Source of the DNA: Eledone cirrhosa
Lineage: Eukaryota
Length of the DNA stretch: 64,000 nucleotides
Assembly: GCA_964016885.1 (NCBI GenBank)
Contig: OZ024743.1
Span: 109,616,001-109,680,000, forward strand
Direction of reading: 5' to 3'
Below the pieces are notes generated by a model. The model saw nothing but the letters and a program-made list of their open reading frames with translations, was not told the DNA's origin and made no database searches. Shown here piece by piece: positions 1-64,000 of the stretch (position 1 is its first letter; each line of letters starts with the position of its first letter). The position numbers and the translations under genes were made by a program.

Positions 1-392
1 TCTACGCCACTCGTTCCCTCCCGGCGTCGGATCTTATCACACTCCGCGGGAATTCCGGCCGCCACGGGGGCCGGGTTGGCATTTGAGGGCCGGTCCCCGG
101 GTGGTCCCCCGCGCTCCGATTTACGGTCATTCTGTCGCCGCGGTGTGCGGCCAATGCTCACCATCTTCACCGCGTTAGTTTTAGCCATGTAGTCGGCCAT
201 GTTAGGTGCTGTGGAGAAGGAAAACATCACCGCGTGGCGGTTGAAGATTTTGTGGTACTTGTTCGTCGGCGGAAAGCACTCATCCAACGCTCGGAAGAAA
301 AGTACTGGCACATTTGTGCGTAATTGTTTGGAGTAAGGCGCATTAAACCAGGTAACGGTCTTAGATCTGTTCCTTCGTGTGCGTGGAATCGT
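1..392 (-). mobile_element. Penelope-like element fragment (RT-EN linker), runs off the left edge
   Basis: Manual minus-strand translation RSKTVTWFNAPYSKQLRTNVPVLFFRALDECFPPTNKYHKIFNRHAVMFSFSTAPNMADY aligns with the linker of the PLE at 48130-48330 (NIIWF.PPFSLNIKTHIAKLFFNALDNRFPRTHRYHSIFNRHTIKLTYSSTKNL). Not in the ORF track because it has no stop inside the window. Confidence 0.8.
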
Positions 393-448
393 GTTGGTGT
401 GTATATGTGGAGTCGTGCATGCGTGTGTATACGTGTCTGTGTCTATGT

Positions 449-520
<72 letters not shown>

Positions 521-1530
521 TGTGTATCTGTCAGTGGGTGTGTGTGGATGTGGGAGCGTACCTACACCCACATAGGATAGGGTTTGTCTATGTGTTTATA
601 TGCGGGTACATATACTTGTGTGTAGGTATATGTACATGTGTGTGTATGTGTGTGAATGTGTGCTTATGTATTTAGAAGTGTGTCTGTCCTTGATGTCTAT
701 CCATAAGGCTATGCGTGTATGTGCGTATGTATCCATGTATGTGTCTGAGAGTGTTTGTGTATATATGTGCTGATGTGCCAGACCTCCATTATGTGTTTTT
801 GTATGCGTGGATGTGTGTGTCTGCGCATGTGTGCGCGTATACTTGCGCGTGAGACCAGATGTATGGCGCTGTTTAGGCAGGCGCAATTAGGCATATGGCG
901 GTCATTATGTGGATGTGGGTGTGCCTCGGTTTATGGAAGAGAGGGAGTGTGTGTGCGTGTATAAATGTGCATCGGGGTATGTGTGTCTACACATGTGTGC
1001 GTGCGCATGTGTATGCATGCATGCGTGTGTGCCTGCACGTGTGTGTATATATGTGTGTGTGTGCATATGTGGGTACATACTATGGAGTGTAAACAGACGT
1101 GTGAGATACCAAACCCAGCATGGCTCCATTGAAGTGTGTCGGGCGGAAAATAGCTGATGACCAGTGTAGCAGTAAATAGTGACCAGAATTATGATGACGT
1201 AGAATAACAAAAGCCAATGGTATGACAAGAGTGGAAGAGGTTTTTTGAAGGTGTTTTTTGACGATAACACCCCAGTGAGAAAATTTGCTCCGAACGTATT
1301 GTCTGTGTCGGAAGGAACCTGCAGCCGTAGAATCAGCCAGATTCATACAGTGATCATATCTCGAGCTACCTGCCGGCGAAACAATTGTAACACGCAATAA
1401 ACTGAGTCCAGATGCATCACTGATTTTTCGTTTTTTTATACTATTCACACTCTGCTCTGTATGAATATTGAGTTTTAATTTTCGCATACCGCCTATGGAA
1501 GCACCATAGCTACCATAATACACACGTATA
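393..1530 (+). mobile_element. Probable PLE 3' UTR/pseudo-LTR, inverted relative to the adjacent ORF fragment; degenerate long-stem-II hammerhead at ~1303-1395
   Basis: TG-rich tract, then ...GGCGAAACAATTGTAACAC, AATAAA and a tail. The 1375-1530 segment is clearly homologous to 11073-11225. Confidence 0.5.
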
Positions 1531-1547
1531 TTTATATATATATATAT

Positions 1548-1578
<31 letters not shown>

Positions 1579-3490
1579 CGTATGTGTGTGCGTGCGTGTG
1601 CGTGCGTGGGTGTATGCATTTTATATTTTGAGTTAAGCATCCACTACTCTTATATCGAATTCCATGATGTACCTTCCAGGTGAACATGATTTAAACTCCG
1701 GGTACGTTGGCTTGTATTTCATATTGGTAAGCATTATTCTTATTTTTGTGGGCTTATTTCGTATACGTGGAATTAGCTTAAAATGACTTATCTACAGTAT
1801 ATATATATATATTCACGTACCTTATACTTCGTTTTAGTACAGAAACTGTCAGCCCAACTCCGCACTGATTTACTTAAGTTACATAATAATTTGAAAGTCA
1901 CCTTCAGGCTTATCCTAATTTATCCAGCCTGTGTATTAGATAGCACTGCTATCGATATTTAACTCATTCTTTTTGTATGTCTCACCTGAACATGTATAGC
2001 TTTTATCGGATCCTATTCTGCTTCATGAAATCGGAACATGTATCTCGAAAATGCTTTGTTAACTCTTCACTAGTATCACAGATCATACAATTGGTTACCG
2101 TCGCTGCTCTTTCATTTGTTACTACTCCAGATGTGACTTAAGCAATAAATGATGGAATAGAATTTCAAATATAGAATCTGTAACACCTCGTTTCATATTC
2201 GTGCGACTGTATATCGGACAAACATTTTCATTAAGCATTAATGTGGTGTAAAATGGTAACCTATGCATTTGATACATATATTTCCTCCATTTGAAATGCA
2301 CCAAATTAATATGATTCCTATACATTTCAAGGAATGTGTTACGCTTAATACTGCCCCCCTTACACTTCGGCGTATGCGTTTGATTTACACTGAAGCTTAT
2401 AAAGGAAAAAAAAACATGATACGTACATGGTAACAGAGAAATATACCCGATCCGATTATTTTGTTATTTTATCAATATGAATTTCAAATGCTATAGGTTG
2501 AAAAATATGACAGGCAATCATATACGGAATACTTTTGTCGGGACTAACTCCATTGTTTGATAAATGAATTGTGTGTTTAGACACTATTTATTTACGGTCA
2601 TAACTTATCTTGTCACATAGTTTTAAATGTTACACATAAGACATGTTGCTTTTACTTTGTCAAGAGCTGAAACCTGATCACACGTTACTGATATATTTTA
2701 GTAGAGCTGCGTACCAGCATCGCAACATCTCAATTTCAGAGCAGAAAAGCGTATTTGATATTGTGAAAATATATTCTTAACAACAGAATTAAATTGTGTT
2801 CTCCACTCTAGTGTATATAGAGTGTACATTTCTAATGTAATTATAATGAGGGGTATTATTTTTCAAGTGGCATTTATGTTGATTAATTACAATTTTATAG
2901 CTGGGACTATCAGAACAGAACCCTTTACCGAAACGAACAAGACCTAAAGTAACACTATATAGACACGCGTAAGTTAAATAAAGGCGTCACGATGTGAATA
3001 AAAATGTGATGTTTCATAAAGATAGAAGAATTTGAAGACGTTCGCACTATGTAAATTCGATCATAATGTATTAACTATGCATTTGCCACATTCTGTGTCT
3101 TTATCTATACCTTTCACGCTCACGTTTTCATACAAATATACTCAAACATATATAAACCATGTACACAGTAATACTGTGTATGAAGAACGTCAGTATGAAG
3201 AACGCAATTAATTCGCACAAAATGTGTTATCAAAATTCATATCGAGTCAATTTCGTACTAATGCCTAATCAAATATCGACTATGTCAATACGAGAGAAAA
3301 ATATCTGGATTAATATGAAATAGAAATATATGTGTAGTTATTAATTTAACAATCACATCTAAAGAAGGATTTGAAGGGAAAGCTATAAAAGCGTTATTCA
3401 TAAACACGCGCACATACACAATATACAATCACATATGCGCACATACCCACACACACATATATATATATATATATATGTGTGTCTCACACA

Positions 3491-3589
<99 letters not shown>

Positions 3590-3763
3590 ATATATATATA
3601 GATATATATGTATAAATATTTCTTCAATGGAATATATAAAAAGGAAACTAATCAGTATTGCAAGGTATCTATGTTCAAGGTTCTGGTTAGTTTTTAATAT
3701 GTTACGTCCGTAACTAGGTGTGTTTACACTCTTTATAAATTATCCCCTGTAATTGTTTGAAGT

Positions 3764-3799
<36 letters not shown>

Positions 3800-4057
3800 G
3801 TCCTTCGACTTTTAATTTAATTTTAGTAAATGCTCGGATTTATTACTTGGGATCTTTGAGCTTCTTCAACAGGTAATATGGCGCATGATTTTGATATTCT
3901 CAGACATGGCACTTTTAATCTGATTTGGGTAGTATATATATATATACATGTAGAAGTTGTATATAAGGTGTTGGATTCCGACAAACATGAATGCATTTCC
4001 GATCGATTAGGTATGATTTTCATTGGCACGTCTTTATTTATAAAACAAACTTTGTAT

Positions 4058-4105
4058 TTTATCTGATGAAAGCGCACCAAGGTTGCCCTTGAAATATATA
4101 TATTT
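4058..4105 (+). ncRNA. Type I hammerhead motif in a short PLE-end fragment (~3798-4152)
   Basis: CTGATGA-aagcgcaccaaggttgccctt-GAAA-tatata-TA. The downstream tail (ataaatatggttttata...atatagtttccatttat) matches the 3' end of the PLE at 50270-50320. Confidence 0.6.
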
Positions 4106-4238
4106 ATAAATATGGTTTTATAGATATAGTTTCCATTTATGTAATATCATGGTATATATATATATATTTATATATGTATATATATATATTTAGCACTTAT
4201 ATATATATATATATATTTAACACTTTAATATATATATA

Positions 4239-4276
<38 letters not shown>

Positions 4277-4542
4277 GTGTTAAACGATACTCAATGATTC
4301 TGTCAAACAATGAGTTTTACAGTAGATTGGAAGCACCCTACGAGAAATAACTTTCCGGAGTTATTAATATTAAAATATAAATATTAATAAAATAGATGTT
4401 CTTTTCATCAATTACATGTTATTATACATAGTGCGGATGTAGAACAGTACGTCCTCGTCAGACAAAATATAATGATACATGACATACCCTGAGATATTAA
4501 ATGGTACAGCTTTAATCAAGGTAGATATATATATACATATAT

Positions 4543-4620
<78 letters not shown>

Positions 4621-5014
4621 TATATAAAGTAAGTGGGAAGTCACAAAGTCACTGTTGCAGTATATGTATAAATGCTATTGGCATGTTACAATCCTTTCAA
4701 TATTGATCAGCTCTAGGTACAATCATAAATCCGGGGGCCAGGGACTTCCTCGGTATCTCATCAAATATGCGAGTTTATATTTGAAAGGACACATCAAAAT
4801 GTTACACTTATCTATGAAAACGATTGTAGTATGCCAATAAGTTTATACAAATCCTGCAACACTGACTTCGATCCTACTTTATTTACACTCTGTACTGAAC
4901 ATCAGCCATCACTCTGCAATACAACTGAAGAGACGGACCTAGTAACAGCATCGAACGCTTCGACGGGGCACCTCATGCAACTGTAGTTCTAGTTCCAAAC
5001 TTAAGCACACACAC

Positions 5015-5264
5015 AAACACAAAAGTGACACAGAGGAGACTGAGGTTAGGTGGACATCCTCACCGACATCCAAAGTTGTCACTGCACTCAGCGCTCTAGT
5101 GGGAGCAGCTGCATGGACACACTTGGAGAGGAAGACCAAGGTTAACATATGTGGGTGCCTTAAGGCCAGACACTGGTCTGCTGGAGACGCAGGACATGGC
5201 AGTGATAATGAGGGACAGAGACCGCTGGGGAGAACTCGTCCATGGATCTCGGAAATTTTACCCG

Positions 5265-5268
<4 letters not shown>
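5015..5268 (+). mobile_element. RTE-clade LINE 3' fragment (decayed)
   Basis: Translates [68 protein letters not shown], the typical RTE C-terminus (RRLRLAGH...GRP...DR..W). Ends in (TA)n. Confidence 0.75.
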
Positions 5269-5347
<79 letters not shown>

Positions 5348-5355
5348 TAAATATA

Positions 5356-5881
5356 TATGTAAGTATGTATGTATACGTACATACATATATGTATACAGAC
5401 GTACAGTAGCATGTATATATATACATACAGGCACACACATATATATGCACGCATCAGTTTACCGAACATTTATTATAATGCTCGGTTTGTTCGTTTGTAA
5501 ACAAACAAACAGCCTAAATTACGCCGTTCAGTGATTAGGCAACAACGTCACCTTTTTGTTCAACACTGACACAGGAACGATGTACTAGTTTCAAGCTTAT
5601 TAGCTATCGTCAGCACCGTATACCTTTCTGCCAGATGGTTGAACGTCCGAAAGTATTTTTTTTTAATGAAAATTAACGGCTTAGCAGCCTAATTTGCATA
5701 TCGAGTGAGTTCAGTCGGCCAGGCTCACCGAAAACGATAAATGGAATAGAATGAAACGAAATTTCATTTCTCACTCTTAGTACGGCACTTACTTAAATGT
5801 AAGTATGTATGTATACGTACATACATATATGTATACAGACGTACTAAGAGTGAGAAATGAAATTTCGTTTCATTCTATTCC

Positions 5882-5885
<4 letters not shown>
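5356..5885 (-). mobile_element. Retrozyme-like family A (~430-440 bp unit), locus 1
   Basis: Terminal direct repeat (5359 vs 5799, period 440) plus a short inverted end (5841-5885). Minus-strand HHR at 5577-5619. Homologous to 24262-24962, 26791-27222 and 34765-35898. Confidence 0.8.
5577..5619 (-). ncRNA. Type I hammerhead ribozyme (family A)
   Basis: Reverse complement acggtg-CTGACGA-tagct-aata-agctt-GAAA-ctag-TA-catcgt: stem I, stem II, palindromic ACTAGT stem III and a GUA cleavage triplet. Confidence 0.85.
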
Positions 5886-5971
<86 letters not shown>

Positions 5972-5972
<1 letters not shown>

Positions 5973-6326
5973 GTTATGTTATAAACAACATGAGACAATT
6001 ATTCCATTTACCACAGGTTTCATGAAAACAGACGAGCTCGACACAGACGTTTGAAATCGCTCATAAGAATGACATTTTATTAGATGTGGATAAATTAGGA
6101 CGTATTTCCCATTACATTACGTCCTATTTTTTCCCGTCATATTATTTTATACATTCAGCCGCGCTTTCAATTGTTTTAACCTTTGTTTTTAAATCCATAT
6201 CTTTTATCCCCCTCTAATAAAATTTCATTCTGAAGAGCGATTTCAAATGTCTGTGTCGAGCTCGTCTGTTTTCATGAACCTTTTGGTAAATGGAATAACT
6301 GTGTCATGTTGTTTATTACATAACTA
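5972..6326. repeat. ~110-bp imperfect inverted repeat with ~130-bp spacer (MITE-like or foldback element) in TA-rich context
   Basis: gttatgttataaacaacatgagaca...gacgagctcgacacagacgtttgaaatcgctc (5973-6083) is the reverse complement of 6214-6324. Confidence 0.75.
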
Positions 6327-7295
6327 TATATGTATATATATAAGGATTAAAATACTGGAGCGTGTTGGAGTTAAACACCCTATTCGTATTATAGAAATGA
6401 CAGCAAAAGGTATAGCTCAATGTAATTAAACAGAGCCGAAGAATTATGAAAATAACATGCGGAGTACTATAATAATGCCCTAGCTAATTCCGGTTACTCT
6501 AGTAAAACACATTATAATGATAGTAACCTTAGAAAGTCTCCGCTTACTTATAATAATAATAACATAATATCACATAACATGGCCATGAATGGGAGTAGGA
6601 AGCATAATAACCGTAGAAATTACATAGGTGTATCTGAACCCATCCATAAGTTAACCCACCGGACTCGTAATAGGGAATATAATACCTCTAGGAAACAAGT
6701 CGAACCATCTGAGCGCTCACTCATTGGTGATGATTTTGCTAGATCTAATTCTAATAATGTTGTTTCTACAGATCCTATTATTGGCCCTAATCCTTTTGAT
6801 GGGATTCCAAACGGCAGCAGATCTACTATACGTAGAAACAGTAAGAGACTTAATGGAATTTTGGCTGATTCTAATAATGCGGTTTTAACTAATCCTTGTA
6901 ATAACCCTAGTCTTCATAACGGGATATTAGATAATGGTAGAGTCGGTAAGGATAAAAATAGAAGGAGACTAAATACTTATTTTAACCCGCCATATAATTA
7001 GGAAGTATTAACTAATATCCCTAGGTCTTTCTTTTCTATCGTAGAGAAAAATGTCCCCCCTTCTCATAAATACCATAGTATTTTTAATAAAAATGTTATT
7101 AAACTTTCATTCTCTACCACCCCTAATATTAGTTCTCATTTAGCTAGCACTAACAATAGGAAAATTAGGGATGGATACTCCTCTCTACATAATACTAGTC
7201 TGAACAGATCTGTAAATGCCTTACCACCAGAGAAGACCTTATCTATTAGTAATCCTACGTGTAATGCATCACTACTTCAGCCAACCAATAGCACC

Positions 7296-7616
7296 CGGAA
7301 GTGTAACTGTAGAGTGAGTGCTAACTGCCCTTTAAACGGTAACTGCCTCTCTAAGAACATCGTCTATGCTTGCGTAGTTATAACTAATTCCTCTAATAGA
7401 ACTTATATAGGCTCTACATCTAACACTTTTAAGACTAGCTTTAATTCTCATATCTCTAATTTCAAACATGTTAAGTTTAAGAATTCTACTTCTTTAGCAC
7501 ACTATATCTGGGATCTTAAGGGGGCTAATATACCATATAGCCTTAATTGGCGTTTAGTAGCACGCTCTAATAACCTTTCTAAACATACTAAATTTTGTAA
7601 TCTCTGTATCCTCTAG
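7296..7616 (+). pseudogene. GIY-YIG endonuclease remnant of PLE
   Basis: NIVY...YIGSTSNTFK.SFNSH motif with flanking CxC/CxxC cysteines; premature stop at 7614-7616. Confidence 0.8.
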
Positions 7617-9450
7617 ACACACTATAATTTTCTATAGTGAATCCTTACTTAATAGAAAGTCTGAGATATTCTCTGCTTGCCCCCACGCTATTTCTAATTC
7701 TTACTTTTATTATAAACCTAAAGGTTCTAGTAGTATAAATTGTATCCATTAGCTGATATATTCCATTACTTATTTTTTTAGTTTGGGTTCTTTTTGTTTA
7801 CCACCATTATTATCATCATTATTATCATTGGTTTTTGACAACTTTTTATTCTAGCTCTGATAATCTTTTGGCTACTATACCATATCTATCTTCTTACACA
7901 TTAAATTTTCACTATTAACACCTATGAGTATATATCTGATTATATATTATATATTTTATATTATTTTATATTATTTTATTTTATTTCATTTTATTTTATT
8001 TTATTTTATTTTGATTCTTCTTTGGATAAACTCCCCCCCCCCCCATGCACACATAAACTTATTGTCAAGCCCTTCAAATATATTATGATTATATTTAATC
8101 CCCCCCTCTTTTATGCTCCTTTCTATTATATAATACAGTATATTGATTATGATTTTATGCTCCTTTGTATCCTACATACATTTCTTTTTTTCTGTCCCTA
8201 TTAGCCTACCATAATTCTGCTTAAGTCAGTTTTTTAGATATCGTTATGTAAATGATAGTAGAATAATTCATTCCTTTATATATATATTTATAGTCAAATA
8301 TTATTGTTTATGAATTTTGATTACTTAAACCATAGCTAATATTGTATTGCCTTATTAGGTATTTTAAATATTTTAAATATTAATTTATCAAATAGAGTTT
8401 TCGAGTCATTTATCTGGGTTGTTTCCTAAGTTTTTACTTAACTGCATGTGAGACCAAAGTAAATACTTTTGTCTTTGTTTTTTAATTTCCGGTTGATTTT
8501 ATTTATTTATTTATTTATTAATACTACTGTGCATTGTATTTTCTGTCTGGCCCTTATTCACTCATCCACATATATGTCTGTTTACCAACCTTGTAATTAT
8601 AAGTAATTATATATTATATTATGTTCATTATTTTATATTGAAGTTGTTATTGTACTATTGATCCTTATTACTTACCGTTGATTTTATGTAACATTATGAT
8701 ATGCTAAATTTTATATATCATGTAAGATGTTTATATTTTTGTACCATCATAATTTTGGGTACTGTACAATTTATATTTTTTTCTCACCTACTCTGTAACT
8801 CTATATGAATTGATTTGTTAACTTACATGCCATTATATATTATATATATTATTATATTATTATTATAGTATTATTGTGACATCTATATTGTTTGTGTAAA
8901 TTAACCGGAGATTATCTATTATATTATATAATATATTATATAATGATATAGTTTATTATATATTATATGTGTTACTTTTAATCATTTCATTACTTCATGT
9001 ATATTAGATATACGTATTATTATTATTTTTATTCCTATTATGCTTATTTATATTTAAACTCTTAATAAGGTTTAATTTGTGCTGTTAATGATGGATATGT
9101 GTATTGATGTATATGTATATGTGCGTACGTGTGCGTACATATATACATATGTATATTGTGCCTTTTAGTTTTAATTTTTAATTTTAATTTTAATATTGTT
9201 ACAAGTATATTATATTATATTATATTGTATTATATATAATTCCCGCTCTATATAACCACCTTTGTTTAGCTCTAGTTTTTTTTTGCTTTGGACTATATTT
9301 GTAATATGGTTCAAAATGTTATACACCTCCTTAGTGATTTTTATTATATATTTTTACCCATAATCTTCCAATACCTTAGTGTATGTACACTCCATATTCT
9401 TCGGAGTTTTCGGCTTGTATTGGCCGATAGTACTTCTAGTGGTTTCCATT

Positions 9451-9488
9451 GCCCTGATGAGTCCTTAATAGGACGAAACATTGTTGGC
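9451..9488 (+). ncRNA. Minimal type I hammerhead ribozyme
   Basis: gcc-CTGATGA-gtcc-ttaata-ggac-GAAA-c-att-GTT-ggc; all three stems pair. Confidence 0.85.
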
Positions 9489-9536
9489 TAATAAAGACGT
9501 TTGATGTATTGAATTGTTCTTTGTTTTATTTTCATA

Positions 9537-9651
<115 letters not shown>

Positions 9652-9653
9652 CA

Positions 9654-10266
9654 TGGTGGCTGGCAACTCGTTTTAGAGTACGGCCTCTATTTATATCCAT
9701 GTAGGAGAACCCCTACCGATGCGCTGAACGAGTGTGACTTTTTAGTCCAGCCAGCGACTTGAAAACTCTGGTACAAACGCTACACTTGTGACAATTATTG
9801 ACACATAGTGCTGGGCCCATGGTACCATGTGACGACAAGTGCAGAGAGATCTCCAAATATAAAGCAATGCCTATGCCATGAAGTTTTTTTTATATTGACC
9901 AAAGGCACTGCACAAAAGCAGTCCACTCTCTTAACCAAGATGATATTTACCAAAAAAAAGAACAAGTCAACATTATTGGATACCATCAGGTTTGCAGGTG
10001 TTATATCAGAGTTTCCCTTCTCCTAGAATTCTGCCTTGACAAAGGCTAAGTTGTCATCTATTCCTGTGATTTTGGATGGCCATTGACTCTTAAGAGCTCC
10101 TTTTCCCTTTGGCAGGTTTTGTTTTTAGTCCTGCAGGATATCCAAAGTCACCCCCTTCACCAAGAAACCTTGGTGTGGTTGACAGTTTAGTCGCCAACGA
10201 CCCAACCATGAGACAGGTTGTACTGGGATACATGTTACGAGTATCCCCAACTGGTGACCTGACCAT
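9654..10266 (-). mobile_element. ~610-bp non-coding interspersed element, copy 1 (probable RTE-derived non-autonomous retroposon)
   Basis: Three full-length, highly similar copies with the same ends, each in TA/CA microsatellite. The segment agagttttccttctcctag...aaggctaa resembles the reverse strand of RTE 5' UTRs (recalled, not searched). Strand is inferred. Confidence 0.7.
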
Positions 10267-10537
10267 ATATATATACACACACGCAAACACACATATATAA
10301 ACAAACACATTTACATAGAGATACATATAAAAGTTATAACCATAAATCAGGAAGTAAGTATCTAAATAAGCAGTCTGTCAAAAGAATTTAAAAATCTAAA
10401 TGATAAACCGAAAGGTTTAAGTAAGAACGCACGTTCGCGCGTGCGTGCGACCTATACATAAACACAGTGTTGGACAAAAACAAAAACAACAAATTAAAGA
10501 CGAAAAATTTGAAAAATTACATAAGAGGGGGAAATAG

Positions 10538-10614
<77 letters not shown>

Positions 10615-10707
10615 CATATATATATACACACTCACGTAAATACATATATATATATATACATACACTCACATATACAAACATATGCTTATATACATACATA
10701 GCTATAA

Positions 10708-10738
<31 letters not shown>

Positions 10739-10956
10739 CGCACATGTATATACATACAAATACACACAAACACAATCATATATAAACAAAAACATACACA
10801 CCCACATATATGTATATATATATAAAAATATATATATATATATAATATATATACACACAATCACATGCACATACGCACACAGACACACACACACACACAC
10901 ATATTTATATATATATATATACATATATAAAAACACACATACACATATGCACACAT

Positions 10957-11004
<48 letters not shown>

Positions 11005-11012
<8 letters not shown>

Positions 11013-11225
11013 AAACGAAAAATCAGTGATGCATCTGAACTCAATTTATTGATCGTGTCTCGAACTGTCAGACGGCGAAACAATTGTAACACACAATAAA
11101 TTGAATTCAGATGCATCACTGATTTTTCGTTTTATATTATATCATACTCTGCTCTGTAAGAGCATAGAGTGCACAACCTGCATACCGCCTATGGAAGCAT
11201 CTTAGCTACCATCAGACATGTATAT
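11005..11225 (+). mobile_element. Short PLE-end fragment with inverted 5' piece
   Basis: 11008-11052 is the reverse complement of 11094-11138. The spacer holds the HHR 3' half GGCGAAACAATTGTAACAC. Homologous to 1375-1530. Confidence 0.65.
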
Positions 11226-11902
11226 TTATATAAATATATATAGATACATCCATATATACATTCACACGTACATAGACATATATACAAACTTACAGACACA
11301 TAAGTATATATAAATCTATACATATGCATACACACACATACACGCATATATACACATACGCATATACATATATATATATATATATACACACATATGCACC
11401 TACTCACACATATACAGACATACACAAACTCATGTATATACATACACACAATATATATATATATATATATACACATACACATACAATTAAAAAAACATAG
11501 AAAAAAATAAATAAAAAAATAAACCGTACATATATATAAACGCAAACAAAACGTATATATAAATGCAAACAAAACGTTGCAAATTTATGCGTATATAGGA
11601 ATACGGACAAGGAATTAAATATAGATAAAAACATATATATATATATACAAATTATAAATATAAGCTATCGCCGTATTTTGACTAAAGAAATTAAATAAAT
11701 TATTTGACCTGATAGTGTGGTTAAGAACCCACGCCAATACTCATCTTTTTCCATTTCTCCGAGGTTTCTTAACCCAACTATCAGGCTAAATAATTTCTGT
11801 AATTTCTTTAGTCAAAATACGGCGATAGCTTATATTTATAATTTCAAATTCGCTCGCTGTTTCGAAAAAATATTCTTACTTGATATATATATATATATTG
11901 TG

Positions 11903-12022
11903 AAGGCGTGTGGCTGAGTGGTTAGAGAATTGGATTCGCAATCGTAAGGTTGTGAGTTCGATTCCTGGACCAGGCGATGCGTTATGTCCTTGAGCAAGAC
12001 ACTTTATTTCACGTTGCTTCTT
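11903..12022 (+). mobile_element. tRNA-derived SINE (partial; CORE/V-like body)
   Basis: A box tggctgagtgg, B box gagttcgattcc, followed by gtccttgagcaagacacttta. Confidence 0.75.
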
Positions 12023-13772
12023 CTACCTGGAGTTGCGACCGATAGATAGTATTAGCAATTGGAAAGACCAATGGAAACATTGTTTCCTCGGTCCGATTTG
12101 ACGAAAGTCGATCGATTGGAAATATATATATATATATATATATATAATAGCTTGTTGATTATCGTATTCGTGGAAGTGTTTGACATTTGAATATTCGAGA
12201 AGTCCACACACAGTAAATATTTTCAAAAACATTGGGATAGTACATATGATAGTTGGTAGAATACCGTAAATTACTCTTTAAGACGGTAAAATATGGACAG
12301 GACGCCTATGAGGAAAATAATTCCGTATCACTCAAACTTTCCCAAATTTCTGAACACATAATATATATATTGATAAGCTCTTAATCCAGTTATTTCCCTA
12401 ATAATCTAAAAACTACGAACTTCGTCGTCAAAGAATCACAACACACAAAATATGACTAAAGTAGCTGCGTATAAATCGATGGTATATTCCGTGAGGCGGG
12501 AAAATACATAACCCTATTCACATATCTCAAAGGTTTATATATTCACAATTATGTCGTAGTGATAATCTATATTTCTCCTCTCAGCGGGAAATACCCTCAG
12601 TTTATTCTACAATTATTTTATGAAGATAATACCGGCCTCGTTGTTCTTTATTCGATAGTTATATTATATGTTGTACTATATATGTTTTAATGCCAGTTAA
12701 TCCCTTTTTCCACAATATACTCCATCCAACCAATTTTATAATTACTACTGAGCTATATACACCCACTTCTTAAATATAGTTAGTTTTCAGGGACCATATT
12801 CTTCGATCACATTACAATGTGAGTTGATTTACGGGCATGGATTTTGCAATAAGAAGAACCCCGAAGATATTAACGGAATGCGTGGAGCACATATATCTGA
12901 TTTAAAAATATATATTCACTTGTCTTCAGATATAATTTTTCATATTCAGTTAGAATGCTACTATTGTCAGGGGAAGGGCATTACCCATTATAGAAAATAT
13001 TCTTAACATCTTTCCATCAACCTAATACTCTTATGTTTGAGAGTTTCTGGCACGGAGTTGAGTTATGTTGCAAATATTCTCCGTTCATTCATTTCATGAT
13101 ACATATTATTTCATGGTTAAATAAAAAAAAAAAATAATAATAATACTCTGAAAAATAATAAAAGGAGAACATGAAGCGATGTCAGATTGGCAACCAAATA
13201 CAAGATGAATGGCGTTATCGTGGAAACCTGAGAATATGTGTTCTACCTTGATAAGTAAAAGTTTCCATTTCCAATTTGCAAATGTGCAAGTTATAGGTGA
13301 GAAATATCAAGGGAGTTAGATCGAATTAAATAGAAAACAACATTCAAACCTGAATATGGTTACATCATTGGTATATGCTCCATCTATCATAAGATGGAAA
13401 CAAATTAAACAAGTTATTTGTTACCGAATTCTACAAAAAACAACCAATGAATCGTAATATCCGACATGTCGGAGAATATCTACAAAAGCTATGATCCCTA
13501 CTGGACAAACTTTAGTAAACGAGTGATTTTTGAAAGATGGACACTCAGTATTTCTAATGATCAATACGATTAGTCATTGACTGTTCTGTCAATGTCATAT
13601 CGGTTTATATTCTTATATCATTTGGCCTTTCATTTTGTCTGCATCTGCTATTTATTTTCATAATCCACCCCCGTTTTCTTATAAGTTAACCTATATATAA
13701 ATAAAAAAATATACATGAATTCACACTTACATACATACGTATATATGTATATATATATATATATATATATAC

Positions 13773-13809
<37 letters not shown>

Positions 13810-13837
13810 AATATATACATATATAAATATATATATT

Positions 13838-13877
<40 letters not shown>

Positions 13878-14595
13878 CAATTTTCTTATTTTACGTCTTT
13901 CATATATATATATATATATAAATATATATATATATAATATTAACATATATACCTATAAATATATACATATATACATATATATATATAGAATATAGAATAT
14001 ATAAACATACATACCTATATATATATATATATATTTGTGTATGTGTGTACATATCAATGTATGTATATTATATGTATAAATATAATTATAAATGTATATG
14101 TGTGTCTGTGTGTTTATTCTGATCTATAATTACATATGCACTTTTCCACTACAAATATATTCATTTTAGTGGAGGATGGTTGGATGAAAACCACATATGT
14201 TATCTTACTTGTTTAAACCTACAGTGGTTTCTCGACAGGAGGTCAGACAACTGTAGCTCAATTGCTTACATTAGAAGGTACCCATTTACAGAATGGCCGG
14301 AAGGAAACCAGCTGTAAAGAGAGAAGAATGAGACGTTTTCAATGAAATATAAAGAGCAAATACTAACAGGAAGGTATTCTTGATGTCTACTGAAACAGCG
14401 TGCTGGAGCCTAATTTATATTTGACTCCACTTCTATATTTCATTTATTTGTGTTGATGTGTGCAAATCCTGAACACACGCAGACATACAAACATATCACA
14501 CGTAGAGACTTTTAGGTAGATAAGAAAGGCGAGATGCGTATATATATATATGTGTGTGTAGTGGGGGGGGGTATATCTATATATATATATATCTA

Positions 14596-14654
<59 letters not shown>

Positions 14655-14949
14655 TTCACTTTCTTAATTTGCTTGCAAGCTTTCTTATCTGAAAACGTGT
14701 GTTGAAACATATTTTTGGGGTATGGGAAGGTCATACCGCCAATAAAAATACACGCACCTATTGGTTTTCACTTCAATTTATTGTAAATTTTGTCTTGGTT
14801 TTTTCGATAACAGGATGGTTGTCAAGCTATTGGCAAACTTTTTCATCACACATTCTGTGACATCCTCAGTTATTACGCTTTTATTTTGTGTTTCTCGTTT
14901 GTTCTATCCTACACCATCTTGACAATATTCGTTGCATGAACCTCCCAAA

Positions 14950-14950
<1 letters not shown>
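14655..14950 (-). mobile_element. PLE 3'-end fragment (family B) with hammerhead at 14836-14878
   Basis: Homologous to 32270-32560, 44068-44290 and 50343-50480. Reverse complement CTGAGGA-tgtcaca-gaatg-tgtgat-GAAA. Confidence 0.7.
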
Positions 14951-15022
<72 letters not shown>

Positions 15023-15094
15023 TATAGATATATATATTTATATATAGATATATAGATAGATAGAGAGATAGATAGATAGATAGATATAGATATA

Positions 15095-15165
<71 letters not shown>

Positions 15166-15255
15166 ATGTATGTAAAACGTAAACATAAATAATAACATAA
15201 TCGGTAAAGTATATGGAAGGGATATGTTAGGTTAACGCTTGATATAGCAGGAAGA

Positions 15256-15297
15256 GGGTTTTAACGTTTCGGACGCTAGTCCTTTGCCAGAAGAAAG
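15256..15297 (-). ncRNA. Degenerate hammerhead motif
   Basis: Reverse complement ctggcaa-aggac-tagc-gtcc-GAAACGTTA: stem II and GAAA intact, core mutated. Confidence 0.45.
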
Positions 15298-16697
15298 AAT
15301 CAGAAATAAAATAGATTGAGAGGGACTTTTTGCTTGAGTGGATTGGGAAAAGTGTCTTTAGATAATAATATCAGGTCCATTGATGTTGACATCTCTTGCA
15401 ATATATATATATATATATATATATATCTGCGCATGTGTGTGTAACAGTATTACTAACAATTTATATGGCGTTATCGTAGCCTATGCAATATGATTATGTA
15501 TAAAAATTAGGTCTGGCTAGGATTAATTTAATATACGATCAAACCATTGTTGCATCAGTAATTGCATCAGTAACCATTTTTGAACGAAACGTACTTGTAA
15601 TTGAGGAGCTTTGTCTATGTTACTCATTCAGTATTGAGTTCCATAAGTTAATTTATGTATAGATGTTTCAATTAATAATTTTTCAGAGATCCACTAAATT
15701 TAATTCAGAACACACACGCACACACACACAGATACATACACACACATGCACACATACACACACACATACGCACACACACACACACACACACAAACATACA
15801 CAAAATAACTCACACACATATATATATTTATATATACATCTACATACAGATGATGATAATGTGGAAACTCGTGTTTTCTGATGACGAATTTGAAAATTAA
15901 ACAGACACGCACTCATTTGGCGTAATTCCGAGGGAGATTCATCGTGATACAAACTGTGCCATCACTGGTATCTTGAATTCCAGACACTAACATATATAGG
16001 CAGTTTAATAGATGGATATAAATATTAAAGCATAGTTCCATAGATACATTGGTTAACTGATTTTCTTAGATTGGAAAAAATATGGTTGCTTATGTATTAT
16101 TTTAGTATATATCTATGTTGGAGAATCAGAAAACATCTACGTATTGTGATAGATAACCATCAACATATATCGGATTCATGTAACTACTGCGTTCATTTAT
16201 AACTCAGTCCTTTTATAGTTTTCCCACCCTCTTTAATGATATTCAACTTAGCAATTGTAATCCTGTCGTTTAAAGCTTCTATACTGTCAGATGATTGACA
16301 GTTTTAGTGTCCTACTGACCTTTTCGTTTCAGAGAAATTCTCTTGAAGAATGAGTTACAGCAAAGAAAACATATATAAACCATTTAACATAAAAAATATA
16401 TTCGGAAAAATATATTCTTCAAATGTTGAAGTAGAATTTTAGTTATTGAGTGGATGTATGTATGTATGCATGTATGCGCGTTTGCATGTATGTATGTTTG
16501 TATGCATTTATGCATGTTTTCATGTATGTGTGTGTGCAGGCATGTATGAATGTATATATGTATGTATAAATGTATGTAGGTATGCATGCGATTACATGTA
16601 TGTAAGTGTTTTTATATATATACATATACATACTTGTACATGTATATATATATATAAACACTTATATACATTACATACCTGTACATGTACACACACA

Positions 16698-16797
<100 letters not shown>

Positions 16798-17283
16798 CAT
16801 ATATGTATATTTGTAAAATATATTCTCCATTTAGATGTCGATGCAGCAAATATTAATAAGTTTTTGAGCACTTTACCGATAAAGCTAGAAAGTAAATCTA
16901 GTTTAAATAATTCTAATTTAAAAATTATCATCTTTCTTTGCATGGAAACCATGAATAATTAGATATACACTCTCATATTATATCACTCATTTACTGCTAT
17001 ATATTTGTGTATGTGTGAATGTGCCTGTTTCCGTGTTTGTGTATTTGGTGTTTCAAGTAGTCACCAAATCTATATCTAGATCTATTTCATATAGATGAAC
17101 GTAAGATACATCTCACTATATATAATGACATTTTGCTCTCGATATATTCTAGAAACTGGATCAAATACTATCTCTTGTGAAGATTTGTTATTAATTCTGT
17201 AGTGATATTTTTTTTTTGGCATGGAATTTGAATTACTCCACAAGCGTATACAGTTTTCTCTCGCACACTACATTTGCCTAAAC

Positions 17284-18000
17284 CTGGGATCGGCAACCAC
17301 CGGCTCGCGGGCCACATCAGACCCGCGAACAAAATTTCCCGGTCCGCCAACGCGTTTAAGTCTTAGGCCAAGCCATCCCTGAACAAGTGTCCTGAATTAT
17401 TTCGGATTAGACTATCGACAAGAGAACTTGTCTAGCCACAAACTACCTTAGCTGAACGTAATTTTTGGCGTGATAGTAACAAATAATCAAACTCCGACCG
17501 ATAGAATGATCAGACATCGAGGTCAATGGGAGTGCGTATGAGTTCATTCTTATATACATGTGAATAAATAGTATGTGTATGGCAGGGATGTAGAATGACC
17601 CAGATTTACGTAAAACAAGTCAGCCTGGCTGGCATACATCTATTTCATTTAACCCTAAACCAAATCTTCATCTGAATTTACTGTCTGATAGTATGTGACT
17701 GTACTCGATAATATTCAATGTTTATTTATTTTGTTATGCTGTAAGTGTTCAGTATAATTGGGAGTTAATTTTTTCATCGAAAAAATGTTAACTTTGAATA
17801 AAATACACCGTCAGCTTTCGAGTCACAGTTTATTAAAAATGTCATGGTATTTTATGATATTACTGTATTCGTTTCACATATGTTCTCATTACTTATTTGA
17901 TATCATGGCCCGCTGGCAAGGCACTGCAAAACTATGTGGTCCGCTGATACAACATTGCATAGCAACGTGTACAACACACCTCAAAGATTGCCTGCCCCAG
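17284..18000. mobile_element. Non-autonomous hAT (Charlie-like) DNA transposon
   Basis: Imperfect TIRs ctgggatcggcaacc / gattgcctgccccag, subterminal ggcccgc-type repeats, 8-bp TSD gcctaaac (17276-17283) / gcctaaat (18001-18008). Confidence 0.8.
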
Positions 18001-18244
18001 GCCTAAATGAATGTTGAGTAACTTCTTATGGATTTGGTCATTGTGTACTATACCTGTAAGCAAAATAATAATAAATTAGTATGTTGTCTTAATTAATAGT
18101 GTTTCCTCAAACACAAGCTCCATACTGTTTAGACTATAGGTATAAAATCAAGACTGATCCTTGAATTCGATAGCAATATATGAGAATGTCTATCGATTTT
18201 GCTTGTAAATGTGAATTTATTGAAAGCAAGGCATTATGATACTA

Positions 18245-18429
18245 GGGCGGTGGGCTGGCAGTATCGGTAGAGGGTCGGACGCCATGCTTTCCAGCATAGT
18301 TACGTCCCTTTACGATCTGAGTTCAAATCCCGCCGAGGTTGACTTTGCCTTTCATCCTTACGGGGTCGATAAAATAAAGTACCAGTAATGCACTGGATAA
18401 TTGCTGGCCTTGTGCCTAACATAGAAACA
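18245..18429 (+). mobile_element. tRNA-derived SINE with Meta-like central domain, full length
   Basis: A/B boxes (ctggcagtatcgg; gagttcaaatcc), body gactttgcctttcatccttacggggtcgataaaataaagtacc, 12-bp TSD attatgatacta (18233-18244 / 18430-18441). Confidence 0.9.
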
Positions 18430-18559
18430 ATTATGATACTAAGTCTAGTAACAATAACCAAGAGTAGACACAACTTAATTTAATCGAACATGGATCCATC
18501 TCCAAATGCCATACCTGATCTTTATAGAGTCATCATGGTGGGGATGAAAATGATTCTTA

Positions 18560-18990
18560 TAAATGATGATAATATATTTCAGGATGATGAATCTGATGAT
18601 GACGACGATGATGATGATAATGATGATGATGATGTTCATGCTAATAGTGATGGTGAGGATGATGGCGATGTTTATGCTTGTGGTGGTGGTGGTGGTGGTG
18701 GCAGGAACATGTTTGTGATAATGACGAGGCCTCAGTTAATTCGTATGAGGATGACGGTGACGACAATAGTGTAGACCAAGACGACCATGACTACGACGCC
18801 CACGACGATGATGATGATGACGACGACTATGATGATAATCTTGATGATGTTGAATATGATGATGTTAACTATGATGGTGGAAATAATCGACGACGGCGGA
18901 ACCGACGAATATGATGGAAGTGATGATGATAATGGTCATGATGATAATGATGAATATGACTTCGATGATATACATATTATGGATGAGTAT
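18560..18990. repeat. Degenerate (GAT/GAC)n low-complexity tract
   Basis: Runs of gatgatgat/gacgac giving short poly-Asp frames interrupted by frameshifts. Confidence 0.85.
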
Positions 18991-20001
18991 GTTTTAGTGT
19001 GAAAAAAATAATTGAGTCAGAAATCATGTGTAATAATAAATCTGTCGTTGCCCAATAGAAGACGTGCGTTTTGGTTAGTTCCTTTTTAAAATAATGTATA
19101 TAAGTTTGTTTTACGCGAATTTATTTATTCATTGATCTCTTTTCTTTATAGAAATGAATCAGAGACTGTTAACCTAATCTACCTGACCATCAAACCACAT
19201 CTTGACATATTTTTTTAATGTTAAGTAGATTCGTATCCTGAAGAATTAAATTTGAGATTTATGGTTACTAAGAGTCTGAGTGACAGTTATACCTCCTCCG
19301 CCGTCTCCTAAACGAGAAGACAGTGGCTAACCACATAAATTCTTCAGTTAACATATCTTATTAAGGTCATGACCTCATCACCCAGTTCAAGTGTAGGAAG
19401 TTTAAATGAGCGCAGTATATGACTGCACAAATATGCGAGAGCACACGTACGCGCACATACACACGCATGCACACACAAACACAGACACACATACACATAT
19501 TTTAAAAAGCAATCATCACAAACATATAGGCGCAGCTATGTATTCGTTTGTTATTTGTATTATTTTACTCATATCTTTTCCATCATTAGAATACGGCCAC
19601 GCTGGTGCATCGGATTGATGTAGTCATATATGTGAATACACATGGGTTGCCCATGTGTATTGATAAACCTCGAAATTAGTATTTAGACCTCTTTGAGATT
19701 TGTAAATCTTGTGGCATATGTAGTATTGAGAAAGGTGAACTGTTTTGGGTATTCTATAGCCAGTAGGGAGTGCCGTCTTGTGTGCTCATATTTGATATTG
19801 AAGTGCAGCATCTGACATGCAGATTTTCAATTGTACAAGTAGAACAAGTTACATTAGTTTCATATTCCCTTAGGTGTTTTTTTCTTTCTTAGCTTTTTTT
19901 TTCATTCTACTTAATATTTTACACATTTACATTTTGCATCATTAGACTAAGGCAATGCTGGTGTGTCGGTTTGATTTAGTCACACACACACACACACACA
20001 C

Positions 20002-20111
<110 letters not shown>

Positions 20112-20120
20112 TATATATAT

Positions 20121-20400
20121 GAGAATGGAGGCGGTAAAAACCAGTTAGATCCTTACTCATCACTGACCTCGATACAAGGCTCCGCCACCGGGGTCACGAT
20201 TTTTTCAAATATATATGTATGTGAAATAATTCTAAGTGTAAAGAGCAAATAAACAAAACGTATTACTATTTTTTCTTAAAACTTCTGACCGTACAGTTTC
20301 GCCGATTGTTATGCAGCCATATTGCTCCTAAGCTGCATTCGGGCCGTGAGGTTTTCAGCTAGTCGAGAGATACGCCCAGTGAAAGGATAATTTTCTGAAT
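20121..20400 (-). mobile_element. PLE-like end with degenerate long-stem-II hammerhead (~20283-20371)
   Basis: Reverse complement tct-ctcgacta-gctga...atgcagc..gctgcat...tcggc-GAAA-ctgtacg-GTC-aga. The terminal atctaactggtttttaccgc is shared with 42820-42850. Confidence 0.5.
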
Positions 20401-20911
20401 TGCCCTCTACCAGTGAAAAAGACCCGAAAGGAAACATTCTCACGTGGTATAACAGCCAACGGCTGTTAGCAAAGAAAGACATTTGAGGAGTAACAATTTT
20501 CCTAGAAGAAGCAGTCAGATTCTGCCTAATTTTTACTCAGCCAAAATGGGAGTTAGGACACATTATCAAAACCCATTTTAGCATTTTATGAAAATAAATA
20601 CTGAATTTCATTTTAACACTGATATAAACACATTGTTGTAGATACTGATCAACACCGCTTTCTTCGGAAAGTAGATTTACGCGACATATTTGCAAGGAGA
20701 ATGTGATTGCCTACTACATTGACTTCATTGCCGCAATAATACCTCCTGAGATCGATGTAATTAATCAATTTCATTGATATGATTAGTAAAAATGACGATA
20801 GCTATATTTGAAATCAGTAAATAAATGTATGTTACTCGATATCGAGAAGTTTTTGATCTATGTGCGTCAGTTATTGCCATTTGTTTATTTTTTTTTATTA
20901 TTTATTAATAG

Positions 20912-21119
20912 TTTCTAATTTTGGTTTAAAGCCAGGAAAATGGGGGAAGGTCAAAGTTGATAAACTCAATCGCAGTACTTTTATGGTATTTTATATATCG
21001 ACTGAGGAAGGATGAAAAGCACAGTTGACCATGTTGGAATTTGACCACTGAACATGGAGCCAGAACAAATATTGCAATTACATTTCATCTGACGCTCTAC
21101 AATTTCTACCAATCCACCA
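20912..21119 (-). mobile_element. Diverged SINE copy (same family as 18245)
   Basis: Reverse-complement similarity to the tail and body (tatcgac..aggatgaaaagcacagttgac..ggaatttga). Confidence 0.65.
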
Positions 21120-21140
21120 GATTTCTAATGAGAAAAATTG

Positions 21141-21371
21141 ATTTTTGATTTATGCACAAGGCCAGCAAATTTGGGTGATGGACAATATCGAACAGATTAA
21201 TTAGTTTTATCGCAAACTAAATGATGAAAGTGAAAGGAAACCCATTTGGATGTCAAGTCAGAACATACAATGTCATCACGGAATCGACGGAATTTAAATT
21301 CAAAATGTAACCGAAACAAATATTGCTAAGCATTTGGCTGACGATGCAAACGACCCTGCCATCCAACGCCT
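21141..21371 (-). mobile_element. Second diverged SINE copy, in tandem
   Basis: gcacaaggccagcaa is the reverse complement of the SINE tail; ctgccatccaacgcc is the reverse complement of the head. Confidence 0.6.
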
Positions 21372-21744
21372 TTACCTTTTCATTAATTAATAAGAATGCT
21401 GAGTGTTTGTCTTCAGTCATGTATATCTCTTAGCAAGATATTAGAAACTATTTGCTTTGTACTTCGCATTTTAGTGCTTCACTTGCTAGAGCGTACGATT
21501 CATTGATTACAGTTATGGTCGGAGTTTCATATACATTTTCATTGAATTTTACAAACTTTCTTTGCGTGATATCATATATTTACTCTACAGAAAATAGCGT
21601 ATAAATATTCAGGATATCATTCTACGTATAAAGGTGAACATAAATATATAATATGTTAGACTGAGTATGAAAATGTGAGTGTACTTGACAGAATACGTGT
21701 AAGAATATTGTGAATACGTGTGTGCTTCTGTGCGAGTTTATTGA

Positions 21745-21818
<74 letters not shown>

Positions 21819-21904
21819 GCAAACAATTACAGATACTCGTAAAAGCATACATACGCAGACACAGATATATATTTATGTATATTCAAATATACATATATGT
21901 ATGC

Positions 21905-22034
<130 letters not shown>

Positions 22035-22123
22035 ATATATATATGTATATATATATATATATTTACATATATATATATATTTACATATATATATATACAT
22101 ATATACACATACATTCATATATG

Positions 22124-22171
<48 letters not shown>

Positions 22172-22771
22172 CTTACAACACACATATATATATACATAAG
22201 TATACACTTATGCATTCATACGAATATATATACACATAATTAGAAATGGCGATATATGCGTATTTGGCTGTGTACACAAGAAGCTCACATTGATTCAGTA
22301 AATCAATCATGTGTTTATGTAATTATGAAGACGTCTTTGATGAGAACTTGATCAAACAAAGTAATTAATAAACATTTCTTGTTAACACAATGTTAAAGGC
22401 AAAGCAAATAATGCCAGTTCTTTTCCCCTGCAGCTTGACTACCGGGAGAGCATAACAAATATTTAGAAGTTTGATTAAATACATGATATTTGTGATAGCA
22501 AATGAATTCCACTAGGAACTATTTATTTAATCAAAACCCATATATGTGTTGCGTATTCGAAATTTGAAATCTGTCGAAATAATTGAAATTATGCTTCTAA
22601 TATATTGGATACATCAGGGTCTTCAAATGTTAGGAACTACATCGTTTCAAATTGGACGAACTAAAAATATACATATTTAATTACTATATAGCTTCGATGT
22701 CTGAGGAGAATGTCATAGAAAATATTTAGCGTGTTCATAGGGTCGACTAATAGATGTCGTCGTCGTTGTCG

Positions 22772-22785
22772 TAGTAGTAGTAGTT

Positions 22786-22834
<49 letters not shown>

Positions 22835-22872
22835 CAGCAGCAGCAGCAGCTGTTATAATAGCAGCAGCAGCT

Positions 22873-22926
<54 letters not shown>

Positions 22927-22928
22927 TT
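22772..22928. repeat. (AGT)n/(AGC)n trinucleotide microsatellite
   Basis: Direct reading. Confidence 0.95.
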
Positions 22929-23939
22929 TAATGATTTTGTTGCTCCTGTATATTAAGTGTATTGCAATTAAAGCTGTTGCTAATATTTTAAGTACCCCTA
23001 AGATTATAAGTATAAAATTGAAATATTTTTATGTTTTACTTTCTTTGAATTGGATGATTAGAGAAAACCCCTGAGAATTGCTTTTATTTTGAACGAAAAT
23101 TCAATAACATTTTACAGGATAAATAAACTCTGCATGTTTTATTTGTTTCAAGAAACGTGAAATAACGCCCTGCACTCAAAAACATGTAGGTATATACATT
23201 TTATATGTAAGAAGAAACATAATGTAAATATCTTAACGAAGTTTAGTTGACTAGTACAGTAATAGCTGCGTATATTCACCCATTTCATGCGGGGTTTTTT
23301 TCAGTTGAAGGATCAATGAATCTGTGTCTTCTTTAGTATTTTGAAAACAAACATCTGTCAAAAGGAAAGTATGTCACACGCTGTTTTGTCTTGATATCAT
23401 AATCAGAGAGTCTGATATTGATATCCAGGATCAAGACCATACAAAGCACAACAGATCTACGTGGGTATCTATTGGTGAGTACAATTCGGATGATGATTAG
23501 TCGTCTTATTAGAATATGTATCGTATTAAACATATCAGAGTTAAGTAAAGCATGCATCTCACTGAGACATTCCTAGTTAAATATGACTGATATGACTCGT
23601 CAGCAAGTGGGTTCTGAACGAATTAATTGTTCATTTAACTTAATATTTCGTTATCCAGGACTGGTGAAAGGCAAGGAGAGTGCAAAGAAAATGGGAAAGA
23701 AAAAACGATATACATGAAATGAAATCTTCATGAACTTTGCCATACAAATCTATGCCAAACGCTAATTGACTTAATATATAACAATAATATTGTAAAACAA
23801 TATATTCTGAACATGCTATCGAAATTGTGTGTCAAGTTGGAGCAATAACATAAACGAAACGTGCTACTAAAAAACGATATTACATTTTTCAGGCAAAACA
23901 CGTTCATCATGAATAAGATGAAAATATCAGCAGAGGTTT

Positions 23940-24166
23940 AATCATATATATATACAAAAAGCAAAACACATACACCCAAACGCGAACACACACGCCAAAC
24001 ATAATACACACACGCAAACGTATGCGCAGAGACGGAGACAACATTAAATAAATAAATAAGTAAAATTAAAATGGCGTAAACACTACAATGCAACACAATT
24101 GGCGGAAACATGATAATAGTACCACTGATGATGTTGCAGATGTGCAACGAAAGAAATTTGTTAGAC
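23940..24166 (+). mobile_element. PLE 3'-end fragment (family B) with hammerhead at 24123-24160
   Basis: ca-CTGATGA-tgttgca-gatg-tgcaac-GAAA. The region matches the reverse complement of 44365-44550. Confidence 0.7.
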
Positions 24167-24261
24167 TATATATATATATATATTTATATCTCCATTGTTA
24201 CCCATTGGTCAGTCAATGATAAAAATTGATTGCCAAATAAATTAACTCTGGATATATAAAA

Positions 24262-24961
24262 TATACAGACGTACAGTAGTATGTATATATATATACATAC
24301 ATGCACACATATATATATGCACGTACCGGTTTACCGAATATTTATCATAATGCTCGGTTTGTTTGTTTATAAACAAACAAACAGCCCGAATTACACCGTA
24401 CAATGTTTAGGCAACCACGTCACCTTTTTGTTCAACACTGACACAGTAACGATGTACTAGTTTCAAGCTTATTAGCTATCGTCAGCATCGTATACCTTCC
24501 TGCCTAAGAGTGAGAAATGAAATTTCGTTTCATTCCATTCCATTTATCGTTTTCGGTGTGCCCGGCGGACTGAACTCTCTCGATATGCAAATTAGGCTGC
24601 TCAGCCGTTAATATGCATAAGGAAAGTAGGTAGGTATACGATGCTGACGATCGTTAATAAGCTTGAAACTAGTACATCGTTCCTGTGTCAGTGTTGAAAA
24701 AAAAGGTGACGTGGTTGCCTAAACATTGTAGGCGTAATTCGGGCTGTTTGTTTGTTTATAAACAAACAAACCGAGCATTATGATAAATGTTCGGTAAACC
24801 GATACTTGCATATATATATATGTGTGCATGTATATATATATATATATGCATACTGCTGTATGTCTGTATACATATATATGTACGTATATATACATACATA
24901 TTTACATTTAAGTAAGTGCCGTAATAAGAGTGAGAAATGAAATTTTCGTTTCATTCTATTC

Positions 24962-24962
<1 letters not shown>
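24262..24962. mobile_element. Retrozyme-like family A, locus 2 (minus partial arm + plus 1.1 unit)
   Basis: Minus HHR at 24449-24491, plus HHR at 24638-24680. The plus arm begins and ends with taagagtgagaaatgaaa (24505 and 24925). Confidence 0.8.
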
Positions 24963-24992
<30 letters not shown>

Positions 24993-25836
24993 ATATACAT
25001 AATAAATAAATTAGACAATTATCAAAGTTGTGTTTCTTCTAAACTCTCATTTGGCGTTACCATAGCATTATCAATGTTTGTTCATGTAATTAACCTCCTA
25101 TTCAACTGAACAATAATATTGATACATATATATTGATGTTGTGAGCAACAGTTTCGTATTTACAGGGTGGAATGGATGCGACATATATTTTACGAGAATT
25201 TTACAAAAATTCAAATTCAAATAAAATTTAAATAAAAACCACAGAGTGGAATACATGCAATAGTTAATACAAGAGAATAGTCTAACAATTTAAGAGGCAT
25301 TGAGAAAGGAGCTTTGTGAAAGATAGAGTACATTAGTAATACATATGCAGTCGTGTGGAAGGTGCACATGCGTTAGTCATGTATATGAGAAGGAAATAAG
25401 CAAAGTTAATATGCATATATAGAGAAATAAATACTGTATTTTAAGCAAATATGTAATATATTAAAACCTATGGTGGACGTAATATGTTGATAATGTTTGA
25501 ATTGGCGTGTATGGGAAGAACAAAGTTACTGCAGTCTCTTCCATTTCATATGTTGAATTATAATTTAGTTAATGTTTATGCTGAATGTTTTAAGTTAGTT
25601 AAAGCAATGGATTGTAAATTGCTCCTATTGTATTCTTATTCATGGACTATAGTTGTTCAACAGGTAGACGTTCCAATTGTGAATTTCCGGAAGTGAATAA
25701 GGGGAGCTAATGCGTAAGGGGAGGTAACAAGTTAATTAAATTCAGTTATTTAAAATCTTTGCTCTAATACACATTATAATGTGAAACAATTGAATCCCTA
25801 TTACAAAATGTATACACACAGACACACACACACACA

Positions 25837-25930
<94 letters not shown>

Positions 25931-25933
<3 letters not shown>

Positions 25934-26541
25934 TGGCTGCCAACTCGTTTTCGAGTACGGCCACTACTTTATATCCATGTAGGAGAACCCCTACCGATGC
26001 GCTGAACGAGTGTGACTTTTTAGTCCAGCCAGCGACTTGAAAACTCTGGTACAAACACTACACTTGTGACAATTATTGACACATAGTGCTGGGCCCATGG
26101 TACCATGTGACGGCAAGTGCAGAGAGATCTCCAGATACAAAGCAATGCCTGTGCCGTGAAGCTTTTATAGTGAGCAAAGGCACTGCACAAAGCCAGTCCC
26201 ACTCTCTTAACCAAGATGATATTTACCAAAAAGAAGAACAAGTCAACATCATTGGATACCATCAGGGTTGCAGGTGTTATATCAGAGTTTTCCTTCTCCT
26301 AGAATTCTGCCTTGACAAAGGCTAAGGGGTCATCTCTCCCAGTGATTTTGGATGGCCATTGACTCTTAAGAGCTCCTTTGCCCTTTGACAGGTTTTGTTT
26401 TTAGTCCTGCAGGATGTCCAAAGTCACCCTCCTCACCAAGAAACCTTGGTGGGGTTGCCAGTTTAGTCGCCAACGACCCGACCATGAAACAGGTTGTACT
26501 GGGATACATGTTACCAGTAGCACCAAGTGGTGACCTGACAT
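25931..26541 (-). mobile_element. ~610-bp interspersed element, copy 2
   Basis: End-to-end match with 9654-10266 and 29480-30090. Confidence 0.75.
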
Positions 26542-26790
26542 AATATATATATATATATACACACATATATATACATTGCTGCTTCCGTGTTGCGAATATT
26601 CAGACTCCGTCAGACCACATGGTTTCTTCAGGGAGTCTGCATATTCTACTATACCCTCTATTGTATTCACTGAATTCTCTATCCTACATGTCAGGGCTTT
26701 TGGGGATTCACATTGAAAATTAAGACTTGGACATACAATAGGTATCATCTGATACCATTCCAACTCTTCCATCTTTATATTTAGGTATTA

Positions 26791-27222
26791 GCCGTACTAA
26801 GAGTGAGAAATGAAATTTCGTTTAATTCTTTTCCATTTATCGTGTTCGGTATGCCCGGCCGACTAACTCACTCGATATGCAAATTAGGTTGCTCAGCCGT
26901 TAATATGCATAAGGAAAGTATATACTTTCAAACGTTCAATCATCTGACAGAAAGGTACACGATGCTGAAAATAGCTAATAAGCTTGAAACTAGTACATCG
27001 TTCCTGTGTCAGTGTTGAACAAAAGGGCGACGATGGTTGCCGAGCATTGTAGGGCGTAATTCGGGCTGTTTGTTTACAAACAAACCGAACATTATAATAA
27101 ATGTTCGGTAAACCCAATCGTACATATATATATTTGTGTGCATGAATGTATGAATGTGTATATATACATACTACTGTACGTCTGTACACATATATGTATG
27201 TACGTATACATACTTATTATTT
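26791..27222 (+). mobile_element. Retrozyme-like family A, locus 3 (single unit; HHR core mutated to CTGAAAA at ~26959-27001)
   Basis: Homology to the other three loci; ends in (TA)n. Confidence 0.75.
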
Positions 27223-27248
27223 ATATATATATATATATATATATACAT

Positions 27249-27352
<104 letters not shown>

Positions 27353-29479
27353 ATTAAAAAACAGGAGTTTATATCCGTAGTAAGCAGAGCATTCAATCAA
27401 GTGGACGACTTCGGTGTAGATGTATTTGTACAATGAATTAGCAAACCATACTCGAGAGTGCCCGTTTCACCGATAAGATTTTCAATCCGCGTATGGCTAC
27501 AGTGAGAACGTAAGTGTATATGTGGGAAATTGTACTCTGCGTGTTGGAGGAGGATATTTTGGTGATAAGGGAGACAACTCAAATTAGGCTGATGGGGAGA
27601 CAATTTTAATTTAAGTTAGTTTATTCTGGGCAAGATTTATGGTTATCTCGGGTTTTCAAGTTACGTTACATGTAATTTCACAGCGTGGGACAAGCATTAA
27701 AGACATCTGCTTTAGTGTTAAGGCAAGTATTATTACGTTACCTCTGCAATTTATTCACTCTTTCATCAATATACAGCTTGCGGGAGATTACACCATCTCC
27801 ATATCGCCTCGAATTGGCCAGAACTTTCCATTCAATGAAGTAGTTCACGACTGCATCTTTGCGTGACCATATGTTGTGGTTTGTCAGCGTCGTGGACAAT
27901 CGCTTACCAGAGAGTCTACAGTTCGTCTGTTGGTAAAGTAAGTTTTCTTTAAACCGGCCTTCCGACCAGCCTACATATATTTTGACCTCTTGCTCTAATT
28001 GTTCCTATTACATTATGGATTGCAATTGATACGGAAGTGACGTCAATACATTCGAGAAATTCGTAAGAGGGATAATGAATCTAATAACTTGTCATAATCA
28101 AATCCTTCCAAATACATTCCACAAATGAATTGTGACTGTGTGGTTAAAAATTTCACATCCAGTTAATAACTTTATGGTTCCCAGTTAAAACACACTGCTC
28201 AGCATCTACGAATATTATCTTTCAGCTGAGTATCGATCAATGTTTGGTGGAGAAAATTGCAAATCGGTATATAAGTTGATGTATTGAAATCCACTAGATA
28301 CCCGACGGGCTTCGCCACATCCATCCAATTTCTGCTTTAAGGCGATAGAATTATTTGTCATTCATTTTAACTCCAGTGCATGATTCTTCTAGAAGCTATA
28401 TTTCGTGCTCACACCTATATCTGAAAAGAAAATTCCACTTCACTTCTATGGATTAACTATAAATAGGTTATGCATTTTGCCTTTTTTAGTTTTCTAACCC
28501 ATACACGTGAGAATATGAAAAAAACGACGAGGAATTATATAAAACTGGCTTCTAATATCGTGTATTATGTCACAGATAATCTATTTTAAAAGAGCTTACA
28601 TAAACAAGTATATGATGGTTAATGTTTTAGCGACGGTCCTGATCGAGCATACATATGTTAAAAATGTATTTCAGGTTTGGACATCCCAACTTTTGTTTTC
28701 TTGCGGAGTGTACACACATATTGACCAACATTATTCAATGTGCATTTCCTTCTATCTATGGAATTTAATGAACATATATCGCTACTATATCTAAGAGTGC
28801 ATGTGACGATATAGATGTCCCGAGTTAGGGTCTATTATCTAGCATCTGGATACGATAGAGAAGTTTATGTATGTAAACGTCTTATAGTTGCTGTACTCCA
28901 TTTTATTTATATGATTTTCTGAGGCCACCTTCTGAATTCAAGCCACTTACCGCATGTATATACATTCTAATATATCTGAGGAAAGAACTTCTTGTATAAT
29001 GAACATATTCAGCAGACTGCCTTCTCAAAATCTACTTCATGAATTCTGTTTATTTTATGAAGATTTGCTGAAATGTTTCATGCGACAGATGGACGCATAT
29101 TAACAGGAACATAATATAAAATATAAAATATAAAAGTGTGTGTATATATGTAAGTAGTATAATGTAATGTTTACAAGAGAAAAAATAACATAGTTTGGAT
29201 AGTACAATAAATATTTATGATAGTTTTAACACCAGTTTATTCATCCTAAACGCAAAATTATCACACACTGGGAGACACCGTTGCGAGGCATTATCTTATA
29301 TTTCTAAACATTTATATACGCTACCTATTTCAAAAATCACCCTATGTATTTGCGTACACATGCACAAATATAGACACGTACACAAATATATTGCCACCAT
29401 ACAAACGTACATACATGCATGGATACATACATACATGCATGCATTTCATTCTTGCATACACACATACATACATCATATA

Positions 29480-30090
29480 TGGTGGCTGCCAACTCGTTTT
29501 CGAGTACGGCCACTACTTTATATCCATGTAGGAGAACCCCGACCGATGCGCTGAAACAGTGTGACTTTTTAGTCCAGCCAGCGACTTGAAAACTGTGGTA
29601 CAAACACTACACTTGTGACAATTATTGACACATAGTGCTGAGCCCATGGTACCATGTAACGACAAGTGCAGAGAGATCTCCAGATATAAAGCAATGCCTG
29701 TGCCGTGATGCTTTTATAGTGAGCAAAGGCACTGCACAAAGCCAGCCCCACTCTCTTAACCAAGATGATATTTACCAAAAATAAGAACAAGTCAACATCA
29801 TTGGATACCATCAGGGTTGTAGGTGTTATATCAGAGTTTTCCTTCTCCTAGAATTCCGCCTTGACAAAGGCTAAGTGGTCATCTCTCCCGGTGATTTTGG
29901 ATGGCCATTGACTCTTAAGAGCTCCTTTGCCCTTTGACAGGTTTTGTTTTTAGTGCTGCAGGATGTCCAAAGTCACCCTCCGCACCAAGAAACCTTGGTG
30001 GGGTTGCCAGCTTAGTCGCCAACGACCCGACCATGAGACAGAGTGTACTGGGATACATGTTACTAGTAGCACCAACTGGTGACCGGACAT
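29480..30090 (-). mobile_element. ~610-bp interspersed element, copy 3
   Basis: End-to-end match with the other two copies. Confidence 0.75.
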
Positions 30091-30381
30091 CATATATACA
30101 TACATACGTACATACATATTCCTTTATATATATGCCAGGTGCGTTTCGCAGATTATGGATTCAAGGTCACCCACAGGAGTTATGAACATAATACCATTAT
30201 CGATCTACTCTCCAGACTGATGATGTGACGAAAAAAAAACAATAATATCTTATTGTCAAATCGACAGTCTGAAAAGAACGACAATGGAGTCAGGTCTATA
30301 ACTCTAATGGGTAATTTTGCGCCAATCCCCAGCGAAACGGGCGTCACATATCGATACACAATACAAATTATATTTGTATAT

Positions 30382-30567
<186 letters not shown>

Positions 30568-30599
30568 AAATGTGGAGAGGAGGCACACGAGTTAGGATA

Positions 30600-31800
30600 T
30601 ATATATATATATGAAAATAGGGAGAAAGAGATGACTATGAGGAAGACATATATATTTTTTCCCCTTTTTCTCTTTTCCCTATTTTTTGTCTCTCTCTCTC
30701 TTTTCTCTGGGTTAGAAAATGATTAAAACGAAATGTTTTACTTTGTGTGAAGTGTTAAGGCATTAGTTGATTTATTTATTATTTAACAATTGCATTTATT
30801 TATCTATTTATATATTTAATTATTGTCTATTACCGGTTTTTGCATTTATATGCACTATCAAATGATAGTGAAATGTATTAGTGTGGTGTCGCACATGTTA
30901 AACAGAAGGTGCAGAAAGAATAATGTTATATACAAACAAGGTTTAAGAAGTGAAAAGAAAAAAGAAAATGGAAAAAAGCCGTGCATAGTGGAAGAAATTT
31001 GAATGTTATTTACAAGCACAGTCATTGAAGTTAAGCAGTTCAAAATGTGTTAATATCGCAATAGTGTTTAGTTGAACCATGGTTCCGTGAAGGAGGCAAA
31101 TGGTGGACTGTGGTTTGATATGATTTCGTTTTTTAGAGAGTTAATATGCAGGAGGAAGCAATTCTTGCTGGGTGATAACGATATTTAATTAATTTGAGAA
31201 AAAGGATTAGGTAGGGTGTGAGGGAGGTAACTCTTGTAAATGTTTGATTGTTTGTTGCAGTTTTAGAAAGGTGCGAATTTCAGGGCATTGAGTACGTAAT
31301 GAAATTTATTAATGAAATATGTTTCCTTATTGGTGCGTTGGATGAAAGTAGCGTTGTCTATGACTTTGTAAATGGGGAAAATTTTAAAGTTTGGAAGTTG
31401 GTTGAGAAAACAATTAGCGATATGTTCACTAAATGCAATCTTTCTTCTATTTCTGTATTTTATTTTGTTCATTTATGGACGGTGATACGTTGACGGGGGC
31501 TGTTTTTTGTCTATCCTATTTAGGGGCTCTAGACATCCTGAGCAAGTCAAAACATAGATAAAGTTTTCAGATGCACATATAAAGTTGTGTTTAACTGTGA
31601 AAGGTTGTCCTTGTTTAAAAAGGAATGTTGAACCTTCTATTAGATTTATGCATATGCCACAGTTGGGCCTTCCGCATTTTGTTACTGTAGGTTTTATTGT
31701 GAAGATTTGTTGGATTTTGGCTTGTGTGAGGATGTTTTTCTATGGATTTGGGTTGTCTTTTGCTCTTTATGATGTTGTCTGTTTAGAGGATATCCTCCAA
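30600..31800 (-). mobile_element. Decayed PLE fragment (GIY-YIG region plus 3' UTR)
   Basis: Minus translation KPTVTKCGRPNCGICINLIEGSTFLFKQGQPFTVKHNFICASENFIYVLTCSGC...RQRITVHK, typical of Penelope/Poseidon-type EN; frameshifted. Left boundary uncertain. Confidence 0.65.
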
Positions 31801-31855
<55 letters not shown>

Positions 31856-31899
31856 CTGAAATAAATAAGTCAGATATTTAAAATTTGGCTTCGTTTATT

Positions 31900-31956
31900 A
31901 CTGCTATATATATATTTCGGTGACAGCCATCTTTGGCTGAGACCACTTCAGGCAGT
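31900..31956 (-). ncRNA. Hammerhead motif with one core mismatch (CUGAAGU)
   Basis: Reverse complement actgc-CTGAAGT-ggtctcagcca-aaga-tggctgtcacc-GAAA-tatatata-TA-gcagt, followed by AATAAA. Confidence 0.7.
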
Positions 31957-32155
31957 CCGAATTAGTGTGGTAGAGACGAGTACACATGTTGTTGAGGTGT
32001 TTAACTTTGTCAATACTCTGATATGCCCAGTTCCTGGTTGGGTTGTTATTTCACTGAGGAACTGGAATCATATGAATTTAAACAAACGAATTTCAGCGTC
32101 AAAGGACGTCCTCTCCTCCCATTGGTCAGTTGTGAGAACATTCCTCAGAACATTC

Positions 32156-32245
<90 letters not shown>

Positions 32246-32267
32246 TACATATATATATATATATATA

Positions 32268-33816
<1,549 letters not shown>

Positions 33817-34703
33817 TGAATAAAATAACAGGACACCGCATTTAATATGTCAAATGTAACTTGTGTACACATAATGCTATAACTTACCATTGGTGCGGTC
33901 ATAGCTGCTGTATAATGGTTATAGCCGAAATATATATAACAGCAAATATTAATAAACGAAGCTAATTTTAACCAGTTGACTTACACTCTTATATATATAT
34001 AAACTTAAATACTTTTTTCTCGTTCCATGGAAGGCAATGTGTCATTGCATACATCTAGTTCTACAATTTTAAAGAGAATAAAACTAATTTAAACATTGTT
34101 TGGGAATATAAAAGCTATGTAAAATATTTATGATTAGTAAATTTACATCACATATGTTAACGCTATGTATTTGTTTTAAAACTATTATACAACTGCAGCG
34201 GTCATAACTATAACATTTAAAATAGGCAGATGACTATACAACATAATCCGAATCAATAGATAAGTGGAACGTGCTTTATAGAATTTCATGATAACATAGC
34301 ATTGTTTCTATCATAATATATAGAATAGAAATATTTTAGAAGAGAGATGGATGGAAGGAAAAAGAAGCACGGGAAAAGAACTATACATAATAAAAATAGT
34401 ATGAATGTGGGGGAAAGACAAAACGCATCGAAAGCCTGTAGGGTTAAAAATAAAAGAAATAGCTAACGTATAAAATATAAAACAAACCTATAATAAAAGC
34501 TTCAGAGAATTTAAAATGTCAGTCTTTCTGTGAGTCATTTCTGCAAACACACTTGACATTCTCATACAATTCCGAACCAAGTCATTCTTAACTCAACTAT
34601 GAATATTAATATGAATTTGTTTATACATTGTTGAACACTTGTTGGGTCTAATATACGTTTTCATCCTTCAATTCATTCTCTTGAAAATTATATATATATA
34701 TGC

Positions 34704-34764
<61 letters not shown>

Positions 34765-34770
<6 letters not shown>

Positions 34771-35898
34771 TATGTATACGTACCTACATATATGTATACA
34801 GACGTACAGTAGTATGGATATATATACATACATGAACATATATATATATGTACGTATGGATTTACCGAACATTTATTATAATGCTCGGTTTGTTTGTAAA
34901 CAAACATCCCGAATTAAGCCGTACAGTGTTTAGCAACCATCGTTGCCCCTTTGTTCAACACTGACAAAGGAACGATGTACTAGTTTCAAGCTTATTAGCT
35001 ATCGTCAGCACCGTGTACCTTTCTTCCAGATGACTGAACGTCTGAAAGTATAGACTTTCCCTATGCATATTAACGGCTGAGCAGTCTAATTTGCATATCG
35101 AGTGAGTTAATCGGCCGGGCGCACCGGAAACGATAATGGAAAAAAATGAAACGAAATTTCATTTCTCACTCTTAGTACGGCTGTTACTTAAATATAAGTA
35201 TGTATACGTACATACACATATGTATACAGACTTACAATAGTATGTATATATATACATACATGCACATATATATATATATATATGTACGTATTGATTTACC
35301 GAGCATTTTTTATAATGCTCGGTTTGCTTGTAAACAAACATGCCGAATTAAGCCGTACAGTGTTTAGCAACCATCGTTGCCATTTTGTTCAACACTGACA
35401 AAGGAACGATGTACTAGTTTCAAGCTTATTAGCTATCGTCAAATATATACATACTTCGTTTCATTTTTTCCATTATCGTATTCGGTGCGCCCCCAGATTA
35501 ACTCACTCGATATGCAAATTAGGGTGCTCAGCCATTAATATGCATAAGGAAAATATATACTTCCAGACGTTGAATCATGTGGCAGAAAGGTGCTGACGAA
35601 GCTAATAAGCTCGAAACTAGTACATCGTTCATTTGTCAGTGTTGAACAAAAGGGCAACGATGGTTGCTAAACACTGCACAGCTTAATTTGGGATGTTTGT
35701 TTACAAACAAACCGAGCATTATAATAAATGGTCGGTAAGTCCATACGTACATATATATATGTGTGTGTGCATGTATGTATATATATACATACTACTGTAC
35801 GTCTGTATACATATATGTATGTACGTATATATACTTATATTTAAGTAACAGCCGTACTAAGAGTGAGAAATGAAATTTCGTTTCATTTTTTCCATTAT
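34765..35898. mobile_element. Retrozyme-like family A, locus 4 (1.6 tandem minus units + 1 plus unit)
   Basis: Minus HHRs start at 34972 and 35406 (period 434; second truncated). Plus HHR at 35589-35628. (TA)n on both flanks. Confidence 0.85.
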
Positions 35899-35899
35899 A

Positions 35900-36001
<102 letters not shown>

Positions 36002-36167
36002 CGTGTTTATGTATGTATATATTTACTTATATATACATACATATACGCATATATATGTATATATATATATGTCCATGCGTATATGTATGTATATATATAA
36101 AAAGAAACTATACATACACACGCACACACACATATACATATATATAATATATATATACATATATATG

Positions 36168-36198
<31 letters not shown>

Positions 36199-36339
36199 AT
36201 GTGTGCATAGTGCGTGTATAGACATATGTATGTATATATCCTTATGCGGATGACGGCTGAGAGAAAAGTCTACTCAGCGGGGGAGTAGCTTTTTAAAAAT
36301 CAACAAAAATGCTAAATAGTGAGTCTCATTTCTCTGGAG

Positions 36340-36470
<131 letters not shown>

Positions 36471-36544
36471 GTTCAAGTGTAACCAATCTTAAAGAAAGAG
36501 ATGGAGATAGGAGAGGAGGGATTGGTGAATTAGTTAGAATCCAA

Positions 36545-37610
36545 ATAATAATAGTGTCCGTTTACAATTGTTTCGCTACTCCATATAATATTTCTGGAAC
36601 AGATGACAATATATCATAATTGATCTGGTTGAGTTGAAAATAATTAGCATATTTAAATGACAGAGCAGCTCATCGGAACTTCAAAGGAATATAAATTAAA
36701 ATAACGAGAGAATGTTACATAATATAATGTTCCATATATTGGTTTTTACTATGGTGTATTGGTTGCATCAGTTGTCAGCCATAATCAAGCAGTATTCATC
36801 TGTCGAGGCTGCATTGTGTGAGATCTGCCTATGGGTAACAAGATCGCTGCCAAAGGGCATATTTACCTTACTAATTAGAGGGTGGTTTCAGGGGAAGTAA
36901 CTCCTCGAGAGATTAGAAATTGTGGGTGTTTATAGTTAAGCGCTATTTTTGTTATTTTTTAATTGAGAGACAATGTAGGGGAGGTAACTTATAATTATTC
37001 AAGTTGTTCATAGCAATTTAACTTATTAGCTACAAGTAAACATGGGGATACATGACTAAGTTGTGTCAAATATTCTATTGGCGAAGGAATTAGCCCTTCG
37101 ATGTTGACAGCTAATAGTTACCTCCGTTCTATCGTTAATCGGTTGAGGTCGTGATAGAGTTATGTAATATGCTTCCGTAATACAGAGATCACAATATTTT
37201 TTCGTCCATTGAACGGTTGGGCCCTAGCCACGATATCCCATTTTAGTGAGTGTTGAACGTTGTTTAATATAAGGTATTTAATGAGCCTAGCTAGCGATGT
37301 CGAACATCTGTGGCTAGGGTCTCGGAAGGAAAAAGAGTGCGCGTTATAGCGTACCTTAAAAGGGTTAGAGGTAGACCCGATATAAGAGCTGGTATTCGAA
37401 GCAGTTTTAACCGTGTACCTATAGACTATGTTGGGTGTCAGGCAGTGTCAGCAGTGTAATTTCTATTCCTTTCAAGTTCCGATGAGCCGCTCTGTCTTTT
37501 AAATATGTTAATTATTTGCAACTGAACCAGATCAATTATGATATATAGTCATCTGATCCAGAAATATCATATGGTGTAGCGAAACAATTGTAAACGGACA
37601 CTATTCTTAT
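36545..37610 (-). mobile_element. PLE 3' fragment with inverted pseudo-LTR copy
   Basis: Minus translation CLTPNIVYRYTVKTASNTSSYIGSTSNPFKVRYNAH...LKWDIVARAQPFNG..YCDLCITEAYYI (37445 to 37160). 36550-36695 and 37460-37605 form an inverted repeat carrying the HHR. Confidence 0.85.
37476..37595 (+). ncRNA. Variant hammerhead: CCGAUGA core with ~95-nt stem II (mirror copy 36560-36679, minus)
   Basis: gtt-CCGATGA-gccgctc...[95 nt]...gtgtagc-GAAA-caattg-TA-aac. In the mirror copy the stem II base reads gctgctc/gagtagc. Confidence 0.65.
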
Positions 37611-37715
37611 TAATATTATTATTATTATGCTCTACATTTCTTACATCAAACTAAAGTATGTTGACAATCTTTTAATATCTTCCTTGTGAAATGTGTGGTC
37701 TTGCTTTGCTTAACT

Positions 37716-37786
<71 letters not shown>

Positions 37787-37799
37787 ATATATATGTATA

Positions 37800-37922
<123 letters not shown>

Positions 37923-38036
37923 GTTTGAATATGTGTAATAAAGCCAAAACAATGCAGGTATGGACATAGAAAAAAGAATGCAATTGTAAAAGATATTGTT
38001 GACAATTCGTCCTTTACCTTAGATTTATTTAAATGT

Positions 38037-38071
38037 CCTTAATTTTCGAGATAATATCTCTTCTTCAGAGG
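38037..38071 (-). ncRNA. Minimal type I hammerhead
   Basis: Reverse complement cct-CTGAAGA-a-gagat-att-atctc-GAAA-at-TA-agg. Confidence 0.75.
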
Positions 38072-38493
38072 GAAATAAAGGTCTCAAACCAGCGTTCTAA
38101 ATATCTTGCCAAGCCATGCTGACAGGAAATAGTATAGAGTATTTGTTCTATCTCTAATGTCAAAGAGTTAAAATTAGGTGGATAAAGAGTAGTCTCCCTT
38201 TAAAAGAGGTTTGTTTAGGGTTTTTTTTAATTATTTTTTTTATTTTATATACATGCCTGTATAAGTGTGTGGGAGAATGCATGAAGGTGTAAGTATGTGA
38301 GTGTGTGTGTGTGAGTGTGAGAAGATAAGTCTATTCGTAAATGTGGGGGATAGGTGTTATCTGGTGTTAGAACTGGTTGTGTGTGTGTATGTGTGAGAGA
38401 GAATAAGTGGAGGTGTAAGCGTGTGTGTGTGTGGAGTGTGTAAATATGGGGCTAGAAGCCCTATCAGGTTATAAATTGGGTGTTGAGTTCTAG

Positions 38494-39369
38494 TCAATTA
38501 TTGATTGGTGGTTGTGTTTTATCTATAATTAGTGCTTCCTTAATTCTAAGATTGCCGAGGTTTCTTTCCTTAGTTTCTATCCTAACTATTATGGTTTTGT
38601 CGGTGTTTTTGCATTTAACTAGATGTTTCTTAAATGAGGAAGCGTTAGTATTGAGGTGTTCTTTTATTCTTATGTGGAGTGGTCTGGTGGTGCTACCTAC
38701 GTAGAAGTTGTTGCATTTGTCACACTCTAGTCTGTATACGACGTAAGCCTGGTGGCATAGGTCTGTGTCGTTGATGGGGCAGTTGGCTAGTCTGCAGCAG
38801 TTGTCATGTCTGGTGGAGTGTCTCTTGGCCAGCCGTCCGCGCAGAGAAGGACCCGAGTGGGTCAGTTGGATATCCAGTCCCTCTCGTCTGATGGCTCTGC
38901 GGATGGCTGTTGTTGTTTCTTCACTGAAGTGTGGGAGCTTCAGGAAGCAAGTGTTAGTGCCTCGGGTGTGGTTTCCTCTGTTCTTTCTGGCACGGTTTGT
39001 GGTGGAAGTCGTGTATCCGTTCAGTTTGAGTACTTCCAGGAAATGTGTGGTGTGTGTGTCTCGGTCTCTAGCGTCGGTGCATTTGTTCCGGATACGTGCC
39101 AGTTCGTTCCTTATGTATCCGAACTTGGCACCGAGTGGGAGGGCCGATCTGAAATGTACGAACAGGTCCCTGCTGGCGGCTTTTTTATAGAAGCAGGTGT
39201 TGATGTTGCCTTCCTCTGTTACCCTGAGTTGGAAGTCCAGTAGGGATAGGGATCCGCGGTCATCGGGGTGTTCCATGCTGAACTTTATACTGGCGTCCAT
39301 GCTGGAGAATGTTGTGTATATTTTATATGCCTCCTCACGGGATGATGTAAGGATGAGTATGTCATCTAC
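38494..39369 (-). CDS. PLE reverse transcriptase C-terminus + GIY-YIG endonuclease (partial)
   Basis: IKFSMEH..SLSLLD..FYKK..FVHFRSALP (RT thumb) and YVVYRLECDKCNNFYVGSTTRPLHIRIKEH..IKEALII (GIY-YIG). Confidence 0.9.
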   Translation of the reverse strand, partial: VDDILILTSSREEAYKIYTTFSSMDASIKFSMEHPDDRGSLSLLDFQLRVTEEGNINTCFYKKAASRDLFVHFRSALPLGAKFGYIRNELARIRNKCTDARDRDTHTTHFLEVLKLNGYTTSTTNRARKNRGNHTRGTNTCFLKLPHFSEETTTAIRRAIRREGLDIQLTHSGPSLRGRLAKRHSTRHDNCCRLANCPINDTDLCHQAYVVYRLECDKCNNFYVGSTTRPLHIRIKEHLNTNASSFKKHLVKCKNTDKTIIVRIETKERNLGNLRIKEALIIDKTQPPINN

Positions 39370-39607
39370 TGGCCATCACCTACATGAACTAGCTAGAATG
39401 CCGGGCCCTCAACACCTGCCATTCCCATGCCTTCTTCACCCGATATGTAGATGACATACTCATCCTTACAACATCCCGTGAGGAGGCAAATAAAATATAC
39501 ACAACATTCTTTTTTCTATGTCCATACCGGCATTGTTTTGGCTTTATTACACATATTCAAACGTTTATACCTCATTACACAATGCTTCAAGTGAACTATA
39601 ACCGCCT

Positions 39608-39661
<54 letters not shown>

Positions 39662-39676
39662 CTATACACACACATA

Positions 39677-39851
<175 letters not shown>

Positions 39852-40233
39852 GGGAGGTGAGTTTGTGTGTGCATATCAATGTATATTTACACTATTATTT
39901 CTTTCAATATCCATATTTATCTTTATGCATATATTATGCACTTTAATTATCATGGTTTGTATATTTCTCTTTCTATCACAATGCTTTCCACATACTTGAT
40001 TTCTCTTACATAAAATTGATGAACAATTTCTGATTAAACGTCCATCCTCATATAATCTTTTTCTTATTTCGCTTACGCGGTACGCATTATTAATGCACAC
40101 ATATAAACAGCCACACACACCATTTATATATAAAGTGAAAAAAAATGTTTGACGTTAGAAACCATTTCATACAGAGCATGTTATATTTGGAAAATTATGT
40201 TTAAAAAATTAGGTTTGAAAAGGGCACCTAGTA

Positions 40234-40312
<79 letters not shown>

Positions 40313-40724
40313 ATCTTAAAAATATGTACAAAAATTGTTGTTTAGCAAAGTATGCTTTCTTCGTGTTGTATTACCTTTGCTAAACATAAAATGTACTACA
40401 TGTTATAAAAATTATTTATATATATATATATATATATATACCAGGTGCACTTTTCTCTACCCACTTCTATAGCCTCTTATATACCACCATACCTTATATA
40501 TATATAAATATATATATGAAGGTCCGAGTAAAGAAATATGTGTTTGTGTGCGAGTGAGTGTGTGTGTGTGGGTCTGTGTTTATGTGTGCCTGTGTGTGTG
40601 CATGCGTATATGTGTACGTGCGTGCGTGAGTGTGTTTCTATGTATATTTGTATTCATATGCATCACACAATTAGTATTTATATGGATCACACAATGCAGC
40701 CATGGATCATGGATTGGCAACTGT

Positions 40725-41572
40725 AGCTGACTGTGGACACGTGTACCGCCATGCATTTTGGGAGGAAAGTCCCAGCGTCCACATATTCCCCACACAACAC
40801 TAATATCAAGAAGTCTTCTTGTGAACGTGACCTGGGCCTCACTGTCAGCTGCGATTTGCTTTGGACAAAGCACATCTCTGAAACTGTTAAGAAGGCCGGG
40901 GATATCTTGGCATCATTTTGTAAGACCTTAGTCAACTGCTCTCCAGCTATCTATTTTAAACTGTAGGCAGCTATGGTGAGGCCACACCTAGAATTTGCAT
41001 TACCAGTCTGGAACCCTTATCTTGCTCAGAATATAGACTCGCTGGAGACTGTTCAGAAACGTGCAACCATGCTAATATCCTCCATAAGGCATCTACCATA
41101 CTCTGAACGCCTTGCTTTCCTGGGCATGGTTATATTGAAACTCCGATGTCTGGCATCTGAAATGGTAAATACCCAAAACATTATTAACCATCTTGCCAAC
41201 AACAACCCTAAGCACCTTTTTGAATTTCATGTGTCTAACAGCCATGGACATGACTACAAAGTCAGAAAACAGCGCAACTCCTATGAATTTCGGAAACATT
41301 TTTCTCGGCTCAAAGTTACTGTAGCATGGAACAAAACTAGCTCCATCATTTGTTAACTGTCGGGACACTGCACCCTTCAAAACCTCCATGCCTCTCGAAA
41401 TTTTCAATCATTACAACTGACATTCCGCCTCCGTACACGCACACGCATGAATCTATGTGTATAATATGACTGCTCACTTTCCTCATATGTCTACATTATT
41501 CTATGAACTATATAAGCACATTTGATGAGCTGGAGTGCACCTGCGCACTGTATACAATAATTTCATTATATA
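40725..41572 (+). mobile_element. CR1-clade LINE 3' fragment (pseudogenised)
   Basis: CTAMHFGRK..ERDLGLTVSCDLLWTKHI..*..MVRPHLEFALPVWNPY..IDSLETVQKRAT..LPYSERL, typical CR1 post-RT motifs; in-frame stop. Confidence 0.9.
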
Positions 41573-42852
41573 ATCTATATTTATGCGTATAGATATATTT
41601 CTATATGTATATATGCATTTATGTATGTGTGTATGGAATTATATGTATGAATGCATATTTATGTACATAAAGAAATGAATAAATAAAAAATGTATGTGCG
41701 TGTGTATATATATGTGTATATATATATATATATACACATATCAATTTATGGGCATATATATATTCATATGTTTATAGATATTTATTTATGTATATGTGTA
41801 CATATATTTGTATGAGTATGTTAATATATTTATATACACCACCCGACAACCGTCACCAGCACTATGACCCTCTTTAGCCTTCTTACACTCATCTTTCATA
41901 GTTATTTTTCTACACCGTAATATACACTGTTATATACACCAAATCTAATAACTTCATATTTCATAATCTTTCCGAATTATAGTGTTCCTAATTTCTATAT
42001 CCTATTTTATTTCATAAAAATCCGAATTTTAATCTAAGTTTCTACATCTATCTTTTTAACTAAATATTTTCATATTTTACAGAAAACCCACGCAGTTTTT
42101 CAACCCTTCCACAATCAACAAATAACCACCGTATCGATTCATTTTAACCTGCCAATTCCACAATTTGTTTTCCTTTTCTTCTTCGTTAATCTTCCCCTTA
42201 CAAAATCATAATCACCTTCTAGTTACATATCAAAGTTGTAAGTGTTCCTTTATTGCCGCTAACCCTATTCATTTAATCTTAATTTTGTAAAAATATATAT
42301 TTCTGCTGACACATTTTAAAACGTATACTTTCTTGTATATCCATTATCACCTTCACATAGCCCCGTCATTAACATTCTTTCCATTCTGTAATTCATCTTA
42401 TAACGTAACATCTCCTATTTCAGAATATCCCCTTCCTACTCTCCTAATACTGAGTCTTCATTTAATTGTGATGTATCAACTATTGCAACACACGAACGTT
42501 TAGTTCTTCTTTCATGGCCCTGTGAATGAGCAGGCAAACATCCAGGGTAACAAGACTCACTATTTAACCATTATAAATATATCGATATGGAAAGAAACTG
42601 TAATATGTAATAAAGTTTACAAAAAGATGCAAATCTTATTATCAGTTTATCTATCTATATAATATATATATGAAAAATTCGGGACTCCGACAGCTGGGTT
42701 CCTGCCGTTTCAATAGCTAGGTACGAGTTCGGATCTAGCTGTTGAAATCAGCCCTCGCGGTCCCGAATGTTTAATATTACCCGCTTTACTACCCCATGTG
42801 TCAAGTACTCTTTGAGTAATAATCTAACTGGTTTTTACCGCTTCCGTTCTGA

Positions 42853-42883
<31 letters not shown>

Positions 42884-43129
42884 CACAAGGATAAAAATAT
42901 TGTTAGACATGTATATAGTTGGATTGATTTACAACCCATGATTGATTAACGTTGATATGAAAGGGAAACAGAAACATGTGATCGCGGTTTGGTACAATCA
43001 TAAATTATCCTGCTAAGCTTGGAATGATGAATGTCCTTGCTGAAAGCTTCATCCAACTCGAGTCGTGTTAAAGATTTATCCAGTATCGTACGTGACGAAA
43101 TGTCTATGTTTTGTCCTGTCTCATATTTG

Positions 43130-43174
<45 letters not shown>

Positions 43175-43259
43175 CACACACAAACATATATATATATATA
43201 GTAATAATAATAAATTTGAAGACTAAAATCCAAAGAGGGCTCGATAATCTGTTATTTTA

Positions 43260-43334
<75 letters not shown>

Positions 43335-43371
43335 ATATAAGATCAAAAGATGGTTAAAGGAGTTCCATGTA

Positions 43372-43438
43372 TTTTATTATGCGCATTTCAAAAACAAACA
43401 TCATCATGCAATAATATTTGTGTTTTCATCAGATAAAA
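43372..43438 (-). ncRNA. Type I hammerhead, intact
   Basis: Reverse complement ttttat-CTGATGA-aaacacaaatattattgcatgatgatgtttgttttt-GAAA-tgcgca-TA-ataaaa: 6-bp stem I, long stem II, palindromic stem III. Confidence 0.85.
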
Positions 43439-43553
43439 CAGGAGAACATGATATGAAGGCTAAAAAACACTTGTGGATAGTGCAGTTTTAAATCAACATA
43501 TGAAAAGTGGTTTTAGATTGATGTGTGATATTGGGAAAAATATTTTATTTATG

Positions 43554-43584
<31 letters not shown>

Positions 43585-43588
43585 TATG

Positions 43589-43619
<31 letters not shown>

Positions 43620-44067
43620 TTGTATACATATATATATATTTATCTGTTTGTGTGTGTATGCGTGCTTGCATGTGAGTGTGTATGTGCCATTGTGTGTGTG
43701 TGCCTGAATGTATGTAAGTATGTATGTACGTGTGTGTTTGTGTGCGACAAAAGCAGTAATTTACCTTATATTCAACGTAAATGTACCTAGATTAATTAAA
43801 CATCTCAAACAAGTTTAAGCCACACACATTGTTCTTCCTTATATATATGTATCTGAGTGTCCCGAATCTTCCATATCGAACTTTTCGGTTATTTGGTTGA
43901 TTGTAGACATATTCTACGTGTGACGGTATTTTAACGATAGTTATAGCTCTGATTTATTTGAATTATAGAGCCCTCTGCCGCTCATCTCGAATTTTGTTTA
44001 TCGTGAACTCGTGCGCCGATTTTTCGATATTCGATTATTCTACTATATATATATATATATATATATA

Positions 44068-45037
44068 TTTCGTTTCTGAATTTGTTTAGCAAGATTCTTT
44101 ATCTGAAATCGTGTGTTGAAACCGATATTGTTATACTTTGGGAGGGTCATGTTGCCAATAAGAAACACACGCACTAGATGCTTCCACTTCAATTTATTAT
44201 AATAAATTTATAAATTTATAAATATATAAATTTCTGGTCGGTTGGGTTGGTTCCACAACCAGATAGTTGTTTATATATTGTCATATTTCTTTTACTCGGT
44301 CCTCTATGTTAACATTGACTGACCAACGGTCCAAAATATATTTATAATATATACACAAACACAAAGTTCTTTCGTTGCACATCTGCAACAGCGTCAGTGG
44401 TACTATTATATTCCCTCCTGCTGTATTGTATGTCTACGCCATCTTTATTTAATCCGTTTATTTATTTATTTATTTTTGTCTTCTCTGCGCATGCGTTTGC
44501 GTGTGTGTATATTGTTCGAGGTGTGTTCGTGTTTGGGTGACTGTGTTTTGGTTATTGTATTCTATCTTAGTTTACTAGTGTGTGTTTATATGTGTTTGTT
44601 GTTATTGTGCTTGTGTATGTATTTCTTTATTTATTTATTCATACTTCTCTTAGGTCAGTACTGTTTGTTTGGGTGTTGTTGTAATTCCATTCATTTTTTC
44701 TGTTAGCTTTGACCTTCTTATTACTATTTCCCTGGCCTCTCTGATTTGCCTATCTGGTGGGTCATTTCTATGTTTAGATATTATTTTAATTTCTATGTTG
44801 TCTATGCTACCGCCGTGCTGTTGCCTGGCGTGTTCGTATAGTACTCAACCGTGTTTCCGTCCTTTTAGTTCTCCCCAGTGTCGGTCTAGCCTTTCACCTA
44901 TGCTACGGGCTGTTTCGCCTATGTATGTTGTTGTCATGTTTCTCCAAGTACCCTCTGTACATATTATGCTATAGACTACGTTTCTAGTTTTACAGTTTAT
45001 CCGGTGGTTTACGTTATATATAATACATTTCCTATTA

Positions 45038-45040
<3 letters not shown>
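44068..45040 (-). mobile_element. PLE family B 3' fragment
   Basis: INCKTRNVVYSIICT..TTYIGETARSIGERLDRH (GIY-YIG); degenerate HHR at 44362-44400; shared terminal sequence. Confidence 0.8.
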
Positions 45041-45101
<61 letters not shown>

Positions 45102-45186
45102 GCAAAGTTTTATTTAAATTGTTGGGTTAACAACGAGTAAATATTTATAACTGATATAAAAGCACTCAACAAGTATTTGGAGTATA

Positions 45187-46799
45187 TTTACGATATTAAA
45201 TAAATGGAAACTATATTTATATTTATAAAACCATATTTATTTCATTATATATATTTCAGGGATATCATATTAAAAATATGTTATACCTTCTTCAGACAAA
45301 ATACAATATAAACAGTCTTATAAATAGATAGATTCGACATACCTTTCAACTTCGACTTCTATTTGAAAAGTTGATTTGGTAGTGAAAAAAATATTAGGGA
45401 CAGTTACAAAAAGAAAGAAAGAAAAACGAAGAAAAGGAAGAAATGCATGCAACTAAATAGAGAGAGATAGATATAAAGAGATAGATAGAGAGAAGAAATT
45501 CATGTAAAGAAACAGAGAGAGATATATAGAGAGAGGAAAAAACCCAGAGGGAGATGGATAGAGAGAGAGAGAGAGAATAGAGGAGAGAGAGAGAGAGAGA
45601 AAATATATTGAGATAGATATAGATAGAGAAAGAGAGAAAGAAACTAGGTAGTTGGGCACCAGTTGAATGACGTATCAATGATATATTTATTTATTTACTT
45701 ATTTATTTATTTATTTATTTATTTAGTTCTAGTATTAATGTAGAGAGAGATATATGTGGTTAAGAGAGAAAACAGCCGTTACATAGAGAGAAAAGAAAAA
45801 TATCCAGACAAAAACGAGGCAGATTTAAAACACTATGTTTCATCAAAGTAAAAAATATCAATTCGTATAAAACAGGCATTATAATGTAAATATCAGTATT
45901 CATGAATGAGACACGTATCAATAATGTGTGAAAAATAATGATCTTATGTCTAGTTTAAAATTCCTAGGTTTATATTAGTGTTGAGATAAAATAGAAGGTT
46001 ATCCCAGATTGTATACTATATACATCCATGTGAATTTACGTGATCAGCTCTGCAAATTCATATTGCACACGAAAACATTCCCATTGTGCTATAAAAATTT
46101 AAGTATACATATATGTGTACATACACACAAATATATATAGAGTCTACATTAATTTTAACAATACTATTCATGTCTTTACTCTACATGATTATCGTTCAAG
46201 CATAAATAGAGAACAGATATCAATATATCAATAAAAATATCAGAAACGAAAAGTCAATAAAAAACAAAAAAAATCAAAAAATATTAAAAAATAAAAATAT
46301 TAAAAATATTAAAAATATTAAAATAAAAATAGAACATAGTATGCCCCGCAAATCAATCACAGAGATCAACCCTTCAAAGTTAATTGACAATATATTGCCA
46401 AGTTCGTTATAAGCATCAGAATCAAAAGCAAACAAAACCAAAAATTATTTACCAAATCCTGTCTAGCAGAAAACGTTCCAAAAGTTTAGGATACCCATTT
46501 GATCTACAGATGGTCTTATATTTAATATAGAAGTTTATCTAGTGTAAAATTTATTCGATATATTTGGAGCATCAGCTTTTAGGGTAGTTTAATTATTCAT
46601 GAAGAATGTTTAAAATAAAAAGGAATCGAAAGATTTATCGGCGAGTTTCATAAATAATTATAAATCAAATTAAATATACTACATTTTAAATTTATATTTA
46701 TATTTAAAAGTTGAGTTCAATCTATGTCTGCAGCAACTGAATAAATTTGTCCGTAAATTAAGGGAATTTTTAGATTTTAGTATAAAGAATATCTCCTCC
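45187..46799 (-). repeat. ~1.6-kb inverted copy of the 3' end of the adjacent PLE
   Basis: Near-identical reverse complement of 48702-50320, including the HHR-like motif (45244-45297). Confidence 0.95.
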
Positions 46800-46853
46800 G
46801 AAAGGTTGTGTTCTGTTCTCAATTTCCAACTCATGCATTATACAAGATGCCTC

Positions 46854-48822
46854 AAGAGAAACTTCAAAGGCCAGGAATATCTGAAAGGCATTAAGGATAA
46901 TATTGAGAGCTTAGAGAAAACTGAGAAGATTTTGGTGAAATCTGACAAGACCAACAACCTCTATGGAGTGCAAAAAGACATGTATAATGGCCTAATACTG
47001 AAAGAACTGAGGAAAAAGTACAAGGTAGCAGATAAGGCCGAGCTTGAGAAAATGAATGTTGAGGCATCTTGTATAATGCATGAGTTGGAAATTGAGAACA
47101 GAACACAACCTTTCGTGCCCAGGAAACCGAAGATCAATATGAAAGATCACAAAAGTAATTTTGAAAATGACCTGCCAGTCAGATTGATTGCACCATCAAA
47201 ATCAGACCTGGGTAAACTAAGCAAAAACATTCTAGACAGGGTGATACAGCAAATTAAACACTTGAATTGTGTACCTAACTTGAGCTTGTGGAAGGGAACT
47301 GGAGAGGTTGTTGAGTGGTTTAAAGAAATTAAATATAACAATAATAATAAGTTTATTCAACTAGATATCGCTAACTATTATTCATCTACTATCCCTAATC
47401 TACTAAATAAGGCACTAAATTACGCATTCAAACATACAGACCTAACTAGCAATGAAATGCACATTATATTATCGGCTAGGAAAACACTGATAGAATTTAA
47501 TGACCAACTATGGACCAGAGCAGATAGAGATAACAATTTCGACATTACTATGGGATCATCCGACTCAGCTCAGGTAATTGACCTTGTGGGCCTATTTTTA
47601 ATCAATTCGCTGCATAGGAAAATACCCGGTGCTACCGGAGGTTTATATAGAGATGACATGCTCTTACTTATTGAAAATAATAACTCTAAACTAAATTGAA
47701 AAAGAAAACAAATTACACAATTTTTTAATTACTTTAATCTAAAAATAGAAATTGAGAATATCCATAGAATAGTCAATTTCCTAGATGTAACATTAAATCT
47801 GAACACATGTCTTCACTATCCATTTCACAAGTTGAATGAAAACTTAAACTATGTCAGCTTTAACTCTAACCACCCCAGATCTGTTAAAAATACTATAGTA
47901 AACTCTGTTCAAAATCGTATCTCTAGAATCTCATCAAATAAAAAGATTTTCGACGAAAAAGCCCAGTATTACAATGAAGCGTTAGCTAGAGCAGGATATA
48001 GTGATAAAATTATGTACATAGATAATAATAGACAAACTAACCAAAATAACAACCATTTTAATTACGGCAACAACTTTAACAACTATAATAGAAAGCATTA
48101 CAATAATTCCAAAAGCCAAAAAAGAAATAGAACTAGGAATATAATATGGTTTGCCCCCCTCCCCCCCTTTCTCACTAAACATTAAAACCCACATCGCTAA
48201 ACTATTTTTTAATGCTCTTGATAATCGCTTCCCTAGAACACATAGGTATCACTCAATTTTCAATAGACATACTATAAAATTAACCTACTCATCCACCAAA
48301 AATTTAGCACAAAATATTAATAGAATAAATAATAGGAATTTAAAACCTAGCCAAAATACCGATAATAGCATAAATAATATCCAAGTTAACAAATGTAACT
48401 GTAGAGATAGATCTAAATGTCCGTTAAATAACAATTACTTAGTTAAAAATATAATATACAACTGTAATGTTAAAACGGACTTAAATTCTTTTAACTATGT
48501 TGGCTCCACCTCGGCAGAATTTAAACTTCGCTATAATAACCACAAGAATTCTTTCACAGATCCAAGCAAAAAATCCTCAACATCACTATCAGGCCTACTC
48601 TGGCAACTTAGGCATGATAACGTTGGATATTCAACGGCTTGGAATATAGTCTCAAGAGGGATTCCTTTTAATTCATCCTCTGAGACATGTGACCTCTGCG
48701 TGGAGGAGATATTCTTTATACTAAAATCTAAAAATTCCCTTAATTTACGGACAAATTTATTCAGTTGCTGCAGACATAGATTGAACTCAACTTTTAAATA
48801 TAAATATAAATTTAAAATGTAG
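46854..48822 (+). pseudogene. PLE RT + GIY-YIG ORF with one in-frame TGA (47697-47699) and one frameshift in a poly-C run (~48154-48167)
   Basis: ORFs 46806-47699 and 47832-48185 are in the same frame, with 44 sense codons between them after the TGA; 48151-48822 continues in another frame. Confidence 0.9.
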
Positions 48823-49775
48823 TATATTTAATTTGATTTATAATTATTTATGAAACTCGCCGATAAATCTTTCGATTCCTTTTTATTTTAAACATTCTTC
48901 ATGAATAATTAAACTACCCTAAAAGCTGATGCTCCAAATATATCGAATACATTTTACACTAGATAAACTTCTATATTAAATATAAGACCATCTGTAGATC
49001 AAATGGGTATCCTAAACTTTTGGAACGTTTTCTGCTAGACAGGATTTGGTAAATAACTTTTGGTTTTGTTTGCTTTTGATTCTGATGCTTATAACGAACT
49101 TGGCAATATATTGTCAATTAACTTTGAAGGGTTGATCTCTGTGATTGATTTGCGGGGCATACTATGTTCTATTTTTATTTTAATATTTTTAATATTTTTA
49201 ATATTTTTATTTTTTAATATTTTTTTGATTTTTTTGTTTTTTATTGACTTTTCGTTTCTGATATTTTTATTGATATATTGATATCTGTTCTCTATTTATG
49301 CTTGAACGATAATCATGTAGAGTAAAGACATGAATAGTATTGTTAAAATTAATGTAGACTCTATATATATTTGTGTGTATGTACACATATATGTATACTT
49401 AAATTTTTATAGCACAATGGGAATGTTTTCGTGTGCAATATGAATTTGCAGAGCTGATCACGTAAATTCACATGGATGTATATAGTATACAATCTGGGAT
49501 AACCTTCTATTTTATCTCAACACTAATATAAACCTAGGAATTTTAAACTAGACATAAGATCATTATTTTTCACACATTATTGATACGTGTCTCATTCATG
49601 AATACTGATATTTACATTATAATGCCTGTTTTATACGAATTGATATTTTTTACTTTGATGAAACATAGTGTTTTAAATCTGCCTCGTTTTTGTCTGGATA
49701 TTTTTCTTTTCTCTCTATGTAACGGCTGTTTTCTCTCTTAACCACATATATCTCGCTCTACATTAATACTAGAGC

Positions 49776-49810
<35 letters not shown>

Positions 49811-50320
49811 GTAAATAAATAAATATATCATTGATACGTCATTCAACTGGTGCCCAACTACCTAGTTTCTTTCTCTCTTTCTCTATCTATATCTATCTCT
49901 ATAAATTTTCTCTCTCTCTCTCTCTCTCCTCTCTTCTCTCTCTCTCTCTCTATCTATCTCCCTCTGGGTTTTTTCCTCTCTCTATATATCTCTCTCTGTT
50001 TCTTTACATGAATTTCTTCTCTCTATCTATCTCTCTATATCTATCTCTCTCTATTTAGTTGCATGCATTTCTTCCTTTTCTTCGTTTTTCTTTCTTTCTT
50101 TTTGTAACTGTGCCTAATATTTTTTTCACTACCAAATCAACTTTTCAAATAGAAGTCGAAGTTGAAAGGTATGTCGAATCTATCTATTTATAAGACTGTT
50201 TATATTGTATTTTGTCTGAAGAAGGCATAACATATTTTTAATATGATATCCCTGAAATATATATAATGAAATAAATATGGTTTTATAAATATAAATATAG
50301 TTTCCATTTATTTAATATCG
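46854..50320 (+). mobile_element. Longest Penelope-like element in the window (5'-truncated)
   Basis: RT motifs VKSDKTNNLY, MKDHK..PVRLI, FIQLDIANYY, ITMGSSDSAQVIDLVG, GLYRDD, VNFLDVTL, SNHP; GIY-YIG NIIYNC..YVGSTS..FKLRYNNH..CDLCVEE; 3' HHR-like motif at 50211-50268 then AATAAA. Confidence 0.95.
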
Positions 50321-50342
50321 TATATATATATATATATATATA

Positions 50343-50765
50343 TTTCGTTTCTGAATTTCTTTAGCAAGATTCTTTATTTGAAAACGTGTGTTGAAACCGA
50401 TCTTGTAATAATTTGGGAGGGTCATGTTGACAATAAGAAACACACGCACAAGTTGCTTTCACTTAGGTTTATTATAAATTAAATTATAAATTGAAACAAA
50501 AACAAGATTAAAACAAAACAAGATGGCGTACGACAGAAGAAAGGAGAGGCACAAAACAAAGAAAAGAATCCCCGGTTACCGATGTGGTCACAGAATGTGT
50601 GACGAAAGAATTTAAAAATATATATATAACCGTCCGGTTGTGGAACCAACCAACCAACCAACCGGAAATTTATAATTTTTTTTAAAATTTATAATTTAAT
50701 TTATAATAAACTGAATCGAAGTAACTGGTGCGTGTGTTTTTTTATTGACCCTCCCAAAGTATAAA
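50343..50765. mobile_element. Short back-to-back PLE family B ends
   Basis: 50343-50480 is a minus-strand end; 50480-50765 is a plus-strand end with a degenerate HHR (ccgatgt-ggtcacagaatgtgtgac-GAAA, ~50579). Confidence 0.7.
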
Positions 50766-50837
50766 AATATATAAATATATATATATATATATAAATTAAA
50801 ATACAGAAATTGTTGTGAGCGTGAATCCAACAGTATT

Positions 50838-51019
50838 TCGTGGATTGGCAGTATCGGTAGAGGGTCGGACGCCCTGCTTTCCAGCATAGTTACGTCCCTT
50901 TACGATCTGAGTTCAAATCCCGCCAAGGTTGACTTTGCCTTTCATCCTTACGAGGTCGATAAAATAAAGTACCAGTAATGCACTGGGTAATTTTCTGGCC
51001 TTGTGCCTGAAGTAGAAAC

Positions 51020-51023
<4 letters not shown>
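50838..51023 (+). mobile_element. tRNA-derived SINE, same family as 18245
   Basis: Near-identical to 18250-18432. Confidence 0.9.
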
Positions 51024-51091
<68 letters not shown>

Positions 51092-51096
<5 letters not shown>

Positions 51097-51283
51097 AACA
51101 AGAAAGACCCCGACGGCTGAGCTCAAGCCGTTTCGACGGCTAATTCTGGACTGAATTAGCCGTCGAAACGGCTTGAGCTCAGCCGTCGGAGTCTTACTTG
51201 TTCCTATTACCCACTCTACTACCCTAAGTATTGAGTACTTTGGTGCGTTATGGTCCATCTGGTTCCTTACCACATTTCCTTCG

Positions 51284-51285
<2 letters not shown>
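51092..51285. repeat. ~115-bp near-perfect palindrome containing the 3' half of a hammerhead, plus tail
   Basis: ataggaacaag..gacggctaattc-tggact-gaattagccgtc-GAAA-cggct-tgagctc-agccg-TC-ggagtc..cttgttcctat. Confidence 0.8.
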
Positions 51286-51340
<55 letters not shown>

Positions 51341-51341
<1 letters not shown>

Positions 51342-51790
51342 AGGAAATGACAGGGGGCTGGATTTGTGTAAATCCTTGAAAGGTTTATTATACTATGATC
51401 ATTTCAATGACCGGGTTCCGTATGAATCCGGTGATATCATCAGGTATTCGAAATATAATACGTGAATGTAATAGATAAAATCCATGGGGAGCCCCATGGA
51501 ATTTATCTATTACATTCACGTATTATATTTCGAATACCTGATGATATCACCGGATTCATACGGAACCCGGTCATTGAAATGATCATAGTATAATAAACCT
51601 TTCAAGGATTTACACAAATCCAGCCTCCTGTAATTTCATTATATTTAACTCCGTAATAACACCACCAACTACAAAAACAAAGACGGTTGAACTGCTTTAC
51701 GTTGAGTACTCTCTATATTATTACATTACGATTGACAATACGGAATAGACCAGCTCTATACAGTGGTGAACCACAAACCTGAATATATAT
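51341..51790. mobile_element. ~290-bp palindromic hammerhead element (two back-to-back HHRs) with plus-strand tail
   Basis: Arms 51346-51489 / 51492-51637. Plus HHR at 51534-51591: atac-CTGATGA-...accgg..ccggt..-GAAA-tgatca-TA-gtat. Mirror at 51390-51447. Confidence 0.85.
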
Positions 51791-52138
51791 ATATTCTACG
51801 GCCTCGATATAAATACCCCCTCCGCCTCCGTGGTATTTTCTTCGGGGTTATAAGAGGCTTAGCTCTGTTTCTCGACCGTTATATCGCGTGACTATCTCCC
51901 CCTCCGCCTTTTGGGATTCTTTCTCACGTCGTGTAGACGCGTTCTTGAGACTAGTAAAATGAGGTATCCTCTTGATAAGTCGGCAGACCTCGCAAGGACT
52001 CTATATCTTCATGATATATTGTTTTTGTTTATGCCACGAAACTACGTAGTCGAGGAATTTAGGAGCAGTTTAGGTATGATACATTTTATTACTAATTATA
52101 TCTAAATGTTTCTTCTCTCTTCATAATGTATATTTATA

Positions 52139-52226
<88 letters not shown>

Positions 52227-52227
<1 letters not shown>

Positions 52228-54549
52228 AGTGGGTGTAACTAGGAGTTACTGCAGGTTCACCCGGGTGAGCACTCGATGTTTAGGTTCATTTCTGTGATGA
52301 TGTGTAGAGCTATACAGTGTAAAATATAGAAAGGGTAAAAAGGACGATTGATTATACCTTCATTGCATTTATTGATAGGTGACGCGCGTTTCGCCACTGA
52401 TCAGCTCAAGGTTCGATCTATATCGATCCTACCCAACTCAATAATCGGCAGCTCGACGGACCCTCTTAAAATGCTATAAGATAATGAAATACATGCTATG
52501 TGGTAAAGTCAGAGTTTCAAGAGTTTGACAAAATGAGTTGTTTTGATTGGTGGGCAGGATCAAGGCGATGTACTGGCCTGTAGTGTATATGAGGGTGGGT
52601 GTGTTGGTGAGATGTTGGTGACGGTCTGTGGATGAGTTGGGCTGTGGTGTGGTGCTGGTTGGTTGGCCTTGGCGTGTAGAGTATGTGGGGGTGGATGTGA
52701 TGATATGGTGGTGGTTAAGGTTATTTAGTGGGATGGGCTGTGGTATGAGGTTAGTGGATTGACAGTAGACGGGTTGGCGTGTGGGTGAGGGTGTGCTAGT
52801 GGTGCCTTTGTCTATGGTAGCGGCGTTTGTGGTGGTGTGGTGGATGTATTGGTGGCTTCATGTCCTTACATAGATGTCTGACAGATACCCTGTAAAAACG
52901 TATACGTACACACATATATGTATATATGTGCACATCGTCATATACATACCATACACGCCTACAACCTCATCCCCCCATGTTCCCTCTATCTACCCTAACC
53001 TACAACGCCACGCTAAATTCGACCCTGTAACTGTACTGTCGCACGCACACACAACCACCGCCACCACTAAATACATCCACATACTTCAACAATCATTATC
53101 ATTACATCATCAACACATATCATCCCTCGCTCCCAAATCGACTGTATTATATATCCCCCACCCCCCGTCTGCCTACCATATAACACACCGTAACCTCTGA
53201 TCATGTAATCATCTTGTCGAACATATCACCCCAGCACCACCACCATCACCATGTCCACAACACACATCGCCGTACGTCCATAAACGCTTTTCCACCGCGT
53301 TCCCTATGTCACATTTTAACCGGTATTCGATCCGGTATATATACATTTTTGTCCCTCACAACTCCACCACCACCACCACAAAACACAACTCCATACTTCA
53401 TCAACACCGACAATACATACCTCCACTCCCCAACCAACAATAGTGTGTGTGTCTGTGTGTAAGTATTTTACTCATACTGGCGTTTTAAGTGTGCGTGCGT
53501 GTACGCAAATTTATGTGTATGTGTGTGTGTGTGTGTATGTGAACACATGTGTATGCATATGTCTATGTGTGTGTATATATATATCTGTATATATATATAT
53601 ATGTGTATGTGTATGCATATGTGTATGTGTGTGTATATATGTATGTGTATGTATGTGTGGGTATGTGTACGTCTACATATATGTATATGGGTAAATCTGA
53701 CTGTATGTGTAGGTGAGCTCATATATGTGCATGTATGTATATATGTACGTGTATATGTGTGTGTTGTCGGTACACGTGTGTGTATATATATATATGTGTA
53801 TATATATATACGTGTGAGTATACGTGTGTGCGAGTGTGTATGTGTATATCTTGCATACATGAGTGTGAGTCCATGTGCCCATACCCATGTGCATATATGT
53901 AAAACACCTTCTACATCGCCTCTCACCTTCCCCCCATCTCTGTCGTTCGCCACCCCCACCGATACTCCCCCACTCTCCATATTCGTGCCTGCATGCGCGC
54001 ATACACATACATGTGTGTACATATACATATGGCTGTGTGTGAGCGTATGCCGATATGTGTGGGCAAGGATGTGCGTATGTGTTTTATGTTGTGTGTGTTT
54101 ATACAACAATATGTGTGCACATATATACATATATGTGTGTACGTATACGTAAATACAAGGTATCTGTCAGACGAAGAGCGTCTAACTATGTATCTATGTA
54201 AGGACCTGAAGCCACCAATACATCCACCACACCACCACAAACGCCGCTACCATAGACAAAGGCACCACTACCCCACCCCCACCCACACGCCAACCCGTCT
54301 ACTGACAATCCACTAACCTCATACCACAGCCCATCCCACTAAATAACCTTAACCACCACCATATCATCACATCCACCCCCACATACTCTACACGCCAAGG
54401 CCAACCCACCACCACCACCACACCACAGCCCACCTCATCTACAGACCATCACCAACATCTCACCAACACACCCACCCCCATATACACTACAGGCCAGTAC
54501 ATCGCCTTGATCCTGCCCACCAATCAAAACAGCTCATTTTGTCAAACTT
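52227..54549. mobile_element. Non-coding PLE-like 3' region with ~410-bp inverted arms
   Basis: 52521-52935 is the reverse complement of ~54115-54548. The left arm continues into a long-stem-II HHR variant (52378-52462, minus), AATAAA and (TA)n. Confidence 0.7.
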
Positions 54550-54719
54550 CCTTTTAGACCAAATGCGTTGCTACTACTAGCGATCGCGATTGCCTGCAAG
54601 TCTCCTTATATTTAACGTCGTCACTATGTGCGTTCATATTCTCATTTGAATCTATGGTGTATAGTCATTTTGAATGCGTTTAGTAAGACAAATTTCTATT
54701 GATGAGCCGCGGTTCGTCT

Positions 54720-55345
54720 TGATAGTGCTATATATATTCACCTAGGTTGAATTTCAGCAGAAAGCGGGATTTCATGGAACATTGCCATCATAACTACCAT
54801 CACTCGGAAGCGATCGCCGATAATTTCTACCCTTATTTCTGCTGCATCTCCCCTGATGGCGCTTCGCCATCAGCTTCCCAAATTCATAGCTAAAGACTGC
54901 CAAATCTTTATTCGTAAACATACCGTTTATCATGAGATATACAAATTACACATACTTATATGTATACAGCGATGTTGGAGCAAGCAGCGTAATTTGATTT
55001 CTTGTTCAGACCGAGCAAGCCTAGATGCTCTGTATGCAAATGAGGCTAATCAGCGTATGTACATAGGTGTTAAAACTATGTTTTCGCCCATATTGAATTA
55101 TAGTAGGAAGCGAGGTAAGTGGAACATTGCTTTGATAACGACCAATAGTAAAAAAAAAAGATCGTCGGTAATTTCCCCCTTTGCTTCCGTTCGAAATCTC
55201 TAGATGGCACTTTTTTATCAGCTTTTAAAGTTCATAGCTAAAGGGTTTCGAATATTTATTCATAAACATACCGTATATCATTAGAAATACAAAATAAATA
55301 GACATATATGTATACAACTATGTTGAAGCAAATACCTTAATTATA
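54720..55345. repeat. Two diverged direct copies of a ~350-bp unit
   Basis: tggaacattgc (54775/55120), gatggc..atcagctt..ttcatagctaaag (54855/55203) and taaacataccgt recur at ~348-bp spacing. Confidence 0.7.
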
Positions 55346-55726
55346 TATATATATATATGTGTGTGTGTGGGGGGGCGCGTGTGTGCGTGTGTGCGTGCGT
55401 GTGTGTTTGTGTGTGAGTGTGTATGTGTGTTTGGTGTGTGTGTGTGTGTGTCTATGTTGTGTATATATGTATTGTTATAATGTGGAAGGATCATACCACT
55501 AATAAAAGACTTACGTCCCTCATGTGTTTAACTTGGTTTGTATTATTAGTTAGGTAATTTATCCATTCTATTATATACATGTATGAATTTGTGTATGTTC
55601 ATATGTGAGCGTGTATATCTGAATGTGTGTAATTCAGTGAATATAATGAATATAATTACAAACACTCGCGAACACAAAAACAGACACATTCGCACAAACA
55701 CACACACACGCATATATATATATATA

Positions 55727-57082
<1,356 letters not shown>

Positions 57083-57169
57083 TATATCGAACCGAATCGC
57101 AGGTGTTCTGACGAAGATATATATTCCACAAGCCAAGTATATCATTCATTGAATGTTTAAAATAACCTA

Positions 57170-57812
57170 AGATCATGTTCTACGGTCATGCACTGGCATA
57201 TGGGGATTCAGATGACAAGGACAGTTTCGGGCCAAAGCGCGAGGCACATGAGAAGCACGCTGGCGCCAGCAAGACGCCAAAATTCATCCCTGACAGCCTC
57301 CGCCTTGGTGGCAACGGCTACATGGAGCTCCTGGAAGAGTGCGACAAGACCTGGATTGACAGGGAGGCTAATGGGAGACCCTAAGTGTTTAACAGAACAC
57401 CTTCCCGAACCCACAAGGCCACGGCCACAGAGACTTGGCTTTTCACCAACATGTACAATTGGTCTACCAAGTCATGGCTCCCTTCATTGCCATAGTATTA
57501 TATTCTTGACTATTTTTGCCGGGTGTTTTGAGAGCGAGGTTAACAGCAGATCCTACAACACCAAGGAGTCTATGATGGCAGCCATCAGGGACGCCATGAC
57601 CAACGTAGACAGGAACGCTCTCGCCAAGGATCCTCCAGCTTCCGGTCCCGCCTGGAAAATGTGGTGGCCGACTATGGTAGCCACATCATGGGATTTCTGT
57701 ACCATGTATGTGTGTCTAACTGTGTATAAATATTAATTGAAGTAATTGTTATATAAATAACGCTGTTTTTATTATCCACGAATATTTTTCCCGATTTATC
57801 TTCGCCACACTA
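57170..57812 (+). mobile_element. Decayed Tc1/mariner-superfamily transposon (probably DD37D/maT-like), 3' half
   Basis: Frameshifted translation FIPDSLRLGGNGYMELLE..WIDREANGRP*VF..THKATATETWL..WLPSLP*..LDYF..VFESEVNSRSYNTKESMMAAI..SFRSRLENVVADYGSHI resembles the WPPxSPDLNPLD-type transposase C-terminus. Candidate TIR ending cttcgccacac-ta. Confidence 0.7.
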
Positions 57813-58651
57813 TAAATAGCGAGTCGTATCATGTCAAATATATCTGTTGTATATAATGACAGACAATTGTCAATATTTTATACAAAAGATTCTTCTCTTT
57901 CTTATGCTGTCCGTGTGTGTGCCTAATTTTGGCGTGTATATGTGTTATATAAATGTTGAGCTTTAATGTTATCAAACGATAACACATCATTTGCTGTATT
58001 CAAATACACTATTGTCCAATCTATCAAATGTTTGGTTTTCATTCAATATATTCACATTTCTACATTTAACCCAATCAGAAATTTACACGCAATCAATTTT
58101 AATAAGTTAACTAAATAAAGGAAGACGCTTATTTTATATCTCACTAAGGTTTAAACAATTACTAGAAACGAAAGAGAGAATGTAAATACAATACTTATTA
58201 TTCGATTATTTCATTGAGGTAGCAGACTGCAAAATGATAAATATGTCTCTTTGGGTTAACATTCTGACTTCTCTTTATTTTTTGCCTAACGTGTAAAGAA
58301 ATCTTTTAAATGAAAATAAAACAAACAGAAAACAAGACGAAAGCAGAATAAAACATAAAACAAAACCAAAAAAGTACAATGAAATAATTTGTGCATTCTC
58401 GTTAAGAAAAATATCTTCACAGTGGCTATACATAACGATTACATGTCAAAATACAACACCAAATTTATGGATATAAAAAGAGAATTGAAGGATATGTTTC
58501 AGATTTCGACAAAATAAAATGCTGTAGAGGAAAATAAATCAGCCATCAAAAAAAAATTGTCAATAATGATTTAACTTGAATTTTGTACGTTGTTATTGAA
58601 TTTTATACATTGTTAGCGAGGCTATATCTCTCTGACAGCAACAAAATCATG

Positions 58652-58728
<77 letters not shown>

Positions 58729-58897
58729 GTATATTCAAATACAGACCCACACATTAAAAATATCGGTCTAAATATGAATATATGTATATAATTCTTAACT
58801 TCCTTTGAAAGATTTGTAACACAATCTACAATGTAGGAGAAACAAATCTGGCAATCTTATGAACAAAACATCATATTGATGCAAAAATAAAAAATCG

Positions 58898-58961
<64 letters not shown>

Positions 58962-59562
58962 TTCATGGACGTTCTTTTTCAATACATTAATGTAACGTAA
59001 AGTATTTGGCACACACTAGTATAATTATCGGCCTAATTAACTTGTAATTGTGTTAAGAACAGAACATTTAAAATTGGAATACTCTATTTTGTTTTAGTAA
59101 GGCTAATCTAAATTTAATTTTGAATAATGTAAAAACGTCATCAGTAAATTTTAATTCAGATATAAATTCAGTTATGTTTATTAAATCGTTAATAAGATAA
59201 ATCTATGCTAGATAAGAATTACATTGTAATATTTCATGTAAATTATCACATTGGTGGAAGTGAATTGGCTTCTTTCTGAAATTAACGAGCCTGTCACTGA
59301 TTTGCCTTTCAGTGTCTAAGCACCATAAATTTATTAATTCTTGATGTAATTCAAATGCACCATATAATTCGGATGTTTATGCCATGACTATCCATAATCA
59401 TCTAGGAAGACGAAAAATTAACTTCTTGTTTCGAAATGAGATGGGGTCGGTAAGCCGAATTAATACTTGACGAAATACTAATAAACATATTTACTTTTGA
59501 ACTTACGAAAATGATTTCACTAAATGTCGTGACATTACTAAATCATAAGCTACATGGAATTA

Positions 59563-59563
<1 letters not shown>

Positions 59564-59657
<94 letters not shown>
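59564..59657. repeat. (TAA)n immediately followed by (ATT)n microsatellite
   Basis: Direct reading; strand switch at ~59621. Confidence 0.95.
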
Positions 59658-59658
<1 letters not shown>

Positions 59659-60399
59659 AGTTGCATTTATCTTGCTTTATGTTCATACGAGTTATCACCA
59701 AGTCACAACCAGTGACCTCAAGAGACAACAAGGTCCGCCATGTTCAAGAAAAAACATACATATTCACACATGCATCTTTAGTGTTTAGACTTGTGATGTA
59801 CTTATATTGACAGAATCTTCCTTAGTATATGGGCAGTTCCCATTAGTACTATCTTTTGTATTTCTCCTATACGCGGGTTTCCTGGGATTGTTTCCTGGGA
59901 TTGTTTCCTGGGATTGTTTCCTGGTATTGTTTCCTGGGATTGTTTTAGTTCTCAATTTCCACATTTTTCCAATTTCTATCTCCAGGTCCTTATACTTGCT
60001 CAATTTTTCAAATGTTTTTATAGATACACTCTTGTCTATTGGAACAGACATATCAATTAGCAGGCATACCCTCTTTTGAAAGTCTTTCAATATTATATCA
60101 GGTCTGTTTGCATCTATTTTTCGGTCTGTTTGGATGCTAAAGTTCCACAAGATTGAGATGTGATCTTTTTCAAGTATGGGAGGTGGTTGATGCTCCCACC
60201 AATTCTTTTGATGGGGCAGGTCATAATGCTTACACATTATCCAATGTATGTATTGTGCAGCTCTGTCATGCCTGTTTCGGTATTCGGTTGGAGCTATAGG
60301 ACTGCACATTGAAATTATATGGTCAATGGTCTCTGGTTGTTCTTTGCATACACGGCATAATGGGCTGCACCCATTTTTTTTATTATGTTGGCTTGGTAA

Positions 60400-60400
<1 letters not shown>
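59658..60400 (-). mobile_element. R4/Dong-clade non-LTR retrotransposon 3' fragment (CCHC + restriction-like endonuclease)
   Basis: CRVCKEQPETIDHIISMC, YRNRHD, ILWNFSIQTDRKIDANRPDII, LIDMSVP, EKLSKYKDL; flanked on both sides by (AAT)n. Confidence 0.9.
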
Positions 60401-60446
<46 letters not shown>

Positions 60447-60654
60447 GGCGACCTACTTAGGAAATCGAATTATCGTGAGCTCCGCAAAGGTTTGTTATTT
60501 CCGTTTGTTTAAAAATTGCCATTTATGGAAAATTTTATTGTTAACTGTTTATAAGCACACATACATTGTTTTCCGAAAAGGACACCTAAAAAATTGGGGC
60601 CTTGTGCCCAAAATTTTAACTTTTATTATTATCAAAAAATTTCTTTGAAAAACA

Positions 60655-62711
60655 ATGGCTACTTCACCTCTGCACGAAGCAGCTGAAAGCCTACCTCACA
60701 AAATAACACCTCACACCGACACCACCATTGTAAATGTTACGTTTGCCAACACAAAAAAAAATATAAGCAGTAGCAATATTTTAAATTTGTCTCAGGCAGA
60801 CATTCATTTCCCGCCATTACCAATGACTGCAGGTGTTAAAGCCTCCACCACCACCAGCACCGCGACAACCACCACCACCACCACCACCGCGACAACAGAA
60901 ACAAAAGAAGAAAAAAATAAATTAACTCGTGATGTCGAAATGAAATCAAGCAAAATGGACTCTTCCCCACCAAAGACGACTAACGTCACCACCACAACTG
61001 AAACTAAAATTAATATTAACGATAGCAACAACAACAACAATGACATTATAACCCCCCCCCTCAGTTTCGCCAGAGTAGCAAAACAATTCGAAGCATTTAC
61101 CGTAACTCAAGAAGATTTAGAAAATGCCAAACAAATGGTAAAGAAAGATGGGTACAAGGTCAGCCCCCCGCCCCACCTAATAAAATGGAGCATCGGCGCC
61201 TATGCACCGTGTCGTATAGAACAATAAATGTAAAATCGCGCCGAGTGGAACGGGCATCCGAGTCCCAAATCCAAAAAGCTTTGGGACATGTGTGGGCAAG
61301 AAAAACCCACATCAGACGTGGGCAAAAGTATGGAACCGTGGATGTGTTCTTTGAAACACCAGAGGAGGCTAGAGAACACTCCATGGCCCCATTAAAAAGT
61401 GACGACTTCACACTCGTCCCAAGCTATTGTGGCCAGAGACTCGTAAAGATCAGGGTGACCCACGTTCCACCGGCCATCGAAATTCCCTGGCTAATAGCGG
61501 CTGTCATCGCCGGCATCGAGGCCAACACGAAAATAATAACAATAGCAAAAGAAAAGCAGGAAAACTGGTCCGGATCTGGGATGGAGCTCCTGATCCAAGC
61601 GGACCAAAAAAGCATTGAGGAGATCCCAGAGGTAATAGACCTCACTGACGGCAGCCACCTCACGGTAATTGTCGAGGGCAGAAGACCTAGGTGTGTCGTT
61701 TGTGGTGAAGGAACCCACCTAAGGGCTTTCTGCCCTCAGGCTAAAAGGTTGAGGCCACCTCTCCTACCCACCCAGTGACACAACCATCAACACCACCAGT
61801 AGCAGAGATGCCAGCAACAACTGTAGCAGCAACAACAGAAGCAACTATAACAGCAACAACCCCAGCAGCAACAGTAGCAAAACCAACACCACTACCACCA
61901 CCAGCAAAACCAACACCACCACCACCCAACGCTTCAGAACTAGCACCAGCGCCTACACCATCCACCACACCACAACCAAAACTAACGGCTGTGGAGGATT
62001 TTCCACTCCCCGGCCTATCACAACTGGAGACAGATTGTGACGACGAGGAGTGGGAAACGATATCAGGAAAATAAAAAAGAAACCAAAAAAGAAAAAATTC
62101 TTTTCCTTCCCCCTCCAAAAACAAAATACAGAGGGAAACAAATAAACTAAGAAACAAAAAAGTTAGGACAGATATGCCACCATCCACACCAGCATCACCA
62201 ACCACATCAACCCAAACACCAACACCATCACCATCATTAACTCCAACACCACCATCACCTACACCACAAAAGTCACCAAAATGCGAAACAGAAACAAACA
62301 CACAACAAACGCAAACAAAACAAAACAACCAAAACGATACACACTACACAGCATTAAATTTGAATGATAAAATAAAGTACCAGTAATGCACTGGGATAAT
62401 TGCTGGCCTTGTGCCAAATGTAGAAACAATTAAATTTGAACAACAAGCAATTATTGCACTACATCCAACACAACACCAGCATCACAGAAAAAGACTACAC
62501 AACAACCCCAAAATTCACACCACCTCCACACATACAAATCACTCGCGTCACACAGAAAACGTACATGACACTAAAACAAAAATTCCCCAAAGACATCGGA
62601 GACTTCCGACAAGCACTCTCCAGGAGGATTTATAAGGACATCCTTCCTGAGGAGGCCACAAGCAGTGAAAAGGATGGAAAAACCGTCCTTCCCCTACGAG
62701 AAGTAAGGTAA
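60655..62711 (+). pseudogene. LINE ORF1 (gag-like), broken by frameshifts and a SINE insertion
   Basis: Overlapping frames 60655-61227, 61185-61778 (GTVDVFFET; VEGRRPRCVVCGEGTHLRAFCP = CX2CX4HX4C), 61775-62074, 62174-62386 and 62436-62711. Confidence 0.75.
62365..62428 (+). mobile_element. 5'-truncated SINE tail inserted in LINE ORF1
   Basis: Matches 18368-18430; 12-bp TSD attaaatttgaa (62353-62364 / 62429-62440). Confidence 0.85.
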
Positions 62712-62745
62712 GTGGTCTTTCCCATCTTTTCCACTCCTTTTCAAC

Positions 62746-64000
62746 ATGACCTCACTCAGAATAGGCAGCATAAATGCGCGTGGCTTGGGGTCGTCATGGA
62801 AGCAGGGCCACCTGCTCAACGACCTCAGGTCACTAAACATAGATGTAGTGGCCATCAGCGAGACCAGAATCTCCGAAGCACAGGCTTTCGCACCGATCTT
62901 CGGCGGCTACGATGTGTACGCATCTCCCAGCCGTCCGGGATCGGGGGGAGGAGTTGCTGTGCTTTTTCGGAGAGGTTTGGATCTTGCCATACGGGCCATC
63001 TTCCTGGACCCAGAAGGTAAGTTGGTGGTGCTGGACGTGACCAGCGGAGACGGGCAAGCTTTCAGGTTAGTGGCCGTCTATGCCCCGACAGGAGCAGGGC
63101 GGCCTGATTTCTTCCGGCGTCTGGAGACCTTTCTTGGAACGTCCCGCTCTTTAGTGTTAGTGGGCGACTGGAACGGGATCTTAGATGCACGCTGGGATTG
63201 TGTGGGATTAGTGGATAGGGAAGGAGGGTGCAAGAGTCTCACCAACCTGCTCAGGCGTTTTGAACTGTCTGACAGGTACCGAATGGATTTCCCGAATGTA
63301 CCAATGTGGACTTGGACAAATCGCATAGGGCCATCCAGATCATATCTACATAGAGTATTTTGTAGGGAAATAGATAGGTCTAGCATAGGCTGTCCACAAT
63401 TCAAGATAGTCAGCTACATGGACCACAAATTCGTGATCTGTGTGCTTGACTTAGATAGGCTTCATAGACAGGGACCCGGCTACTGGAAGCTAAACGCGTC
63501 CTTACCAGCCTGCAAGGCCTACAGAGACCGGATTAGCGAACTAGTTAAGCGGGCGTTGACGGGGCCCATCGTCAACAACAAGTGGTGGTTTGCTCTGAAA
63601 AGAGCAATTAGAATAGAGTCCATTAGGTTTAGTAAGACTTTAGCAATAGAGAAAAATAGAGCAGAGGGAGAATTAGTTAGAAAATTAGATGAGGCGCTTA
63701 GCAAAGGTATCGCGACCGACGTACTTGCGGCGAAATTGGCCCTTGACCAATTCTTCAATGCAAAGCACGAAGGCTGCGTTGTCAGAGCTAGGGTGCGTGC
63801 TCTCAGACACGAGGGGACGAAAGCCGTTCAATGGGCCCGAGTGGCGGAGGCGCGTCGTGGCAACAAAGCCACGATCCGGTCTTTGGTGGACCACGACCGG
63901 CGCATGCTACTCGATCCCGGGCAAATGTGTGAAGCTTTTCAGCGACACTTCGCTCAACTGTTCGGGGGCAGTGGCGGGCCGGATCGAGGGATGGACTTTA
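62746..64000 (+). CDS. LINE ORF2 N-terminus: apurinic-like endonuclease + tether (partial, 418 codons, no stop)
   Basis: Manual translation MTSLRIGSINARGL..DVVAISETR..GGGVAVLF..LVAVYAP..LVGDWN..DRYR..WTW..SYLHRVF..MDHKFV..GPGYWKLNASL. Absent from the ORF track because it has no stop in the window. Confidence 0.92.
   Translation, partial: MTSLRIGSINARGLGSSWKQGHLLNDLRSLNIDVVAISETRISEAQAFAPIFGGYDVYASPSRPGSGGGVAVLFRRGLDLAIRAIFLDPEGKLVVLDVTSGDGQAFRLVAVYAPTGAGRPDFFRRLETFLGTSRSLVLVGDWNGILDARWDCVGLVDREGGCKSLTNLLRRFELSDRYRMDFPNVPMWTWTNRIGPSRSYLHRVFCREIDRSSIGCPQFKIVSYMDHKFVICVLDLDRLHRQGPGYWKLNASLPACKAYRDRISELVKRALTGPIVNNKWWFALKRAIRIESIRFSKTLAIEKNRAEGELVRKLDEALSKGIATDVLAAKLALDQFFNAKHEGCVVRARVRALRHEGTKAVQWARVAEARRGNKATIRSLVDHDRRMLLDPGQMCEAFQRHFAQLFGGSGGPDRGMDF

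What the first reader, a model, noticed from the sequence alone, without database searches (positions are those of the whole stretch)
36560..37595. Hammerhead variant with CCGAUGA core and ~95-nt stem II insertion
Seen: both arms of this inverted repeat (36560-36679 minus, 37476-37595 plus) keep gtt-CCGATGA...GC-GAAA-CAATTG-TA-aac although they differ at many other positions. So the U4-to-C change and the long stem II are family traits rather than one-off decay. The insert has internal complementarity (cagat...atctg). Inference: a non-canonical PLE hammerhead that length-limited motif searches would miss; the enlarged domain could be a protein-binding or regulatory module.
Basis: partly seen in the sequence, partly recalled or inferred. 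Interest (0 to 1): 0.75.

Follow-up and report, generated by a model that had tools for sequence, protein, structure and literature searches.

The report
Long-armed C4 hammerhead in Penelope retroelement
This is the tail of a broken copy of a common jumping gene whose hammerhead RNA motif has C in place of a normally fixed U and a 95-base side arm; related families keep the odd core and show paired changes in its stems, so it is likely a real but slow self-cutter that standard searches miss, though cutting is untested.

Summary
Confirmed. Both arms carry a type I hammerhead motif: core CCGAUGA, 95-nt stem II, palindromic stem III. They are the two ends of one 5'-truncated insertion of a Hydra-clade Penelope-like element in (TA)n.
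C4 is the family state: 492 exact CCGA against 17 CTGA copies. The two odd traits are separable. Sister subfamily A3 has the same ~96-nt arm with canonical CUGAAGA (52 of 59), and other Hydra families have C4 with 12-20-nt arms.
A distant sister family (endonuclease 47-56% identical, flanks at shuffle level) keeps the same core and an arm of 99 nt. Four of 10 tested pairs changed on both sides, all on one branch. The arm's interior is no better conserved than neutral UTR and folds poorly in this family, so a dedicated protein-binding module is unsupported.
No copy ends at the predicted cut, so templates are likely uncut RNA. Rfam and the published descriptor miss the motif. Cleavage is untested. 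Earlier notes of this scan reported C4 cores in this genome and long arms in other repeats.

The parts
36466..37449 (-). 5'-truncated direct copy of a Hydra-clade Penelope-like element (family A1): endonuclease end, 3' UTR, pLTR with an internal deletion at about 36545; left end approximate
37059..37447 (-). C-terminal part of the GIY-YIG endonuclease, frameshifted near 37200
   Evidence: tblastn 94% and 90% to the family ORF from L054; Pfam GIY-YIG E 0.0076, below the curated cut-off
36560..36679 (-). hammerhead motif in the element's sense orientation, about 376 nt after the stop codon
37457..37722 (+). inverted, 5'-truncated pLTR copy at the head of the insertion; 7-nt filler at 37450-37456
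37476..37478 (+). stem I, 5' strand GTT (pairs with AAC 37593-37595)
   Evidence: middle pair U-A in lineage A, C-G in family M
37479..37485 (+). core CCGAUGA; C4 at 37480
37486..37580 (+). 95-nt stem II domain: ~10-bp basal helix, A/U-rich linkers, inner hairpin
37581..37592 (+). GAAA, palindromic stem III ACAAUUGU (37584-37591), predicted cut after GUA (A 37592)
   Evidence: palindrome duplex -6.4 kcal/mol; cut site by analogy with known hammerheads
37600..37630 (+). (ATT)n tract just 3' of the hammerhead; a SINE-like repeat sits in it in many other copies
37723..37920 (.). (TA)n target microsatellite on the right; a (TA)n tract also flanks the left end at about 36345-36462

Best explanation
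The two motifs are the ends of one dead, truncated insertion of a Hydra-clade Penelope-like retroelement, and the family's hammerhead is likely a real but slow self-cutter, predicted to work only as a dimer and probably with help from the element's protein. Shown: the element, its copy number, the fixed C4, the conserved core and the paired changes in stem I and the base of stem II. Inferred: two transcripts or two pLTRs pair through the ACAAUUGU palindrome to build stem III; C4 weakens the uridine turn and slows cleavage after GUA; the basal helix of stem II closes the core. The rest of the arm is inferred to be a tolerated, expandable loop, grown partly by internal duplication. Slow cutting would cost little, because genomic copies run 134 or about 310 nt past the cut site and so were likely copied from uncut RNA. 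At this locus a read-through transcript is predicted to lock both arms into one long hairpin.
For: Element identity: ORF with DKT/DKS, RWK, CxCX5C, CxxC..E..N..CxH in fetched copies, matching the Hydra definition (PMC8557442 section 11). Position in the pLTR, where Hydra elements carry hammerheads. It is the only C[CT]GANGA between stop codon and pLTR end in the two long copies that keep that region, L052 and L054. C4 fixed: 492 vs 17; 21 of 22 parsed copies picked by the endonuclease region. The CTGA copies match ordinary CpG loss: 27 of 31 intact at C4, 28 of 31 at two control CpGs. Selection on the core: family M keeps CCGATGAG...CGAAACAATTGT in its consensus while its flanks are 48-50% identical to A1 against 47-53% for shuffles. 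Covariation: 4 of 10 pairs change on both sides, 93% of 230 cells paired, score 0.357 against at most 0.103 for slid registers. Subfamily A3 has canonical CUGAAGA at the same position with the same arm. Uncut templates: 0 of 143 3' alignment ends and 0 of 87 5' starts fall within 5 nt of the cut. Precedents: metazoan PLE hammerheads cleave weakly and as dimers (PMC4209133); the anole PLE hammerhead needs the element's protein and is not needed for insertion in vitro (PMC11167929); a viroid U4C variant is much slower in vitro yet viable (PMC3088659).
Against: No cleavage data. In a saturation mutagenesis of a type III hammerhead, single and double mutants of the CUGA turn had low activity, apart from the C3-G8 swap (PMC9901934). 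All both-sided changes arise on one branch (A versus M), so they are four changes in one comparison; within lineage A, 0 of 19 predicted pairs show one. The young family has the weakest arm: a C-A mismatch and G-U pairs in the basal helix, z +0.13. Stem I is only 3 bp. A competing hairpin GUUC/GAGC can sequester the core. The lack of ends at the cut fits a dead motif equally well. Loose patterns of this kind also hit LINE coding sequence by chance (families E and F).
Confidence: 0.62

Rival explanations
1. The C4 form no longer cuts. The hammerhead fold is kept because the element's RT/endonuclease binds it, for example to place reverse-transcription start sites in the pLTR.
For: Copies extend past the cut site. 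Cleavage is dispensable for insertion in vitro in the anole element. CUGA-turn mutants are poorly active. C4 families reached hundreds to over a thousand copies.
Against: The catalytic G8 and G12, the C3-G8 pair and an NUH triplet (GUA in A, GUC in M) are all kept between A and M. A3 has U4 in the same context. A natural U4C hammerhead still supports viroid infection.
Confidence: 0.2
2. The long arm is a dedicated module, a protein dock or tertiary brace, that rescues or regulates the C4 core.
For: Arm length stays at 91-99 nt in A1, A2, A3 and M although flanks diverged. It folds well in A2, A3 and M (z -2.4, -3.7, -6.8). The third basal pair is often a mismatch and the fourth is G-U in 23 of 23 rows. 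PLE hammerheads can be protein-assisted.
Against: The interior evolves at the neutral rate between A1 and A3. Inner hairpins of A and M cannot be aligned in one register. No shared pseudoknot. C4 occurs with 12- and 20-nt arms and the long arm occurs with U4. The most recent, most abundant family has the worst fold.
Confidence: 0.14
3. The motif is a chance match or one-off decay, multiplied by copy number.
For: Similar patterns hit LINE coding regions in this genome. The two arms alone are not significant (P 0.075).
Against: Those false hits lack stem I and have G at position 17, whereas this motif has stems I-III, GUA, the pLTR position, a canonical sister subfamily and covariation.
Confidence: 0.04

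Closest known systems
Hydra-clade Penelope-like elements and their hammerheads (Craig et al. 2021, PMC8557442; section 11, passages, supplement part 2 and term searches)
   Same: C-terminal GIY-YIG, DKT-type motif, RWK, CxCX5C linker, CxxC and CxH, (TA)n targets, inverted 5'-truncated head, type I hammerhead in the pLTR with short stem III.
   Different: Every Hydra hammerhead listed in File S2 has a CUGA core and a loop 2 of 3-10 nt. Here the core is CCGA and stem II spans 95 nt. The two 3' ends lie about 180 nt apart, against the 30-40-bp tail described.
Minimal hammerheads of metazoan PLEs (Cervera and De la Pena 2014, PMC4209133; parts 1-2 of 4 and supplement passages)
   Same: Type I, short stem I, G10.1-C11.1, palindromic stem III, predicted dimer, low activity.
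   Different: Their descriptor demands CUGANGA, stem II of 3-7 bp and loop 2 of 3-10 nt. The core variant reported in the parts read is U3-A8, not C4.
Viroid U4C hammerhead variant (Ambros and Flores 1998, not held; seen only as cited in Perreault et al. 2011, PMC3088659, passages and section 8)
   Same: Natural U-to-C change at position 4, slower in vitro but compatible with replication.
   Different: A viroid variant, not the majority state of multi-copy genomic retroelement families.
Poseidon element of Anolis carolinensis (PMC11167929; passages)
   Same: pLTR hammerhead, uncut RNA as template, two internal start sites giving two 3' ends, preference for ATT.
   Different: Other PLE clade; its hammerhead overlaps the ORF start. 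Its activity and protein dependence were measured; here nothing is measured.

Membership tests
Type I hammerhead ribozyme | Core CUGANGA | tested here: not met
   CCGAUGA in 492 of 509 exact matches; met in sister subfamily A3. Filed as a variant, not as a canonical member.
Type I hammerhead ribozyme | GAAA, A15.1-U16.1, NUH cleavage triplet, C3-G8, G10.1-C11.1 | tested here: met
Type I hammerhead ribozyme | Stems I, II and III around the core, with covariation | tested here: met
   4 of 10 pairs change on both sides between A and M; one branch only; stem III does not covary
Type I hammerhead ribozyme | Tertiary contact between stems I and II | tested here: inconclusive
   no pairing of 6 bp or more shared by A1, A3 and M between arm and flanks; non-canonical contacts cannot be seen this way
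Type I hammerhead ribozyme | Match to an Rfam hammerhead model | tested here: not met
   no hammerhead among 8 matches at E up to 10 in 36400-37720
Type I hammerhead ribozyme | Site-specific self-cleavage | not testable with these tools
   no assay possible; no RNA run listed
Hydra-clade PLE | RT with DKT-type and RWK motifs, C-terminal GIY-YIG | tested here: met
   SDKTKNLY in L035, RWK-encoding start in L047, GIY-YIG-type endonuclease at the ORF end
Hydra-clade PLE | CxCX5C linker, CxxC and CxH around conserved E and N, no CCHH | tested here: met
   CNCRYPNAC, CDLC..E, N..E, CQH read from translations
Hydra-clade PLE | (TA)n insertion, pLTR with inverted 5'-truncated head | tested here: met
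   L058 shows the pLTR running into the next ORF start
Hydra-clade PLE | Placement with published Hydra RTs in a tree | not tested
   the tree holds only endonucleases from this genome
Non-LTR retrozyme | Non-coding tandem repeat of a few hundred bases | tested here: not met
   the family has an RT-endonuclease ORF upstream of the motif

The most novel reading that the evidence does not exclude
A clade of Hydra retroelements has evolved a C4 hammerhead that is switched on only by the element's own protein, with the base of a giant stem II as the docking arm: a natural protein-gated ribozyme that lets uncut RNA serve as template and is invisible to current searches. Giant stem II arms of 60-100 nt would be a general, uncatalogued feature of animal PLE hammerheads.
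Probability: 0.2. Interest if true: 0.75.

Novelty: new variant of a known kind. Interest (0 to 1): 0.48.

Why it matters
U4 is treated as fixed in hammerhead descriptors, and the one natural exception I found cited is a viroid variant. Here C4 is the majority state in several retroelement families whose endonucleases are only 40-56% identical. The genome also supplies a near-matched control: A1 (C4) and A3 (U4) share stem I, stem III and the same long arm. This makes the open question of what PLE hammerheads are for directly testable. It also shows that descriptor and Rfam searches undercount animal hammerheads, both for the core and for arm length.

Tried and rejected
Rfam: no hammerhead in the region at E up to 10 or among the 150 of 219 window matches listed. 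No RNA holder listed, so expression and cleavage in vivo were not examined. DNA reads and contigs list no difference at C4 (37480) at the thresholds used; what the coded organisms are is unknown and some depths are low, so I give this little weight. Excess conservation of the arm: a single-copy comparison suggested it (80% vs 54-56%), but this came from a 39-nt indel and vanished with majority sequences. Pseudoknot between arm and flanks: none shared. Alternative or nested canonical core inside the element: none. Covariation of the inner hairpin: alignment ambiguous, not counted. Families E and F looked like C4 hammerheads but are LINE coding sequence. One fold (L123) used wrong coordinates and was ignored. 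One row of alignment A1 (L170) was mis-windowed and lacks the core. The direction of change at position 4 is unresolved: deep forks of the endonuclease tree are open. Papers not held: Lunse et al. 2017 on PLE hammerhead variants and Ambros and Flores 1998; the first may already describe C4 or long-arm forms. File 1 of the PMC4209133 supplement and the bioRxiv supplements could not be searched.

Full report
Observation. The motif GTT-CCGATGA-[95 nt]-GAAA-CAATTG-TA-AAC is at 37476-37595 (+) and 36560-36679 (-). The arms align over 155 bp with 12 differences. Each arm differs at 7 positions from an intact copy, L013.

What the locus is. The minus strand between the arms encodes the end of a GIY-YIG endonuclease with one frameshift. 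The window lies in a 2,996-Mb genome, host not determined, where the motif search had 1041 candidates, 40 of them scored. Thirty-eight loci picked by the endonuclease region gave longer ORFs with DKT/DKS, RWK, CxCX5C, CxxC and CxH motifs, the features of the Hydra clade (PMC8557442 section 11). The locus is a 5'-truncated direct copy (about 36466-37449, minus) with an inverted pLTR head (37457-37722) between (TA)n tracts, the usual PLE insertion form. A read-through transcript is predicted to pair 143-145 of the 155 arm positions with each other, so this copy would not fold as a ribozyme.

C4 is the family state. Exact patterns gave 492 CCGA and 17 CTGA, controls 0. Among the 38 endonuclease-picked loci, 22 parsed: 21 CCGATGA, 1 CTGATGA. 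Of the 16 that did not parse, by eye 6 have CCGAT, 1 CTGAT, 2 another change and 7 lack the core. The CpG at C4 is intact in 27 of 31 copies, two control CpGs in 28 of 31, so CTGA copies look like ordinary decay. Copies differ from their majority by 2.5% on average.

The two traits separate. Wider patterns revealed older relatives. A2 has CCGATGA and 91-94 nt in its full-length copies (these were picked by patterns that allowed either base). A3, endonuclease about 80-84% identical, has the same ~96-nt arm with a canonical core: 52 of 59 pattern matches read CTGA and 7 CCGA. Conversely, Hydra families B and C (endonuclease 40% and 46-48%) carry C4 with 20- and 12-nt arms; these were found with patterns, and C also has CTGA copies, so their majority state was not counted. 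Family D, 60-nt arm, has 1118 exact matches, 70 CCGA and 30 CTGA among the first 100 listed, counted by eye; I did not link D to an ORF. A second Hydra element in the window has canonical CUGAAGA with 31 nt.

Selection and covariation. Family M has an endonuclease 47-56% identical to A1 and groups with lineage A (support 94/96, just under the starred level). Its majority core is CCGATGA: 21 C4, 9 T4 and 2 without core in 32 rows, after dropping 4 duplicate rows; the query itself had CTGA. Its arm is 99 nt. Against A1, 150 nt upstream and 120 nt downstream are at shuffle level (0.48-0.50 vs 0.47-0.53) and the arm is slightly above (0.56-0.57 vs 0.49-0.50), while CCGATGAG and CGAAACAATTGT are identical. 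On 23 rows (13 A, 10 M) and the 10 pairs anchored by the core, 4 pairs change on both sides: one in stem I and three in the base of stem II. Cells paired were 93%, and the score 0.357 against at most 0.103 for slid registers. These are changes on a single branch, and the shuffle control ignores relatedness. Within lineage A, 0 of 19 predicted pairs covary on both sides; changes are one-sided, such as C-G to U-G.

The arm's interior. Between A1 and A3 majorities it is 85% identical, the 3' UTR 82%, third codon positions 86%: no excess conservation. Folding z-scores are +0.13 (A1), -2.43 (A2), -3.69 (A3) and -6.80 (M). The inner hairpins of A and M cannot be put in one register, and no arm-flank pairing is shared. 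A 17-of-24 self-match at period 31 (reached by 17 of 2000 shuffles) suggests growth by internal duplication. Large arms are common here. Pattern matches against reversed controls were 1264 vs 27 for gaps of 39-68 (CC only), 299 vs 55 for 69-90 and 165 vs 41 for 97-126. They include canonical-core motifs with 79-102-nt arms and 4-5-bp stem I, but also false hits in LINE coding sequence.

Mechanism. Stem III is 2 bp as a monomer but an 8-bp palindrome as a dimer (-6.4 kcal/mol), as in known PLE hammerheads, which cleave weakly (review passages). U4 contacts the A6-N7 phosphate. A viroid U4C variant is much slower in vitro yet infectious, and CUGA-turn mutants were poorly active in a saturation screen. 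In loci L001-L073, 3' alignment ends pile at +130 to +139 (55 of 143) and at +310 or beyond (51, of which 6 run on into the next ORF); none lies within 5 nt of the cut, nor does any of 87 5' starts. This fits copying from uncut RNA at two internal start sites, as shown for the anole element, whose hammerhead is protein-assisted and dispensable for insertion in vitro. I took the 'uncut template' idea from note e1-10319565 and that paper, then tested it. Best reading: a slow, dimer-type, probably protein-assisted ribozyme (0.62). Rivals: a dead fold kept for protein binding (0.2), the arm as a dedicated module (0.14), chance (0.04).

What is known. The published descriptor requires CUGANGA and a loop 2 of 3-10 nt. 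All Hydra hammerheads listed in File S2 of PMC8557442 are CUGA with loops of 3-10 nt; the longest loop in that table is 35 nt, in a spike-moss element. Searches for 'hammerhead'+'U4C' (1 paper), +'CCGAUGA' (1 listing on therapeutic ribozymes, not read), 'hammerhead ribozyme'+'octopus', a PLMVd query and long-stem-II phrases (0) gave no description of this variant. A 2026 preprint on retrozymes has no passage on it (term search). Lunse et al. 2017, the most relevant paper, is not held, so novelty is provisional. Papers seen: PMC4209133 parts 1-2 of 4 and supplement passages; PMC8557442 passages, section 11, supplement part 2 and term searches; PMC3088659 passages and section 8; passages only of PMC11167929, PMC9901934, PMC6765202, PMC10085705, PMC6155905 and PMC11014351.

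Verdict. Real, family-wide and under selection in the core and basal stems: a new variant of a known kind. The long arm looks tolerated rather than dedicated. Activity is untested. Interest 0.48.

Noticed in passing
window 45183-50328: Near full-length Hydra-clade PLE with long inverted arms and canonical CUGAAGA hammerheads (31-nt stem II) at 50213-50268 (+) and 45243-45298 (-).
   Followed up: partly
window 6456-7625 (+) and about 9450-9490 (+): Another Hydra endonuclease fragment; a canonical 14-nt-arm hammerhead lies 1.8 kb downstream, link unsure.
   Followed up: partly
window 43375-43435 (-): Canonical CUGAUGA hammerhead motif with 36-nt stem II and palindrome AUGCGCAU.
   Followed up: no
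window 38494-39375 (-): Fragment of a different PLE type: RT end plus GIY-YIG, Pfam E 3.6e-7.
   Followed up: partly
L001-L073, family A1 pLTR: Two fixed 3' ends, 134 and about 310 nt past the predicted cut: a tail of about 180 nt, against 30-40 bp in the literature. The inverted head of this insertion ends at the first, the direct copy at the second.
   Followed up: partly
L002, L005, L011 and others; window 18362: A SINE-like repeat sits repeatedly in the (ATT)n tract 7-13 nt after the hammerhead; one copy of its core lies in the window.
   Followed up: partly
L123, L159, L163, L250, L257; L167, L168; L171, L178, L251: Several unrelated repeats with canonical cores and 79-103-nt stem II arms, some multi-branched; L167 and L168 differ by paired changes in stem I.
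   Followed up: partly
L121-L149 (family D): Abundant short, often fold-back repeat with CCGACGA core, 60-nt arm and ACGCGCGU palindrome; at least 1118 exact matches; no ORF linked.
   Followed up: partly
L151, L172; L091, L101: Hammerhead-like pattern matches that are coding sequence of two LINE families: a caution for relaxed motif scans.
   Followed up: yes
window 32614-33459 and 55724-56933: Other long inverted or inverted-tandem repeats (338- and 306-nt arms), not examined.
   Followed up: no
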